A stretch of DNA of 64,000 bases from an uncultured Kiritimatiellota bacterium (GTDB taxonomy: Bacteria; Verrucomicrobiota; Kiritimatiellia; RFP12; UBA1067): the NCBI GenBank assembly GCA_934667425.1, contig CAKULV010000009.1:5350-69349 (forward strand), read 5' to 3'. The first letter of the stretch is position 1. Each line of letters begins with the position of its first letter. The notes under the pieces were generated by a model, which saw only the letters and a program-made list of their open reading frames with translations, did no database searches and had not been told where the DNA came from. The position numbers and the translations under genes were made by a program. Positions 1 through 64,000 of the stretch are shown here, piece after piece.

Positions 1-986
1 AAATTCTTCCCGTACTCGGAAGAGACGAATTCCGCCGCCGCCGTGCGGGCAGACTGCGCGATGTTGACCGAATCCGTACGCATATACGTTATTAGGCCGC
101 CCTCGTACAGCTTCTGCGCCAGCACCATCGTGCGGTGCGGAGAAAACCCGCACACCGAACTCGCCGCCTGCTGGAGCGTTGACGTGGTAAACGGAGGGTA
201 CGGATGGCGCGTCTTGGGCTGCTCCTTCACGTCGGAGACGCGCAGCGTCGCCCCCGCAAGGTCCGCCACGGCGGCGTTTGCGGCTCCTTCGTCGTGTATT
301 TCAGGCTTCGCCCCGTCGATGCGGGCAAGCTTCGCCCTGAACGAGACGCCGTCTTTCCGGGCCTCCACCCCAAGTATCCAGTATGGCACCGGAACGAACG
401 ACCTGATCTCGCGCTCTCGCTCGACAAGCAGCCTCAACGCCACGGACTGCACGCGTCCGGCGGACAGGAATCTTCCGTAAGACAGGTATTTCCACAGCAT
501 CGGCGACACCTGGAACCCCACTAGCCTGTCAAGGATCCGACGGGCCTGCTGGGCATCCACCCTTGCCATGTCTATGTCGCGCGGGTTTTCAACGGCCGCC
601 TGAACTGCGGACTTCGTGATCTCGTTGTAGGTGACGCGGGCTACCTTCTTGCCCTTGCTCTCCTTGGAGAGGACTTCGCTGAGGTGCCAGGCGATGGCTT
701 CCCCCTCGCGGTCAGGGTCGGGCGCGAGGTATATCTCGTCCGCCGCCTTCGCCGCCGCCCGCAGCTCCGAGACGACCTTCCTCTTCTCCGGGGATATCTC
801 GTACGTGGGCTTGAATGTCCATTCGCCGTCAACGCCCTTCACAGGCTCTATCTTTATCGCCAGCCCGCCCTTCTTCGGAAGATCCCTTATGTGCCCTATG
901 GATGACTTAACCGTGAAGTCACCGCCAAGGTATTTCCCTATCGTCTTTGCCTTCGCCGGCGATTCCACTATCAGAAGTTTTTTCAT
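1..986 (-). CDS. topA: DNA topoisomerase I, N-terminal ~328 aa (gene runs off the left edge)
   Basis: Hand translation of the minus strand from ATG (984-986) gives MKKLLIVESPAKAKTIGKYLGGDFTVKSSIGHIRDLP (TOPRIM), DPDREGEAIAWH, SAGRVQSVALRLLVERE and ITYMRTDS. The frame is open down to position 1, so it is absent from the ORF track. Confidence 0.93.
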   Translation of the reverse strand, partial: MKKLLIVESPAKAKTIGKYLGGDFTVKSSIGHIRDLPKKGGLAIKIEPVKGVDGEWTFKPTYEISPEKRKVVSELRAAAKAADEIYLAPDPDREGEAIAWHLSEVLSKESKGKKVARVTYNEITKSAVQAAVENPRDIDMARVDAQQARRILDRLVGFQVSPMLWKYLSYGRFLSAGRVQSVALRLLVEREREIRSFVPVPYWILGVEARKDGVSFRAKLARIDGAKPEIHDEGAANAAVADLAGATLRVSDVKEQPKTRHPYPPFTTSTLQQAASSVCGFSPHRTMVLAQKLYEGGLITYMRTDSVNIAQSARTAAAEFVSSEYGKN

Positions 987-991
987 TATGT

Positions 992-1795
992 CTATTTCCT
1001 CTGCCTGTCAAAGCGGCGCTGCCGCCTGTTGGAGACAAGGCGCGATGCCGCCACAAGTACGCACGTGAACACGAGCATGAGCGTTGAAAGCGAGTTGATG
1101 ACGGGCATCTGCCGGGAATGCTTGATCATCGAGTATATCTTCAGCGGCAGCGTATCCGCGCCAGGCCCGGTCACGAAGAACGTGATCACGAAGTCGTCGA
1201 TCGACAGCGTGAACGCGAGCAGCCCGCCGGCGACGATTCCCGGGAGCAGGATAGGCAGCGTCACCTTGAAGAAGGCCTGCCATGGAGACGCGCCGAGATC
1301 GTACGCGGCCTCTATCACGCGGTCGTCGAAATCCTGCAGCCGCGCGAGCACGGTCATCGTGACGTACGACACGCAGAATGTGACGTGGGCTATGAAAATC
1401 GTGAGCATCCCGCAACCGACCCCGATAGCCGTGAACATCATGAGCAGCGAGATGCCCATCAGTATCTCCGGCATGACGAGCGGGGTGTATATGAGGCCGA
1501 AGTGGGCAGTCTGAAGCCGTCCCTTCCAGCGGTGCAGGGCGATCGCCGCCGTGGTCCCGAGCACGCACGACGCGACCGTTGCGGCAGCCGCCACTATGAG
1601 CGACCGCTGGAAAGCCATCCATATCTCGCGATTGCTCGACGAGAAGAGGTTCCCGTACCATTTCAGCGTGAATCCGGCCCATTCCCCGCCATACCTCGAA
1701 AGGTTGAACGAATTCAGGATCAGAACCACTATCGGAAGGTAGAGGAACACCATGACGAGCACAAGCGCCACCATGCAGAACTTGCTGTGCTTCAT
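992..1795 (-). CDS. ABC importer permease, PotC-like (binding-protein-dependent inner-membrane component)
   Basis: 267-aa ORF with multiple TM segments and EAA loop VIEAAYDLGASPWQAFFKVTLPILLPG. ATGA overlap with the upstream permease. Its stop is 5 nt from the topA start. Confidence 0.85.
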   Translation of the reverse strand: MKHSKFCMVALVLVMVFLYLPIVVLILNSFNLSRYGGEWAGFTLKWYGNLFSSSNREIWMAFQRSLIVAAAATVASCVLGTTAAIALHRWKGRLQTAHFGLIYTPLVMPEILMGISLLMMFTAIGVGCGMLTIFIAHVTFCVSYVTMTVLARLQDFDDRVIEAAYDLGASPWQAFFKVTLPILLPGIVAGGLLAFTLSIDDFVITFFVTGPGADTLPLKIYSMIKHSRQMPVINSLSTLMLVFTCVLVAASRLVSNRRQRRFDRQRK

Positions 1796-2700
1796 GCCGC
1801 ACCTCCGCTGAGCTTACGCGCCGTGGCCGCAGCGAGGCGCCTCTCCTCCCGTTCATCCTGCCGCTTCATCCACCACGCTACGCAGGCGAGCGGAACGAGA
1901 ACCGAAAAGCCCGTCACTGCGGCAAGGGCCGACGCATGTGGCAGATTCCGGTCGGGGAACGTGCGCTGGTATATCTTGTTCCCGATGAGCTCGGAGTCGC
2001 GCCCGCCGACGAGATCGGGTATCACGTAGGATCCTATGGCCGGTATGAACACCATGAGGACTGCCGAGATCACGCCGCGCTTCACGCCTGGGAGAAATAT
2101 CTTGCGGAACGCGAAGAAGCTTCTCGCGCCGAGGTCGCGAGCCGCCTCAAGGAGCGAGAAGTCGAACTTCTCCGCCGCCGTGTAGATCGGCATTATCGCG
2201 AAAGGGAGGAACGAGTACACGGACACGACCAGTATCGCGCCGGAGTTGTAGTTGAGTATCGCATCCTTGCCGATGATCCCCAGGGCCACGAGGAAATGCT
2301 GCAGGAAACCCTCCGGATTAAGCAGCGTACGCCAGGCGAATACACGCACGATGAAGCTCGTCCAGAACGGAAGCATTATGAGGCCGGCGACAACGGCCCG
2401 CCATTTCACGGTCATGCGCGCTATCGCATACGCGCACGGCAGGGACAGCACGATGCAGATGAAGGTCGTCGCCGCCGATATCCATATGGTGCGCCACACG
2501 ATTTCCTTGTATGGCGTACGCAACACGGCATTCCAGGTCTCGAGCGTTATGCCGGACGAAAAGCCGCCATCCGCATCAGGGGCGTGGAAGGCTATGCAGA
2601 ACACGATGAGCGTGGGTATGACGAAAAACAACATCAGCCAAAGGAAGGATGGCAGTGTCGTCAGTATCTCTGAATAGTTCTTCTTTTTCACTTCTTTCAA
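1792..2700 (-). CDS. ABC importer permease, PotB-like
   Basis: 302-aa ORF with TM-rich profile and EAA loop LLEAARDLGARSFFAFRKIFLPGV. The track start at 2700 is a TTG; a GTG at 2691 is an alternative. A TATACT box lies at 2710-2715. Confidence 0.85.
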   Translation of the reverse strand: MKEVKKKNYSEILTTLPSFLWLMLFFVIPTLIVFCIAFHAPDADGGFSSGITLETWNAVLRTPYKEIVWRTIWISAATTFICIVLSLPCAYAIARMTVKWRAVVAGLIMLPFWTSFIVRVFAWRTLLNPEGFLQHFLVALGIIGKDAILNYNSGAILVVSVYSFLPFAIMPIYTAAEKFDFSLLEAARDLGARSFFAFRKIFLPGVKRGVISAVLMVFIPAIGSYVIPDLVGGRDSELIGNKIYQRTFPDRNLPHASALAAVTGFSVLVPLACVAWWMKRQDEREERRLAAATARKLSGGAA

Positions 2701-2759
2701 AATTCGTCTAGTATATCACATTCGGACGCAATCTGGAACAAAGCCGCCATCAACGGCGC

Positions 2760-4628
2760 TCATCGGTTGTTCTGCCGATATATGCGAATCACGTCCCGGC
2801 GGTGGTTTTCCGTCACCTCGACCTTCCTTTTGAGTTCCTCGATGAGCTGCGGCACGGGGGCGAGGTTCATCACGTTGGTGAATTCCGGACGGTCTGCCGT
2901 GCGGATGACCCTGATTCCGAGCCGCCGCGACTCTTCGAGTACGCCTATGATCAGGTGCGTGTTCTCCACCTCGCGTCGAATCCTCATGTTGCACAGTTCA
3001 AAGCCGGGGTCATCCTGCATGCGCGCCTGCTCATGGTGTATCCCAACGTCGTTCCGGGCCTTGCCTTCGTCCATGAGGTGCTGGAACGCAACCATGTTCT
3101 CGGCATTCACCATGACCGCCCTGTATAGCTTGAGCTTGAGGACGAGTCCCGCGAGGTATTTCCCGCTTTCGGGATCGGCGGCAGACCGTATAAGCGAGCT
3201 TGCCGTCGATATCGCGCCGTCAAGGTCTGCCTGGCAGAGCCTTGCCGTATGGGATACCGCGAACGTGCCGCCATACCCCTTGAGCCAGCGATGAGCCTGC
3301 AGATCCACGAGGTCGTCCGCGCACGACTCCTCCCTCGCCTGGAACTGGTAGGCGCGGTAGTAGTCCCTTTCCTCTGGCTTAAGCTCGTTCGGGAAGCAGA
3401 CGAGCGGCCGCGTGAGCCAGCGCTGATGCGTGGTGCCGAGAAGGAAGATGTGCCCGCCCGTCTCCGCCCAGCCCCAGCGGGCGTAGCATTTCTCGATCGC
3501 ATCCCATACGGAAACGAGCGCTTCGCTCCTGTCGCGCCCGACGAACGTCGCGGCGATGGCATTGAGCGCGGCGTATCGGGCCTGCTTCCCCTGTCCGACG
3601 GCGTTTCCGCCCCAATATGTCCTGAGAAGCCTGATGGTGTCGATCTCGTCAAGGGAGCGCACCGAGATCAGCGCGTCGCCTTCGGGATCGGCCTCGGCCC
3701 TCTGCAGCTGTTCGACAAGCGCAGGCATGCGCGGCATGGCATACACCGGATATGTCTGCTCGTCAAACGGGTTCGGGAATCCAATTACGTTGACTGCGGT
3801 CTGGCGTTCCATCGTGCGGTTCCGAACCTTCATTCCCGGCTTCAGCTTCGGCAGCGTCATCTCGACGATATCGTCAGAAAGGTAGCGGTTGAGGTTTACC
3901 CGCATGTCGCCGTATCCGGCAAGCGTGGCGCCTTCCTGGAAGATGGACAGGAAGTCCACGATGCGCTGTGGCAGGGTTTTGTCCCTTCGGCAATGCTCCG
4001 GGCCGTTTGCCCCGGGGTAAAGGTATGGATACCAGCAAAGCCCCGCTCCGGAATCGTTGCTCATCAGGTCGAAGGACTCGAACTTGCCTATCTCGCATAT
4101 CTCGCGGACCGTCCTCACATAGATCGCCTTGAGCTCTGGATTGTCAAGGCACGGCGCGTAGTATTCGGTCCTCGCGCGGGCGCACTGGTCGCAGCGCGGA
4201 CCCCGCCACGCCGGGTGATCCCGGTACGCCGCCTCCGGCAGGTACGCCGGTTCCTGCCCGGTGAACGCCGCCTTGAAGCCGAACTCGTCAAGCACCTTGA
4301 CCCGATCCTTGAGCCTGGCAAGGTTCCTTTCCGCATAGTCGCGGGGAAGGTACTTCTCGAGTTCCGCCGGGACGATGAACTTGAAGAGCGACGGGCGGTG
4401 CATGGACCAGTTCGGGTACGGGTCATGGCGGTTGGCGTTCCATTGCCACATCGAAGGCTCTATCTGGCATGCGGCGAGATGCGTCGCGCCCAACTCCTTC
4501 GCCAGTTTCGCGTAGGCACGGTATTCGCCAATGTCCAATGTGTCGAAATCGAAGCCCACGCGCCTTGACGCAAATGCGATGGACACGACTCCGATGGCCG
4601 CAAACGCCAACGTCGCACTCTTCACCAT
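2760..4628 (-). CDS. Secreted or anchored hypothetical protein, possibly a TIM-barrel glycosidase-like enzyme (family not recognised)
   Basis: The long ORF is 2760..4661. I prefer the ATG at 4626-4628 (MVKSATLAFAAIGVVSIAFA, signal-like), which is preceded by AGGAAGGAAG. Amino-acid composition is normal, unlike the Arg-rich antisense ORFs. Confidence 0.8.
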   Translation of the reverse strand: MVKSATLAFAAIGVVSIAFASRRVGFDFDTLDIGEYRAYAKLAKELGATHLAACQIEPSMWQWNANRHDPYPNWSMHRPSLFKFIVPAELEKYLPRDYAERNLARLKDRVKVLDEFGFKAAFTGQEPAYLPEAAYRDHPAWRGPRCDQCARARTEYYAPCLDNPELKAIYVRTVREICEIGKFESFDLMSNDSGAGLCWYPYLYPGANGPEHCRRDKTLPQRIVDFLSIFQEGATLAGYGDMRVNLNRYLSDDIVEMTLPKLKPGMKVRNRTMERQTAVNVIGFPNPFDEQTYPVYAMPRMPALVEQLQRAEADPEGDALISVRSLDEIDTIRLLRTYWGGNAVGQGKQARYAALNAIAATFVGRDRSEALVSVWDAIEKCYARWGWAETGGHIFLLGTTHQRWLTRPLVCFPNELKPEERDYYRAYQFQAREESCADDLVDLQAHRWLKGYGGTFAVSHTARLCQADLDGAISTASSLIRSAADPESGKYLAGLVLKLKLYRAVMVNAENMVAFQHLMDEGKARNDVGIHHEQARMQDDPGFELCNMRIRREVENTHLIIGVLEESRRLGIRVIRTADRPEFTNVMNLAPVPQLIEELKRKVEVTENHRRDVIRIYRQNNR

Positions 4629-4666
4629 GTATCGCTTCCTTCCTGTCAGGTGTGAAATCACGGCGA

Positions 4667-4672
4667 ATTATA
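4667..4672 (-). promoter_or_regulatory. Candidate -10 box TATAAT upstream of the 2760-4628 gene
   Basis: attata on the plus strand, which is TATAAT on the minus strand. It lies about 38 nt upstream of the preferred ATG, and an SD follows. Confidence 0.4.
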
Positions 4673-4753
4673 GGAAATCACAGCCGCCGGCGCAACACAT
4701 TTCCCGCCATTTGCCCTGACGACGTTATCCATCGGCCGCAAGGCGCAAGGGCG

Positions 4754-5392
4754 TTAGGCATACGGAAGGTAGACGATGGCTGGCTTGTTGACTACAAGGG
4801 AGAACGAACGCCCCGTCGTGCGGTTCAGCGTCCCCTTCCACAACGCATCGAGCACGACCCCGTCCAAAGGCCATTCGAGCCCATTCGATGAGATCGCCGT
4901 TCCTGGAATTGGCGCGAAAACGCTCACAGGAGCCCCTTCACGGGCTTCCCATTCGCGTCCGGGCGGCAAGACAGGCTCGAACACCCCGTTGTCCGTGACG
5001 ATCGATACGCGCCTTGCGCAGGAGGCGAAGTCGATGAGGTGGAAGATGTTGCCGATCGAATGGTCTTCTCTTTTTCCCGTGGCGCCGAGTATGGCGATGT
5101 CGCCGGCATCTGCGTCCCGGAATGCGGAAAGCGCGTGCCTGAACGCCTTGCAGAGGTCGTTCGTGTCCTGCTCATCCACGATGACGAGCGGGATGCCGTA
5201 CCGCGAGAGTTCCCTGCGGCCGTCTTCGCCAAGCGAATCGCCGTCGCCAACGACCGCGTCCGGCGTCCTTCCCAGCGCAACGGCGGTGCGCCAGGCGCTG
5301 TCGCAGGCGACGACCCTGTCCGCCTTGCGCAACATCCCCAGCGGAATGCCGTGCGACGGAGGCGTTCCGGAAGCAAGGATCACCGTCATCAT
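4754..5392 (-). CDS. Thiamine pyrophosphokinase
   Basis: Motifs VVGDGDS, DEQDTNDLCKA and ILGATGKREDHSIGNI, in a protein of about 212 aa. I prefer the start MMTVILASG at 5392, which overlaps the upstream stop. Confidence 0.85.
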   Translation of the reverse strand: MMTVILASGTPPSHGIPLGMLRKADRVVACDSAWRTAVALGRTPDAVVGDGDSLGEDGRRELSRYGIPLVIVDEQDTNDLCKAFRHALSAFRDADAGDIAILGATGKREDHSIGNIFHLIDFASCARRVSIVTDNGVFEPVLPPGREWEAREGAPVSVFAPIPGTAISSNGLEWPLDGVVLDALWKGTLNRTTGRSFSLVVNKPAIVYLPYA

Positions 5393-7152
5393 TGCTTCCG
5401 CCGCCTCCGGCCTGCCGCCTTGTACACGCAAAGCGCACAGATGCCCAATGTCGAAGCAAGCGAAACGAGCGACAGAGGACCGGGCGTGAACGGCCCGTCG
5501 ATGCCGCTGTCGCTCCTTGCCGTTTTCCTGAGCAGCGCAAATCCCGCCCTTTCCCTCGGCACCTTGACAAAAAGTCCGCCACGGAAGTTCCAGAACGACT
5601 CTGGCGCATACCTTCCTTCGTCCAGCGCCTTCTTGAGGTCCGCATTGTCCCTGAACGCCGTGCCGCCCGCAAGAACATACTCGGCATCCGCGATCTGCGC
5701 CCCGGCGTCAAAGGCGAGGACTATCGAACCGGACCCCGTTGCGCGGGCAACCGCAATGCGCAGCGTATCCGCAGGATCGACGGCGCAATACCGCGAATCC
5801 ACGGAGGCGAGGTGAACGGCATTTGCCGCCAGCAAGACGGCCGCCGCAGCCGTTGCGGTGCGCGGAGCCATGCGCCCAAGGCGTGAATCAAGTATGCGCG
5901 ACACGCCAAAGCCGGCCAGCACCGCCACGCACCATTCTATCAGATGCACAAACTTCACCGGGCACCGTATCGAATCCCCTACCGGCAAGGCGAACACCAC
6001 CCTGTAGAACGGCGTGAACGCCCCGAACGCGCACAGGAGCAGAACCGCCGCCATCACAGACCAGAATGCGACCTCCGCCCTATTCGCAGCGCCGTTGGCA
6101 CAGGCGCAATCCCCTTTTCTCTTTCCCAGCCCCAAGGCTATCCCAAGCATAGCAAGGCACATCGTTATGAAGCCCATGTAAAGCGAATGCTGCCGATACG
6201 GCCGCCAATGCCCCGGGGCGACCTGCATTCCGATGCGGCCACGGTACGGATTCCTGGGGCTGACGCGGGGATCGCTTGATCCGCCGTTCACGTCGGGAAT
6301 GAAGAACTCCAAGGACTCGTTCGGCGGAAGGCTCCAGTTCGTGCAGAACACGTACCGCCTCTCGCGCTCGGCCTTCACTGCGGCAGTGGTCTTCTCGCCA
6401 CCATCGGCGGCAGGTTGACCGGAGGCGGATATCTGCTTCTCGCGGTTGGCGGTCTCGACGAATATGGCCCTGTGAAGCTGCGGCCACCCGGCTGCAACGA
6501 GAACAGCAGCGGTGACCGCCACTCCGGCAAGTACTCGGACAAGCGCGACTGCGCGCCCGCCATGGGCCGTCGAACGCAGCTTCGCGACAAGTTTGAAAAC
6601 GCCATACGCGAACGCCATTGCGGTGAACATGAGCCACAGGTCGGGCTGTTGCGCGCTGGACCACGCCAGCACTCCGCCAAGTATGGCCCAGTTGATCCAT
6701 TTGCCCTTCCTTACGCAGCGGTCTATGAGCCCGAAGCAGAACGGACCGTACATCAGGTACACGAACCACCCAAGATGCCCTGCCGAAAAGAGCGTGAAGT
6801 TGTACCCCATGAGCCCATACGCCGCTGCGGCCCCGTAGCGCGCGAGCGGACAAATGCCGCGCCCTTTCAGATAGTACGCCACGCCAAGCGCCGCGAGGTA
6901 GGCCGCAAGCGCATACTGAAGCTCCTGCCAGACGTATGGCCCTCCAAGCAGGAAGCGCAGATCGCCTGGCACGATCGCCCCGCCAGCGCAGAAATCACGC
7001 CACTTGCGGAGAAGGAAATCCGCCGGATAGTAAGTCGCCTGATCCGGCTGTATGAATGTAACCGAAGGAGACCACGTACCCCAGAAGACGCAGCATACGG
7101 CAACGGCAAAGAATGCCGTAAAGCCCAGCAACCACCAATTCGCCCTTTTCAT
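5389..7152 (-). CDS. Polytopic integral membrane protein (YfhO/GT-C-like guess)
   Basis: More than 10 hydrophobic segments. Preferred start is MKRANWWLLGF at 7150-7152, directly downstream of a TGGTATAAT box. The family assignment is a guess. Confidence 0.75.
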   Translation of the reverse strand: MKRANWWLLGFTAFFAVAVCCVFWGTWSPSVTFIQPDQATYYPADFLLRKWRDFCAGGAIVPGDLRFLLGGPYVWQELQYALAAYLAALGVAYYLKGRGICPLARYGAAAAYGLMGYNFTLFSAGHLGWFVYLMYGPFCFGLIDRCVRKGKWINWAILGGVLAWSSAQQPDLWLMFTAMAFAYGVFKLVAKLRSTAHGGRAVALVRVLAGVAVTAAVLVAAGWPQLHRAIFVETANREKQISASGQPAADGGEKTTAAVKAERERRYVFCTNWSLPPNESLEFFIPDVNGGSSDPRVSPRNPYRGRIGMQVAPGHWRPYRQHSLYMGFITMCLAMLGIALGLGKRKGDCACANGAANRAEVAFWSVMAAVLLLCAFGAFTPFYRVVFALPVGDSIRCPVKFVHLIEWCVAVLAGFGVSRILDSRLGRMAPRTATAAAAVLLAANAVHLASVDSRYCAVDPADTLRIAVARATGSGSIVLAFDAGAQIADAEYVLAGGTAFRDNADLKKALDEGRYAPESFWNFRGGLFVKVPRERAGFALLRKTARSDSGIDGPFTPGPLSLVSLASTLGICALCVYKAAGRRRRKQ

Positions 7153-7158
7153 GCAGCA

Positions 7159-7167
7159 ATTATACCA
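7159..7167 (-). promoter_or_regulatory. Extended -10 promoter TGGTATAAT, 6 nt upstream of the ATG
   Basis: Plus strand reads attatacca. On the minus strand this is TGGTATAAT-tgctgc-ATG (ATG at 7152). Confidence 0.6.
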
Positions 7168-7187
7168 CACGGGCGGGATGCGCGGCA

Positions 7188-7721
7188 TCACCACGGCACC
7201 CCCTCGCGCATGAACCGGGCTGCAAGGACCGCACAGGCGCAGGCATCATAGAGCGCATCATGCCAGGTGCGGCCCGGGCATAGGGACTCCACTTCCCCGG
7301 TTGCGCCAAAGGCCTGCACGAGGTCGCCGAGCGCGTAGGACGGCAACCCGGGATAGCGGGCCCTGGCGTAGACAAGCGTGTCGATCCACGGTCCGAACCT
7401 GGTCATCGGCGCAAGCTTCGTGAGCACGGTACGCTCCGTGGAGCAATTGTGCGCGACAAGCGGGGCGCCGCAGAGTCTGGCGGAAATCTCCGGCCACAGT
7501 TCCATTGGGGTCGGAGCCTGCGCAAGTTCCTCGCGCATCTCCCGGTAGCGTCCGACGGCACGCGGGGAAAAAGGACGCTCCCCTACACGGAACAGCGTTT
7601 CCCACTTCGTTTCGGGAAGCACAACCCCGTCCTCGATCCTTACGAGGCCAAGCTGCCAAGGCTCATTTGGCCAGCCCTTTACCGTCCCGGTCGTCTCGAA
7701 GTCAAGTACGGTCCATGTCAT
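7188..7721 (-). CDS. DEDDh 3'-5' exonuclease (DnaQ/epsilon-like)
   Basis: Exo motifs LDFETTG, VAHNCSTERTVL and HDALYDACA in a 177-aa ORF. Confidence 0.88.
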   Translation of the reverse strand: MTWTVLDFETTGTVKGWPNEPWQLGLVRIEDGVVLPETKWETLFRVGERPFSPRAVGRYREMREELAQAPTPMELWPEISARLCGAPLVAHNCSTERTVLTKLAPMTRFGPWIDTLVYARARYPGLPSYALGDLVQAFGATGEVESLCPGRTWHDALYDACACAVLAARFMREGVPW

Positions 7722-7753
7722 GCGATGCCTTCAGCGAAGCGCAACCTGGGGCA

Positions 7754-8185
7754 TTACGCGTCACGGTATTCGATCTTTGCCTTCTCCCGCAGCTCCGCCA
7801 CGAAAGCCGACAGCACCTTTCCTCGCGCCGCATGGCGAAGGAAGTCGCGTATCTTCGTCTGCACCTGCACATACTGCGCATCGCCGAACGTTGACTTGTT
7901 TGCGCGGTAGAACGCCTCCATCTCCGCCTCGGATGGGTCCGGCGTGCCGGAACATGTCCTGGACACCAGTTCGTCCGGGGTGATTCCGAGGTCCTGCGCC
8001 CTCATGAGCACAAGCTTCGCGCCTATGGCCTGTTCCTGCGCCTGCATGAGGAGCTTCTCGACGCTGCCCTTCAGTTCCTCTCCCGGCACGCCGTTCTCGG
8101 CATACAGGCGGACAAGACGGTCGAACTCGTGCTCAATGGCCTTGCGAGGTATCTCCTCGCCGTTCACAAACGCTTTCTTTATCAT
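7754..8185 (-). CDS. Small SurA-N-terminal-like chaperone-domain protein (no PPIase domain, no obvious signal peptide)
   Basis: 143-aa ORF beginning MIKKAFVNGEEIPRKAIEHEFDRL and ending FVAELREKAKIEY. AGGGAA lies upstream of the ATG. Confidence 0.65.
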   Translation of the reverse strand: MIKKAFVNGEEIPRKAIEHEFDRLVRLYAENGVPGEELKGSVEKLLMQAQEQAIGAKLVLMRAQDLGITPDELVSRTCSGTPDPSEAEMEAFYRANKSTFGDAQYVQVQTKIRDFLRHAARGKVLSAFVAELREKAKIEYRDA

Positions 8186-8210
8186 GACATTCCCTGTCTT
8201 GAAAAACCAT

Positions 8211-9215
8211 TCACTTCATCTGGACTATGTCGCCGCAATATTTGGCGTCGGACGGTATGTGCCAGTCGTTCGGCCCGAAATACGCCGGAAACACCTTGAT
8301 GCCGTCAGGCGAGCAGTTGCGCTTGAACGACTGCGTGACAAGCCGTCGACAATACACGTCAAGCCACTTGCCGATTTCATCCGCGCCATATCTTCCCTTG
8401 AAAGCACGCTCGGCGGCGGCAAGGATCGCCTTGCGGCGCTCACCGTGCACAATGGTGCGCCATATGAAGAAATCGTGGAGTTCGTACGGCCCGATCCTGT
8501 CTTCCGTCCTTTGCGCGATCTTGCCGTTCACGCTCGGAAGCAGCTCCGGGCTGACCGGCGTATCGATTATGTCCATGATCGCGGCCGATGCAGAGGCGGC
8601 CCTGCCCCTGCAATGGCCTTCCGCCCACCAGCGGCACACGTCGCGCACAACAGTCTTTGGCACTCCGGCATTGACGCCGAACATGCTCATGTGGTCGCCG
8701 TTGTACGTGCACCACCCAAGCGCAATCTCGCTCATGTCGCCCGTGCCAAGCACGATCCCGCCCGTCTGGTTGGCCTTGTCCATGAGGATCATCGTGCGCA
8801 TCCGCGCCTGGGCGTTCTCGTAGGTGACGTCGTGCCTGTCCGGATCCTGCCCTATGTCCCTGAAATGCTGGAGGCAGGACTTCCGTATGTCGATGGTCTC
8901 AAGCTTGAGGCCCAGGCCCTCGCAAAGCGTTTCCGCATTTCCCCTCGTGCGGCCAGTGGTGCCGAATCCGGGCATCGTGTACACCTTTATGGACTTCCTT
9001 GGCAGACGCAGTATCTTGAACGCCTCGACCGCCACAAGCAGGCATAGCGTCGAGTCGAGCCCTCCAGAAAGTCCGATGGTGACCGACTTGGCCCCAATGC
9101 GATCCAGCCTTATGGCAAGGGCCGCATACTGCGTCATGAACACCTGCTCCGGCCCGCACCAGTCCTGGAACGGATGCGCGGACACAGAAGCCTTCCCCGG
9201 TTCACCGAACATCAT
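8211..9215 (-). CDS. nadE: NAD+ synthetase, synthetase (PP-loop) domain only, of the two-domain glutamine-dependent subtype
   Basis: PP-loop GLSGGLDS, VTYENAQARMRT, GGIVLGTGDMSEIALGWCTYNGDHMSMFGVNAGVPKT and C-terminal FKRNCSPDG. ATGA overlap with the upstream gene. Confidence 0.88.
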   Translation of the reverse strand: MMFGEPGKASVSAHPFQDWCGPEQVFMTQYAALAIRLDRIGAKSVTIGLSGGLDSTLCLLVAVEAFKILRLPRKSIKVYTMPGFGTTGRTRGNAETLCEGLGLKLETIDIRKSCLQHFRDIGQDPDRHDVTYENAQARMRTMILMDKANQTGGIVLGTGDMSEIALGWCTYNGDHMSMFGVNAGVPKTVVRDVCRWWAEGHCRGRAASASAAIMDIIDTPVSPELLPSVNGKIAQRTEDRIGPYELHDFFIWRTIVHGERRKAILAAAERAFKGRYGADEIGKWLDVYCRRLVTQSFKRNCSPDGIKVFPAYFGPNDWHIPSDAKYCGDIVQMK

Positions 9216-11854
9216 CTGCCCTTCCCGTCAAGCGCCGGTCCGCGCACAATCCTGCCGAACTGGTTCGCGTACAGCGATCCGAGGTTCAGCCTTGACTCGC
9301 GGACTTCGTTCGCCGCCGGCCAAAGCTTGCTTGCGCCTGCACCACGCGAGAACTGCACCCATCCCGGACGCCTCGCAACGGAATCGCCCCACGCGAACGC
9401 CGACAGGGTGAACTTCACCGTTATGCCGCTTCCGTCACGCACGACTGACGATCCCACGACTTCGTGGTCGGGAGATATCCGGTTGTACCAGTTGAACGGC
9501 ACGATCCTGCCATCGGCATTCACCACAACGCCCTTGTACCAGCTGACGCCCGCGACATCGATCGTGAACATGTTCACCGCCCCTCCTCCATGGCCGAAGC
9601 GGACCTCCACCGTCAAGTCTCCGTTATCCTCGTCCGAAAGCCTGAAGCGAAGGCCGTCCGCCATTGGCACCCAGTCGCCGATGCGGCACTTTGGCGCGCT
9701 CCTCTCGAACTCGGAATCCGGATAGGCCTTGCCTGACTTGATCTCGGCCATGATGCGGGATATCTGCGCATGCGTATCCTTAAGTTCGCCGAGACGCCAT
9801 TCGAGCTTGGCCGGGTGGTACTGGTGCGCCTCCGCCTCGGAGTGGAAGCCGAGGCGGGAATCCGCCCTCGCGAGGGGAAGGAGCTTTCTGGTGATGTCCT
9901 CCTCGGCGGACACAAGCGAATCCATGCGCAAAAGCGAGGCCAGGGCGGCGGCGGAATCGCCGCGTTCGCGGCTTTCGCATATCGCCTTGGCCCGTTCCAG
10001 ATAGAACCTGAATATGTTGTATCCGCTCATGAACTGGTATTCAAGGGCCTTCATCACGCTGATGTCACGGCTCCGTTCCTGGTCTCCGCTCCATCTTTCC
10101 GCAAGGGCGTCGAGCACGTCCCCGCCGTCAGAACCGGCGATGCGCACGCCTCGCGCCATCCGTCCCGCGAGGATTGCCGCCTCCTCTATCGTATGGTTCT
10201 CAAGGGCTTCGCCTATCGTATCTCCGCTGGGCGCATCCTGGGGCTTCCACGTGCGGCCGAGCGGCAGCAGCCTCACATCGGCGTAGAGCGGCCATGCCGG
10301 ACCGGCGTGGAAAGGCCCGTAGTACTGCATGTCGTTGGAGAGCGGATACTCCGCGTAGGCGTCGGAGAACCGTTTCCACACATCGGCCACCAGCCCGGAA
10401 TCCTTCCCCCAATACGGCGCGGCAAGCTTCCGCAGGAATGTGTCCTCGTCGTCCGTGAAGTCATCGAAGGACAACTCTCCCGCCGCCTTGTTCATGATGC
10501 CCGGATAGTTGCCGAAGTACCAGCACTGCAGGACTGTCGATACGCCCGCCTCCCTCATGGCCTTGTATTTCCTGTACAGGAGTCCAGGCACCGGAACGAA
10601 CGGCACGGTTGCCACCTCATGGGAATTGCCGACCTGAATCTTGGCGCCGATGTTGCTGCCCGCAAGTTTTCCGGCTTCGGCGACGGACTTGAATCCCTCT
10701 GCCGGCCCGACATACGACAGCCAGTAGTCGCCTCCGTTCCGGCAGCGTCCAACCTGCTCCTTGACGGCGCCGGACTCGAAGTTGTAGGCGAACGTCACGC
10801 CATCAGGCACGTGCCTTGCGCATTCAGCCACCCACGCCGCCCGTTCCTGCTGCACCTGCGGCTGGTAGAACCAGCTTATGTATTCGGCATTCGATCCGGC
10901 AGCGCGGATGCCGCGCATGATCGCGTCCGTGGTGTTGCGGTATATCTGCCAAGGCTCAAGCGATGCACAGCGCCTGCAGCACCTGGCGCCGCGTTCACCC
11001 GTAACGCAGTCTATCGCGGAAAGGCACGTCGTCGGGCGTTCGCCATGGGCGATCATCATGATGCCGCCAAGACGCGGCACACGCGAAAAGATGTCCTTGA
11101 CCGATTCTTCGATGTATTGCCGGGCCGCCTTGGTGGCGGTGCACAGGAGAGCCGCATTCGGAACCCACGAAACGGCGTCTCCAAACATTTCGGGATGGTT
11201 GACGTACAGCGGATCGGATTTGCTCACGTGCTTCGGCTCGATGCAGAATATCCATGTCTTTATCCCGTACTTGAGGCACCTGTCGACGGTCTTGCGCAGC
11301 TTCGCGAGGCGCCTATCCGCATCCGGGGACCGCCTGGTGAACGACGTCTCCGCAAGGTCGCGCCACTCGACCGTTATCCAGAGGCCGTTTATGCCCTCGT
11401 GCGCGAGCCGGTCGAGATAGGCCTCCGGATAATAGTCCACATCGTCCATCAGTTCGTCGTGGTTAAGCGGCGGACGCTTGATCGGGCCGAAGAAGCACCG
11501 CGAGATCCTGTTGCGCACCCACGGCTTGCGGACGCAGCTCTTGAGGTCTCCCGCCCTGACCCTATCCTGATAGTAGTACACGGCCCTGCGAAGCCCCTCG
11601 TCATCCTCCGTGGTGATGGTCACCTTGCCGTCCGCCGCCACATCTATCCTGTAGCTTTCGTATCCATCCACCTTCCCGCGCGCAAACGTCACGTCGTTTG
11701 TCGGCACTGGCTTAAGCCTTTCAGGCAGGGCAAGTTCCCTGCGGAACCCCCAGCTCTCTATCCCGGGATATGGAGGCGGATCGACGGCAAACGCACCCGT
11801 TGCCGCAAACACTGGCGCGACAAGGCACAACGGCACAAACAAAATATTTCTCAT
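9212..11854 (-). CDS. Secreted 880-aa hypothetical enzyme, TIM-barrel glycosidase-like, with a CBM9/DOMON-like C-terminal domain (low-confidence function)
   Basis: Signal peptide MRNILFVPLCLVAPVFAATGAFA. Long ORF of normal composition, starting 8 nt downstream of TGGTATAAT. Confidence 0.82.
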   Translation of the reverse strand: MRNILFVPLCLVAPVFAATGAFAVDPPPYPGIESWGFRRELALPERLKPVPTNDVTFARGKVDGYESYRIDVAADGKVTITTEDDEGLRRAVYYYQDRVRAGDLKSCVRKPWVRNRISRCFFGPIKRPPLNHDELMDDVDYYPEAYLDRLAHEGINGLWITVEWRDLAETSFTRRSPDADRRLAKLRKTVDRCLKYGIKTWIFCIEPKHVSKSDPLYVNHPEMFGDAVSWVPNAALLCTATKAARQYIEESVKDIFSRVPRLGGIMMIAHGERPTTCLSAIDCVTGERGARCCRRCASLEPWQIYRNTTDAIMRGIRAAGSNAEYISWFYQPQVQQERAAWVAECARHVPDGVTFAYNFESGAVKEQVGRCRNGGDYWLSYVGPAEGFKSVAEAGKLAGSNIGAKIQVGNSHEVATVPFVPVPGLLYRKYKAMREAGVSTVLQCWYFGNYPGIMNKAAGELSFDDFTDDEDTFLRKLAAPYWGKDSGLVADVWKRFSDAYAEYPLSNDMQYYGPFHAGPAWPLYADVRLLPLGRTWKPQDAPSGDTIGEALENHTIEEAAILAGRMARGVRIAGSDGGDVLDALAERWSGDQERSRDISVMKALEYQFMSGYNIFRFYLERAKAICESRERGDSAAALASLLRMDSLVSAEEDITRKLLPLARADSRLGFHSEAEAHQYHPAKLEWRLGELKDTHAQISRIMAEIKSGKAYPDSEFERSAPKCRIGDWVPMADGLRFRLSDEDNGDLTVEVRFGHGGGAVNMFTIDVAGVSWYKGVVVNADGRIVPFNWYNRISPDHEVVGSSVVRDGSGITVKFTLSAFAWGDSVARRPGWVQFSRGAGASKLWPAANEVRESRLNLGSLYANQFGRIVRGPALDGKGR

Positions 11855-11862
11855 GACGGTGG

Positions 11863-11871
11863 ATTATACCA
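11863..11871 (-). promoter_or_regulatory. Extended -10 promoter TGGTATAAT, 8 nt upstream of the ATG
   Basis: Minus strand reads TGGTATAAT-ccaccgtc-ATG (ATG at 11854). A 6-bp hairpin GCGCAT-acg-ATGCGC sits just upstream at 11885-11899. Confidence 0.6.
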
Positions 11872-11940
11872 AATGACGGCTACTGCGCATACGATGCGCT
11901 TTGCCAATTCCACTTGACGGTCCGGCACTCGCAGGCCGCC

Positions 11941-14601
11941 TCATCTCTTCACATTCTCTTCCACCTTGAAGTCGTAGAACCAGTTCCTGCCCTCGCAGCC
12001 GATGATGCCGGCATAGAATGTATCTGGGAAACGGGGATCTATGCAGGTAAGCGTATAGCCGCCGCACATGACGGTCATCTCGCGGTTGCCCTTGCCGTTG
12101 AGCACGAGCTTGACCTTGAGGTCATGGATCTCGTTCGCCTTGAAAAGGCAGTCCTTCGGCAGCGCGATCGACGCATCCTTGTACCATTTCTGCACCCCAT
12201 TCTCAAAATAGTGGTACCAGATGTTTATCCCCTCGTCGTAGAGGCACACCTCCCAATGGTCGCGAAGCTCCGGGGTGCCGGCCGCGCTCTTGCCGATGTC
12301 CGGCGCGATGACTATGATCGGGGCCATGCGGTAGTCCCAGGACATTTTGGACGAAACCGCGCAGCCAAGCCTGAAGCGCCGCTTGTGCATCATTGCCACG
12401 TATGAGCTGGAGTGCATCTTGCGGAATACATGTTCCGGTGCCGGTCCCGGCAACACATTTACGATTGCGTCATCCACCTGCTTGAACTCCTCCATGAAAT
12501 CCCAGCGCCAGCTCTTCACATACTGGAAGTCGTCCTTATTCCACTTCCCGCGAGCGAACGACACGTCCACCTTCTCGCGCGATCGAGGATTCACAAGCGC
12601 AATCGACAGTATTCCGGGATAGCCGCGTCCCTTCTTTCCGATCGTCACAGTCCTGGTGCCATCCTTTACGGATTCAACCATCGAACAGGATTGCGCCCCA
12701 TCCGGGTCAAGCTCCACCTCCACCTTCGCTCCGGGGACGTCGGCGAACCTCACGGTGATGGTGCCGTTGGGGAATATCCGGTTTCCGGCGTAGCGCACCA
12801 CGCGATCCTGCAGAGCCTTTGCGTACGCCCCGTGCATCGTGCGAATCGTGCGGTTGTCGTCATATATCCCGCCCGGTATCACGAAGTCCACCACATCGGC
12901 GCGAGCCTCGAGCCTGGCCCGCATGGAACGCTCGACCTGGTACTCGCGCAGGAGCTCGCGGCAGAAGAATCGGAGCCCCGTCATGTATACGTGATCGAGA
13001 TCGTCGCCGACCACGTTGAAATAGCCAGAGTCCTTGGGCAGCGCCGCCGGATCGGCCATCAGCGACTCTATCAGCCGCTCGGCGGCAAGGCTCTCGGCAA
13101 TCAGCCTATCCGGCATGCCCTTTTTCGCCATCATGTCTGAGAAATATGCGATGCAGCACTTCGTGTAGGCCTCAAGGGCCTTTGCGGCCTTCACGGCGTT
13201 GGCGAACGCCCGGTGCTGGCGGGCGTATTCCTCCCCCGGCATCGTCCCCTTCAAAGATTCAAGCTTGGCAAGTGCCGCCGTGGCCATCTTGACGCCCTTG
13301 GCCTTCTCCGCCAGTATCTGCGTATGCGACGGGGCCTTCGTCTCGCTGAGTATGCTCCAGATGTCCTTTGTAGCTTCAAGGGAGGCGTTTTCGCGATATA
13401 GCGAGAATATCCCGCCCGCCTTCACGAACTTGAAGTCCGCCTTGAGAGGAAACGAATGGAACACGAGGTTGGAGGCCACATAATGTATGTTGCGCACCAT
13501 TTCAAGCTCATCCTTCATGAGCGACGCCATCGTGTCCGCCGCCTTGCCGAAACGCCTGCCCGCGTATTCGGCGATCACGCCATCCGCAGTGGCGGCTGGA
13601 TCGGTGATGAACCGCATGTAGGCATAGAGGTTCACCTCATGCGCAGAATCGAAGATGCTGTTTCCGACCCGGTCTATGCGGATCGCATAGCGATCCACGT
13701 CCTCGGCCCTCGCCGAATCCACGTACTCCCTTATCCTCGCAACTTGCGCCGCCGGCAGATAGCCTGCGCCGAGATACTCGCCGAGTGCGTCGCACTCTGC
13801 GCCGAGCGTGAGCGGCGGATTCTTCTTCAGGAACGGATTCTTCGGAAGCCAGGGCACGAAATCCGCCTCGGTGATCTTTGTCTCAACCTCGAAACCATGC
13901 CGCTTCGCCGCCGCAGTCGCGCCGCCGATGATGTCGACATAGTCCTGTGAATTGGAGCCGAAGGACCGCAGTATGAACCGTTTGCCGCGTTTCTCATGCT
14001 CTTCGGCGAACAGTCCGACAAGCTCCTCGACGACCTTCTGCGGCGGGTAGCGCGTCGGATTGGAGTTGTGGATCACAGAATAGTCCGCTTCTGTGAGCGT
14101 GAGGACGATGCCGTCAAGCTCCGGGCAGATGCGGAACGTCTCTTCGAGCTTGTAGCGGAGCCATTCCTTATAATCCTTTCCGAGCAGGTCAAATTCGCCA
14201 TTCTCGTCCAGCAGTCCCGGCAGGTCGTCAAGAAGGCCGTCGGGGATGAATATCTCGCGATGCCAATAGTATAGCGGCTTGCCGATGGAATGCGCCATGC
14301 GGCATATGGCGTTCATGTCCTGCCGGTTCTTCTCCACGGCGGCGCGATCCACCTTCGCGGCCGCATGAGGATACCTTTCAAGGAACGACAGCCCGTTGAT
14401 CCCGCTGTACCCGCGATGGCAGTCCCCGCACACCTCGAAGGAATCCACGCCGCCGTACTCCACGGCCTTCGCGACGACACGCGCCATGTAGTTCGTGTCT
14501 ATGGCCGTGGGATGCATTATCGACCAGCTTATCTCCGGCCGTGCCGCCGCAAATGAGGCCGAAACAATGGATACAATCGCCGCAGCGATACATTTTCTCA
14601 T
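11941..14601 (-). CDS. Secreted 886-aa putative glycoside hydrolase (family not recognised) with a C-terminal jelly-roll/DUF1080-like domain
   Basis: Signal peptide MRKCIAAAIVSIVSASFAAA. ATGA overlap with the upstream MBL gene. The function is a guess from overall resemblance to TIM-barrel glycosidases. Confidence 0.8.
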   Translation of the reverse strand: MRKCIAAAIVSIVSASFAAARPEISWSIMHPTAIDTNYMARVVAKAVEYGGVDSFEVCGDCHRGYSGINGLSFLERYPHAAAKVDRAAVEKNRQDMNAICRMAHSIGKPLYYWHREIFIPDGLLDDLPGLLDENGEFDLLGKDYKEWLRYKLEETFRICPELDGIVLTLTEADYSVIHNSNPTRYPPQKVVEELVGLFAEEHEKRGKRFILRSFGSNSQDYVDIIGGATAAAKRHGFEVETKITEADFVPWLPKNPFLKKNPPLTLGAECDALGEYLGAGYLPAAQVARIREYVDSARAEDVDRYAIRIDRVGNSIFDSAHEVNLYAYMRFITDPAATADGVIAEYAGRRFGKAADTMASLMKDELEMVRNIHYVASNLVFHSFPLKADFKFVKAGGIFSLYRENASLEATKDIWSILSETKAPSHTQILAEKAKGVKMATAALAKLESLKGTMPGEEYARQHRAFANAVKAAKALEAYTKCCIAYFSDMMAKKGMPDRLIAESLAAERLIESLMADPAALPKDSGYFNVVGDDLDHVYMTGLRFFCRELLREYQVERSMRARLEARADVVDFVIPGGIYDDNRTIRTMHGAYAKALQDRVVRYAGNRIFPNGTITVRFADVPGAKVEVELDPDGAQSCSMVESVKDGTRTVTIGKKGRGYPGILSIALVNPRSREKVDVSFARGKWNKDDFQYVKSWRWDFMEEFKQVDDAIVNVLPGPAPEHVFRKMHSSSYVAMMHKRRFRLGCAVSSKMSWDYRMAPIIVIAPDIGKSAAGTPELRDHWEVCLYDEGINIWYHYFENGVQKWYKDASIALPKDCLFKANEIHDLKVKLVLNGKGNREMTVMCGGYTLTCIDPRFPDTFYAGIIGCEGRNWFYDFKVEENVKR

Positions 14602-15836
14602 GCGTTTGCTCCTGACTTGAATTGACGATGGTGGAGGACTGTCATGGATTCGTCCTCGTCCGTAAGCACGAACAGGTCGAAGGCGCTGCCGCCCGGCGCA
14701 ACCTTGAATACGCTGTGCCCCTGCACAGGCAGAAGGTCTTCCATGAACTTGCGACCCGCATAGTCTCTCTTCTTGACGTCCGGCAGGAACCCCGGCAGGA
14801 TCACCCGTTCGCCCGGATAGAGATCCCGTGAAGCCATGTTCACGAGATTGCGGTCAGTGACCTGGTTCGGGCTCCACACGCTTGTCATGTACGCCTGCGC
14901 GCGCACCGAACGGCAAAACTCCGCCCCCATGGAGCTTGGGCAGGAATGGTGGTTGGTCTTGCACACGTCCACAGGGCCGACAATCGGACCGAGCCTGTTC
15001 TCGTAATCGGGCAGGTCGATGTCGCCGCCGAAATACGCCCTGAACGGCCCGTATTCGACGCGGATGCCCATGGAAAGCGAATTCTCCGGTATCTTGCCGT
15101 CCGCATCGGGATGGTTCTTGAAATAGCGCGGCGCATAATCCACCTTGCGTGAACCATCCCAATAGACGCAGTTTGAAAACAGGTTGACTATGCGGAAATC
15201 GGCGTAGCGCTGCCGCCCGCCGCGAAGCATGGATATCTGGTTGACGGCACCGACGCTGAAGGCGTGAGGCCGCATGCCGCACCTTCTCCCCATGAACGGG
15301 ATCCACTCCCGCATCATGGCGAGAGAATCCTCGTCGGGGTTCATCCCATATACGCCAGCGCGAGGATACTGGTGGTCGAAGTAGTTGCGGATGGAGAAGT
15401 CCTCGGCCAGGCGCGTGATGCCGCACACGACCCGGCCATCAGGCGCCCTCTCGCTGCGCAGGCTCGGCTTTCCGCAGTGGTCGGCATGCCAGTGGCTCAG
15501 CAGGAAGTAGTCGATGGCGCGCTCCCTGACCAGCCTCTGCACATAGCGGCTCACCCACTCTCCGCCGAGCCTTCCGTCCGTTGGGCGGCGAGGTATGAGC
15601 GGCAGGTATTGCGGACGGTACATGTCGCCGCAGTCAAGCAGCATGGTCGTGCCGTCCGGCAGGATGAAGAACGTCTGCTCGCCTACACCCGTCTGGATGA
15701 AATGGATGTCAAGCTCGCCTGGCTGCCAGCCAGGATAGCGGCAGCCCTCTACGCCCGTCATGCGATCAGAGAGGCAACCGGTGAACATGCCGACACCGAC
15801 GGCTCCCATCCCCGAAATAAACTCACGGCGTTTCAT
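14598..15836 (-). CDS. Metallo-beta-lactamase-fold hydrolase with Tat signal and lipobox
   Basis: MKRREFISGMGAVGVGMFTGC carries a twin-Arg motif and a lipobox Cys. MBL motif LLSHWHADHCG. The ORF track starts at a GTG at 15863; I prefer the ATG at 15836, preceded by GGGGA. Confidence 0.85.
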   Translation of the reverse strand: MKRREFISGMGAVGVGMFTGCLSDRMTGVEGCRYPGWQPGELDIHFIQTGVGEQTFFILPDGTTMLLDCGDMYRPQYLPLIPRRPTDGRLGGEWVSRYVQRLVRERAIDYFLLSHWHADHCGKPSLRSERAPDGRVVCGITRLAEDFSIRNYFDHQYPRAGVYGMNPDEDSLAMMREWIPFMGRRCGMRPHAFSVGAVNQISMLRGGRQRYADFRIVNLFSNCVYWDGSRKVDYAPRYFKNHPDADGKIPENSLSMGIRVEYGPFRAYFGGDIDLPDYENRLGPIVGPVDVCKTNHHSCPSSMGAEFCRSVRAQAYMTSVWSPNQVTDRNLVNMASRDLYPGERVILPGFLPDVKKRDYAGRKFMEDLLPVQGHSVFKVAPGGSAFDLFVLTDEDESMTVLHHRQFKSGANA

Positions 15837-15859
15837 GGCGTCCCCAGAGGCCGTGCCGT

Positions 15860-17341
15860 TCACTCGATCCGCAATGTCCAGAGCTGGAGCTTCAGGCGCT
15901 CCGAGCAGTACCTGTCCTCGAACGTGTCGGCATGGATGACCCAGCCGCCCTTGATGTCAACCATTTCGAGAGACGGCACTTCCTCGAACGAGCCGAGCTG
16001 GTCTCGCGGTTCAACGCAAACGGCTCCGCTCCCCGTCTCGATGGCCTCAAGGGCCGCGAACAGGAAGTCGGCAGGACCGATCTTCCTCCCGCCAACCTCG
16101 ATCTCCGGAGGGAGGAAGTAGTCGGTGTTCAGCCTGGCGGCGGCAGCCTTCAGGTCTGACGCGAGGACAACGGTCTTTTCCTTGACGCCTTTCGGACGGT
16201 CAAGAAATCCCCACGACTTCCCGGGCTGAAACGCCTTGTCTCCGCGCAGGAAGCGCACCGATGCCTGGAAGCAGTCAGAGACAGACCATGACTTCGGCAA
16301 ATCGACCGCGCTGAACCGCTTTCCGAGCGCACGGCGAATGGCCGGGATGTCTGCCCGCGTAATCTCCACGCGAGGCTTCAGCGTCTTCTCGAAATCACGC
16401 AAATCAATTAACTCGAAGCGCGAATCTGCCTTGATGGTGCGGATGAACGAACGGAGTCGGTCGTAGAAAACCTTCGTGTCCTCCGCAGGGCGGTCAGGCG
16501 CCGGGATCCACTTGCCCCACTCCACAAGATTCTTGCGCTTGTAGTTTATTCCGTCCCAATGCTTCGTCTTGACCGCCATGTGCGGATGCATGTAGAACGA
16601 AATGAGATCGCGTCCGGCGCTGTCGTCGAGAATCTTCTTCACGTCCGGCGGCTTGCAGCCCTCACGGGGCAGGAAGCCCTCAAGGCCGAACATGCTGCTG
16701 TACGGAATCTGGTAGCAGTTGCAGTACCAGAGCCCCAACGCGACATTGTTCCTCCTTACGATTCCGCCCGCGCCGTAGGCTCCCTTGGAGGTAAGCGGGC
16801 GGTCGGTGAACCCGCCTCCGCAGACGAACTTCACGCCCAGGTCCGCATAGGCGTAGAACGAGACGTAGCTCCAGCTGTTCCCGGGGGGATCCTGGAAGAT
16901 CACCCTGTCGGTCGCGGTCGCCGCCCGAATCATTCCGATGGCCTCCGCCTCCTGCGCGAGCACGGCCCGATACGCCTCCCCGAAATCCTCCCTGTCCGAT
17001 AGTTCGCAGATCGCGGGATGCAGGCTGTGCCCGTACGTCTGCGTCCCGATCGCATGCCCCTTCAGGGAGTCGAGGACGTCCATGCGGCGCAGGCGCACGA
17101 GCTCCTCGCAGAGCAGCCCCACCATGTTGAAATGGCCAACGACCTTCTCCTCCGTGAGGATGTTCGCTATGTCGCGTATCGCATCGTTGGACCTGTCGCA
17201 GGTGAAGTCCTCCGTGTCGAAAAACAGCAGCACCTTCGTCTTCGCCTCTGCCGTGGCGAATGACAGCGCAAGGCCCATCGCCATCGCGCCCATCCATGCC
17301 GCACCCCTCACAATCTTCTTCACTTCATTCCTCTTTCTCAT
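15860..17341 (-). CDS. Secreted carbohydrate esterase/deacetylase-like protein (CE4-fold guess)
   Basis: 493-aa ORF with signal-like N-terminus AWMGAMAMGLALSFATAEA. FFDTEDF and GHSLHP segments are reminiscent of deacetylase metal motifs. Confidence 0.7.
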   Translation of the reverse strand: MRKRNEVKKIVRGAAWMGAMAMGLALSFATAEAKTKVLLFFDTEDFTCDRSNDAIRDIANILTEEKVVGHFNMVGLLCEELVRLRRMDVLDSLKGHAIGTQTYGHSLHPAICELSDREDFGEAYRAVLAQEAEAIGMIRAATATDRVIFQDPPGNSWSYVSFYAYADLGVKFVCGGGFTDRPLTSKGAYGAGGIVRRNNVALGLWYCNCYQIPYSSMFGLEGFLPREGCKPPDVKKILDDSAGRDLISFYMHPHMAVKTKHWDGINYKRKNLVEWGKWIPAPDRPAEDTKVFYDRLRSFIRTIKADSRFELIDLRDFEKTLKPRVEITRADIPAIRRALGKRFSAVDLPKSWSVSDCFQASVRFLRGDKAFQPGKSWGFLDRPKGVKEKTVVLASDLKAAAARLNTDYFLPPEIEVGGRKIGPADFLFAALEAIETGSGAVCVEPRDQLGSFEEVPSLEMVDIKGGWVIHADTFEDRYCSERLKLQLWTLRIE

Positions 17342-17360
17342 TTGCCCCCCTACAATATCC

Positions 17361-17392
17361 CTAAAACCTATAACCTATAACCTAAAACCTAC
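17361..17392. repeat. Heptamer tandem repeat (CTAWAAC x4; AGGTTWT on the opposite strand)
   Basis: Sequence ctaaaac ctataac ctataac ctaaaac ctac. It overlaps the last codons and the stop (17375-17377) of the CE12-GH28 gene. It shares a 21-nt identity (gtaggttttaggttataggtt) with 34465-34485 in the opposite orientation. Confidence 0.85.
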
Positions 17393-19375
17393 ATTCTCGA
17401 TCACGTCCGGATTCTTCGCGGAATCCACCGTGACGTTTTCGAGACGCACGTTCTTCACTGGATGATCCGGGTCGCCCACCATGTTCACACGCCACCTCGC
17501 CTTGCCTCCGTGCACGTTGCGGATGTCGATGTCGCGGATGGTCGTTGCGCGGTTCTCGTAGTCCGGGAAGTCCGCCCATTCGTAGAGCGTATCCACCGAC
17601 AGCCCGACAAGTTCATACCTCACGTTGCCGACCTCGACGCCGTTGACAGAGATGTTCTCAAGCACGCCGCCGCGCCGGCGGTTAGTCTTGATGAACACCC
17701 CGCGGCTCACGTCGTTGGCCCTGCAGTTGATGAGCCGCAGGTTCTTGACCCCGCCGGAGATCTCGCTGCCGATGCCGAGAAGCGTGTGCGCGTCCACGAT
17801 CTCGCAGTCCCGGATGAACACGTCCTGCGTCGGGGTGTTGAGCCGCCATGCGTCACGGTTGCGCCCGGACTTGATCACGATCCCGTCGTCACCCTGATCG
17901 AAGCGGCAGTCCTCCAATATCACGTTCCGGCTCATCTCTATGTCAATGCCGTCGTTGTTGTTCCCGTGCGCGTAGACATCGAGGTTGCGCACCGCCGCAT
18001 CCTCGCACATGTAGAGGTGCAGGGTCCAGAAAGGCGAGTTGCGCACCTTGAAGCCTTCCCACGTCACGCCCTTGCAGCGGTTGAACTGCACAAGCTGTGG
18101 ACGGGTGTTGGCGTTCTTCATCTTGTATATCTCGCGTTTCTCCACCGGATAGTCCGTCGCACCCCAGGTGTAGAGCTGCAGACGCGCGGCCTTGATGCCG
18201 TTCTTCTGCGGAACCCACGGATACCAGAACGTATCCTTCCACTCGCCCTCGTACCCGCGAAGCGTGCCAGATCCCGTTATGGCCACATTCGTGCAGCAGT
18301 AGGCGTACACGAGCGGCGAGTAGTTCCAGCACTCCATCCCCTCCCACGAGGTATGCACGGCCGGCAGGTAGTCCTTGGGATTCTGAGAGAACACTATCTC
18401 GGCCCCTTCCGCGAGGTGAAGCTCGCAGTTCGAGCGCAAACGTATCGCGCCCGAGAACCATTTTCCGGCAGGCACCACGACCCGTCCGCCGCCAGCATTC
18501 TCGCAAGCGGCCATCGCCCTGGCGAAGGCATCCGTGCATAGAGTGCCGTCGGGCTTCGCCCCAAAATCGGCGATCGGGAAGTCCCGGTCCTTGAAAAGCT
18601 TCGCGACGGAAAGCCCGCGAGCGCGCACATCGTCGAGGAAGAGCTTGGCGAACGCCGCCGCGCCCGTCTGGATCGGGTGTGTGACGTCCTTCGCGGGTTC
18701 GCCGTCCTTGCCGAGGATCAAGCCTGTGGAGATGGCGAAGAACTTGTGGGCCTTTTCCTTGCCGAGGCTTTCCAGCAGATCCCGCGTGAGGTTGTTCATG
18801 TCCACGAAGTCGCACTTCAGCTCTTCGGAAAGCTCGCGCATGGCGTCCCGGTAGCTCCTGAGGCACACGCCGTCGGTCTTGTGCTCGGAGTCCACAAGCT
18901 TCCTGCCCGACTTGTCGAACGTTGCGCGGCATATCGGCGACAGGAGAATCGGAGTCGCGCCCTTCTCGCGGATGTCCTTCACCCAGTCGCGGACTATCTC
19001 GCGGAAAAGCCCCTTGGGATCCGCCCAGCGCTCGTTGCGGTAGAACTCGGTGGAGCGCTTCTGGTCGTTGTGCCCGAACTGTATGGCCACGAAATCGCCC
19101 TGCTTCACCCCCGCGATCAGCTTCGCCCACATCCCGGACTTCGCGAAGCTTTTCGTCGATGCCCCGCTGCGGGCGTAGTTCGCGACGCGGCAATCCGACT
19201 TCATGGACTTCTGGAGCTGCGTGCCCCAGCTGTAGTATGGCGCACGGATGTGCCCGCCCAGGCTGTATCCAGCGTCATCGAGCGTCGAATCGCCGGCGAA
19301 GAACAGGGTCGACGCGAACGCGCTCCCCGCAAACAGTGAAGCGGCCGTCAGTGCAGCCACGTTCATGAATTTCAT
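17375..19375 (-). CDS. Bifunctional pectin enzyme: N-terminal SGNH/CE12 rhamnogalacturonan acetylesterase-like domain fused to a GH28 polygalacturonase-family domain
   Basis: N-terminal part: FFAGDSTLDD...YARSGASTKSF...IQFGHNDQ. C-terminal part: NNDGIDIE, QGDDGIVIKSG, AHTLLGIGSE and FIKTN. A signal peptide is present. Confidence 0.9.
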   Translation of the reverse strand: MKFMNVAALTAASLFAGSAFASTLFFAGDSTLDDAGYSLGGHIRAPYYSWGTQLQKSMKSDCRVANYARSGASTKSFAKSGMWAKLIAGVKQGDFVAIQFGHNDQKRSTEFYRNERWADPKGLFREIVRDWVKDIREKGATPILLSPICRATFDKSGRKLVDSEHKTDGVCLRSYRDAMRELSEELKCDFVDMNNLTRDLLESLGKEKAHKFFAISTGLILGKDGEPAKDVTHPIQTGAAAFAKLFLDDVRARGLSVAKLFKDRDFPIADFGAKPDGTLCTDAFARAMAACENAGGGRVVVPAGKWFSGAIRLRSNCELHLAEGAEIVFSQNPKDYLPAVHTSWEGMECWNYSPLVYAYCCTNVAITGSGTLRGYEGEWKDTFWYPWVPQKNGIKAARLQLYTWGATDYPVEKREIYKMKNANTRPQLVQFNRCKGVTWEGFKVRNSPFWTLHLYMCEDAAVRNLDVYAHGNNNDGIDIEMSRNVILEDCRFDQGDDGIVIKSGRNRDAWRLNTPTQDVFIRDCEIVDAHTLLGIGSEISGGVKNLRLINCRANDVSRGVFIKTNRRRGGVLENISVNGVEVGNVRYELVGLSVDTLYEWADFPDYENRATTIRDIDIRNVHGGKARWRVNMVGDPDHPVKNVRLENVTVDSAKNPDVIENVGFRL

Positions 19376-19433
19376 TGCAATATCTCCATGTTTACCTGAT
19401 TGCGCACCATGGTATCATAAGCGAAATGCCGGG

Positions 19434-20972
19434 TCAACTGGCAATTCCGGCCTTACGACGCCACCTCATGCCCATTGCCGCCATTGCGGCGAAGTATGTG
19501 CCCGCGCCCACCGCAAGCAGAACGGAGAGCGACAGCACGGGCGGCATCCTCACATATGCCTTCACCGCCACAAGCGATCCGGCCATGATGGCGGACCCGG
19601 CAAGCATCCTGAGTGTCGGCGATGCGAGCCTACACAGTCCAAGCGAACCGTTTCGGCGATGTGCGGCAGCGACAAGCATGGCGCATCCGAACGCGGCGCA
19701 CAGGACCGTTGACGCGGCAAGGCCGACGTGCCGCCACTCCACTGGCAGGCACAATACGGCGACGATGTTCAGAGATGCGTTCAGGCACACGGTCCATACG
19801 GACGTCCGCAGCGGGGTCTTCATGTCGTTCTGCGCCTGGAACCACGGGACAAGCGATTTCTGAAGGCCAAAGAACCCAAGCCCCATGGCATACACCGCCA
19901 CGGCCCTCGACACGCGAACTACGGCAGTGGCGTCGAACGCTCCGCCGCGATATATCACGGTAGTCACGTCGGCGGCAAGCACACCAAGCCCGACCGCCGC
20001 CGGAATCATCACGAACAGCATCTGCCTGGTAGATGATATGAACGCCGCACGGGCGCCATCTACGTCCCCCTTGGAGAAATGCCCCGCAAAGGCCGGTAGA
20101 AGGACGGTGCCGAATGATACGCCTATGACCCCGAGTGGAAGATCCATGAGCCGTTCGGCATATCCGATCACGCCTGCCGCCCACGGGGCGGCGACCTGCC
20201 CCAGCACCTGGTCTAGCATATAGTTGATCTGCACGGCGCCTGCCCCTATTGCGGCAATTGCGGTGTTTTTCCATACGAGACAGACCTTAGGGTCCTTCCA
20301 CCCCCTGAAGGACAGCTTCGGCGAGACCCCGGCCTTGCGCATGCGCCACAGCATGAACGCCATCTGCGCTGCGCCCGCCACAAGTATGGCCATGCAGACC
20401 CTGTGTATCCGCTGGTCGAGACGCAGCTCCGGGTGGAAGCATATCCAAACGAGGATCCCTATCCAGAACACGTTGAGCAGACACGGCATCGCGCTTGACG
20501 CCTTGAACCTTCCCATGGCGTTGAGCACTCCCATGCCGAGCGCCGCGCCACAGATGAAGATCATGTACGAAAGCAGCGTCTTGACGAGACGAACCGTCAA
20601 CAGCGTCCTTCCGCTCAGCTCCAGTCCGGCGCGGAAATGCACTGCAACCTCAAGGCCGAGAAGCGCAAGCACGACGACGGACCCGACCATCATGAGCATC
20701 ATGGTCAAGACGGCCCGGGCGAGATGCCGGGCGCTTTCCATCGCGTTCGCCTCCACCTCCCCCTTGAACACCGGTACGAACGCCGCGGTCAACGCCCCTT
20801 CGCCGAAAAGCTTGCGCGCCATGTTGGGAATGGCAAACGCCAGCGTAAATGCGCTTTGCTCCACCCCTGCGCCGATGAATCGGCTCTGCAGCATCTCCCG
20901 TACAAGTCCGAGCACCCGCGACAGAGCCGTAAACGCCCCCACGGTGGCCGTATTCTTTAGTATCCTGTTCAT
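19434..20972 (-). CDS. murJ: Lipid II flippase MurJ
   Basis: 512-aa polytopic ORF. The N-terminus GAFTALSRVLGLVREMLQSRFIGAGVEQSAFTLAFAIPNMARKLFGEGALTAAFVPVF is typical of MurJ/MviN. Confidence 0.9.
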   Translation of the reverse strand: MNRILKNTATVGAFTALSRVLGLVREMLQSRFIGAGVEQSAFTLAFAIPNMARKLFGEGALTAAFVPVFKGEVEANAMESARHLARAVLTMMLMMVGSVVVLALLGLEVAVHFRAGLELSGRTLLTVRLVKTLLSYMIFICGAALGMGVLNAMGRFKASSAMPCLLNVFWIGILVWICFHPELRLDQRIHRVCMAILVAGAAQMAFMLWRMRKAGVSPKLSFRGWKDPKVCLVWKNTAIAAIGAGAVQINYMLDQVLGQVAAPWAAGVIGYAERLMDLPLGVIGVSFGTVLLPAFAGHFSKGDVDGARAAFISSTRQMLFVMIPAAVGLGVLAADVTTVIYRGGAFDATAVVRVSRAVAVYAMGLGFFGLQKSLVPWFQAQNDMKTPLRTSVWTVCLNASLNIVAVLCLPVEWRHVGLAASTVLCAAFGCAMLVAAAHRRNGSLGLCRLASPTLRMLAGSAIMAGSLVAVKAYVRMPPVLSLSVLLAVGAGTYFAAMAAMGMRWRRKAGIAS

Positions 20973-20990
20973 CCCATGCGCCGCGTCAAA

Positions 20991-22745
20991 TCATCGGCCG
21001 GAAGCCTGCGGACGGATCACCTTCACCCCATCGGGGGCGTTCACCTTCACATCCAGCGATCCGTCAGACCGCTTGTCGATGCGCACAAGTATCCGCTTTC
21101 CGCCGGGCATGGCCATGGCACCCTCCGCCCAATCGAGGTCGCCAAGGGACGGATTCACCTCTACGGTCTTGCAACCGACATCAAGCGGACGGATTCCGAG
21201 CACATGGTTTATGCACCATGATGCCGGACCGGCGCTCCATCCGTGGCAAAGGGAATGGCGGAATCCCTTGTAGCAGAACTCGCCATAGTCCCCGTGTATG
21301 TCCTTCTTCCCCGGCACAGGCGCCTCGTCGACGCGGAATGCGTTGTTTGTCCACGAGATGTTGAAGTCCTCCCAGAAGCTCGTGGCCCCCATGTCGAGCA
21401 TCGCGCCCCAGTAGTCGCGAACGGTGTCGAGCGCGCGCTGGTGTTCGCCTGCCGCGCTCATCGCCTCGATCATGTAGTAGCCATAGAACGAGGACACGCC
21501 CGAATGCCCTCCCGCCCCAAGGGTCGAAGCGTACATCTCCCTTGGGGTCCGTAGGCCTGAAAGCGCAAGCAGGGCTGCGGCCGACTTTGCCCCGTGCGGA
21601 TCGGGACGCAGGCGGGAGAGCCTGTCCGCCATGCCGCGAGCCTTGTCCGCAAGGCCTTCGCGACCGAGGGCATCCGCAAGGAACGCTGTTTCACGGGCGG
21701 CAATGAGCGCCAGGCCCTGGGTGCCGGCGACCTGTCCCTTCCCGTTATGCTTTGTCGGCCAGTCGAGGAATTCACCGGCGCGCCACTCCCCGGCATCGGT
21801 CATGCCGGAAAGCACATGCCCAAACGTCTTCTCGAGGTAATCGGCGTGTTTCTCGAGGTACTGCCTGTCCCCAGTGAACCGATACCATTCGGCGAGGTTC
21901 CGTATCCACCAGAGCGTGTATGTGGCGATCGTGTTCATCCACTTGTCGGGAGGCGTGACGGAAGCCAGGTAGTCCAGGGAATCCGCAAGGATCTGCGCAT
22001 CGCCGAACACGTTCAGTATGGCCATCGTCTCCGGATGCAGATCCCCGACCCACACGAGCCTGTCGCGCTTGATGCCGTCCCACAGGTATTCCTGGCAGCA
22101 AAGGTGGACAGTCCTCACCGCAGTCTCAAAGATGCGGTCAAGGCGCTCGTCGGACGATCTGAAGCCGCCAAGGCGGGGCATTGGACGCATAAGGGAAATC
22201 GCGCGCACGAATTCAAGGCCCACCTCTCCCTCTGTCGCAAGATCCAGCCGCACGAACCGGAATCCCGTATTGCCAACCTCTATCGATCCAAAGCTCGGGA
22301 CCTCAAGCTCGAAGTCTCGCAACGCATGGTCGTTGGTGGCGTTCTTGGCGTCGCCGACGCTGCTCATCGCCTCCGCCACCGACTCTCCGAAACGTATGCG
22401 GAGTTTCTTCCCTATCCTGTCAGACGCCGGACTCATCCCGATCTGGATGCCGCCGTGCAACTCGCGCCCAAAGTCGAGGACAACCCCCGGACGATCTCCA
22501 TTGTTGACGAGCCTGGTGCCGACAGACCTTCCGAAATACGTTTCGCACACCTGCCCGTGCTTGCGGTCAAGGAGCCGTTCGATGTTCTCCGTTGAACTGG
22601 CCGCCTTCCCGCCAGACATCCGGGACGGCGTGTTCCACACGACGCGCTTCGGGTATACGAATGTGCGCGTACGCGCGTCTGGTGCATCATCCTGCGCAGA
22701 TGCCGAGGCCATCAGCGCGGCAAAACAAATGGATAGGAACTTCAT
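20991..22745 (-). CDS. Secreted alpha-L-rhamnosidase-like six-hairpin glycosidase (GH78-like)
   Basis: Signal peptide MKFLSICFAALMASASA. C-terminal FWEDF...HSLCHGWSAGPASWCINHVLGIRP is typical of bacterial rhamnosidase catalytic domains. Confidence 0.78.
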   Translation of the reverse strand: MKFLSICFAALMASASAQDDAPDARTRTFVYPKRVVWNTPSRMSGGKAASSTENIERLLDRKHGQVCETYFGRSVGTRLVNNGDRPGVVLDFGRELHGGIQIGMSPASDRIGKKLRIRFGESVAEAMSSVGDAKNATNDHALRDFELEVPSFGSIEVGNTGFRFVRLDLATEGEVGLEFVRAISLMRPMPRLGGFRSSDERLDRIFETAVRTVHLCCQEYLWDGIKRDRLVWVGDLHPETMAILNVFGDAQILADSLDYLASVTPPDKWMNTIATYTLWWIRNLAEWYRFTGDRQYLEKHADYLEKTFGHVLSGMTDAGEWRAGEFLDWPTKHNGKGQVAGTQGLALIAARETAFLADALGREGLADKARGMADRLSRLRPDPHGAKSAAALLALSGLRTPREMYASTLGAGGHSGVSSFYGYYMIEAMSAAGEHQRALDTVRDYWGAMLDMGATSFWEDFNISWTNNAFRVDEAPVPGKKDIHGDYGEFCYKGFRHSLCHGWSAGPASWCINHVLGIRPLDVGCKTVEVNPSLGDLDWAEGAMAMPGGKRILVRIDKRSDGSLDVKVNAPDGVKVIRPQASGR

Positions 22746-22754
22746 ATGATGCGC

Positions 22755-22763
22755 ATTCTACCA
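22755..22763 (-). promoter_or_regulatory. Extended -10-like box TGGTAGAAT, 9 nt upstream of the ATG
   Basis: Minus strand reads TGGTAGAAT-gcgcatcat-ATG (ATG at 22745). Confidence 0.45.
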
Positions 22764-22806
22764 TAAAGGCCCGTATCGCGGGCGGGAATATCGCGGGACG
22801 TCAGTC

Positions 22807-25194
22807 CTATCGTCGCACCAGCTCGTAGTTCATCGTCGCGTCGGCAGGATCGCGGGCAACGTCGGCCGTGAAGCAGAGGCGGCCATCCTGCAGATGGCTC
22901 GGCACAACGCCTCGGCGGTTCCCGGCACAGTCGAGCGCGTACACGGTCCACTCCCCTGCCGCAAGCGACAGGTTCAGGTCCGCACGGCCCTTGCGCATCA
23001 GGTGAGGCATCTGTCCCCAGCGCAGAAGCACGGTGCGTGAATCGTCCGCGAACGCAGCGCCCGAATTCTGCACGTCGGTCTGATGGCACAGGAGGATGCG
23101 TCCCGATGCGGCAAGCGGATTGCCGTCAAGCGAACTCGCCCACACCGTCGCCGGCGCCCCAATGACGTTGGCCTCGAGGCACCCGGCGCGGATCTTCCCG
23201 GATTCGGCGAACACGCCGCACGTCCTCCCCGTTTCGATTCGCAGGGAACCTGTCGCGGGATCGATCTTCAGCGCGTCAGCGTCGCCGACATCGAGGTCTC
23301 CGCGCAGGAACAGGCATAGCGATGCGCGTTCGCCCGCGAGCGAGAGCGGATCTCCGCTCATGTCGAAGTATGTCATGGGCTTCGGACCGTACACGCCCTT
23401 GATGCCGTGGCTCCACGCGAAGCGCCAAAGCCCGTCAATATCCTCACGGGCGGCGAGCGCACCCGTCTCGATGCCGCCGAGGCTGCGGTATGCGCCCGGA
23501 CCGGAGAAGTTGTACTCCGTGATCACGAACGGCATAGCCTTCCCCATGCGGCGGCGGTTGCCGAGCGCCCAGAAGAGACCGTGCCTGTCGCGCTTCAGCG
23601 GATTGGTGTTCTGCAGTTCGCTCGGCAGGCTCCACTTCTGCTCGAGGAAGTGCGGGTGGTCAACGTAGAAGTGCTCGTCCGCGTAGTCGTACTCGTTGGC
23701 GCGCACCTCGTCAAATTCCTCCGGATATGCGTAGTTGTTCATGTTGGTGAGCAGGATGCGGCTCTTCATCTCGTCCCGCACCCACCGCGTCATGCGCCTC
23801 GCGAAGTCGCGTTCGTTCGCCAGGGTAAGCTCCTTGCGGCTGTTGCCCTCGTTGACGAGCGAGTAGAGAGGCATTGCCGGCTCGTCGGCATACCTGCGTC
23901 CGGTGTGCGTATTCACGTGCGAGAGGAAGTTCTTCGCGTAGTTCAGGAAGTTGGAGAACGCACCCTCGTGCGTCTCCACAAGCGTCTTGAACTCGCGCAT
24001 GCTAGCAAACCCCGGCTTGTCGATCCCCATGTCCCGGTATGCCACCCTGCGCGAAACGTAGAGGTCGGTCGTCATGTACACGCCATGCTTGATGCATGCG
24101 GCGACCATCGCGTCGAACCTCGACATCCTTTCCGGCTTGAGTTCCCCCCGGCTGTCGGCCAGCCCGCCGTCGTGGTGGTGGAACCTCACCGCATTGTATC
24201 CGATGCGGGCGAGGTTCGCCACGTATCGGTCGGCATCCTTCGCTGGCGGATAGTTTGATTCGCCGACGAAATTCACGCCGTAGAAGCGCTGCTTCACGCC
24301 AGGCAGGCTCTCGAACTCGAAATGCCCGTTGCGGACGACAAGCCATCCGTGCTTCCCGGCCGGCGCATCGTGCGGAACGACCTGCGAGAAATCCAGGGCA
24401 GACCCAGGCGCCGGGTCGTTCATCGCCTTGATGCGCGTCCATTCGCTCCCCTCTTCGATCACGTATTCGCCGGCGCAATACTCCACCGGCCCAGGCGTTT
24501 TCAGGTTGAAGTCCATAGAGAAGGCGTCCCCCCGGACGAGATCCGGCACGCTCCCCTTGCCTTCGAACGACACGCGGAGAGTGAACACGTCGATGTCGCT
24601 GCTCTTCCATTCGCGGTTGTCCTGAAGGTAGCATTTCATCGGCTTGGGGAAACGGAACGCAAGCGTCTGCACGCCATCCTTGTCGATGAGCGCGACCTCT
24701 CGCACCTTCTCGCGGAAGACCCCGATGCGGCCCTTCCTGTACTCCACGGGGAAAGGCTTTTCCATCCGGCCGTCCAGCACGGCCTTGCCGCCCGCGTAGC
24801 GCGAAACGGGGATGCGGGCGCAAACCACGGATCCGATCTGCCTTACGTTCGTCACGACCGTCTCGATCGAGACGGACACGTCGAGGGAACCGTCCGGGGC
24901 GACCTTCGCCGACGTGCTGCCGATGAAGTTCGTGCCGTTGTTGGGGTCGCCGTAGTTCCACTTCTCCGCAATCCGCCAGCGGCGCGAACCATCCGCCTCG
25001 GGACGGTAGCCGCCGTATGGCGTGCGCGATATCCAGCCGGGATAGAAGACTGTCGGCACGATCCTCACCTCCGCCTCCGGGACAAGTATGCGCCCCATCG
25101 GAGCAAGGCGCACCACGTCCGCCATCGACGGCGAGGGCGCCGTCGCTACGAAAGCGCAGCACAGCGTCAATAGCATGCGATTCATCTGCTTCAT
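22807..25194 (-). CDS. Secreted clan GH-A (GH5-like) glycoside hydrolase
   Basis: Signal-like MNRMLLTLCCAFVATAPSPSMA. FYGVNF...GYNAVRFHHHD, LVNEGN (acid/base NE) and VITEYNF (nucleophile E). The start could be the internal ATG at 25185. Confidence 0.8.
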   Translation of the reverse strand: MKQMNRMLLTLCCAFVATAPSPSMADVVRLAPMGRILVPEAEVRIVPTVFYPGWISRTPYGGYRPEADGSRRWRIAEKWNYGDPNNGTNFIGSTSAKVAPDGSLDVSVSIETVVTNVRQIGSVVCARIPVSRYAGGKAVLDGRMEKPFPVEYRKGRIGVFREKVREVALIDKDGVQTLAFRFPKPMKCYLQDNREWKSSDIDVFTLRVSFEGKGSVPDLVRGDAFSMDFNLKTPGPVEYCAGEYVIEEGSEWTRIKAMNDPAPGSALDFSQVVPHDAPAGKHGWLVVRNGHFEFESLPGVKQRFYGVNFVGESNYPPAKDADRYVANLARIGYNAVRFHHHDGGLADSRGELKPERMSRFDAMVAACIKHGVYMTTDLYVSRRVAYRDMGIDKPGFASMREFKTLVETHEGAFSNFLNYAKNFLSHVNTHTGRRYADEPAMPLYSLVNEGNSRKELTLANERDFARRMTRWVRDEMKSRILLTNMNNYAYPEEFDEVRANEYDYADEHFYVDHPHFLEQKWSLPSELQNTNPLKRDRHGLFWALGNRRRMGKAMPFVITEYNFSGPGAYRSLGGIETGALAAREDIDGLWRFAWSHGIKGVYGPKPMTYFDMSGDPLSLAGERASLCLFLRGDLDVGDADALKIDPATGSLRIETGRTCGVFAESGKIRAGCLEANVIGAPATVWASSLDGNPLAASGRILLCHQTDVQNSGAAFADDSRTVLLRWGQMPHLMRKGRADLNLSLAAGEWTVYALDCAGNRRGVVPSHLQDGRLCFTADVARDPADATMNYELVRR

Positions 25195-25230
25195 CCTTTC
25201 ACTTCAAAAATCCAATCCATCTCGTCCACC

Positions 25231-25595
25231 CGTGGCGACGGCGCCCTCGCCGTCGCGCCCCGTCCCCATCCGCTCCACCCGTGGCGACGGCGCCCCCGCC
25301 GTCGCGCCCCGTCCCCAGCCTCTCCTCCGTGGCGACGGCGCCCCCGCCGTCGCGCCGTCCCCAGCCTCTCCGCCGTAGCGACGGCGCCCTCGCCGTCGTG
25401 CCGTCCCCAGCCTCTCCACCCGTGGCGACGGCGCCCTCGCCGTCGCGCCGTCCCCATCCGCTCCTCCGTGGCGACGGCGCCCCGCCGTCGTGCCGTCCCC
25501 ATCCGCTCCTCCGTAGCGACGGCGCCCTCGCCGTCGTGCCATCCCCAGCCCCTCCTCCGTAGCGACGGCGCCCCGCCGTCGCGCCTCGCACAGCC
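25231..25595. repeat. Tandem array of 8 hairpin-containing 45-49 bp repeats (REP/BIME-like), non-coding
   Basis: Unit starts are 25231, 25280, 25328, 25374, 25421, 25467, 25512 and 25558 (the last truncated). Each unit is CGTRGCGACGGCG-CCC(T/C)-CGCCGTCGYGCC plus a C-rich linker, with a 9-bp stem GCGACGGCG/CGCCGTCGC. Confidence 0.92.
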
Positions 25596-25606
25596 AAAGC
25601 CACACT

Positions 25607-28600
25607 TCAGCGGACAACAATGGCCGTGCCGCGCCGCGCCTTCAGAGCGAGCGTCTTGCCGTCGTCAAGAAGGCGCAGGAGCCAGTTTGCGCTGGAAAGC
25701 TCCGGCAATGCTCCGCCAAAGCCGTCCGCTGCGGTCGCAAGCACGTATGGAGCCTTTTCCCGGTCAAGGTCATCCAGATTCTCAACCGTGACCTCGGCCC
25801 CGTCCCCAAAGACGAAGCGTCCGTTGATGGCGACCGGATCTGCCGCCGCCGCTACGCGCAGTTCACCCGTGAGGGTGTAGACGCCCCCAAGCAGATCAAG
25901 CGTCGTGCCGGACGCCATGCGGAGCGTGGCGAAAGTCGGCATCGTTGACCCGTCATATGGGTTCACGGTAGCGAGGCATCCGTCGCCAGAGTCCTTCAAT
26001 GGCACGTAGACGCCTACGTCCGTTGAATTCCGTCCCTGCGGATCGTATGCAAGGCCGACCACGTCCTTCCGGCTCGCACCTCCGTTGCCACCGGCGTTCC
26101 AGAGCTGGAGCAGGAACTTGTGCGCTCCCGGCGACAGCGTGACGGACATCCGGCGAAGCTCTCCCCATGTGGTGGAACCTTCCTTCTTGAGCTCTACCCC
26201 ATCCACGAAGATGTTCAGTACGTCGTCAAAGGCAAATGCGAAAGTCCAAGTGCAGTCCTCCGTCCCGCGGTTCCATATGTATCCCGAATACGAGACGTAG
26301 TGGTACGGCTGGAAATATCCGCCTGACACGCACGGTTCGTATGCATGGGATGGCTCAAGGTCGACCCCGCCATCCGTAAGCGCAACCTTATGGCTGTATT
26401 CCGTGGTGGCCTCGCCTTCGGCGTACTTGCGTTCGCCCCACAGGAACCCCGGCTTGAGGGCAGGCAGCTGAAGGGTGCCGCCCTGCACGTCAACCATTCC
26501 CGAAACGGACACAGGGGCATTGAGGAGGAACGTGCCGTCGCCTGTCTTGACGAGCGACGCCATCGTACCGCCAACATTCTCGACGGCCCCGGACGTCGCA
26601 GTCACCGCGCCGAAGTCGCGGGCAAATCCGCCGAAATCGATTGCGCCGCCGGCGACCTCTATCTGGGAGCCGGCGGGTATGGCATTCTCGTGGACAACCT
26701 TCAGGGTGCCGCCCTCCACGCGTGTGGCGCCGCCGTACGTGTTCGCGGCCTTCAGCGACAAGGTGCCGTCTCCCAGTTTCACAAGACCGCCCGAAGCCTG
26801 CTTATCGTCCGTCAGCGTCACGGTGAGCGGCACGTCGTTCGTGTATCCGCCACGGGTGAGGAGCGCGTTCATCGTGGTGTAGCCAAAGCCCGGCGATGTG
26901 ACGGTGAAGCCCGTGACGCGGTTGTTCACGGAATCGAATTCGGCGACGGCTGACGCCCCCTCGCCATCGCCACTGATCTCGACCATAGGTGCGCCAACCC
27001 ACGTGCCGTCCGCATACTCCGACCCTTCCGGGAACGCAAGCGACTTGAGGCCGCGTCCTGCCGGCGCATTGATCGGATGGTCGAGATTAACGTTGAGTCC
27101 AGACGTATCGAACTTCGCGCCGCCGGCGAACGCCGTCAGGGTAAGACGTTCAGGATCGCCGAAGAAGAAGCTCTCCGCCTTGTACGCGGCATAGTCCTTC
27201 TTCTTTGACCCGTGCCGATACTTGAGGATGCCGCCATCGAGGTTGACCCACGCCTTGTTCCCGTCGATTGCCTTGTTTTCGCCAACTCCCACGATCGTCT
27301 GCGCCTCGTTCGTCACGAGCTGTACCCAGTACGTCTCCAGGGAGCCGCCCGTGCGCAGGTTGAGGATCGTCTTCGCATTCGGCGCGGCCGCCATGTCAAG
27401 CCCGCAGTCGAGCTTCGCCTTGCCGCCCGCGAACGTAATCACATCCTCGTTCGCCCCGTACGAAAAGCCCTCGTACAGCGTCTTGCCTGATGTGATCCCT
27501 TCCCAGCTCTCTAATGCGCCGCCTGTCTGGTAGAATACGCTCTTTGCGCAGGCTGCCTTGCCTGAATGCATCCCGAACGTGATCGCCGAATTCTTAGACA
27601 GCACTTTCCCTCCCCTCACGTACCAGACCCCTCTTCCGTAACTCCCGCCGCCAGGCATGAACTGTCCAAGGATCATGAGACTGCCGCCCTGGTTCTCCAT
27701 GTAGCCGCTTCCGCCATTGCCGATATAGTTGTAGACGTACCTTGGATACGCAGTAGTTCCACCAGTGGAAAACACGGTCAGATCTCCACCGCGCTGTATT
27801 ACCGAACCATGGCAAGTCCTCTTGATGCTGTTGGGGCCGGTGACGACGCCAACCTGCAGCAATCCCGTAACGCACGCGCCTTCGCCTATCTCCAACACGC
27901 CCCGGCCTCCGCCCCATGTCGGGATCTCGGCAGACTCAACCGTTGCCTTGCGGGCCGGCCCTACGCAGATTACGCCGTCAAGCTTGCTCGCCTCGTTCGT
28001 GCCCCTCCCGGTCCAGTTCGTCGTGACGAGGGTGTCCGTTATTCGGAGTTTCGCGACTGCCGGGTACTGCGCCCCTACGTCAAGCCTGTTCGTCCCGAAC
28101 TCGACCTGTCCGGCGGACGCCCAATCCAGCGTGGAATCGCCAGTCACCAGCACGTCCGTGAAGGAGTGCTTCCTGTCCGCACCCGTCATCTTCACGTAGC
28201 CCTCGCGCTGGTAGTACTTTACGTCGTCCTGGTTGCCTGTAAGCGCGATCGCGCCTGTGCCTCCGACGGAGAGGCTGCGCCAGCCGCCGTTCCAGTCCGC
28301 ATCCACGGCAAGCGGTTCAGCCGCATCGCCATCAAGCGGAGAGAGAAGTATCTGAAGGTATTGGTTTTCCATGTGCGAGCAAAGTGCATCCCACGCCGCC
28401 ACCCGTGCGCTGGCGTCATCGGACGAAGACATGAGGACGTGCAGCCTCATCCCGTCGGAGTTTGACGCAACGTTTCCCCTTACATCGACAGGCCCGCCGA
28501 ACGACCAGCACTTGTTGGCGCCGCCTATGATCCTGCAGCCGTTCTCCGTAATCGTGACAGGCCCGTCGATCCGTGCCGCCGCCGTTTCGGGGGTTCCGCC

Positions 28601-29470
28601 GGACGCCGCCATCTGTTCGCTCAAAGTGCCGCCATCCAGCACAACGCCCCACGCGAGCGCAGGCGCGAACCTCTGTGAAGACAGGGTAGCGCCTTTACGG
28701 ACGGTGATGGCATTCTCGGAAGATCCGCCCATGATGACGTTTTGTCCCTCAAGGTAAAGGAATGCCGCAGTCCCCATGTTCGTCACGGTGATGTTTCCGG
28801 GGTTTTCAACCGTCACGCCAAGCATGCCGAATCCGCAAGCGATCTCAAGATTGTGGCCTTTCATGTCCAGCTTGCCCTGCCCCCCGCGAATGTCCCACCG
28901 GCGGAACACCCAATTGCCATTGGAGTTCTGATAGGCGACGCCTCCAAAGCGCGTATCGCCCGTCAGCGTGACGTTCTCGAACACCGCCCGCCACTGATCC
29001 TTTACGGTGCCGACATGGCGGAGCGCGCCCTCGCCGTTCATGCCCGTGCCGCATACGGATATGGCCCGCTTGCCGAAACGCAGATCCTCCGCGTCCGCGC
29101 CGAACTCCAGGGTCGCACCGTCCGACACAACGACAGCGCCTCTGTCGGCGTCGCCGAGCGCATTGGCGGCAAGACAGCGCAGATACCCGCCCTCAACGCG
29201 AATCGATCCCTTGTATCCGGCAAGAGACCTGCCGATGATGAAGCGGCCTTCGCCACGCTTGACGACATCCTCGCCCGAAGCGATGATCGCATTGGCCTCC
29301 TCGTCTGTCAACGTGCGGTCAACGCCGGCGTCTACAGTCACCTCCAGGGCCGAGGCCCCGCATGCGGCCATGCAGGCGAACGCAACGGACAGCGCAAGCC
29401 GCCCCCAAAGCGAACGCTCGATTCCGCCACTCAACGCACGCCTCTCCGTTTTTGTCCATTTTCCACTCAT
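25607..29470 (-). CDS. Giant secreted protein with autotransporter-associated beta-strand repeats (PATR) and a PA14-like domain near the C-terminus
   Basis: 1287 aa with a signal peptide. Repeated G-rich beta-helix-type repeats, e.g. NTYGGATRVEGGTLKV. PA14-like segment GYIWNRGTEDCTWTFAFAFDDVLNIFVDGVEL. Confidence 0.88.
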   Translation of the reverse strand: MSGKWTKTERRALSGGIERSLWGRLALSVAFACMAACGASALEVTVDAGVDRTLTDEEANAIIASGEDVVKRGEGRFIIGRSLAGYKGSIRVEGGYLRCLAANALGDADRGAVVVSDGATLEFGADAEDLRFGKRAISVCGTGMNGEGALRHVGTVKDQWRAVFENVTLTGDTRFGGVAYQNSNGNWVFRRWDIRGGQGKLDMKGHNLEIACGFGMLGVTVENPGNITVTNMGTAAFLYLEGQNVIMGGSSENAITVRKGATLSSQRFAPALAWGVVLDGGTLSEQMAASGGTPETAAARIDGPVTITENGCRIIGGANKCWSFGGPVDVRGNVASNSDGMRLHVLMSSSDDASARVAAWDALCSHMENQYLQILLSPLDGDAAEPLAVDADWNGGWRSLSVGGTGAIALTGNQDDVKYYQREGYVKMTGADRKHSFTDVLVTGDSTLDWASAGQVEFGTNRLDVGAQYPAVAKLRITDTLVTTNWTGRGTNEASKLDGVICVGPARKATVESAEIPTWGGGRGVLEIGEGACVTGLLQVGVVTGPNSIKRTCHGSVIQRGGDLTVFSTGGTTAYPRYVYNYIGNGGSGYMENQGGSLMILGQFMPGGGSYGRGVWYVRGGKVLSKNSAITFGMHSGKAACAKSVFYQTGGALESWEGITSGKTLYEGFSYGANEDVITFAGGKAKLDCGLDMAAAPNAKTILNLRTGGSLETYWVQLVTNEAQTIVGVGENKAIDGNKAWVNLDGGILKYRHGSKKKDYAAYKAESFFFGDPERLTLTAFAGGAKFDTSGLNVNLDHPINAPAGRGLKSLAFPEGSEYADGTWVGAPMVEISGDGEGASAVAEFDSVNNRVTGFTVTSPGFGYTTMNALLTRGGYTNDVPLTVTLTDDKQASGGLVKLGDGTLSLKAANTYGGATRVEGGTLKVVHENAIPAGSQIEVAGGAIDFGGFARDFGAVTATSGAVENVGGTMASLVKTGDGTFLLNAPVSVSGMVDVQGGTLQLPALKPGFLWGERKYAEGEATTEYSHKVALTDGGVDLEPSHAYEPCVSGGYFQPYHYVSYSGYIWNRGTEDCTWTFAFAFDDVLNIFVDGVELKKEGSTTWGELRRMSVTLSPGAHKFLLQLWNAGGNGGASRKDVVGLAYDPQGRNSTDVGVYVPLKDSGDGCLATVNPYDGSTMPTFATLRMASGTTLDLLGGVYTLTGELRVAAAADPVAINGRFVFGDGAEVTVENLDDLDREKAPYVLATAADGFGGALPELSSANWLLRLLDDGKTLALKARRGTAIVVR

Positions 29471-29505
29471 GGCAAGCCCTCCATTCCCTCAAAAAACATT
29501 AACGT

Positions 29506-29533
29506 ATGATATATGGTTTTCTTTTTGTGTCAA
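29506..29533 (-). promoter_or_regulatory. Sigma70-type promoter TTGACA-N16-TATCAT for the PATR/PA14 gene
   Basis: Minus strand: TTGACA (29528-29533), a 16-nt spacer, then TATCAT (29506-29511). GGAGGG SD lies before the ATG at 29470. Confidence 0.6.
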
Positions 29534-29639
29534 CACCAAGTTCTTGCCGATACGCAAATGGTGCTTACGGAGTTTGGGGAATATCCCAACTGCCGTTTTT
29601 AGATGCAATTGCAAAACCTTCGCGATTAGGTAAAACCGC

Positions 29640-30206
29640 TCAAGACAACCGTTCAAGGGCCTTTGACGACGCTTCCGCGATTGCCCCGAACAGCGATCTT
29701 CCGTGCGCATCCATGGCGACCACGCACGGGAACGCCTCCATGCGGAACGCCCAGCACGCCTCAGCCGCGCCCCATTCCTCAAGGAAATGCACTCCGCACA
29801 CATCCTTCACGCAGTCCGCAGTAAGCGCCGCCGCGCCGCCGACCGCCTGGAGATACACGCAGCCATACTTTTCGCAGGCGGCGAGGGTCGCCCCGTCCAT
29901 GCCGCCCTTCCCGATTATGAGGCGCACCCCGCTTTCGCGTATGAAGTCCGGCTCGTACGGGTTCTCCCGCACGCTCGTGGTCGGGCCCGCCGCCACCACC
30001 TTCCATTTGCCGCCCTTCTCGACGACAACGGGGCCGCAATGGAACAGCGCGCCATTCCTGAAATCAACCGGGATCCGCCCCCCATCCGCGAAATGCTTGT
30101 GGAACCTGTCGCGCCCCGTGTATACAACGCCGGACACCAGCACCGTATCCCCGGCGACGAGTCCGCGCACATCCTTTTCCGTGAACGGATAAGCAAGCCT
30201 CTTCAC
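29640..30206 (-). CDS. Class I (Fe-S) fumarate hydratase / tartrate dehydratase-type hydro-lyase, beta subunit
   Basis: YTGRDRFHKHF, IIGKGGM. I prefer the GTG start at 30204-30206, preceded by GGGAGG and overlapping the alpha subunit stop (GTGA). Confidence 0.85.
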   Translation of the reverse strand: MKRLAYPFTEKDVRGLVAGDTVLVSGVVYTGRDRFHKHFADGGRIPVDFRNGALFHCGPVVVEKGGKWKVVAAGPTTSVRENPYEPDFIRESGVRLIIGKGGMDGATLAACEKYGCVYLQAVGGAAALTADCVKDVCGVHFLEEWGAAEACWAFRMEAFPCVVAMDAHGRSLFGAIAEASSKALERLS

Positions 30207-31063
30207 GACGCGACCTCCCTGCCAAACCTGATAGTACGCCTGCGCAACGCCCAGCACATGTACGCGACAGTGACGAAGAAACTCGCCGGGACGCGAGGCC
30301 GGCTCCCGATCTTCACGCCCAAAAGCGTTGTCTTGCCGCCAAGCCCCATCGGACCTATGCCAAGGGAATTCGCCTCCTTGAGCAGTCGTTCCTCAAGCCC
30401 GGCGAGTTCGCCGCACGGATTCCTGTCCCCGAGGGCGCGGAGCAGCTGATGCTTCGCCTCCTCGAAGCCGCCCGCGCGGTCTCCGCCAACGCATACTCCG
30501 AGGATTCCCGGCGCACAGCCGTATCCCTGCGCCCTGTGGACGGCGTCAAGCACGCACTTCCGCACCCCCTCAAGATCTCGCCCGGCGCCGATCGATGCAT
30601 CCGGCAGGGAATACTGCCGGCTCATGTTCTCCGAGCCGCCCCCCTTCATCAGCAACGTGACGGCCGGGGCTGATTTCACGCCATCTGCGGAAATGTAGTG
30701 GATCACCGGCGCACCATCGCAGACATTCGAATCCACCGATGCCCCGGTGACGGAATCTATCGTATTGCGCCGCAGCCATCCCATCCCGGTGGCATGGACT
30801 ACGGCATCCTTTATCACCGAGGGCGTCACTTTGCTGCGCAATCGCTCATCGACGAAGAACGTGAGGGTGCCGGTATCCTGGCACATCGGGGTGCCATTGC
30901 GCCGCGCAAGCCCGGCGTTCTGAAGAAGCGTCCCGAGGATCATGCGGGCGGAAGAGCCCTTCGCCTCGCGGAGCGATGCCGCCTTCAGCGCGTCAAGGAC
31001 GTCTTTCGAGAGCGAACTCGACGTCCTGCGTATGAGTGACGCAATCCTTTTTTCGATTTCCAT
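30203..31063 (-). CDS. Class I (Fe-S) fumarate hydratase-type hydro-lyase, alpha subunit
   Basis: PMCQDTGT motif in a 286-aa ORF. The ATG lies 8 nt downstream of TGGTATAAT. Confidence 0.88.
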   Translation of the reverse strand: MEIEKRIASLIRRTSSSLSKDVLDALKAASLREAKGSSARMILGTLLQNAGLARRNGTPMCQDTGTLTFFVDERLRSKVTPSVIKDAVVHATGMGWLRRNTIDSVTGASVDSNVCDGAPVIHYISADGVKSAPAVTLLMKGGGSENMSRQYSLPDASIGAGRDLEGVRKCVLDAVHRAQGYGCAPGILGVCVGGDRAGGFEEAKHQLLRALGDRNPCGELAGLEERLLKEANSLGIGPMGLGGKTTLLGVKIGSRPRVPASFFVTVAYMCWALRRRTIRFGREVAS

Positions 31064-31071
31064 GGCTGGGC

Positions 31072-31080
31072 ATTATACCA
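31072..31080 (-). promoter_or_regulatory. Extended -10 promoter TGGTATAAT, 8 nt upstream of the ATG
   Basis: Minus strand reads TGGTATAAT-gcccagcc-ATG (ATG at 31063). Confidence 0.6.
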
Positions 31081-31101
31081 AAGATTGCGGCATGCGCGAG
31101 G

Positions 31102-32328
31102 TCACTCGTACCTAAGGCAATCTATCGGATTGAGCTTAGAGGCGCGGTATGCCGGATAGAACCCGAAGAACAGGCCGACGAGCGACGAGAAGAGGAATGC
31201 GCCGAACGCGCTCGACCACTCGATGAGGATTGGCCAGTTCTGCAGGTTGCCGATCAGCTTCGCGCCGCCCACCCCGACGGCCACGCCTATCGCCCCGCCC
31301 ACGGTGGAGAGCACCATCGCCTCAAGTATGAACTGCCAAAGGATGTTCGCCGGGGTCGCCCCGATCGCCATTCGCAGGCCGATCTCCCTGATGCGCTCCG
31401 TCACGGATACGAGCATGATGTTCATTATGCCGATGCCGCCCACAAGGAGGGAGATCGCGGCCACTGCGGTAAGCAGTATCGTCATCAGGTTCGAGACTGA
31501 TCCGATTGTGTTCATGATCTCCGTCGTGTCGCGCGTCTCGAAATCGTCGTCCTGATAGTCCGCAAGCCTGTGCCTCTGCCGGAGCAGCGCCGTTATCTCG
31601 CGCTTCGCCTCGTCAAGGTCGTCCATCGAATACAGCGAGAGGTTCATCATGTTTATCGACTTGAACGTCGATCTCTGCAGCACCCTGCCAACGGTCGTGT
31701 ACGGAGCCATCACGGTATCGTCCTGATCCTGCCCCCACCCGTTCGCGCCCTTCGTGGCAAGTATGCCAACGACCTTGAACGGCATGCCCTTTATGCGGAA
31801 CGTCTTACCGATCGGATCCTCATCCCCGAAAAGGTTCTCCTTCACGGTGTTGCCGATCACGCATACGCGCTGGTACATGCGCTCCTCCTCCTCGGAGAAG
31901 AAGCGGCCCTCGCTTACGCCCCAGTTCCGTATGTCCGGCATATCCGTAGATACGCCACTCACGCGGCTCTGCCAGTTCTTGCCCTGGTATATCATCTGGC
32001 ACGTCACGTTTACCGTAGGCGATACGGCCGCGACAAGGTGCGACAGCTCGCGCTTGATCGCCCTCGCATCCTTGGCGGTCATTGTCTGCCCCTGCCCCAT
32101 TCCAGTGGAGACGGCATTGCGGTTGCGCCTCTCCGGGAACACCATGATGAGGTTGTTGCCCATCGACGATATCTCCTGCACCATCATGGTGGATGCGCCC
32201 TTGCCTATCGCGAGAACGGCGATGACGGCGGCGATGCCCACGATGATGCCGAGGCACGTGAGGAGGGAGCGCGTCTTGTTACGCACGATCGCAAGCAATG
32301 CGACCTTGAATATCATCAGGAAATTCAT
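31102..32328 (-). CDS. MacB/FtsX-family ABC transporter permease
   Basis: 408 aa. N-terminal TM, large periplasmic domain, and a C-terminal FtsX-type 3-TM bundle ending FYPAYRASKLNPIDCLRYE. Confidence 0.88.
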   Translation of the reverse strand: MNFLMIFKVALLAIVRNKTRSLLTCLGIIVGIAAVIAVLAIGKGASTMMVQEISSMGNNLIMVFPERRNRNAVSTGMGQGQTMTAKDARAIKRELSHLVAAVSPTVNVTCQMIYQGKNWQSRVSGVSTDMPDIRNWGVSEGRFFSEEEERMYQRVCVIGNTVKENLFGDEDPIGKTFRIKGMPFKVVGILATKGANGWGQDQDDTVMAPYTTVGRVLQRSTFKSINMMNLSLYSMDDLDEAKREITALLRQRHRLADYQDDDFETRDTTEIMNTIGSVSNLMTILLTAVAAISLLVGGIGIMNIMLVSVTERIREIGLRMAIGATPANILWQFILEAMVLSTVGGAIGVAVGVGGAKLIGNLQNWPILIEWSSAFGAFLFSSLVGLFFGFYPAYRASKLNPIDCLRYE

Positions 32329-33029
32329 GCCGCCCGCTCGTCCTTGACAAGGTGTCCGTCACGCATCACGAGATGGCGCTTCGCGTATGCCGCGATGTCT
32401 TCCTCGTGCGTCACCATCACTATGGTTATGCCCTCGTTGGACAGTTCCGTGAAGAGGTTCATTATCTCCACCGACGATTTCGTGTCAAGGTTGCCGGTAG
32501 GCTCGTCCGCGAACAGCACCGGCGGCTCGTTCATCAGCGCGCGCGCGATGGCGACGCGCTGCTGCTGCCCGCCGGAGAGTTCCGCCGGTGTGTGGGTGCC
32601 GCGTCCGCCAAGCCCGACTCGCCTGAGCAGCTCGACCGCGCGCCGCCGCCTCTGCGAGCGGGAGAGGCGGCCGAGGTATATGTCGGGAAGCTCCACATTC
32701 TCGATCGCGCTCGTGCGCGGCAGGAGGTTGAAGTTCTGGAACACGAAACCGAGCTTCCTGTTGCGGATTATCGCGAGTTCGCGCCTGGTGCGCCTGGCGA
32801 CCTCAACGCCGTCCAGCAGATAGCTGCCGGATGTCGGCACGTCGAGGCACCCCAGTATGTTGAGCATCGTCGACTTTCCGGAGCCGGAGGCCCCCATGAT
32901 GGCAACGAACTCCCCGTTGTCAATCTTGAGCGAAACCCCGTCCAGCGCCGCCACAGGCTCCTCGCCGGCGGAATATATCTTCCTGAGGTCCCTTATCTCT
33001 ATCAAGCTGCTCACTGCGTCTCCAGGCAA
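32325..33029 (-). CDS. ABC transporter ATP-binding protein (MacB/LolD type)
   Basis: Walker A GASGSGKST, signature LSGGQQQRVAIARAL, Walker B LFADEPTGNLD. The track start at 33029 is a TTG; a GTG at 33014 is an alternative. Confidence 0.9.
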   Translation of the reverse strand: MPGDAVSSLIEIRDLRKIYSAGEEPVAALDGVSLKIDNGEFVAIMGASGSGKSTMLNILGCLDVPTSGSYLLDGVEVARRTRRELAIIRNRKLGFVFQNFNLLPRTSAIENVELPDIYLGRLSRSQRRRRAVELLRRVGLGGRGTHTPAELSGGQQQRVAIARALMNEPPVLFADEPTGNLDTKSSVEIMNLFTELSNEGITIVMVTHEEDIAAYAKRHLVMRDGHLVKDERAA

Positions 33030-33032
33030 TGG

Positions 33033-33743
33033 CTATGCCACGGCGGCCGCATCCATCTCGGCGCATATCGCGCGGGCCGCCGCCGCCGGATCTGGCGCAC
33101 CGAGTATCGGACGCCCCACGACGAGGTGCGTCGCGCCGTCCCTCACGGCGTCTGCGGGCGTGGCAACCCTCTTCTGGTCGCCTACGGACGATCCGGCCGG
33201 ACGCACGCCCGGCGTGACAAAGAGCGTTCCCGCCTTGAGCATCTTCGACAGTTCGCCCACTTCCTTCGGCGAACACACGAGCCCGTCCGCACCGTTCGCC
33301 GTGGCGAACGACGCCATCGCCTTCACCTGATCCGCCGGTGAGCGCCCCTGGATCCCGATGTCCTCAAGGTCACTCCGGTCAAGCGATGTAAGCACCGTAA
33401 CGGCAAGTATCCCCGGCGCCGCCTCTCCGAACTCCGCTGCGGCATCGTGCGCGGCGGCGATCATCGCCTTGCCGCCAACCGAATGGATGGTCATGAGGTC
33501 AACCCCAAGTCTGCCGCCCGACCTCACGGCGCGTTCCACGGTGCGCGGGATGTCATGGAACTTCAGGTCGAGGAACACCTTCTTGCCGAGATCCTTCACT
33601 GCCTTCACCACGTCAGGTCCCTCCGCAGTGTAAAGCTCCAGCCCTATCTTGTAGAAGCCCACGGCATCGCCGATGAGCCTGATCTTCTCGACCGCCTCGG
33701 CCCGCGTCTGGACATCCAAAGCCACAATGAGTTCCGCCATCAT
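33033..33743 (-). CDS. pyrF: Orotidine 5'-phosphate decarboxylase
   Basis: LIVALDV, FYKIGLEL and FLDLKFHDIPRTV motifs in a 236-aa ORF. Confidence 0.92.
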   Translation of the reverse strand: MMAELIVALDVQTRAEAVEKIRLIGDAVGFYKIGLELYTAEGPDVVKAVKDLGKKVFLDLKFHDIPRTVERAVRSGGRLGVDLMTIHSVGGKAMIAAAHDAAAEFGEAAPGILAVTVLTSLDRSDLEDIGIQGRSPADQVKAMASFATANGADGLVCSPKEVGELSKMLKAGTLFVTPGVRPAGSSVGDQKRVATPADAVRDGATHLVVGRPILGAPDPAAAARAICAEMDAAAVA

Positions 33744-33774
33744 CCATTCCTTTCACATACGAAAATTTCGCGTA

Positions 33775-33783
33775 ATTATAGCA
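33775..33783 (-). promoter_or_regulatory. Extended -10 box TGCTATAAT upstream of pyrF (leadered, about 31 nt to the ATG)
   Basis: Minus strand reads TGCTATAAT, followed by GAAAGGAATGG and then ATGATG. Confidence 0.5.
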
Positions 33784-33802
33784 CAGAAGCCGCTGAGTGA
33801 GA

Positions 33803-34453
33803 TCAGGGTTCTTCGGGCTTCAGGTACCGCAGCAATTCGTCGAAGCGGTTGATCTTCACGGTATAGCGGCTTTCGCGCAGATGGCCGAAGCCGAACGTGC
33901 AGAACGCGGTCTTTACGCCTGCCGCAAATCCGCTATCCATGTCTGTCCAATTGTCGCCCACCATCCAGTCGTGAGACGAGAGCCTGTGCCCCCCCATTCG
34001 CGACGCGCATTCGCGCAGCGGCATGCCCGAGGGCTTCATCTCGGCGCAATCGCCGCCGGCGATGACCGCATTGCCGAAGTATCGCAGGATTCCGTAGTGC
34101 GCCAGCAGGTCGCGGGCGGCGAAGTTCGGCTTGTTCGTGCTGACGCCCATGAGCCATCCCCGGTCGGCGAGTTCCGCAAGCGTACTCCGCACCCCCGGAT
34201 AAAGCGTCGTCTCATCCGTCATGTGCGCCCGGTAGTTCGCGCTGAACTGTGGCCACAATTCATCGAAACGTCCCGTCACCTCCGGAATGGCGTTCTCCAG
34301 CAGGTGGCGCGCTCCGCAGCCGACGAAGCCGATGACGGCATCCTGGGGCAGAGGCTTCAGCCCGAGATCCACCCGCGTGAAGTTGACCGCGCTCGCGAGA
34401 TCGGCGCGCGAGTCGAAAAGCGTTCCGTCAAGGTCAAAGAATACCGCGTTCAT
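33803..34453 (-). CDS. HAD-superfamily phosphatase (phosphoglycolate phosphatase-like)
   Basis: MNAVFFDLDGTLFDS (DxDGT motif), VSTNKP, and a GDNWTDMDSG-type motif IV. Confidence 0.85.
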   Translation of the reverse strand: MNAVFFDLDGTLFDSRADLASAVNFTRVDLGLKPLPQDAVIGFVGCGARHLLENAIPEVTGRFDELWPQFSANYRAHMTDETTLYPGVRSTLAELADRGWLMGVSTNKPNFAARDLLAHYGILRYFGNAVIAGGDCAEMKPSGMPLRECASRMGGHRLSSHDWMVGDNWTDMDSGFAAGVKTAFCTFGFGHLRESRYTVKINRFDELLRYLKPEEP

Positions 34454-34464
34454 TTCTCAAGTTG

Positions 34465-34510
34465 GTAGGTTTTAGGTTATAGGTTTCAGGTTTTAGGTTT
34501 CAGGTTTCAG
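34465..34510. repeat. Heptamer tandem repeat AGGTTTN x6
   Basis: Sequence aggtttt aggttat aggtttc aggtttt aggtttc aggtttc, starting 13 nt from the HAD gene ATG. Same family as 17361-17392, inverted. Confidence 0.85.
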
Positions 34511-34614
34511 CAGACGCCCAAAAACGCCGGATTCGCGGGAGGGCCGCAATTCATTGCGACCGTTGGCACGACACCTCGGATTCGCCGCCACAAATCATCG
34601 AATGCCTAAATTTT

Positions 34615-34645
34615 AAAATGCAATCGTAAATCGTAAATCGTAAAT
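34615..34645. repeat. AATGCAAT + (CGTAAAT)x3 heptamer repeat, solo copy of the 58.1-58.4 kb arm motif
   Basis: aaaatgcaatcgtaaatcgtaaatcgtaaat, lying 13 nt from the tsaD stop. Near-identical to 58337-58372. Confidence 0.85.
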
Positions 34646-34657
34646 TCCCAAAAGGAT

Positions 34658-35728
34658 TCAATCGCCGGCCTCAAGGGACGGGGCCACGTCTGCGACAAGC
34701 GCATCTGTGCCTGTCAGCTCGCGCCGATAGTACGCAAGGCCTGCTATCATTGCGGCGTTGTCGCCGCAGTACTTCGGCTTGGCGAGCATCAGCTCCACGC
34801 CAGCCTTGTCCGCGACGCTGCGCAAGGCCTCGCGCAATGCGCCGTTGAGCGACACGCCTCCGCCGACTATCAGCGAACGGTAGCTGCCATTGCGCAACGC
34901 ATGCGCCGTGCGGTCGGCAAGCGACGAGACGATTGCCCTCTGGTAGCTCGCGCATATGCGTGGAATCTCGTCGGACGGGATGTCGCCCTTCTCCGCCCGC
35001 ACGTTCCTTGCGTAAGTGAGCAGCGACGTCTTAAGCCCGGAGAAGGATGTGCACAGATCGGCATCGAGTCCGGCAAGCGCGGCGGTACCGGGCCGGGGAC
35101 GCACCTTCGGGAACTGGATGTAATCGTCCCCTTCGTACCTCTTCGCCTCGCGGTCTATTATCGGCCCGCCCGGATAGCCGAGACCGAGAAGCTTCGCGGC
35201 CTTGTCGAACGCCTCTCCGGCGGCGTCGTCAAGCGTCTGCCCGATGATCCTGTACGTGCCGTACGCCGGCATGTCCACCCAGCTCGTGTGGCCTCCCGAG
35301 ACCGCCAGGCCAAGGGCCGGCATGCGATCTTCGGGCGCGATGCCGGTTTCAAGAAACGGCGTGTGCAGATGGGCCTCGATGTGGTTTATGCATATGAGCG
35401 GCACGTTCAGCGAAAGAGCAAGTCCCTTTGCCGCGTTCAAACCAACGAGAAGCGCGGGGGCGAGGCCCGGACCGTACGTCACGGCGACGGCATCGACGTC
35501 TCCAAGCCCGTTGACGGAGCCGTTCGACACGGCCTCGGAGACTGCCGCCGAAACGACCCCGGATATCTTCTCCACGTGCGCCCGCGAGGCTATCTCAGGC
35601 ACCACGCCGCCCCATGGCTGGTGGAGCTTGATCTGCGTGTAGACCACATTGGACAGCACCTTTGTCCCGTCCTTGACGATGGCACACGCCGTCTCGTCGC
35701 ATGAACTCTCAATGCCAAGCACATTCAT
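34658..35728 (-). CDS. tsaD: tRNA N6-adenosine threonylcarbamoyltransferase
   Basis: VLGIESSCDETA, INHIEAHL and GGVSLN motifs in a 356-aa ORF. Confidence 0.93.
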   Translation of the reverse strand: MNVLGIESSCDETACAIVKDGTKVLSNVVYTQIKLHQPWGGVVPEIASRAHVEKISGVVSAAVSEAVSNGSVNGLGDVDAVAVTYGPGLAPALLVGLNAAKGLALSLNVPLICINHIEAHLHTPFLETGIAPEDRMPALGLAVSGGHTSWVDMPAYGTYRIIGQTLDDAAGEAFDKAAKLLGLGYPGGPIIDREAKRYEGDDYIQFPKVRPRPGTAALAGLDADLCTSFSGLKTSLLTYARNVRAEKGDIPSDEIPRICASYQRAIVSSLADRTAHALRNGSYRSLIVGGGVSLNGALREALRSVADKAGVELMLAKPKYCGDNAAMIAGLAYYRRELTGTDALVADVAPSLEAGD

Positions 35729-35740
35729 GACAGCACCGCC

Positions 35741-36568
35741 TCACCAGAACTTCCACCAGGACTTCTTCACCGGCGTAACCCCGCCGGACTCCATGTAGAG
35801 ATCCTTCATGCGCTTCGCCCCGGCGACATCGGGATCGACCATCGGCTCCTGTGTGCGAAGCACAAGCTCGTCGGGAAGGCTCCAGAACACTGTCCGAAGG
35901 AACTGATCCTGCGTCGCCCGGTGCAGCACCACAACCTCACCGTTGGGCATTACGGATATCTTCGGGTCGGTGATCCTCAGCAGCACTCCGAGATCCGTGG
36001 TCCGCCACATCTTCCCGTGCTCGTCGTGCGCCTTCAGGAAGAGATGCTCGCGCTGCCCGCGCGTCCAATAGGCGATTTCGAAGACGCGCTTGAGCCCCGG
36101 CCTGTTGGAGAACATCTGCATGGCGCCGCCGACGCGCATCCCGGGCACGACGTCGAAGCTCACGAGCGACGACTCGAACCTGGCCCCGTCATGCACAAGC
36201 ACGGCGCGGGCGAGGTAGCGCATCGGCTCCTTGAGGTCGAAGTGGTTTCCGATGAACGTCTCGAGCTTCTGCCCCTCGGACGAATGCAGGAGGAACGGCG
36301 CGACAAACGGCTTCTTGCCGATGCGGTCCCTTGAGGCCATGTCCGATGCGCGGTAGAGCTCAAGCCTGAAGATGTCCGCAGACCCCGGCTTGCCCACGTC
36401 TATGGAGTCTGCGCTCGAATTCGCCACGTCGACAACAGCGCGGATGCGCTCGCCCACTATGTACTCCCTGCGATCCGGAACAAGCTTCACGGATATCTCG
36501 GTCGGGGCCGCCGCACCGAACAGGTGAAGCGACAGCGCAGCCGCGAGAATGGCAAATGCTGATTTCAT
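35741..36568 (-). CDS. Secreted hypothetical protein (about 275 aa)
   Basis: I prefer the ATG at 36566-36568 (MKSAFAILAAALSLHLFGAAA signal peptide), preceded by GAGAGGAG. The longer track ORF (to 36718) would overlap the upstream gene. Confidence 0.75.
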   Translation of the reverse strand: MKSAFAILAAALSLHLFGAAAPTEISVKLVPDRREYIVGERIRAVVDVANSSADSIDVGKPGSADIFRLELYRASDMASRDRIGKKPFVAPFLLHSSEGQKLETFIGNHFDLKEPMRYLARAVLVHDGARFESSLVSFDVVPGMRVGGAMQMFSNRPGLKRVFEIAYWTRGQREHLFLKAHDEHGKMWRTTDLGVLLRITDPKISVMPNGEVVVLHRATQDQFLRTVFWSLPDELVLRTQEPMVDPDVAGAKRMKDLYMESGGVTPVKKSWWKFW

Positions 36569-36581
36569 ATGACGGCTCCTC

Positions 36582-37415
36582 TCATGGTTCAACCTCAAGC
36601 CCATCGTAGGCGGGCGAGATGTGCGGCGGAAGCTCCCTAAGGTAGTCCGCATGGGAAATGTCGTGGCACATGTGTACGAGCAGCCCCCTCTTCGGCGCGA
36701 TGCGCTCCATGTACCCAAGGTTCCTGTCGAGCGTGAGGTGCGTGGGATGTTCCCGCTTGCGCAGACAGTCCAGCACCATCAGATCCACGCCCTTGAGCAG
36801 GTCTACGGCCTCGTCTGGCAATGCGCTGCAGTCGCTCGCGTACCCGATGCGGGCACCCGCGCATTCCAGAAGGTACCCGTACGTCTTCGGCCCGTGCGGA
36901 ACCTCGAACGGAGTAAGCGTGACGTCGCCGATGGAGAACGTCCCTGAAACCGGAACGAACTCAACCATCGGACGGAACAGCCCACGGTCGTTCGCCTTGC
37001 ACGAAATGTATGGGAATATGTGGCGCATCGCCTCTATCGTCTCCGCGGAGGCGAAGCACTTCATCGGCTTGCCCACGATGCGGAATGCGCGTCCGTTGGC
37101 GCCAGGGGCGTCGGGGCTGCACTGCACCTTCTCGCCGTTCAGCGTGTTGAAGCGGCGCACGTCGTCGAATCCGGCTATGTGATCCATGTGCGCGTGCGTA
37201 AGCACCACGGCATCGACCCTCGATATCCCGAAGTCGATGCACGATTCGCGCATCTCCGGCGGCGTGTCTATCAGGAACGCCGTTGCGTCCGTGCTTACGT
37301 GCACTCCCGTGCGGCGACGCCTGTCCCGTGGATCCGAAGACGTGCAGACGGGGCACTCGCATCCTATCTGCGGCACCCCGACGCTTGTTCCGGTTCCAAG
37401 AAACTTGATTTTCAT
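36582..37415 (-). CDS. MBL-fold metallo-hydrolase (PhnP/GPMBL-like)
   Basis: MKIKFLGTGTSVGVPQIGCECPVC and LTHAHMDHIAGFDD in a 277-aa ORF. Confidence 0.85.
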   Translation of the reverse strand: MKIKFLGTGTSVGVPQIGCECPVCTSSDPRDRRRRTGVHVSTDATAFLIDTPPEMRESCIDFGISRVDAVVLTHAHMDHIAGFDDVRRFNTLNGEKVQCSPDAPGANGRAFRIVGKPMKCFASAETIEAMRHIFPYISCKANDRGLFRPMVEFVPVSGTFSIGDVTLTPFEVPHGPKTYGYLLECAGARIGYASDCSALPDEAVDLLKGVDLMVLDCLRKREHPTHLTLDRNLGYMERIAPKRGLLVHMCHDISHADYLRELPPHISPAYDGLEVEP

Positions 37416-38986
37416 CAGGCCTTTTCCGGCATCTTCCCGGTCTTGAAGTACTTCTCGATCTCCTCAAGCGTCCTGCCCTTTGTCTCGGGCAGGAAGAACG
37501 CGGCAGTCACGAAGTAGATCAAGGTGAAGCCCGCAAGGCAGTAGAACACGGACGGGAAGCCCCATGCGTCCTTCCATGCCGGGAAAATCGTCGCGATCGT
37601 GGCGGAGACGCCCTGGTTGATGATCATGGCTATCGACATGCCGGTCGCGCGGATGCGCGTTGGCATAAGCTCCGAGAGTGCGAGCCATACGCAGACGCCG
37701 GGCCCCACCGCATAGAACGCGATGAACATGAAGAAGAACACTGTCGCGATCACGCCTGTCGTGGCGGACGCGGCGACAACCCCCTTCGTGATGAGCAGGA
37801 ACACCGTCGCGACGCCGCAGAGCCCGAGTATGATCCCCGAGGTGCCGAGCTTCAGCAGGAACTTGCGCCCCTTCTTGTCCACAAGCGCACACGCGACAAC
37901 AGTCATGAACACGTTCATGAGCTTGATCGCGAGATCGGAGAAGTTCGCGAACACGCCCTCCATTCCTGTCGCCTTGAAGATATCGACCGTGTAGTTGAGG
38001 ACGGAGTTGATGCCCGTGGCCTGGTTGCAGGCGAGGATGACGACCGCAAGGCAGAACGGATAGACGTACTTGCGCTGGATGAGGCTGTCGCCCTGCGATG
38101 CCTGCGCGATCGCCGCCTTTTCCGCCGCGGCCGCCTCGTCGGCGGCGATCATCTCCGCAAGTATCTCATTGGCCTTCTCTTCGCCGTTGTTTGCCGCGAG
38201 AGAGGCAAGGGCCTCTTCCTTGCGCCCCTTCTTGTACAGCCAGCGCGGGGACTCCTTGAGCCTGAATGCCCCGAGGAACAGGATGAGGCCCGGCACGGCA
38301 GAGCATAGGAATATCGCCTGCCATGCCATCGCCCACCCCTTCAGCTGCTCCGGCTTCACCCACTTCGTTATCATCTCGAACGTGATCTTGGCCGCGTCCG
38401 CCGCACCGTGTGCATCCACGACGCCATTCGCGACGGCAGCCGCATTCACGACCTTGTCTGAATCGCCGACGAGGTAGGTCACCACAAGGCCGATCACCGC
38501 CGCGAACGCGAGGCCTATCGTGAGAAGCAGCTGGAACATCCCCGTACCCTTGCCGCGAGAATCCGAATCAAGGCACTCGGCAAGGTACATCGGCACTACG
38601 ACGCCCACAAGCCCTGCGCTCGCGCCCTGGAGCGTACGGCCCACCGTCAGGAGGATGAAGTTGCCGCCTTCCATGAGGCCGGACGCGCAGATCACCGGGA
38701 TGGAGATGAAGAAGCAGAACGCGGAGGCGATGATGATCGCCTTGCGCCCGAACAGCTCCGAGAGCGACCCCGCGAAGAGGGACGACAGCACCGACCCCCA
38801 AAGCACCGCGCCCACGATGAACCCGAGCTCCACGGACGAGTAGTTCGCGGTGTTCCGGATGTACGGAAGGGCGGCGGCTATCACGCCCACGTCGATGCCG
38901 TAGATGAGCCCGCCAAGGCCCGCCATGACGAGCAGATACCTTGCATAGCGCTTTACACTGTCATTCATTTCCACTGTTCCTTTCAT
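37415..38986 (-). CDS. MFS sugar porter-family transporter
   Basis: 12-TM profile with LKESPRWL and PETKGRTLEEIE signature motifs. Extended central loop. Confidence 0.88.
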   Translation of the reverse strand: MKGTVEMNDSVKRYARYLLVMAGLGGLIYGIDVGVIAAALPYIRNTANYSSVELGFIVGAVLWGSVLSSLFAGSLSELFGRKAIIIASAFCFFISIPVICASGLMEGGNFILLTVGRTLQGASAGLVGVVVPMYLAECLDSDSRGKGTGMFQLLLTIGLAFAAVIGLVVTYLVGDSDKVVNAAAVANGVVDAHGAADAAKITFEMITKWVKPEQLKGWAMAWQAIFLCSAVPGLILFLGAFRLKESPRWLYKKGRKEEALASLAANNGEEKANEILAEMIAADEAAAAEKAAIAQASQGDSLIQRKYVYPFCLAVVILACNQATGINSVLNYTVDIFKATGMEGVFANFSDLAIKLMNVFMTVVACALVDKKGRKFLLKLGTSGIILGLCGVATVFLLITKGVVAASATTGVIATVFFFMFIAFYAVGPGVCVWLALSELMPTRIRATGMSIAMIINQGVSATIATIFPAWKDAWGFPSVFYCLAGFTLIYFVTAAFFLPETKGRTLEEIEKYFKTGKMPEKA

Positions 38987-38989
38987 CCA

Positions 38990-41929
38990 TCAATTTGACG
39001 ATTCCGACTCTGACGACTCTTCCTTGGCGAACACCTTGGGGAATATGCGTTCCGCAAGCTTCTGGCAGTTCTCGAACTCCTCAACCGCCTTGTTCACGAG
39101 CTCCTCCACGCGGGCCGGCACTGTCGGCTCGTCCGGGAAGAGGGTGCTCATCGTGAGCGCGGCGCCGAACATCAGGTTAGACCAGTCCTTGAGGCCCACA
39201 CGAGCTTCGGAGCGGTCCTGCACGAGGCCGATGATCATGTTGTTCAGCATGCCGGGCTGCTCGAAGTAGAATTTCCGCCATGTGACCTTCTCCGGCTTCG
39301 GCGCTACGGGGCGATCCTTGAGCGACCTTGCGCGGGGAGTAGGACGCTGGAGCGTGAGCGACTCGGCGTCGGTGGCGGATATCTTCGTCCCCTTCGGGTA
39401 CTTGCCCATGGTGAACTCGAAGCCCCTGCCGCGCTTTATGAAATGGTCCTGGAGCATCTGCATGCACCGTATCTTGTGGATCTGGTCGTCAACGGCCTGC
39501 CTCCCCTCCCGGGTTAGCTTCTCGAAGCCGTTCGTCATGTCGCCCATCTGCCGCATGGCGAAATTCCAGTCCAGACGGCGGAGCTCCCTGGCGGCAAGGG
39601 CGTCGTACTTCTCCTGCGCCTTGGCAATCTCTCCCTCGGCCTTGGCCCGGTACTCCTCTGCGGCCTTGCGCTTTGCAGCCTCCGCCGCCTCTGCGGCGGC
39701 CTTCTCGGCGGCAAGCTTCGCGGCGCGGGCGCGGGCGCGCTCGATCTGCTGCCTTGTGGTCGCCACGAGCGTCGGGGCCTTCTGCCTGATCGCGGCGGCC
39801 TTCTTCAGCGCCTGCTCGATCACCTTGAGGGACTTCATCGCCTCGTATTCCTCGACGAGGTCGGAGGTCTGCTTCGCGAGTTTCTCCGCAGACTCGACGC
39901 TATCCACCACGGATTTCAGGTCGCGTTCGCCCTTCTGGAGTATGAACATCAGGCAGGCGTTCACCCGTATCTCGGCGGCTCGCAGCGTCCAGAGATCCGT
40001 CCAAAGCTGCTGGAACGCCTTCAGCTGGGGCGGATACTCCACCTTCACCTCCGCCTTTGGTTCTGGGGCGGGGGCGGGCTTCGGTGGAGCCTTCGCCCCC
40101 TTCGCGTCGCCCTTCTTTGCGGTACTCTTCGCATCCTTCTTGGCGTCAGGCTTGGCCTTCTTGTCTTTCGAGGCGTCGACCTTGCCCTTCGCGTCCTTTG
40201 CGGCATCCTTGCCAGCCGGCTTCGCCGAGGCGTCGGCCTTGGCCGCCGGCGCATTCGTGGCCGCCGGTACGGCCGGGGCATTGGTCGCAGCCGCGCCATT
40301 TGCCGCCGCAGGAGCGCTGTTTGTCGCCGCGCCCGCCTGTGCGGCGCCTGCCTCGGAGGGGGCGGGCGCGGCCTCGGGCGCGGGCGCGATCGCATTCGCC
40401 AGCCGGGCTATCTTCTCCGCCACCTTGTTCGAGTACGCGACGGCATCGGTGTAGTCCTTCGTCTCCGGCGCGACAAGCACCGGCCTGCACACGTCGCGAA
40501 CCGCAGGATCGAGCATGGCGAGAAACGCATCCGAAGACTTCTTGACTTCCGCCTCGGACTTCCTGCGCTGATCCGAAACCAGCGCCGCGAACTCGGTGGC
40601 GCTCTTCATCGTCGAGCGGATGGCCGCCCTGGCCTCGTCCGCCTTGGTGTTCATGAGCGCCATGCGCTCGCGCTCCTCCGCCGCCTTGGAGGACTGTATG
40701 TACCACACGAGCCCGCCAGCCACGACGAGAAGCAGCACTACAACGCCAGCCGCGCCAAGCATGATCATCTTTCCGATGGTCATCGCCGGCTTTTCCTCCG
40801 GTGCCTCACCGTTGTCGACGGAGGCCTCTGCGGAGTCTTCATCACCTTCTACCGCCTCTTCGGCCCCATCTGCTGCCGCCCCAGACTCGTCGACGCCATC
40901 TCCGGCGGCCCCTTCCGTCTGGGCGGACTTCTTGAACATCTTCTTGCGCCTGCCCTTCATCACAAGCCTCTTGCCGCCCTTGGCGGGGGCGGATGCCGTG
41001 GATGTCTCCGGCTGTGGCGCGCCATCTCCGGCGGCGGCGTCGGCCGCCGCCACCGCCGCAGCCGCGGCGGCCTTGTCGTCTATGGCCACGCCTTCGGCAA
41101 GCGCGCGGTTTATGTCGCCGATGCACGCCTCCCACGTAGGATAGCGGTCTATCACCTCCCGCGCCATCATCTTGAGCAGTATCCTGTCCACGGACGCCGG
41201 AAGCCCCGGCCTCACTTCGCTTGGCGGCTTGGGGTTCTCCAGGAAGCGCTTCTTCACCACCTCGTTCGGGTCTTCGCCCTCGAACGGGGCAACCCCCGTA
41301 ATCGCATGGTAGATGGTCGCGCCGAGCGAATACATGTCGACGCGGAAATCAACGGCGCCCTTCCTGACCTTCTCAGGCGCGATGTAGTATGGCGTACCCC
41401 ATATTTCGTCGCCCTGGTTGTCGTCCTGCATCCCGGCAAGCCCGAAATCCACGATCTTGGCCGCGCCCGTGGAATCGAAAAGGATGTTCTCCGGCTTGAT
41501 GTCGCCATGCACGAGTCCCTGGTCGGCCGCGCAGGAAAGCCCCTCCGCCACCTGCTTGCACACGCGCATCACGCGCGTGGGGTCGATGCTCTTGCCATGA
41601 ACCTCCATGAGCCTGTACAGCGAGCCGCCGCCCGCCATCTCCATGGCGATGTACGGCTGCCCGTCCACGATGTCATACGAATATATCTGGGCGATGGACG
41701 GGTGTATGAGCCTCGCCGCAGCCTGCGCCTCGCGCCTGAACCGTTCAAGGAACTGAGGGTCTGCGCCGAGGGACTTCAGCATGACCTTCAGGGCGACCTG
41801 CCGGTCAAGCATCTTGTCCCTCGCGAGATACACGCCACCCATGCCGCCATGGCCGAGCTCCCTCTCCACGATGAACCGCCCGAATTCGCACGGCGGCTTA
41901 AGCATCGTATCCTCGTTCTCGTCGCTCAT
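38990..41929 (-). CDS. Membrane Ser/Thr protein kinase with a long Ala/Lys/Pro-rich low-complexity region and an uncharacterised C-terminal domain
   Basis: Kinase motifs VALKVM, HGDIKPENILF, DFGLA and GTPYYIAPE. TM segment MIMLGAAGVVVLLLVVAGGLVWYI. GGAG SD lies 9 nt upstream. Confidence 0.9.
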   Translation of the reverse strand: MSDENEDTMLKPPCEFGRFIVERELGHGGMGGVYLARDKMLDRQVALKVMLKSLGADPQFLERFRREAQAAARLIHPSIAQIYSYDIVDGQPYIAMEMAGGGSLYRLMEVHGKSIDPTRVMRVCKQVAEGLSCAADQGLVHGDIKPENILFDSTGAAKIVDFGLAGMQDDNQGDEIWGTPYYIAPEKVRKGAVDFRVDMYSLGATIYHAITGVAPFEGEDPNEVVKKRFLENPKPPSEVRPGLPASVDRILLKMMAREVIDRYPTWEACIGDINRALAEGVAIDDKAAAAAAVAAADAAAGDGAPQPETSTASAPAKGGKRLVMKGRRKKMFKKSAQTEGAAGDGVDESGAAADGAEEAVEGDEDSAEASVDNGEAPEEKPAMTIGKMIMLGAAGVVVLLLVVAGGLVWYIQSSKAAEERERMALMNTKADEARAAIRSTMKSATEFAALVSDQRRKSEAEVKKSSDAFLAMLDPAVRDVCRPVLVAPETKDYTDAVAYSNKVAEKIARLANAIAPAPEAAPAPSEAGAAQAGAATNSAPAAANGAAATNAPAVPAATNAPAAKADASAKPAGKDAAKDAKGKVDASKDKKAKPDAKKDAKSTAKKGDAKGAKAPPKPAPAPEPKAEVKVEYPPQLKAFQQLWTDLWTLRAAEIRVNACLMFILQKGERDLKSVVDSVESAEKLAKQTSDLVEEYEAMKSLKVIEQALKKAAAIRQKAPTLVATTRQQIERARARAAKLAAEKAAAEAAEAAKRKAAEEYRAKAEGEIAKAQEKYDALAARELRRLDWNFAMRQMGDMTNGFEKLTREGRQAVDDQIHKIRCMQMLQDHFIKRGRGFEFTMGKYPKGTKISATDAESLTLQRPTPRARSLKDRPVAPKPEKVTWRKFYFEQPGMLNNMIIGLVQDRSEARVGLKDWSNLMFGAALTMSTLFPDEPTVPARVEELVNKAVEEFENCQKLAERIFPKVFAKEESSESESSN

Positions 41930-41962
41930 AACTCTATCTCCTTACAAACTCCAGACTGTCCT

Positions 41963-43039
41963 TCACTTCACCGGACCGAAATGCCCGCCCGCAAACGGCC
42001 AGAACACGCCGGCGGCAACTCCCCGCAGATTCCTCGCCGGCACCGTTCCCCAGTATCGGCTGTCGTAGCTCGCGGGGCTGTTGTCGCCGCACGCGAAATA
42101 CTCGCCCGGCCCAAGCTTCACCTCGCCGGACACGTCGGACCTGTCCGCATAGGGGCCGGGATCGAACGGAGGGCAGTTCTCCGGCCTCACGGACTCCATC
42201 TTCACCCCGTTCACGATCAGGTACGGCTTTGCGATCTGCACTGTATCGCCGGGAGTCCCGCACATCCGCTTTATGTAGTGCGTACCCTGTACGAGCTTCC
42301 TTATGCCGGTCGTGGAGAATATCATCACGTCCCCGACGCGCGGATGCCGGAAGTTCCACAGCCAGCGGTTCACGAAGAGGAAATCCCCGATGCGGCGGTA
42401 TCCGCACCAGATACGCTCTCCGGCAACGACGTGGTCGCCATGCCCCTTCCCGCCGATGAGCCTCCCGGTGTTCTCGATGAAGGCATCCGTGGGTATCTTC
42501 TCCGTAACGTCGGGCTTCGCCGCGACGCACACGATGAAGTGGCCGTTGTTGTCCGGCCGCACTACAAGAGTGCCCGAACACGGCGCCCGGAAATCGACGA
42601 ACGTCTCGCCGGACACGAGCCACTTCAGCTGCCTGAGCACCGGGGTGCGGTCCCAGACAGTCGCGTCCTGCGGGTTCTTCCGCTCGGACCAGTTGCCGTA
42701 GAGCGTAGGGCGCATGGAACCCGTTGGAATGTTGAACGGCTGGTAGAAGTATGCGCGGAACGCCATCGCGACGGATATGGACACCACGAGGATGTCCAGC
42801 CACTCCCGCCCGGCGGCAAAGCTCTTCGGCGGATCAAGCTCGCCCAGCAGCTCCGCGCAGCGGTCTGCGTCCTTGCCAGCCCAGGCCTCGTTCAGCGCGG
42901 AAAGCTGCGCGGAGAACCGCCCCCCCTCCCGATAGTCGGGAAGATCCTCATGCGACAGCACAAAGACCCTGGCGGCGGAAAGCGTCGCCTTCATTTCCTT
43001 GCGCCGTCTGGCCTCACGTGAAAAGGGAAGGTAAAACAT
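41963..43039 (-). CDS. lepB: Signal peptidase I
   Basis: IPTGSMRPTL (catalytic Ser box), YIKRMCGTPGD (Lys box) and GDNSPASYDSRYWG. Confidence 0.9.
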   Translation of the reverse strand: MFYLPFSREARRRKEMKATLSAARVFVLSHEDLPDYREGGRFSAQLSALNEAWAGKDADRCAELLGELDPPKSFAAGREWLDILVVSISVAMAFRAYFYQPFNIPTGSMRPTLYGNWSERKNPQDATVWDRTPVLRQLKWLVSGETFVDFRAPCSGTLVVRPDNNGHFIVCVAAKPDVTEKIPTDAFIENTGRLIGGKGHGDHVVAGERIWCGYRRIGDFLFVNRWLWNFRHPRVGDVMIFSTTGIRKLVQGTHYIKRMCGTPGDTVQIAKPYLIVNGVKMESVRPENCPPFDPGPYADRSDVSGEVKLGPGEYFACGDNSPASYDSRYWGTVPARNLRGVAAGVFWPFAGGHFGPVK

Positions 43040-43047
43040 TTCGTTGC

Positions 43048-43053
43048 ATTATA
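43048..43053 (-). promoter_or_regulatory. -10 box TATAAT, 8 nt upstream of the lepB ATG
   Basis: Minus strand reads TATAAT-gcaacgaa-ATG (ATG at 43039). There is no SD in between. Confidence 0.5.
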
Positions 43054-43083
43054 TCGCAATGGAACGGCGATTTCAAGGCGGCG

Positions 43084-44241
43084 TCACTTGCAGAACGCCG
43101 GGTTCATCCAATTGCCCTTGTTGTAGAATATCTGGACGGGCTTGTCGCCATCGGGATCGGCATCCACTATGAAGAGCGCCTTGTCGCGGGAAGCCACGAT
43201 GTGCCTGCCGTCCGCCGCCCACGAGGGATCCTGCCAGGTGCCGGGGGAAGTGACCATCCGCGCCGACGATTCGCCGCCGTTCGGCTCGGAGGCCATGATG
43301 CTCCACTGCCCGGACTGGAGCGAAGACCAGCACAGCCTGCCGTTCGGGGCCCAGTCGGGATGCGTATTCTGCCGCCCCTTCGTGGTGTAGCGCGTCGACT
43401 TGCGCGTGGCCACGTCGCAGATGTACACCTGCGGGTTGCGGGTCTGGTCGGAGACGTAGGCGATCTTGCGGCCATCCGGACTCCAGCAGGGGCTGGACTC
43501 CACCGCCGCCGGCGTCTCCGTCATGCGCTTGATCCTGCGCGAGGCGAGATCCATGATGTACAGCTCGGGATTCCCCTGGTAGGAGAGGATGATCGCCACG
43601 GACCGCCCGTCGGGCGACGCGGCCGCGCCGGAGGCGCCGTTCTTGAAGAAGCCGAGGCATTCGCGACGCTCCGTCTCCACGTCGATCCTGTAGGAGAGCT
43701 GCTTCTCGTGGAGGAAGCCGGTGTAGTAGAGGTCTCTCCCGTTGAACGCCCAGCGGGGGCCTATCGCCGCGCGCCCGTCGTTCGTTATCTGCCTCATGTC
43801 CCACCCGTCGGGATAGCACATGTAAAGCTCCGCGTTGTCAGCCCCCTTGCGGTTCACGTAGGCGATGCGCTTCGTCGCAAAGCCCTTGCCGCCGTCGGAG
43901 AAGCCGTTCACTATCGCGTCGGACATCTTTCGCGCCGCCATCCGGGCTCCTGCCGCATCGGAGAACGCTTCGCTTGACGAGACCGAGCGGCCGCGGCCGG
44001 TGGCCGTGACCGTCCCGCCCGCCGTGCCAGTCACGGAGATGGAGCCCGACGGCGCGACCTTGAACCAGCCGGAAAGCTCCAGGTTCCTCTTCAGGGCCTT
44101 CACGTAGTCCGGACTGCCGCCGACCTGGACCGAGACGGTGACCTTCGCTGCGCCCTGCTTCACCACGTTCACCTGCAGCGCAGAGGCGCTTGACGCCGCC
44201 ACAGCCACGAGACAGCACAGAAATCCAACTCTAATCTTCAT
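43084..44241 (-). CDS. tolB: TolB-like periplasmic beta-propeller protein
   Basis: Signal peptide. Repeated SPDGR/WSPDGRKIAYVS/PDWAPNGR blades. No tolQRA or pal genes are adjacent. Confidence 0.8.
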   Translation of the reverse strand: MKIRVGFLCCLVAVAASSASALQVNVVKQGAAKVTVSVQVGGSPDYVKALKRNLELSGWFKVAPSGSISVTGTAGGTVTATGRGRSVSSSEAFSDAAGARMAARKMSDAIVNGFSDGGKGFATKRIAYVNRKGADNAELYMCYPDGWDMRQITNDGRAAIGPRWAFNGRDLYYTGFLHEKQLSYRIDVETERRECLGFFKNGASGAAASPDGRSVAIILSYQGNPELYIMDLASRRIKRMTETPAAVESSPCWSPDGRKIAYVSDQTRNPQVYICDVATRKSTRYTTKGRQNTHPDWAPNGRLCWSSLQSGQWSIMASEPNGGESSARMVTSPGTWQDPSWAADGRHIVASRDKALFIVDADPDGDKPVQIFYNKGNWMNPAFCK

Positions 44242-44265
44242 CTTTCCATCATTCCTTTCGTTTTG

Positions 44266-44294
44266 AAAAAAAAATCCTGTCGGCCCTCGCCAGG
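44266..44294 (-). terminator. Candidate intrinsic terminator after lpxA
   Basis: Minus-strand RNA reads CCUGGCGAGGGCCGACAGG (about 6 bp stem with one mismatch), then A, then U9. It lies immediately after the lpxA stop. Confidence 0.5.
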
Positions 44295-44296
44295 CG

Positions 44297-45079
44297 TCAG
44301 CTCACTCCTCGCGTCGAATTGCGGTAGAACTGGACGAATTCCTTCACCTCGTCGAACTGCTCCACGTCGTTCTCCACCCTCTCAAGGGCCTGCGACCGGT
44401 TCAGCCCGGAATGGTATATGAACCGGAAGGCCTCCTTGAGCGCGGATATCACGTCCCGCGAAAAGCCCCGCCGCGTAAGGCCGACCACGTTCGGGCCGAT
44501 GACCTTCAGGGACCCCTCTACCATGTCGCCGAGCATGAACGGCGGGAAGTCCTGGCGGATCTTGGACATCCCACCCACCATCGCGTGGCGGCCGACGCTG
44601 CAGAACTGGTGCGCCGCCGCGCATCCGCCCACGATGGACCAGTCCTGGAGATGCACGTCGCCGGCGAGCTGCACGGAGTTCGAGCAGATCACGTGGTTTC
44701 CGAGGATGACGCCGTGCGCGGCGTGGCAGTACGCCATGAAAAGGCAGTCCGAGCCTATCACGGTCTTCTCGCCATCCTTCGTGCCGAGGTGCACCGTGGC
44801 GAACTCGCGGATGACCGTGCGGTCCCCGATCTCCACGTACGACACGGACCCCTCCTGGTACTTGAGATCCTGCGTCTTCATCCCTATCAGGGCATACGGG
44901 AATATCTGGCAGGCCTCCCCGATCGTCGTATGCCCGTCGATGATCGCGCCCTGCCCGATGGTCGTTCCCGCGCCTATCTTCGCGTTTGCGCCTATGGTCG
45001 CATACGGCCCGACCTTCACGCCGTCTCCCAGCCGGGCATCCCCGCTCACCATCGCCGTAGGGTGTATCTCAATTGCCAT
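44297..45079 (-). CDS. lpxA: Acyl-ACP--UDP-GlcNAc O-acyltransferase
   Basis: Left-handed beta-helix hexapeptide repeats, with a C-terminal helical domain RRGFSRDVISALKEAFRFIY. 260 aa. Confidence 0.92.
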   Translation of the reverse strand: MAIEIHPTAMVSGDARLGDGVKVGPYATIGANAKIGAGTTIGQGAIIDGHTTIGEACQIFPYALIGMKTQDLKYQEGSVSYVEIGDRTVIREFATVHLGTKDGEKTVIGSDCLFMAYCHAAHGVILGNHVICSNSVQLAGDVHLQDWSIVGGCAAAHQFCSVGRHAMVGGMSKIRQDFPPFMLGDMVEGSLKVIGPNVVGLTRRGFSRDVISALKEAFRFIYHSGLNRSQALERVENDVEQFDEVKEFVQFYRNSTRGVS

Positions 45080-45091
45080 GTCAGGTTTCTC

Positions 45092-46207
45092 CTAAAGGTT
45101 TTTCGGTATGAGGTACGAGGCGAGCGCCAGGCACGCCAGAACCGGAATCCATATGAGGAACTCCGGCTGCGCCCGGAAGTTCTTCGAAAGGTTCGACATC
45201 AGTATCACGACAAGGTAATACGAAAGCGCCACCGCGATGGAGATGGCCATCCCGATGGAACTCTCCTTGCGCTGCGCACGGATGCCGAGCGGAATGCCCA
45301 CGAGGACGAAGCACACGGAGGCGAACGCGAACACCCACCGCTTCTGGAATTCGGTCTGGATGTCGCTCAGATACCGCTTGGCGAGATACTTCTCAGACCC
45401 CTTCCTGCTCGTGCCCTTGGCCTTCTCCACGACCGCCTTGGCGTTCCTTATCGCCCCCAGCATCTCGAAAAAGCGGAAATCCTTTTCCTTGCGCCTGTAC
45501 TTGGAGTCCTTAAGCGCATCGACGACCCTGTGCTGGTAGCGGGAAAGGCTCGCGCTGCCGGGATGCTCCTCGTCAAGCGGATCCACGGTGATGTCGTGAA
45601 GGTCAAGGCATATGTCACGGCCCTCGCTCGTGACGAGGGCCTTCTTGGCCTTTATCTCCCGCACGAACTTCTTGCTGGAATAGTCTATTACGATGAGGTT
45701 GTGCAGCCAGTTCCCCTCCTTGGACTCGAAGTATATCTTGGCCTTCGGAAAATCGTCTATCACCCGCCCCGGCTCAAGGAGCTCGAGCCCGGACCCCACG
45801 GAGATGCGCTTCGCGAGGTTGCGGCGAACCTCATGCCCGCGCGGGACGATCTCATTGTTGATGAAAAGCCCGAATGCCGTCATGGCCACCGCAAACAGTA
45901 TGGGCCAGCGCATCACGGAAAGGAGGTTCACGCCGCATGCGCGCATCGCGGCGATCTCGGAATCTGCGGACATCCTTGAGAAGACAAGCACGGACGACAC
46001 GAGCAGCGCAAGCGGGATCGTCCACTGCATCGTCTCGGGGAAGCACACGAGGGCGAACCTCCCTACAAGCTCAAGCGGAATGCCGGAGAGTATGTACCCG
46101 ACGATCTGCACCATCAGGCCGATCGTCAGAACAAACGACAGCACGAGAAACGCCAGCAGGAAGGACGTGAAAAACGACCCGAAGATATATCGATGGAGTG
46201 TCTTCAT
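45092..46207 (-). CDS. LptF/LptG-family LPS export permease
   Basis: MKTLHRYIFGSFFTSFLLAFLVLSFVL, a YjgP/YjgQ-type topology with a periplasmic beta-jellyroll insert. The ATG is at 46207; the TTG at 46210 is the track start. Confidence 0.85.
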   Translation of the reverse strand: MKTLHRYIFGSFFTSFLLAFLVLSFVLTIGLMVQIVGYILSGIPLELVGRFALVCFPETMQWTIPLALLVSSVLVFSRMSADSEIAAMRACGVNLLSVMRWPILFAVAMTAFGLFINNEIVPRGHEVRRNLAKRISVGSGLELLEPGRVIDDFPKAKIYFESKEGNWLHNLIVIDYSSKKFVREIKAKKALVTSEGRDICLDLHDITVDPLDEEHPGSASLSRYQHRVVDALKDSKYRRKEKDFRFFEMLGAIRNAKAVVEKAKGTSRKGSEKYLAKRYLSDIQTEFQKRWVFAFASVCFVLVGIPLGIRAQRKESSIGMAISIAVALSYYLVVILMSNLSKNFRAQPEFLIWIPVLACLALASYLIPKNL

Positions 46208-46219
46208 CAAATGCGGGGG

Positions 46220-46228
46220 ATTGTACCA
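46220..46228 (-). promoter_or_regulatory. Extended -10-like box TGGTACAAT, 12 nt upstream of the ATG
   Basis: Minus strand reads TGGTACAAT-cccccgcatttg-ATG. Confidence 0.45.
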
Positions 46229-46259
46229 AATAAGGCCTCGCGAGGCAACCTTGGACGCT

Positions 46260-47252
46260 TCACCGGCTGATGCCGAGACGGCTGAAGGCGAGGCTTGTCG
46301 CCTGCCTCCCCTTCGGAGTCCGCTCCAGATACCCTTCCATTATCAGGAACGGCTCATAGGCCTCCTCAACGGTGTCAGGCTCCTCCCCCACCGATACCGC
46401 GATGGTGGAGAGACCTACTGGCCCGCCGTTGAACTTCACGCATATCGTCTCGAGTATCCTGACATCCATCTCGTCGAGCCCGTGCGGATCGATCTCGAGC
46501 AGCTCAAGCGACTCTCTGGCCACGTCTCCGGTTATGCGGTTTCCCGCTCTGACCTGCGCGTAGTCGCGCACCCGCCTCAGGAGGTTGTTCGCGATTCGCG
46601 GAGTGCCACGCGAGCGATGCGCGATCTCGATCGCGCCGGCGTCGTCGATGTCCACTCCGAGCCTGCCGGCGGAGCGTTTCACAATCTCCTCGAGGTCGCC
46701 CGGCACGTAGTAGTCGAGGCGGTTCACAAGGCCGAACCGCGCACGCAGCGGAGCCGCGATAAGCCCTATCCGCGTCGTCGCGCCCACAAGGGTGAAGCGC
46801 GGAAGCTCAAGCCGCACGCTGCGGGCATTCGGCCCCTGGTCGATCATGATGTCAATGGCGAAATCCTCCATCGCCGAGTAGAGGTACTCCTCTACCGTCT
46901 TCGCCATGCGGTGTATCTCGTCTATGAATACGATATCCCCCGCCTCCAGGGACGTAAGCAGCCCGGCAAGGTCGGCCGGCTTCGTGAGCACCGGGCCCGA
47001 GGTCGTCTTCACCCGCACGCCCATCGCCTCTCCGAGGATGTACGAGAGAGTCGTCTTGCCGAGGCCGGGAGGACCCGAAAACAGCACATGGTCAAGAGTC
47101 TCGCCTCGCTCCTTTGCGGCCTGAACCGCCAACATGAGCCTGTCGCGAATCTTCTGCTGGCCGACGAATTCGGCGAACTCGGATGGCCTCAGGCGGTTGT
47201 CGAATGCCGCATTCCGCCGATTAAGTGTCTCGCTTGTACGGGTAGTGTCCAT
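46260..47252 (-). CDS. ruvB: Holliday junction branch-migration helicase RuvB
   Basis: [12 protein letters not shown], Walker [10 protein letters not shown], and DEIHR. I prefer the ATG at 47250-47252 (MDTTRTSE) over the GTG-initiated N-terminal extension in the track. Confidence 0.92.
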
Positions 47253-47264
47253 GGATGGCTGGGA

Positions 47265-47273
47265 ATTATACCA
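47265..47273 (-). promoter_or_regulatory. Extended -10 promoter TGGTATAAT, 12 nt upstream of the ruvB ATG
   Basis: Minus strand reads TGGTATAAT-tcccagccatcc-ATG. There is no SD in between. Confidence 0.55.
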
Positions 47274-47411
47274 CAAAAGCCCAACTGCCGAACCCATGCG
47301 GCGAGCCGTCCGCCCAGAAAGACAATCAGCTCCATATGTCTCCATACCACCCACCCAACCTATCTGCACAATTTAAAACGGGGGGGGGTAATTTGCAATT
47401 ATAACTTCTTG

Positions 47412-47440
47412 TTGAATTTTTCATATTGTTTTGGTAAAAT
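47412..47440 (+). promoter_or_regulatory. Sigma70 promoter TTGAAT-N17-(TGG)TAAAAT for the plus-strand three-gene island
   Basis: ttgaat (47412-47417), a 17-nt spacer, then tgg-taaaat (-10 at 47435-47440). AGGAG lies at 47458-47462 and the ATG at 47471. Confidence 0.65.
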
Positions 47441-47470
47441 CCCACCGATTAATCCTATAGGAGTGAAAGA

Positions 47471-48115
47471 ATGACAAGAATGCGACTCATCCATCTTGTT
47501 GGCGCGGCATTCGTCTCTTCGGCCGTCTTTGCAGTGGAGCTGACAAGCGAAGCGACATTCATCTTCGTGCGGCCTGAGACGAGTTCCTTCTGGCGCACGG
47601 CGCCGAGTCGTTCTCTAACAGTGCCAATCGAATGGCCAAACGGCGCCTCTACGGCGACGCTTGTCGTGAAGGGACTCGGCTATGAGGAAACGTACACCGG
47701 TCTTACGGACGACTCATTCTCCTTTTCACTGCCGGACGCGGCAGGGCTTGAATCAGAAAACGTCTATGACCTGACGCTGTCGTTCGACAACGGCACAATG
47801 CGTTCGGCGAAGATCGGCCTGATCTATGGGCTTTCGCCAGACTCCGAGGGCGCTACGCGGTGCATCGCCCCCAAAACGGCGAGGTCATGGGGCATGGTGA
47901 CAGGTGGTCGCGCCGTGTTGCCTGTCCCCTACGGCACGACGTCGTTCACGGTCAACGGCATCGAGACGGCGACGGGCCTCGACGGTGCGCAGGGGTGGCT
48001 CGCGCTCGGCGGCATAGGAGCGAACAACAGCCAATCCCTGACGCTCACGGCAAACGGAGACGAATCAACGGCCTCGCTCTACGGTCGCGTCGGCCTGTTC
48101 CTGCTCATTCGCTGA
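47471..48115 (+). CDS. Secreted hypothetical protein (214 aa)
   Basis: Signal peptide MTRMRLIHLVGAAFVSSAVFA and a strong SD. Ends in GRVGLFLLIR. Confidence 0.78.
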   Translation: MTRMRLIHLVGAAFVSSAVFAVELTSEATFIFVRPETSSFWRTAPSRSLTVPIEWPNGASTATLVVKGLGYEETYTGLTDDSFSFSLPDAAGLESENVYDLTLSFDNGTMRSAKIGLIYGLSPDSEGATRCIAPKTARSWGMVTGGRAVLPVPYGTTSFTVNGIETATGLDGAQGWLALGGIGANNSQSLTLTANGDESTASLYGRVGLFLLIR

Positions 48116-48135
48116 TTTCACGAAAGGAAAACAAG

Positions 48136-49518
48136 ATGAAGAAACTCACCTTCACGCTTGGCCTGTCCGCTGTCGCGCTGTCGGCCTCGGCCACGCAAAT
48201 CGAACAGGTCATCGTCCGCCAGCAGTGGCCGTGGTCAACGGACGTTAAAGTCGAATACAGGCTTTCCGGTGTCGTTGATCCCGTCGATGTCGCCGTCCGG
48301 GCATACAACGGGGCGACCGAACTTGACGCAGTGAAACTCCGGGACGCGATCACTGGCGAGCTGACCGGCATCACGGAAGGCGGTGTCCGGTCGTTCGTGA
48401 TCGATCCCGTCCGAGCCTTCGGAACGGAGAAGATCGCTCTTTCCGACTTCCGGGTGAAACTCGTCGTCAACGATGCGGCGCTCTACCGGGTATTCAATCT
48501 CCAGCCGCCTTATGACATCACAGACATATCACGCACCGACCTGCGTAGCGGAGTCTACGGCACGTATGAGACGAACTACGCCAACATCGTTCCAGCCTCG
48601 TCCATCGGCGAAGTCCTGATATGGACGGGTGTGACGAACAATCCGATCTACAAGACGACGCACCTCGTCATGCGCCGCGTCTCGGCCGCCGGGATGAACT
48701 TCACCATGGGCGCATCAACCGACGAACGTGGGCAGAAATACGACTCGCTGAACTACAAGGACTATGAGACGCCGCACATGGTCTCGTTCACGAACGACTT
48801 CTTCGTTTCGGTCTTTCCGGTGACGGCATGCCAGCACAAGCTGATTCTCGGACAGACACCGGACACAGGCGACATCTCCCTTCGTAAGCCTCAAACGCCG
48901 GTTCTGTTCACGGATTTGCGCGGCTACTTCATCGTCAATGGCAAGTCGGGTTGGTGGCCTGACGCAGGCGTTTGGTCGGCGGATGGGTTCGTCCCTGACG
49001 CGGCGGGGAATCCGCACGACGTCGATGCCGCCTCGGTGCTGGCCAAGCTCCGTCAGATGACGGGCGAAAATACGTTCGACCTTCCAACGGAGGCACGGTG
49101 GGAATTCGCGTGCCGGGCGGGGACGACGACGGCAACCTACGCGGGCGACCTGACATGCGAGACGTCGGCGGGACCAGATCCCGCGCTCGAGCAGATCGCA
49201 TGGTATTCCGCGAACTCGGAGGGCGTGATGCACGAAGTCGGGCTGAAGGCCGCAAACCCCTGGGGTCTCTACGACATGCTGGGCAACGTCCAGGAACTCT
49301 GCCTTGACATCAGCGTGAACAACATGGACTCGTCTCCAGCCGTCGATCCTGTCGGTTCCACGAGTTTGAACCGGTTTCATCTTCGCAAGGTGCGTGGAGG
49401 CGGATATTCGACTGTTGCATATCGGGTGCGTTCGGCGTTTCGCGGCCAAGCCGTCAATCCTCACGCCGAGGTGGCGGACGAGAACGGCGGCTACCGCCTG
49501 ATCTTCGAAGCGCGATAG
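48136..49518 (+). CDS. Secreted protein with a C-terminal FGE-sulfatase (SUMF1/EgtB/PvdO) fold domain
   Basis: ATG at 48136, preceded by AAAGGAAAA. Signal peptide MKKLTFTLGLSAVALSASA. Motifs LPTEARWEFACRAG, NPWGLYDMLGNVQE and VRGGGYS. The track's longer ORF (from 47860) overlaps the previous gene. Confidence 0.85.
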   Translation: MKKLTFTLGLSAVALSASATQIEQVIVRQQWPWSTDVKVEYRLSGVVDPVDVAVRAYNGATELDAVKLRDAITGELTGITEGGVRSFVIDPVRAFGTEKIALSDFRVKLVVNDAALYRVFNLQPPYDITDISRTDLRSGVYGTYETNYANIVPASSIGEVLIWTGVTNNPIYKTTHLVMRRVSAAGMNFTMGASTDERGQKYDSLNYKDYETPHMVSFTNDFFVSVFPVTACQHKLILGQTPDTGDISLRKPQTPVLFTDLRGYFIVNGKSGWWPDAGVWSADGFVPDAAGNPHDVDAASVLAKLRQMTGENTFDLPTEARWEFACRAGTTTATYAGDLTCETSAGPDPALEQIAWYSANSEGVMHEVGLKAANPWGLYDMLGNVQELCLDISVNNMDSSPAVDPVGSTSLNRFHLRKVRGGGYSTVAYRVRSAFRGQAVNPHAEVADENGGYRLIFEAR

Positions 49519-49532
49519 GACTGGGGGTGACC

Positions 49533-51689
49533 ATGAAGAAGATGATTGTTTTCATCCTGACGGCGGCGTTTGTGTCCGCCGCATTGTCGGAGGTCGTCCT
49601 GGAGAATGACGTGCTGAAGTTCACGTTCGCTGGGGAGAAGGACGGCTATGCGCTGACTGGCATTGTCAACAAGCTCGGCACGACTGCGCGATTCATCGAG
49701 GCGGGGCGGTCGAACGACCTGTGGCGGTTGGAGTTCATATGCCGCGATGCGGACGGATCGTTTCGTCACGTTTTCCTCGACAACCGGGCGTCTGCGGCTT
49801 CGCGGAGCGTCCAGACGCACGGCGACAAGACGTATTTCCTCTTCAAGGGAGTAGATGTCGGCGAAGAAAAAGGCGTACTCGATGTCGTGGCGTGCGTAGA
49901 CCTGAAGCCCAAGGACGGTGAGAGTGAATGGACGCTGCGTGTTCAGAACCGAAGCCGGAAGTACGCGCTCTACCAGACGTTCTACCCTTGCCTCAATAAG
50001 GTCATGCCGCTCGGGAAGGGCAATGCGTTCATTCCTCATTCTTTGCTCGGCGGGACGTGGCGGCGGAAGTTCGGCGCCGACTCGACCTACACGAAGATCT
50101 ACGAGGATATCGTCGCATCGATCCCGGGCTGGCGACCGCCGGTCGCCTCCTTTCACTTGGGCGACTGCGGACTCTACGTCGCGGCGCATGACCCGACACA
50201 ACGATGCAAGAACCTGCGCATAACTACGGACATCAGCTGTGCGTTCGAGACAGTCGTCGAGGACGCGGGTATCGTCGGCAAAGCGGAGGAAGGCCCGCGC
50301 TATCCCGTGACGATCGCGGCGATATCGGGCGACTGGTGGGCAACGGCGAGACGCTACCGCAGCTGGGCGCAGCAACAAACGTGGGCCGCGAAGGGACCAA
50401 TCTTGAAGCGGGCAGACTATCCGAATACGCTGGCGGATACCGATCTCCTCTTCCGGTTCAATGAGAGCAATCCCGCCGGCATGAGCAACACGGTCGAGCG
50501 TCTGGCCAAACAGTTCAAGGGGCTGAATCTCATTGTCCACTGGTACTGCTGGAGTCAGCAGCCCTACTGCGTGAACTTCCCCGAGTTTTTCCCGGCGCGA
50601 GCCGGCGTCCGCGAAGTAGTCCGCTACGCCCAGTCGCTGGGGATCAAGATGATTCCCTACGTCGATCCGCGCCTGTGGGACGTTGATTTGGCATCGTGGG
50701 TCTATGCCAAGAAGGACGCCTGCCGGAGTATGTCGGGCGAACTCACGACGGAGGTCTACTATCCGAAGCACAGGTTGGCTGTGATGTGTCCGGCGGCGGA
50801 TGCATGGGGCGAAGTGGCGATGAAGATGACTACGGATGCCGTGATGACGGAGGCGGAGAACATAAACGGCTGCGGCTTCGACGGCGTTTACCACGACCAG
50901 GTCGCCTGTTCGCGACAGATTCCCTGCTGGGCCGAGGGCCATTCGCACGCGAAAGGCGGCGGCGACTGGTGGTTTAAGGGTACGCGAAAGGCTTTCGCAC
51001 GGATTCACGACTGGTGTGCATCGCGCGGTGCAATCCTACTGTCTGAAGGCACGGGGGACATGTGCCTCGATCAATTCGATGGATTTCTAAAGGCAAGCGG
51101 CGTCCGTCAGGACGAGGTTCCGTTCTATCCGGCGGTCTACGGCGGCTTCGCCGTCTACTACGGGAACTACCAGTCTCTTCATGACAGCATCGAGTGCTTC
51201 CGCGCATACCAGATGCGCGACTTCACGTCGGGTGTCCTACTGGGTTGGCTGGACAGGTGGAATGTCACATCCGACGAGTTCTCCCGCCAGCGAGACTGTC
51301 TGGCGCGGTGTGCGCGGACACGGCGCGCAGCTGCGGAGTTCATGGTCTACGGGACGCTGGAGGACGAGCTTCGCTTCGTCGGCGAACCGCAGCCATCCGA
51401 CAGTTTCACGATGCACACGATCTGGCATGTCTACGACTACCACTACGTGCTGCCGACGGTGACGGGGACGGTGTGGAAGAACACGGCAGACGATGCGACT
51501 GGCGTCATCGTGGCGAACGCCGCATCGAAGGTGCAGACAATCCGCTTTAGGCTTCCGGCGATTGGGCTTGCGGTGGCGCAGCATTCGTCAGACGTTGGTG
51601 CGACACCGGTATACGGCGAGCAGGGCAGCATCGGTACGCTGACGTTGCCGCCCTGCTCTACAGTGTTTCTGCGAACGAGGGGCAAGTAG
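49533..51689 (+). CDS. Secreted hypothetical protein, TIM-barrel glycosidase-like (family not recognised)
   Basis: MKKMIVFILTAAFVSAALS signal peptide, with GGGGGTG upstream. 718 aa of normal composition, whereas the antisense 505-aa ORF is Arg-rich. Confidence 0.8.
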   Translation: MKKMIVFILTAAFVSAALSEVVLENDVLKFTFAGEKDGYALTGIVNKLGTTARFIEAGRSNDLWRLEFICRDADGSFRHVFLDNRASAASRSVQTHGDKTYFLFKGVDVGEEKGVLDVVACVDLKPKDGESEWTLRVQNRSRKYALYQTFYPCLNKVMPLGKGNAFIPHSLLGGTWRRKFGADSTYTKIYEDIVASIPGWRPPVASFHLGDCGLYVAAHDPTQRCKNLRITTDISCAFETVVEDAGIVGKAEEGPRYPVTIAAISGDWWATARRYRSWAQQQTWAAKGPILKRADYPNTLADTDLLFRFNESNPAGMSNTVERLAKQFKGLNLIVHWYCWSQQPYCVNFPEFFPARAGVREVVRYAQSLGIKMIPYVDPRLWDVDLASWVYAKKDACRSMSGELTTEVYYPKHRLAVMCPAADAWGEVAMKMTTDAVMTEAENINGCGFDGVYHDQVACSRQIPCWAEGHSHAKGGGDWWFKGTRKAFARIHDWCASRGAILLSEGTGDMCLDQFDGFLKASGVRQDEVPFYPAVYGGFAVYYGNYQSLHDSIECFRAYQMRDFTSGVLLGWLDRWNVTSDEFSRQRDCLARCARTRRAAAEFMVYGTLEDELRFVGEPQPSDSFTMHTIWHVYDYHYVLPTVTGTVWKNTADDATGVIVANAASKVQTIRFRLPAIGLAVAQHSSDVGATPVYGEQGSIGTLTLPPCSTVFLRTRGK

Positions 51690-51723
51690 CCCTCTTCTAT
51701 CCACTTCCCGTCAGCCCGGCAAG

Positions 51724-54700
51724 CTACTCTTCCGCAATGCGCCACGGATCGCAATTCAGTCCGCAGAGCACCTTCGTGAGCTCAAAGCGCAAGTCGCGGG
51801 ACGGATCGGGCACAATGAGCACGGCGGCTATCTCCGCCGTCTCGGTGTTGCTCCAGGAGCGGAACTGTATGCCGTCCGCCGCCGGGTATTCGGCGACGCG
51901 AATCACCGGATACGGATACGATGTGCCGGGATGCCAAGGATAGTCCCACTTGAAGTTGGCCGGCCCGCCAGGACGGCCAAAGCGCGTACGCTTGTAGTTG
52001 CATCCGAGGTTGTGCGACGATCCGGCGTCCGTGGACTTCAGACCCGGCCAGATCATCCTGATGCACTGCGTGTCGTGCAGACCCATTTCGGGGACGGGCC
52101 CGTCCGCGTTCATGAAGCGGTTGAGGTTGAGCACCGCGTATTTTCCGGCAGGCAGCGGATCGAACTTGAACGCGATCTCTGCGCCGTGGTTCGCCCGGGC
52201 AAGGCGTCCGCGCACCTGCGGGCTCATCGCGTCCGGCTCCATGCGCCTCGCGCCGCCCGTCATCTCCGCGTCCCTGGCTGCGGCAAATCGCACACCCGTC
52301 CCCACAAGCACCGCAAGCGTCTTCTCCGCCCCGCCATCCACAATGGTCGCGGAGCAGAAGCGCGCATCGCCCTTCGAGACATCAGCCGAAAGGGTAAGCT
52401 TGCCGCCGGAGAGCGTCGCCCTGAGACCTCCCGTCGTCCTCACCGTGGCGGAAGGCGACGCCCCGATAACGTCGAGTGTCGGACGCTTCGCAGGGTCAAA
52501 GGCATAGAAAAGCGTTTCCGCGCCAAGCACCGCGCCGGACGACACCGCCGCCGGAATCGAGATGCGCCCTGCGGGCGCCCTGCCCTGCACCGTAACGCGG
52601 GCGCCTACGCCAGAAGTCGCCTTGAGCGTCAGCCTGTTGCCCCCAGCCATCAGTCTGCCGGGGAATATGCGCGGGTTCAGCTGCACTTCGGTGGACGCGG
52701 AAAATTCCGCGACATCGTCGATTGGAGCCATTACCCGTACGAGATAGGCGTAGCGTGCGCGTACCGCATATCCTGCGGGGGTCGCAAGCGGACGGAACGT
52801 CTTGCCGTTATCCGTGGATATCTCGATCTCGGCCTTGGTTCCATCGCGCCTGACTGCCGAATATCCCGCCTCCACGATCGGGTATCCGCCGCCGTTCACG
52901 CGGTAGCAGAACGAATCCGCACCGGCATCGGTGAATGCCGGATTGCCGGCGCCAGGCGCACCGTTGTAGCGTATGAATCCGCTGAGGTACTGCGGGAACG
53001 CCCGCTCCGTGCGCTGCAGAAACACCTTCTCCGTGTCGGCATGGCAAAGTGCGGTGGCGTCAGGACGGTACTGCGACTCGTAGCCGCGATACGGCCCCGT
53101 CTTCGACCTTACGACAAGGTCGTTGCAGTTGCCGTCATTCACCTGCCACACCCGGAAGCTCTCGCCCGGGTTCAGGGTGACGCCGATCTTGGCTACGCAG
53201 TCCGGAGTCTGCACCCAGTGTCCACGGGTCGATTTGCGCGTGAAGCACTCCGGCTCGATCCCAAGGCGCGGGAATATTCCGCACTCGTTGTCCGCCTCAT
53301 CAAGCCCGGCCGCCGTCTCGTTGTCCATGGCGGGGAAGAACTTGCGGAACGACACGTCGTATATGTGGTTCTTGCCGCCGTAGAAGACCTGCTGGAAGCT
53401 GTGCCCGTATCCCCCGGTCTGGACTGCCGGACACTTCGCCACAGCGACGAACAGGTTCGCCGCCAGGTTGTTTAGCGGGCCGCACTCGAAGCCGCAATAG
53501 CCGTTGAACATGTACATCGCGTTGTATTCGACATCGCGAGGCTTGTCGCTCCCCGGCTGGAACATTGCCGTATGGTTCATGAAGTAGTCCATCGACGACA
53601 GCACAAAGCCGAACAGCCTGTCGGCCCTCTCGCGCTCCGGCAGCGCGTCAAGGCGCAGGGTGTCCGCAAGATCCCCGTAGCTGCGGGGATCCACATCCCC
53701 GGCGTTGAGGACGATCGGATACTCCAGCGGCGTCCCCGATTCGTTCGATATCTCCACGAAATCCGTCGTGACCTTTTCGGGGCAGTCAAACTCGAACGCC
53801 TCGCCGGGCTTTAGAAGCACAACCTTCCTGAATGGACGCCTTGCCGCCTCGAAGTCTGCGGCGGTCGGGAGGTTCGGGTAGTTGTCGCCGTTCAGCGCCA
53901 CCGCAGGGTCGTTCTCCGGCAGGATTCCCTTCGGCCAGTAAGGCACGGTTTTCCCGCCAATGCGGAGGTCACGCGCCTCGCGCCCGGCGCCGAGCGACCT
54001 GGTCGTGCCGGGTATCCACCCGATGCCTCCGCCCGATACTCCGTCGAAGCTGTCGTCAAAGGAGAACAGGGCCCGCGTATCCACATCCACGCCGAACGAC
54101 TTTGCGGGTTTGAAGTCGCCGCCGTAGCGCTTGCCCGTGGAAACGCGCAGAAGGTCTGCCGCTCCTTCGAAGAAGGGCCTCGTCGGATCGATGCGCTCAA
54201 GCTTCCTTGCGCTCAGCCAGTTGGACCCGAGGTAGAACTCCAGCCCCCCCTCGTCGTTAGGATACTTGATCTCCCGGTCTGCAAGATCCAACGCCTTCAG
54301 CTTCGGCACCGGAAGCTTCAGTGCGCTCCGCCCGTCCACGAAGACCTCGGCCACATCGCCAGGCGCCCACTGCATCGCAAGATGGCACCACCTGCCCTCC
54401 GGTAGCTTCACGGCCGCAGAGCCTTTGTACACCGTATTGAACCGATCCCTGAGCACTACATCCACCTTGCCCGGCTGCGGACGGTACGACAGCTCGAGCA
54501 TGGCGCCCTTCCCGCCGATGCACATGTGGGCACGATAGCTCTGGTAGCACTGGAAGAGTATGATCGGGCGGCACTTCGTCTCTCCTTTGTCCGTGTATGT
54601 CGTGGGCTTCCAGTCGCTCTTTAGCCACGATTCCACCGTTCCGGCCCCGGCCGGGAAGAATATCCGGCGCTCATCGCGCAGCTGCACCGACTCTGCCCAG

Positions 54701-57700
54701 CTCGCCTGCGAGCGCGTCTGGTACCAGAACGCCTTCTCGTCCGAACCGCCAAGGCGGATGGCGAGATCGCCGGCTTCGCCGGAGACTCCGGCGGCGAAAT
54801 TCGATTCGTCGTATTTCGGGAACGGCAGGAACTCCGCCGCGCGCAAAACCAGCGATTTCATCCGAAGGCACGGCATCTTCCCGTTCGCGTCTGCGTTCGG
54901 CATCCCGTAGAGGTCGTACGGCTTGGACGACGCACCGATCTTCAGGAACAGCCGAACCGTCTTGGCTTCGGTGTGGATGCGTCCGCGCTCTACGAATCTG
55001 AAATCGCCGCTCGACGGGAACATCAGTCCCGTCCAGCGACTGTCGACCACAGACTCCGGCAGCGTTTTCCCTTCCGCGTCAAGCTGCTGGACGCGCAACA
55101 TGAGCCGGCAGCTCGCCGGGGCCTCGTTTTCCAGTTCAGTCTCGAATCTCACGGAGCGCCCCGTGAGCCCAGGCGGCACGGCGATGTCGTACGTCGCCTC
55201 CGGCTCGCCCGGCGAACGGGCGGCGAACGTGAGCGCACCTCCATCCGCCTTGTCGATCTTCATCCTCGGGGTCGCGCTCCACTTTGCGGTGGACGCCAAG
55301 GCCCCGGCAAAGAGATTGTCGGTTCTGTCTGGATCGGCAACGGCGAGCGGCGCCTTCGAATCCGCCCTGCACACAAGCCCCGTAGTCCCCTGCGGCACCT
55401 TGAAGCGCAGGAACACGCATCCGTCCGTGCGCCCGGGAAGCGCCGTAACTTTCAACGGCGTTCTCCCTTTCCTGGAAAGCGCGCTGACCGCGAACCCGGA
55501 GCCGGGCGTCACCCCGGCGCGTGACACGAGCTTGTTGGTCGACACCTCAACCTCGTACGGGAGCGTCACGTCCCAACGACTGTTCCACTCCAGGGCGAAC
55601 TCCGGGGACGACCTGCCGCCCACCGCAGACTTGGCGCGTTTCTGCGTCTTCGCTGGAAAGGCAACGCATGTCCAGCACGTTGAGCTGTCCCAGGGGTATA
55701 CGGACATCTGGAGCAGAGCCGTCTCCTCGCCAGACTGGCTCGGATACTTCACGATCAGGCGGTTGCGCCCCGGTCTGGCGGGTATGTTCGCTGTCAAAGA
55801 CTTCAGCGGCAACCGCTCGCCGTTTAGGAAAGCGACGGCCCGCCGCGTCCAGTTCGGAGCCGTGCACCGCAATATGGTCACTGCATTGCTCGGCACGTCG
55901 AACTGCACAGCAGCCACCTCGTACGCCCGGTTCGCCCGTATGAGCCCCTGCTCATTTTCCGTGTACTGGCGCCGGCGCGGGGATGCATTGTACCATGCCG
56001 CCCCGGGGAAGGCGACGCACTCCCACCGATGACCGCCAAGGGCAGGCAATGCGCCTGTTCCGGCCGACGCGTCCAGCAACGTCGCTTCATCGGCGTCAAG
56101 CGCGTCCATAGGCCCGGCATGCCGGACGGCATCCACAAGGTTCGGCGCGACCTTCGCGTCGGGCGTCTCTGCGGTGGCCCACAGGCGCCTGCGCGTGCCG
56201 CCAAGAGTGAAGTCCACGGAAGCCGCATACGGCGACGCGCCTACGGGACGCGGAAGGTAGTGCGATCCGGCTCCGCACGAAAGCACTCGCGCTACAGTCT
56301 CGCCCGGCGCCACCCGGCCGATCCTGAACGTCTGCCGCCGCGTCATCCACTGCGGCGCAAGGTGCGCCACGCACCAGACATTCTCGATCGGCGCCTTGCC
56401 CCTGTTCGTGAACGAGACCCTGACCGTGCCGGACTTCAAGTCCGGCACAACCGAAAGGGACGCATCCGTAGACTTCCGCGACACCTCGCGCACGTCGTCT
56501 GCGATCCACGCGCCCGGCAAGGCGCAACCGAGATCCGCAAGCATCTGCACTACACGGCGCGAATACATCGCGCTGTACGATTTCTCAAGCGCCGCCTGAG
56601 GCGTCACGCACGGAGCGACGTTGCGCCCGGTCTTCACCTCCTCCGCGATCCTCGCGCCGAGAACCGTCCGGCACATCGCGTTCGCGGACATTCCCTCGAG
56701 GTCCGCAAGGTCGAAAGACGGCGCGTCCCGCCGCCCATCTTGCGCGGCCTCGTACTGGCGCACCTGCGGCGGCAATCCAAGGACTTCCCTCAGAGCGGAC
56801 GGGTCTTCGCGGACATCCTTTACGTCAAGCTCCGGCGCGTTTGTCGCGCCTACGGGCTTGTGGCGCAGCCTGCCGACGCGGATGTTCTCCGCAAAGAGCC
56901 TCCTCGGCGGCAGTTCGGCATCTCCTCGCACCTTCACCGCATACCCGGCCTCGCCGCACACTACGTTGCGCACAAAGATGTTCGATATCGCGGTCGGCCA
57001 CGTCTTCTCGGCCTTTTTCGTAAGCTCCTTCACGGGGTTGCCGTCGTAGTACATCTCGGTCTCGAACACGGCCTGGCTCGCGGACACGCCCTTTACGTTC
57101 TCCATCCACACGTTCTCCACGAACGCCCCGCGCTTGGAGTTCGTCTTCACGTAGAGGAATCGCCAGCACTCCGCCTCTACGGTGCAGTCCGTCATGTAGA
57201 TGTTCCGGATGCCGCCCGAGACTTCGCTTCCGATTGCGAGGAGCGTATGCCCATGAACCGCACGGCAATTGCGGATCACCACGTTCTGCGTGGGGATGTT
57301 GCGCTTGCGTCCCGACTCGTTGAACCCGCTCTTGATCGTATACGTGTCGTCCGTCTGGTCGAGCGAGCAGTTCTCTATCAACGCCCGGTTGCACGACTCG
57401 AGGTCGAGTCCGTCGGTGTTCGGTCCGGTGCAGACCGAATCGACGCCACGCATCACTATGTCCTCGCACACGCGGAAGTGCATCGTCCACGCGGGCGAGC
57501 CACGCACCTTCACGCCCTCAACGCGCACGTTCTTGCACCGCTCGAAGTGCATCACCTGCGGACGGGGGAAGCCCCTCTGCGGGTTGATCATGAAATTGTC
57601 ATGCCAGTACGCCACATCGCTCAGGATTGTGCCGTCGCCCATCACCGCGACATTCGTGCAGGAATTCGCCCCGATGAGGGCCTGGTGCGTCATCGTTGGC

Positions 57701-58101
57701 CTCCCGCTCGGCTGGAGCGGCGCGCGCATCACTATTACCGGATCGTCGGGGAAATGGAGCGTCGCCCCCTTCTCCACGACAAGCGCGACGTTGCCCTTGA
57801 GCCGGAACGCGCCCGAAAGCCATTCGCCGGGCGGCAGGACGACGCGTCCGCCGCCGGATTTCGCGGCGGCGTCGATGGCCGCCTCGATCGCCTCGGTGAC
57901 GGGCTTTCCGTCCTCCTTCGCCCCATATGCGGTAATGGGGAAGTCTCGCGCAGGCGGCGTCCATTCCGACACCGTAAGCGGGAAAGGCGCGCCCTCGACG
58001 ACGAGAGGCTTCACCTCGGCACGGACGCCAGAGGCCGCCATGCATAGGCAGGCGGACAGGAACAGGAAGCCAAAATACATCAGCGAATCTCTGCGAAGCA
58101 T
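51724..58101 (-). CDS. Giant (about 2125 aa) secreted multidomain protein: N-terminal GH28 beta-helix, LamG-like and transglutaminase-like segments, and long unassigned regions
   Basis: GH28 motifs PNTDGLDLE, QTDDTYTIKSG, GHTLLAIGSE and YVKTN. I prefer the ATG at 58099-58101 (MLRRDSLMYFGFLFLSACLCMAASGVRA), preceded by GAGGAG. The track start is 58119. Confidence 0.88.
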   Translation of the reverse strand: MLRRDSLMYFGFLFLSACLCMAASGVRAEVKPLVVEGAPFPLTVSEWTPPARDFPITAYGAKEDGKPVTEAIEAAIDAAAKSGGGRVVLPPGEWLSGAFRLKGNVALVVEKGATLHFPDDPVIVMRAPLQPSGRPTMTHQALIGANSCTNVAVMGDGTILSDVAYWHDNFMINPQRGFPRPQVMHFERCKNVRVEGVKVRGSPAWTMHFRVCEDIVMRGVDSVCTGPNTDGLDLESCNRALIENCSLDQTDDTYTIKSGFNESGRKRNIPTQNVVIRNCRAVHGHTLLAIGSEVSGGIRNIYMTDCTVEAECWRFLYVKTNSKRGAFVENVWMENVKGVSASQAVFETEMYYDGNPVKELTKKAEKTWPTAISNIFVRNVVCGEAGYAVKVRGDAELPPRRLFAENIRVGRLRHKPVGATNAPELDVKDVREDPSALREVLGLPPQVRQYEAAQDGRRDAPSFDLADLEGMSANAMCRTVLGARIAEEVKTGRNVAPCVTPQAALEKSYSAMYSRRVVQMLADLGCALPGAWIADDVREVSRKSTDASLSVVPDLKSGTVRVSFTNRGKAPIENVWCVAHLAPQWMTRRQTFRIGRVAPGETVARVLSCGAGSHYLPRPVGASPYAASVDFTLGGTRRRLWATAETPDAKVAPNLVDAVRHAGPMDALDADEATLLDASAGTGALPALGGHRWECVAFPGAAWYNASPRRRQYTENEQGLIRANRAYEVAAVQFDVPSNAVTILRCTAPNWTRRAVAFLNGERLPLKSLTANIPARPGRNRLIVKYPSQSGEETALLQMSVYPWDSSTCWTCVAFPAKTQKRAKSAVGGRSSPEFALEWNSRWDVTLPYEVEVSTNKLVSRAGVTPGSGFAVSALSRKGRTPLKVTALPGRTDGCVFLRFKVPQGTTGLVCRADSKAPLAVADPDRTDNLFAGALASTAKWSATPRMKIDKADGGALTFAARSPGEPEATYDIAVPPGLTGRSVRFETELENEAPASCRLMLRVQQLDAEGKTLPESVVDSRWTGLMFPSSGDFRFVERGRIHTEAKTVRLFLKIGASSKPYDLYGMPNADANGKMPCLRMKSLVLRAAEFLPFPKYDESNFAAGVSGEAGDLAIRLGGSDEKAFWYQTRSQASWAESVQLRDERRIFFPAGAGTVESWLKSDWKPTTYTDKGETKCRPIILFQCYQSYRAHMCIGGKGAMLELSYRPQPGKVDVVLRDRFNTVYKGSAAVKLPEGRWCHLAMQWAPGDVAEVFVDGRSALKLPVPKLKALDLADREIKYPNDEGGLEFYLGSNWLSARKLERIDPTRPFFEGAADLLRVSTGKRYGGDFKPAKSFGVDVDTRALFSFDDSFDGVSGGGIGWIPGTTRSLGAGREARDLRIGGKTVPYWPKGILPENDPAVALNGDNYPNLPTAADFEAARRPFRKVVLLKPGEAFEFDCPEKVTTDFVEISNESGTPLEYPIVLNAGDVDPRSYGDLADTLRLDALPERERADRLFGFVLSSMDYFMNHTAMFQPGSDKPRDVEYNAMYMFNGYCGFECGPLNNLAANLFVAVAKCPAVQTGGYGHSFQQVFYGGKNHIYDVSFRKFFPAMDNETAAGLDEADNECGIFPRLGIEPECFTRKSTRGHWVQTPDCVAKIGVTLNPGESFRVWQVNDGNCNDLVVRSKTGPYRGYESQYRPDATALCHADTEKVFLQRTERAFPQYLSGFIRYNGAPGAGNPAFTDAGADSFCYRVNGGGYPIVEAGYSAVRRDGTKAEIEISTDNGKTFRPLATPAGYAVRARYAYLVRVMAPIDDVAEFSASTEVQLNPRIFPGRLMAGGNRLTLKATSGVGARVTVQGRAPAGRISIPAAVSSGAVLGAETLFYAFDPAKRPTLDVIGASPSATVRTTGGLRATLSGGKLTLSADVSKGDARFCSATIVDGGAEKTLAVLVGTGVRFAAARDAEMTGGARRMEPDAMSPQVRGRLARANHGAEIAFKFDPLPAGKYAVLNLNRFMNADGPVPEMGLHDTQCIRMIWPGLKSTDAGSSHNLGCNYKRTRFGRPGGPANFKWDYPWHPGTSYPYPVIRVAEYPAADGIQFRSWSNTETAEIAAVLIVPDPSRDLRFELTKVLCGLNCDPWRIAEE

Positions 58102-58117
58102 AACTCTCCTCATAGGC

Positions 58118-58387
58118 ATTTACGATTTTTCGATTTACGATTTACGATTGCATTGGAGGATTTGCGATTTTTCGATTTACGATTGCATTTAGCCATTTAT
58201 AGATTTAATGATTTACCGTAGCGACGACGCCCTCGTCGTCGTGCGGCGATTTCATCGAAATCGCCCTACCAATGCGTTGCGCAAAGCTGATTCGTACAAG
58301 ATCGGTACCCCAAATACTTAAATCAACAAATGACTAAATGCAATCGTAAATCATAAATCGTAAATCGTAAATCTTGAATCATGAATA
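58118..58387. repeat. MITE-like composite element: AT-rich heptamer arms in inverted orientation flanking a GC-rich hairpin core
   Basis: Left arm 58118-58216: (ATTTACG)n-ATTGCATT twice, then agccatttatagatttaatgattt. Right arm 58311-58386 is its imperfect reverse complement, with a 19-nt perfect match gatttacgattgcatttag and about 85% identity over about 45 nt. It fills the whole gap between two giant genes. Confidence 0.8.
58217..58265. repeat. Two adjacent perfect hairpins; the first is a diverged copy of the 25.2-25.6 kb array unit
   Basis: cgtaGCGACGACGccctCGTCGTCGTgc (58217-58244), and GGCGATTTC-atc-GAAATCGCC (58245-58265). Confidence 0.85.
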
Positions 58388-61300
58388 CTACCTAACACTC
58401 AACGCCAGACCTGTCGGACGCACGCTTATCTTGCCGCCATTCGGGAAGTGCGACGCATAGCGCGTGAACGAGGCGCCCGAAGCGGCATTTCCGTACGTAC
58501 CGGCGGACAGCCTGTTGCCATCGTGATCGTATGCGGCGGCAAAGCCCTGGGATGCTCCCGCCGGAATGTCGATCTGCCAGGCATCGCCATCGGCGCCAAG
58601 GTGAAGCACGGCGTTCTTGCCGCTGAAATGGGTGCCGTTGACAAGCCTGAGCGTGCCGCTGCCCTTCACCGTCACGTTCGTGCCGTTGAGCCAAGTCCCC
58701 TCCCCGGCGAATTCAAGCGTCCCGGCGGACACCGCCAGATCTCCGCACGACTCGACAGCGTTCGTGACCGTAAGCGTACCATCGCCACATTGGTGCAGTC
58801 CAACCCCGCCCGTGATCTTGCCGGACACGTAGCGGTATCCTTCAGGATCCCCTTCGAGCCATCCCTCGAATATCTCCATCATTGCGGGATATTCGCCGGC
58901 CAGTTCGCCCTTCTTCAATACGGCAAGCTTCCGGCAACGCTGCGTTGTGGAGTGGAGGTCAAGCCTGAAGCTGTTCCCGCGGTTGTTCGCCACGCAGCTA
59001 TCCACGCTGCCGCCATCGCCGCCTATCTGCACGATGCCGTTCGTAATCACATGGTCTACCGCCGTCTCCACGACCATGTCGCCGGAGTTGTACAGGCTGT
59101 ACCCGAGGCACAGGTAGTTGAACGTGTTGTTCGGCACCTCGAATATGACGCGCCCCGGCCACGCCGGATTGAACCCGGCCGACTCCTGGCAATCCACGGG
59201 CACATTCCGTATGCGAAGCGTGCCGGGGCCGTACTTGCGGAACGAATGCGAGCCATAGAGACCTCCAGAGAGGATCAGTTCCGAGTCGGACTTGACCTCC
59301 ACGCCCTGATGCTCCCTAAGGCTGTAGCGCAGATACCCGGCAAACTCGTTCGTCGTGTTCGGAGCCGTCGTGATTGAGCGTCTTCCGATGGCGCTCTTTA
59401 CGAGCATGGATTTCTTGACGGTGGCGTTGTCAAGCCACAGGCCGTTGTTGACAAAAATGGTGTCGTTCACAAGTCCGCCCTGATTCAGGTTTAGGACTAT
59501 GGAATCAAGGCTGTCATCCCCAGGCTTGCCAGTGTAGACGCCATCCGGGTTGGAGAGCAGGCCGGACACGCGGACAAGGCTTGCCGTGACGGTGATCGAT
59601 CCGCCAAAATAGTTCGTTCCTTCGAAGCGTACGCTGCCCGTGGCGTTTGCGGCCTGCCCCCTGCCGTCCACGAATATGCTGTGGACTCCCATTTCATCGG
59701 AGGTTTCGTTCAGCGCATTCCTTATGACTAGCGTCTGGTTCGTATCGGCGTGGAACGTAAGCTGGGCGAGCACCCTAATCGGATTGTCTATCACGTAGGT
59801 GTGCGCCGTCGCAGCGGCATCGTTTGTCAGTGCGGAGATGCGCGGGCCGACCGCAATCGGGTGCGCCGGCTCGCTGCGCGAGAGAGTGAAGCCGGCCTCG
59901 CCATCCGCCGCCCTGAACAGCATCTCATGCACTGCGACATCGGAATCGACGGTCGCCGCCGCCCCGGACTTCGCGAACACGGCGGCAAACGTACCGTACT
60001 TTAGGTCGACCTGCGGATCGTCCCAGTTGCCGGCGTCCGCAAGCGATGCGGACTTGGCTCCAGTCCAGGCGACCTGGCTGGCCTCGCCACCAGAGACGAC
60101 GATCGAGCCACCCTTCAGGCTCGGCAGCGTCTCCGGCGTAAAGCATCCAATGGCGTATGTCCGGCCGTTCACGGTGAGGGACTTCACACTCAAGCCAGAG
60201 CCTTCCGGAAGAGACAGGCTCGCATTCTCCCCTATCGTGACGGTCTCAAGCGCAGACGTGAACGGGTTGACGGAAGCCTGCGACGCATCGAAGCTGCCGT
60301 TGACGGTCAATTCACGCACAGATGCCAGCGCGGGCTGCGCATTCGTTGAATTGCAAAGGAACGCCGCGCCGGAAGCGACCGTGACGGAGCGCGTTCCGCT
60401 GAACCGGGCCTTGCCCTTGATCTCAATGGTTCCGGCGCAGATCTCCGTCTTCCCCCTGAAGTTGCTGTCGTTGTGTTCGAACGTCTGCCTGAACGAACTG
60501 AAGTCTTTCGCGTCCAGCACAAGCGACATCGCACCCCTCAGCGGCGCATACGTCGTGAGGTCTTCCGCCCCGCCGATGATCGTCAAGGTGGCATCCTTTG
60601 AAGAAGTCACGCAATACGTGTTGTCATTCTTTCCGACGGAGCCGGACACGCACGCCTTGTCCCAGTGGGAGCCCGAACCGAAGACGTACTGGGAGAGGCC
60701 GGAAACGGTCTGGTCCAGTCCTGCCATGTCTACATGCGCAAAACCGGGAGTCGGACCCTCTCCCGTAAGCCGCCAGATCAACACTGCCCCTCCAAGCACG
60801 TTCGCGGCGCCGCAACGCACCTTGTTGTGGCATATCACGATCCGGGATATCGAGTTTGCGGGGTTGTTCAGCGCAAGCGTCCCGCCACCCGACCAGGCAT
60901 CGCCGCCGCTGACGAGACTTGCGGTAATCGGCCCGTTCGCGGTCATTGTACCATATAGATTAAGGTAGACATCTCCGACATCAAGCTTTCCCTCGAACAC
61001 GGTGGAAGGTCCGCCGTTCCCCGGGCTACCGATGTTGACCGGGTTGTGCCTCAGGCGGAAGGAGCGCGTTCCTGTCACATCTCCGGAAAGACGGGTGCTT
61101 TCGAAGAACACCACGTTATTCTTCCCGTCGCCGTTGCCATAGGCGACGCTACCATAGCCGACACCCGCATCGCCCGTGAACGAAAACGGATTGTCAAACG
61201 TCACGTATCCATCCGACGAGGCAGGCGCAACCTTGAAGTTTACGCACGCAGACACGCCCGAGACCGTGACGGCACCCGTCCCGAGGGCATTCTCGGATGC

Positions 61301-61552
61301 CACGCTCACCGTACCTTCAGATACCGCAACGCCGCCGGAGAAGTCGTTGCCGATCCCTGAAAGTGACAGGTCGCCGCCACCGGTCTTCAGTATCGAGCCG
61401 GAGCCGGTCACCTTGTCCGCGACCGTCTCGGTCGCGTCCTTGGGGACGGCATACTCGGTCTCACCCGTCAAGGTAATGTCCGCAACGGCTGCGGACAACG
61501 CCATGCACGTGAACGCGGCAAATAGATTTTTTTTTTCTTTTACGGTCATCAT
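58388..61552 (-). CDS. Giant secreted protein with autotransporter-associated beta-strand repeats (PATR), 1054 aa
   Basis: Signal peptide MMTVKEKKNLFAAFTCMALSAAVA. Gly/Thr/Ser/Asn-rich beta-helix-type repeats (GTLxL, GxGTLRL). AGGAGGGAAGAGG lies upstream. Confidence 0.88.
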   Translation of the reverse strand: MMTVKEKKNLFAAFTCMALSAAVADITLTGETEYAVPKDATETVADKVTGSGSILKTGGGDLSLSGIGNDFSGGVAVSEGTVSVASENALGTGAVTVSGVSACVNFKVAPASSDGYVTFDNPFSFTGDAGVGYGSVAYGNGDGKNNVVFFESTRLSGDVTGTRSFRLRHNPVNIGSPGNGGPSTVFEGKLDVGDVYLNLYGTMTANGPITASLVSGGDAWSGGGTLALNNPANSISRIVICHNKVRCGAANVLGGAVLIWRLTGEGPTPGFAHVDMAGLDQTVSGLSQYVFGSGSHWDKACVSGSVGKNDNTYCVTSSKDATLTIIGGAEDLTTYAPLRGAMSLVLDAKDFSSFRQTFEHNDSNFRGKTEICAGTIEIKGKARFSGTRSVTVASGAAFLCNSTNAQPALASVRELTVNGSFDASQASVNPFTSALETVTIGENASLSLPEGSGLSVKSLTVNGRTYAIGCFTPETLPSLKGGSIVVSGGEASQVAWTGAKSASLADAGNWDDPQVDLKYGTFAAVFAKSGAAATVDSDVAVHEMLFRAADGEAGFTLSRSEPAHPIAVGPRISALTNDAAATAHTYVIDNPIRVLAQLTFHADTNQTLVIRNALNETSDEMGVHSIFVDGRGQAANATGSVRFEGTNYFGGSITVTASLVRVSGLLSNPDGVYTGKPGDDSLDSIVLNLNQGGLVNDTIFVNNGLWLDNATVKKSMLVKSAIGRRSITTAPNTTNEFAGYLRYSLREHQGVEVKSDSELILSGGLYGSHSFRKYGPGTLRIRNVPVDCQESAGFNPAWPGRVIFEVPNNTFNYLCLGYSLYNSGDMVVETAVDHVITNGIVQIGGDGGSVDSCVANNRGNSFRLDLHSTTQRCRKLAVLKKGELAGEYPAMMEIFEGWLEGDPEGYRYVSGKITGGVGLHQCGDGTLTVTNAVESCGDLAVSAGTLEFAGEGTWLNGTNVTVKGSGTLRLVNGTHFSGKNAVLHLGADGDAWQIDIPAGASQGFAAAYDHDGNRLSAGTYGNAASGASFTRYASHFPNGGKISVRPTGLALSVR

Positions 61553-61588
61553 GTCCTCTTCCCTCCTATTGCGTCTTGAAATGCGGCA

Positions 61589-61616
61589 ATTATATTTGTT
61601 TTTTTTTTGTTGTCAA
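61589..61616 (-). promoter_or_regulatory. Consensus sigma70 promoter TTGACA-N16-TATAAT with an A10 tract in the spacer
   Basis: Minus strand: TTGACA (61611-61616), spacer acaaaaaaaaaacaaa, then TATAAT (61589-61594). About 36 nt separate it from the ATG at 61552. Confidence 0.7.
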
Positions 61617-61664
61617 GCCAACGCATTACGCACAAAACTATCTTGGGTCTAAAGCGTTGGGTTC

Positions 61665-63332
61665 CTACGGCGCGTCCCTCCGCCAGAGGTCGGCAATGCG
61701 GGCATTGAAGAGCGGGTTCAGGAACTCCGGGTCGATCGCCTCGCGCGGCATGACGCGCCGCGTGTCGTCCTCTCCCCACGCCGCGCACCTGGCGCCGTCC
61801 GCGACCGCCGCGAAGAGCTCCCTCGCGAGCGCGAGCGACGCCGCGTCCGGCTCGTGGCCTCCCGCGTGCGGCCTCCAGAGTAGCATGCCGCCCGCCTCGC
61901 GGTAGCGGCACGCGAACGTCCGCCCGATTCCGAACCGCGCCGTGTCCCCGACCCCGCACGCGACGAGCGCTGGAGGCCCGCCGCGGGGCGGCTCCGGGAA
62001 CACGCCGCACCCCAGCGCGCCCCACGCCGCCACGGGGAACGGCGGGGAGGCCTGGATGAGCGCGGCGAGCTGCCCTCCCGCCGAGTAGCCGAACACGAAC
62101 GCCGGGAGCGGGCGCAGCGAATGCCTTTCGCGTAGCGTCCCCACCATGCGCCGCAGGGCCCCGGCGGCGCCGGCGACCGGCTCGCGGCACGCTTCCGCAG
62201 GGAACGACGGCGCGACGACGCACCAGCCCCGCCCTGCGGCCCACTCGGCGAAGCCCAGTTCGCGCAGCGACCTGCGCCCGTCCCACCCCCTCCCTCCGAG
62301 CAGGACGAGGATTCGCGAGTCGGCGCGGACGCCCTCCGGAACGGCGAACACGGCCTCCACGCCGCACACCGTCCCGGACGTCACGCGGGCGGCGGCCACA
62401 GGCGCTCCGGCGCGGAGGCCGGGGACGCCCCACGCGGCGGCGACCTCCTCCGAGGGCAGCTCCACGCGGTCCTCCGGCATCACGCCGGCCGCCTCAGGCG
62501 ATCCGGACGGGTAGTACGCGCCGTCCGCGTCGTCCCCCACGAACGCCGCGACGGAGGGCGGCGGGGCGGCGCCGCCGCCCAGGTCCTCCGGGTGCGCCCA
62601 GTGGTGGTGCGCGAGGAACGCCTTCGCGAGGCGCACAGACCCTTCCGGGACGTCGTGCGGGCGGTTCGGGAACGACCTCCACACCACGGGGACGCCCGCC
62701 CTGCGGCACGAGTCCGCGAAGCGGCGGCCTATCACGTACCTCGCCGTGTCCGCGTCGCCGCAGGTGACGAGCGCCGCGACGCCGCGCATCCTCGCGGACG
62801 GCGCGTGGAACACGCCGCAGGCGTGGCTCGTGTACGCCCGGCAGAGGTCGGGCCTCCACGCGGGGAACAGGTTCGACGCCTGGCTCCCGGCGGAGTAGCC
62901 GTAGAGTAGGAGGCCCTTGGTGGAGACGCGGAACCTGGCGGCGATGGCGTCGAGCGCGTCGATGAGAGCGCGTCCCGACCACTGCTTCGGGTCCCAGTAG
63001 GCGTCGTCCCTGAGCGTGGGGGCGACGAGGAACACGCCGTTCAGGTCAGCCCACGAGTCCCAGCCGAGCTTGCCGGAGACCTCCGGGCGGCCGTCGCAGT
63101 TGCGTCCGCCGAAGAGGACGAGTACGCGCCACCGCCCGCGACGGGCGGGGGAGTAGCCCTGCGGGACGCGGTACCAGACCTTCACGAGGGGGTTCTTCGG
63201 CGCGCGAGTCGCGACCTCCACGCATCCTATCTCAGGCCCCGTGGGGGCGGGGCCGTCCGCGAGGGCCGGGGCGGGCCACGCCAGCGGCAGGGCCAGGAGC
63301 GCGATGGCGGGGGCTGTCAGCCGTCCACGCAC
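61665..63332 (-). CDS. Secreted tandem-duplicated alpha/beta-hydrolase (esterase/PHB-depolymerase-family-like)
   Basis: Two homologous halves, each with a GYSAG nucleophile elbow (LLLYGYSAGSQ; FVFGYSAGGQ), a CGxxDT Asp and a His (RPHDV; GGHEP). Signal peptide TAPAIALLALPLAWPAPALA. I propose a GTG start at 63330-63332. The 753-aa track ORF has an Arg-rich N-terminal extension that overlaps the upstream gene. GC3 is near 100%. Confidence 0.75.
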   Translation of the reverse strand: MRGRLTAPAIALLALPLAWPAPALADGPAPTGPEIGCVEVATRAPKNPLVKVWYRVPQGYSPARRGRWRVLVLFGGRNCDGRPEVSGKLGWDSWADLNGVFLVAPTLRDDAYWDPKQWSGRALIDALDAIAARFRVSTKGLLLYGYSAGSQASNLFPAWRPDLCRAYTSHACGVFHAPSARMRGVAALVTCGDADTARYVIGRRFADSCRRAGVPVVWRSFPNRPHDVPEGSVRLAKAFLAHHHWAHPEDLGGGAAPPPSVAAFVGDDADGAYYPSGSPEAAGVMPEDRVELPSEEVAAAWGVPGLRAGAPVAAARVTSGTVCGVEAVFAVPEGVRADSRILVLLGGRGWDGRRSLRELGFAEWAAGRGWCVVAPSFPAEACREPVAGAAGALRRMVGTLRERHSLRPLPAFVFGYSAGGQLAALIQASPPFPVAAWGALGCGVFPEPPRGGPPALVACGVGDTARFGIGRTFACRYREAGGMLLWRPHAGGHEPDAASLALARELFAAVADGARCAAWGEDDTRRVMPREAIDPEFLNPLFNARIADLWRRDAP

Positions 63333-64000
63333 GCGACGGGGATGCCTTTCGGGACGAGGTATGCCCACTCGCGGCAGCTGCCGAAGAGCAGGACGCGGCG
63401 GACGGGATGGAGATCGAGGCCGCGCGGAAAGCGCGTGGCGGGGCGGACGGGGATGGCCGCATCCGCGCCGGCGCGGGCGCGGACCTCGCGGAGGCTCCAC
63501 GAGGCGTCGTACAGCGCGAGCGTCCGGGGCGCGTCGCCGGAGACGGCGTAGCCGCCCTGGACGCGCGGGGCGTCCCCCGGCGGCACGAGCGTGGCCGCGA
63601 ACACGAGCAGCCCTGAGACGGCGGCGGAGGCGAGGATGCGGCGGGATGCTCCGCGCGGGGAGGTTGAGGCGCGGAGGCCGGAGGCCACGAGCCACGCTCC
63701 GAATGCGGCGAAGAGCGCAAGCGCGAGCCATGGGAGGATCAGTCCGGGGAGGCCAGGCCGGACATGCGCCGCGAGGCCGAATAGCGCTGGCCAGTCGAAT
63801 ACCGTGGAGGTACACGCCGAGAGGGCGAGGCCCGCGAACGCGATGCCGATGCGCGGGCTGCGCCGGATGCCGCACAGGGCAAGTAGGATGGACGCGAGCC
63901 ACGCCCATCCGGCCATCCACCCGCACTCGGCGATGAGGGTGAGGTGGGAGCCGACTAGTGTGCGGATCTCCGGGATGCGGTCGGGCAGCAGGTACGCGGA
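63317..64000 (-). CDS. Membrane protein, partial (frame is open to the right edge)
   Basis: Hydrophobic segments WAWLASILLALCGI, IGIAFAGLALSAC, LILPWLALALFAAFGAWLVASGL and ILASAAVSGLLVFAATLV. GC3 is very high in this frame. There is no stop between 63916 and 64000. Confidence 0.6.
   Translation of the reverse strand, partial: SAYLLPDRIPEIRTLVGSHLTLIAECGWMAGWAWLASILLALCGIRRSPRIGIAFAGLALSACTSTVFDWPALFGLAAHVRPGLPGLILPWLALALFAAFGAWLVASGLRASTSPRGASRRILASAAVSGLLVFAATLVPPGDAPRVQGGYAVSGDAPRTLALYDASWSLREVRARAGADAAIPVRPATRFPRGLDLHPVRRVLLFGSCREWAYLVPKGIPVACVDG

What the first reader, a model, noticed from the sequence alone, without database searches (positions are those of the whole stretch)
25195..25606. 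Eight-unit tandem array of GC-rich hairpin repeats fills the gap between two secreted-protein genes
The 412-bp gap lies between the stop of the 1287-aa PATR/PA14 gene (25607) and the start of the GH5-like gene (25194). About 365 bp of it are 8 head-to-tail repeat units of 49, 48, 46, 47, 46, 45 and 46 nt, plus a truncated last unit. Each unit is CGTRGCGACGGCG-CCC(T/C)-CGCCGTCGYGCC, a perfect 9-bp stem with a 3-4 nt loop, followed by a 20-24 nt C-rich linker. The linker comes in two interleaved flavours, CCCCATCCGCTCC and CCCCAGCCTCTCC. Unit lengths vary and are not multiples of 3, so this is not a coding repeat. The linkers are conserved, so it is not CRISPR. On the transcribed (minus) strand the units read as G-runs plus SD-like GGAGG, and some read GGAGGAGCGGATG. 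The architecture resembles enterobacterial REP/BIME clusters, but I do not recognise the sequence family. It could act as an mRNA stabiliser, an attenuator or terminator stack, or a protein-binding array that sets relative expression of the two flanking genes.
Basis: seen in the sequence. Interest (0 to 1): 0.7.

Follow-up and report, generated by a model that had tools for sequence, protein, structure and literature searches.

The report
Strain-variable array of REP hairpin repeats
The eight GC-rich hairpins between the two secreted-protein genes are copies of a REP-type mobile palindrome (the kind spread by RAYT transposases) that has been amplified in place, and related gut strains carry 1 to 8 copies, so this is a known kind of repeat in a poorly studied phylum, not a new system.

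Summary
A 356-bp head-to-tail array (25230-25585) holds 8 hairpin units of 45-49 nt, about 400-fold more pattern matches than chance gives.

The unit is a GT[A/G]G-tagged GC-rich palindrome, which is the signature of REP elements. Its stem shows a compensatory G:C/A:T alternative (135 of 148 copies paired).

In several contigs, including human-gut ones, inverted copies flank a Y1 (IS200-like) transposase gene whose best NCBIfam match is the REP-associated tyrosine transposase. That is the defining REP-RAYT arrangement. No RAYT lies in the 64-kb window itself.

The array is a copy-number polymorphism. Conspecific strains (97-99% identical flanks) carry 1, 2, 3, 7 or 8 units at this exact site. 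More distant orthologous loci have none.

A ninth, inverted copy sits in frame inside the signal peptide of the downstream GH5-like gene, and a solitary copy lies at 58219-58245.

The effect on expression is untested. There are no U-tracts, so the hairpins are not intrinsic terminators. A stack of transcribed hairpins affecting mRNA stability or translation is the likeliest effect, if there is any.

Verdict: a new member of a known kind, of modest interest.

The parts
25230..25585 (+). Head-to-tail array of 8 REP units. All units carry the tag GT[A/G]G on the + strand, so they are inverted relative to the two minus-strand genes. Each unit is tag + 8-9 bp stem CGACGGCG/CGCCGTCG + loop CCC[T/C] or CCC + C-rich linker.
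   Evidence: TRF; sequence; repeat families; hairpin scan.
25231..25258 (+). Unit 1, the unit nearest the GH5-like gene (CGTGGCGACGGCGCCCTCGCCGTCGCGC). It is the upstream partner of the tail-to-tail inverted pair with the signal-peptide copy.
   Evidence: (I3, 96% complementary, 80 nt between the arms).
25558..25585 (+). Unit 8, the unit nearest the PATR gene. It has a 3-nt loop and is followed by unique DNA (CTCGCACAGCC) instead of a linker.
25125..25150 (-). Inverted REP copy (minus strand reads CGTAGCGACGGCGCCCTCGCCGTCG). It lies in frame in the signal peptide of the GH5-like gene and encodes VATAPSPS just before the predicted cleavage site (...SMA|DVV). It is 25/25 identical to unit 4.
   Evidence: (I2). 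The segment is absent from orthologues at 65-85% identity.
25151..25230 (-). 80-nt spacer between the inverted pair. It contains the Shine-Dalgarno-like AAAGGA, the start codon(s) at 25194 and 25185, and the N-terminal half of the signal peptide.
58219..58245 (+). Solitary REP of the A:T stem sub-family (CCGTAGCGACGACGCCCTCGTCGTCGTGC). It is intergenic and sits between heptamer arrays.
25607..29470 (-). Upstream gene, a 1287-aa PATR-repeat protein. Its stop codon lies 23 nt before unit 8.
22807..25194 (-). Downstream gene, a 795-aa (or 792-aa) secreted GH5-like protein.

Best explanation
The array is a locally amplified REP (repetitive extragenic palindrome) of the GTAG/GTGG-tagged class. This class of small non-autonomous DNA repeats is associated with, and thought to be mobilised by, RAYT (REP-associated tyrosine, Y1/HUH) transposases.

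Likely history (inferred). One REP sat between the PATR gene and the GH5-like gene, forming a tail-to-tail inverted pair with a second REP that had landed in frame in the signal-peptide codons. The upstream REP plus about 20 nt of linker was then duplicated head-to-tail. Slipped-strand mispairing or unequal recombination between adjacent direct repeats is the probable cause. The result is a copy-number-variable locus with 1-8 units among strains of one gut Kiritimatiellia-like species.

Shown: family membership features, dispersal, stem covariation, RAYT association in related contigs, and copy-number polymorphism.

Inferred: the amplification mechanism, and any effect on expression.

Likely effect, if any. 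When transcribed with the flanking genes, each unit forms a -17 to -23 kcal/mol hairpin without a U-tract. I think the likeliest effect is a hairpin stack in the intercistronic RNA that protects the upstream 3' end from exonucleases. By pairing with the complementary REP inside the coding sequence, it may also occlude the ribosome-binding site of the GH5-like gene. I put roughly 0.3 on any selected regulatory role. Otherwise the array is a near-neutral expansion.
For: - Anatomy. All 10 window copies carry CGT[A/G]G immediately 5' of an 8-9 bp GC-rich stem with a 3-4 nt loop. This matches the published definition of GTAG-tagged REPs, which includes GTGG tags in the verrucomicrobium Opitutus terrae (PMC3733652).
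- Dispersal.
- Extragenic bias. 87 of 149 copies lie outside crude gene calls, although about 80% of that DNA is called coding.
- Stem covariation at a position the search left free: G:C 89, A:T 46, A.C 7, G.T 6, Fisher p 4e-24.
- RAYT link. ORFs in L107, L019, L024 and L150 hit Pfam Y1_Tnp above its gathering score. Their best NCBIfam hit is REP_Tyr_transpos, E 2.7e-17 to 6.6e-14. Homologues are named 'REP element-mobilizing transposase RayT' by JGI.
- RAYT flanks. In L107 and L150 the gene is flanked by this REP in inverted orientation, with 5 upstream and 8 downstream copies in mostly alternating orientation. The GTGG sub-type there is 31/31 to 40/42 identical to the window units.
- Copy-number polymorphism. 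Identical flanks hold 1 (L136, L004/5), 2 (L149), 3 (L140), 7 (L147) or 8 (window, L003, about 8 in L141) units in strains 97-99% identical to the window.
- No array in more distant relatives. Orthologous loci at 82-85% protein identity have none.
- The 46-nt unit's linker is not found in any other REP locus, so amplification was local.
- Tandem head-to-tail arrays of this hairpin recur elsewhere: period 30-37 nt x 2-4, and 116 nt x 5.
Against: - No RAYT gene lies in the 64-kb window. I could not show that the RAYT-bearing contigs come from the same genome. They share only the REP type, the habitat and the study cohorts.
- NCBIfam scores (52-63 bits) are below the curated equivalog cut-off of 80.
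- Genome-wide copy number in this organism is unknown.
- A pure head-to-tail array is atypical. BIMEs alternate in orientation, and head-tail dimers are reported as rare (PMC3733652).
- The similarity between linker and flank that I expected from 'REP plus flanking DNA' duplication is not significant.
- All expression effects are predictions from folding only.
Confidence: 0.82

Rival explanations
1. Contingency (phase or rheostat) switch. Gain or loss of 46-nt units (46 = 1 mod 3) changes whether a uORF starting at a Shine-Dalgarno-like GGAGGAGCGGAUG in the linker ends at the AUGA overlapping the GH5-like start. It also changes how many upstream units can pair with the REP inside the signal-peptide codons. 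Copy number would then tune translation of the secreted hydrolase.
For: - Copy number varies from 1 to 8 between near-identical strains.
- A uORF ending at the ATGA exists in the 8-, 3- and 2-unit alleles but not in the 1- and 7-unit alleles.
- The predicted minimum-energy fold pairs the proximal unit with the signal-peptide REP in a 21-25 bp duplex that encloses the RBS and AUG. Its z-score against shuffles is -3.4.
Against: - All three minus-strand frames are open across the G-rich array simply because T is rare there, so uORFs are expected by chance.
- There are no expression data.
- Local hairpins would form first during transcription.
- Shine-Dalgarno usage in this phylum was not examined.
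Confidence: 0.08
2. DNA-level protein-binding array, by analogy with enterobacterial BIMEs that bind gyrase, IHF or Pol I. It would organise supercoiling or act as a domain boundary between the two genes.
For: - Regular 46-nt spacing of identical palindromes.
- No transcript-strand bias in the family.
Against: - No binding data.
- Copy number is not conserved, and one unit suffices in some strains.
- The orientation is uniform rather than the alternating orientation of BIMEs.
Confidence: 0.06
3. Invertible segment (inverton). The inverted REP pair (25126-25150 and 25231-25255) would serve as recombination sites that flip the 80-nt segment carrying the RBS and start codon, switching the GH5-like gene on and off.
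For: - A 25-nt inverted repeat with 96-100% complementarity brackets the translation start.
- Some strains have a serine recombinase gene just upstream of the PATR gene.
Against: - All 9 contigs that span the spacer (window, L003, L004, L005, L136, L140, L141, L147, L149) have it in the same orientation.
- The recombinase is absent from the window and accompanies a restriction-enzyme gene, which looks like an unrelated island.
Confidence: 0.02
4. Assembly artefact, CRISPR array, or coding repeat.
For: Short-read assemblies often break in the array: L137-L139, L142-L146 and L148 end inside it.
Against: - A second strain (99.36% identical) has an identical 8-unit array in an independent assembly.
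- Several complete alleles are spanned by contigs.
- The linkers are conserved, not unique spacers.
- Units are 45-49 nt, and alleles differ by steps that are not multiples of 3.
Confidence: 0.02

Closest known systems
GTAG-tagged REPs (Di Nocera, De Gregorio & Rocco 2013, PMC3733652), including the GTGG-tagged GTAG-20 family of Opitutus terrae (Verrucomicrobia) and the SMAG repeats of Stenotrophomonas
   Same: - An unpaired GT[A/G]G tag at one end of a 6-9 bp GC-rich stem with a short loop.
- Sub-families with complementary stem changes.
- Mostly intergenic, with some in-frame intragenic copies, including copies at protein N-termini.
- Clusters made of units reiterated in tandem.
- Association with RAYT genes.
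   Different: - The stem sequence CGACG[G/A]CG and the host lineage (gut/rumen Kiritimatiellia-like bacteria) are not, as far as I could check, among the described families. Their Figure 1 is not readable here, and a full-text search for Kiritimatiell* plus REP found nothing.
- This array is purely head-to-tail, an arrangement that paper calls absent or under-represented.
REP-RAYT / REPIN systems (Nunvar 2010, PMC2817692; Bertels & Rainey 2011, PMC3116915)
   Same: - A single Y1 transposase gene flanked by cognate REPs in inverted orientation (L107/L150, L024).
- REP pairs in inverted orientation about 40 nt apart around it.
- The proximal array unit plus the signal-peptide REP form an inverted pair 80 nt apart.
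   Different: - RAYT was not shown in the window's own genome.
- The 8-unit array is not a REPIN. It is a direct repeat, and its spacer is unique to this locus.
Enterobacterial BIMEs (bacterial interspersed mosaic elements)
   Same: Clustered, regularly spaced REPs with conserved inter-REP motifs, sitting between co-directional genes. The window's other intergenic mosaics (heptamer arrays plus several hairpin types) are also BIME-like in being modular.
   Different: - BIMEs alternate REP orientation and use defined linker motifs, some of which bind IHF. Here all units point the same way.
- The linker occurs nowhere else.
Bacterial VNTR / contingency loci
   Same: Copy number differs between near-identical strains at a fixed site next to a surface or secreted protein gene. 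Unit length is not a multiple of 3.
   Different: The unit is a 46-nt mobile-element-derived hairpin rather than a 1-10 nt simple repeat. No phenotype switch has been shown.

Membership tests
REP (GTAG-tagged repetitive extragenic palindrome) | Short (about 20-40 nt) GC-rich imperfect palindrome able to form a stem-loop | tested here: met
   Stems of 8-9 bp and loops of 3-4 nt in all 10 window copies. Single units fold at -17 to -23 kcal/mol.
REP (GTAG-tagged repetitive extragenic palindrome) | Conserved unpaired GTAG-type tetranucleotide at one end | tested here: met
   The window search pattern did not include the tag, yet every copy has CGT[A/G]G directly 5' of the stem. In the metagenome hits the tag was part of the pattern, so its presence there is by construction. 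Of those, 92 are GTAG and 56 are GTGG.
REP (GTAG-tagged repetitive extragenic palindrome) | Many dispersed copies per genome (typically more than 100) | tested here: inconclusive
   There are 3 loci (10 copies) in 64 kb. The complete genome of this organism was not available, and it is not among the GTDB representatives scanned.
REP (GTAG-tagged repetitive extragenic palindrome) | Predominantly extragenic | tested here: met
   87 of 149 copies fall outside crude GC3-based gene calls, against about 20% non-coding DNA in the same loci. Exceptions are in-frame copies in signal peptides.
REP-RAYT system | Cognate Y1/HUH transposase gene (RAYT) flanked by the REPs in inverted orientation | tested here: met
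   Met in related contigs. L107/L150, L024 and L019 ORFs hit PF01797 at 27.5-38.8 bits against a cut-off of 23. Their best NCBIfam hit is REP_Tyr_transpos. Inverted REPs lie immediately on both sides.
REP-RAYT system | RAYT present in the same genome as the REPs under study | not testable with these tools
   tblastn and phmmer with E. coli RayT find nothing in the window. The L150 RAYT comes from the same human-gut study cohorts as the window-species contigs, but not from demonstrably the same genome.
REP-RAYT system | Protein reaches NCBIfam's curated REP_Tyr_transpos equivalog score | tested here: not met
   Scores are 52-63 bits against a cut-off of 80. The proteins are divergent RAYT-like Y1 transposases rather than certified equivalogs.
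BIME | Regularly spaced REPs in alternating orientation | tested here: not met
   All 8 array units have the same orientation. Mostly alternating orientation is seen only around the RAYT gene in L150.
CRISPR array | Identical repeats separated by unique spacers of similar length | tested here: not met
   Linkers are 17-20 nt and come in two conserved flavours.
Intrinsic (Rho-independent) terminator | GC-rich hairpin followed by a T/U-run | tested here: not met
   No terminator-like site lies inside 25195-25606 on either strand. On the mRNA strand the hairpins are followed by ACGG...
Any Rfam RNA family | Covariance-model match | tested here: not met
   No match at gathering score in the whole window, and none at E<=1 in 24900-25900.
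Inverton | Both orientations of the segment between the inverted repeats observed | tested here: not met
   Nine spanning contigs all have the same orientation. Read-level data are not available.

The most novel reading that the evidence does not exclude
The REP array is a mobile-element-derived contingency locus. Slippage in 46-nt steps (1 mod 3) switches a Shine-Dalgarno-plus-AUG uORF in and out of the frame that terminates on the GH5-like start codon. It also changes pairing with the REP copy embedded in the signal-peptide codons. Strains of a human-gut Kiritimatiellia would then vary output of a secreted glycoside hydrolase.

More broadly, REP hairpins in this lineage may have been co-opted as ready-made signal-peptide segments (VATAPSPS, preceded in some genes by a second hairpin encoding GRAALVAAA) in many large secreted proteins.
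Probability: 0.08. Interest if true: 0.65.

Novelty: new member of a known kind. Interest (0 to 1): 0.33.

Why it matters
It extends the REP-RAYT type of repeat to gut and rumen Kiritimatiellia-like bacteria, where I found no prior description.

It explains why short-read assemblies of these genomes break at many intergenic sites. Most RAYT contigs are about 1 kb, and many contigs end inside this array.

It provides a ready strain-typing marker: 1-8 units at a fixed locus.

It also gives a clean natural series of alleles (1, 2, 3, 7 and 8 hairpins between the same two genes). With these one could test, in one system, the old question of whether REP hairpins actually change mRNA stability or downstream translation.

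The in-frame use of the REP in signal peptides is a small but concrete example of mobile DNA contributing coding sequence.

Tried and rejected
- Rfam, both at gathering score over the whole window and at E<=1 around the array: nothing.
- Promoter and terminator scan: no sigma-70-like promoter and no terminator in the gap.
- Genome-contig scan: only a chance coding hit in Agromyces and one Verrucomicrobia MAG. The source genome is not among the species representatives.
- 'The linker is duplicated proximal flank': alignment scores are no better than shuffles for 4 of 5 linker variants. Dropped.
- 'The 46-nt unit is itself a dispersed element': the linker is absent from all other REP loci. Rejected.
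- 'REPs prefer 3' ends or one transcript strand': gaps holding REPs are uni 16 / conv 7 / div 9 against a background of 150 / 44 / 44. The tag strand equals the gene strand in 11 cases and opposes it in 7. No bias, though the gene calls are crude and the numbers small.
- Inverton: no flipped contigs.
- G-quadruplex on the G-rich mRNA strand: considered only by eye. G-runs are separated by 14-27 nt, which is not canonical. Not pursued.
- Building a covariance model: judged unnecessary, because exact-pattern scans and a perfect-hairpin scan already recovered the family. Diverged copies in the window may therefore be undercounted.

Full report

Yes. The sequence at 25195-25606 contains one tandem array. 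TRF places it at 25230-25585, with period 46, 7.7 copies, 90% matches and score 497.

The core GCGACGGCGCCCYCGCCGTCGY, with up to 3 mismatches, matches 8 times in the window against 0.02 expected from shuffles. Two further array units with 3-nt loops bring the array to 8 hairpins.

The gap is bounded by ORF 25607-29470(-) (Pfam PATR) and ORF 22807-25194(-) (weak Pfam GH5). An independent gene call on another contig shows the same 412-nt gap.

Minor corrections:
- Three units (4, 6 and 7) have G.T as the ninth stem pair.
- The linker flavours run A B B B A A B'.
- PA14 is not detected.

One is inverted, at 25125-25150, inside the downstream gene. The other is solitary, at 58219-58245.

Half of all perfect hairpins with stems of 8 bp or more in the 64 kb belong to this family.

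The array is not an assembly artefact. Contig L003, from a strain 99.36% identical over 21 kb, carries an identical 8-unit array.

**2. What is the unit?**

Every window copy reads C-GT[A/G]G, then CGACG[G/A]CG, then CCC[T/C] or CCC, then CG[C/T]CGTCG. That is an unpaired GTAG-type tag next to a short GC-rich palindrome. This is the published signature of GTAG-tagged REPs. That class includes PVC bacteria, and in Opitutus terrae most tags are GTGG (PMC3733652).

I tested the defining features one by one.

*Dispersal.*
- The exact pattern occurs in at least 120 metagenome contigs.
- That gives 159 hits, 148-149 in distinct contexts (the two counts differ in how duplicate contexts were removed).
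- The contigs come largely from gut- and rumen-type assemblies, including at least 15 contigs of one co-assembly.
- Among species-representative genomes, only a Verrucomicrobia MAG carries it, inside a roughly 205-nt composite tandem repeat. An Agromyces hit lies in coding sequence and looks like chance.

*Location.* 87 of 149 copies lie outside crude GC3-based gene calls, although about 80% of the DNA in those loci is called coding.

*Structure.* At the stem position that the search pattern left free on both arms, the counts are G:C 89, A:T 46, A.C 7 and G.T 6 (Fisher p = 4e-24). The window itself holds both sub-types: the array, and the copy at 58219. G.T is no commoner than A.C, which gives no hint of RNA-specific selection.

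*Transposase.*
- tblastn and phmmer with E. coli RayT against all fetched loci picked out ORFs in L107, L019 and L024.
- All three exceed Pfam's Y1_Tnp gathering score.
- Their best NCBIfam match is REP_Tyr_transpos (E 2.7e-17 to 6.6e-14), although below the curated equivalog cut-off.
- Homologues of the L107 protein are named 'REP element-mobilizing transposase RayT' by JGI.
- In L107, and in the 66-kb human-gut contig L150 that encodes a 99%-identical protein, the gene is flanked by this REP in inverted orientation. There are 5 copies upstream and 8 downstream, in mostly alternating orientation.
- The GTGG sub-type there (cccgtggcgacggcgccctcgccgtcgcggcag) is 31/31 to 40/42 identical to the window's units.

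This is the arrangement that defines REP-RAYT systems (PMC2817692).

What I could not do is show a RAYT in the window's own genome.

**3. What is the array?**

The window belongs to a Kiritimatiellia-like bacterium from human-gut metagenomes (named hits; sample names).

Looking up exact variants of the upstream PATR protein gave many contigs from strains 97-99% identical to the window. Between identical flanks (...GCTGA-agtgtggctttggctgtgcgagg on one side...GATTGGATTTTTGAAGTGAAAGGATGA on the other) they carry the following:

| Units | Contigs |
|---|---|
| 1 | L136, L004/L005 |
| 2 | L149 |
| 3 | L140 |
| 7 | L147 |
| 8 | window, L003, and about 8 with a small internal deletion in L141 |

Other contigs end inside the array.

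One and the same PATR protein sequence (P0124) is linked to a 1-unit allele (L136) and to alleles with at least 4 units (L137). The changes are therefore recent.

Orthologous GH5-like genes at 82-85% protein identity sit behind different upstream genes, with gaps of 0-136 nt and no array.

The linker of the 46-nt unit occurs in no other REP locus, so the amplification happened in place. My guess that the linker is duplicated flanking DNA did not survive a shuffle test.

Head-to-tail arrays of the same hairpin with other periods recur in other contigs: 30-37 nt x 2-4, 116 nt x 5, and 305 nt x 2.3. Tandem amplification is therefore a habit of this family, even though head-tail arrangements are described as rare for REPs in general.

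**4. The inverted copy in the signal peptide.**

On the coding strand, 25150-25125 reads CGTAGCGACGGCGCCCTCGCCGTCG. It is translated as ...LLTLCCAF-VATAPSPS-MA|DVVRLAPMGR.

All orthologues start their mature part at ADVVRLAPMGR and have ordinary signal peptides without this segment, for example MKSVAVLIGICCTAVAAQA|DVV. The REP is therefore an in-frame insertion that lengthens the signal peptide. It is present in every conspecific allele, including the 1-unit allele.

With the proximal array unit it forms a tail-to-tail inverted pair 80 nt apart. The pair brackets the Shine-Dalgarno-like AAAGGA and the start codon.

RNA folding of 25100-25290(-) predicts that the two copies pair with each other in a 21-25 bp duplex that encloses the translation start (-92.4 kcal/mol, z = -3.4). 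This is a prediction only.

**5. How it most likely works.**

*Shown:* it is a REP-family element, locally amplified, and copy-number polymorphic.

*Inferred from family knowledge:* the original copies were deposited by a RAYT acting on single-stranded hairpin DNA. The array grows and shrinks by slippage or unequal exchange between adjacent direct repeats. The partial unit in L141, L142 and L145 looks like a slippage scar.

*Function.* Each unit is a stable hairpin on either strand (-17 to -23 kcal/mol). The whole gap folds better than shuffles on both strands (z = -5.7 and -7.2). No unit has a U-tract, so these are not intrinsic terminators.

Three observations suggest a mobile DNA repeat whose local effects are incidental:
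- The family shows no bias for gene-end type or transcript strand.
- One unit is evidently sufficient.
- Copy number drifts between strains.

If it does anything here, the likeliest effects are protection of the upstream mRNA 3' end and damping of GH5-like translation, the latter through pairing with the REP inside the coding sequence. REPs have been hypothesised to act in mRNA stabilisation, termination and supercoiling (abstract of PMC3733652).

**6. Rivals.**

*Contingency switch.* This is the most interesting alternative. 46 = 1 mod 3. A uORF beginning at GGAGGAGCGGATG ends on the ATGA at the GH5-like start in the 8-, 3- and 2-unit alleles, but not in the 1- and 7-unit alleles. However, all minus-strand frames are open across this T-poor sequence, so this may be chance.

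*BIME-like protein-binding role.* Untested.

*Inverton.* Unsupported. Nine spanning contigs all have the same orientation.

*Artefact, CRISPR or coding repeat.* Excluded.

**7. Comparison and novelty.**

The closest known things are:
- GTAG-tagged REPs (PMC3733652);
- REP-RAYT/REPIN systems (PMC2817692, PMC3116915);
- BIMEs, more loosely.

The element meets the REP features I could test. It fails the BIME orientation rule. The transposases fall short of NCBIfam's equivalog score.

I found no paper linking Kiritimatiell* with REPs in the held library.

I therefore rate it a new member of a known kind. It has two slightly unusual traits: a purely head-to-tail, strain-variable array, and in-frame use of the REP in signal peptides.

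Interest is modest (0.33). It is useful for assembly, strain typing and as a natural allele series, but not surprising to a specialist.

Noticed in passing
window 17360-17391, 34466-34507, 34622-34645, 58118-58184, 58342-58386: Tandem heptamer arrays (CCTAAAA/TAGGTTT and ATTTACG/AATCGTA, 3-9 copies) sit in short intergenic gaps. They often occur as an inverted pair bracketing GC-rich hairpins. The same heptamers, plus a conserved 'attgcatttgaggatttgc' motif, the REP and a second hairpin, recur as a modular mosaic in many metagenome contigs (L022, L025, L030, L043, L080, L098, L117 and others). This is a second dispersed repeat system, of unknown role.
   Followed up: partly
window 25125-25150; L041/L104/L114, L101, L102, L106, L108, L121, L053: The REP hairpin is read in frame as (C)VATAPSPS[F/W/M]A at the end of the signal peptides of unrelated large secreted proteins. 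In L102, L106, L108 and L053 a second hairpin (GGCCGCGCTTGTCGCGGCC) just upstream encodes GRAALVAAA. In those genes the hydrophobic core and cleavage region of the signal peptide are encoded by a two-hairpin doublet that also occurs in non-coding arrays (L045, L125).
   Followed up: partly
L024 577-601; L019 (equivalent codons): The RAYT genes of L024 and L019 contain the REP-like hairpin inside their own coding sequence (LR[S/N]DGA[L/F]AVV). The L107/L150 RAYT does not, and is much less GC-rich by eye than the 63%-GC contig around it.
   Followed up: no
window 34538-34565 and 58245-58265: Two other hairpin types sit next to or near the REP family. One is GGGAGGGCCGCAATTCATTGCGACC, which matches the 'gggagggtcgcaatccattgcgacc' module seen beside REPs in many loci. 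The other is GGCGATTTCATCGAAATCGCC, which is also seen in L027 and L078.
   Followed up: no
L140-L144, about 280-1452 (directly upstream of the PATR gene): Some conspecific strains carry a 359-390 aa serine recombinase (PF00239), and in L143 a TaqI_C-domain gene, where the window has the fumarase genes. This is a strain-specific island next to the locus.
   Followed up: no
L002 1-700 (Verrucomicrobia bacterium UBA6982): A roughly 205-nt composite unit is repeated about 3 times after a gene stop. It contains the same GTGG-tagged hairpin, a second GTAG-tagged palindrome (GTAGAGCCCGCGCGCCGCGCGGGCC) and a third hairpin (GCGGGCTGGAAGCCCGC).
   Followed up: no
window 25185-25194: The GH5-like gene has two in-frame ATGs, at 25194 and 25185. 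Close strains have AGG as the second codon and are called from the second ATG (792 aa). The AAAGGA motif is better spaced for the second ATG, so the true start may be 25185.
   Followed up: no
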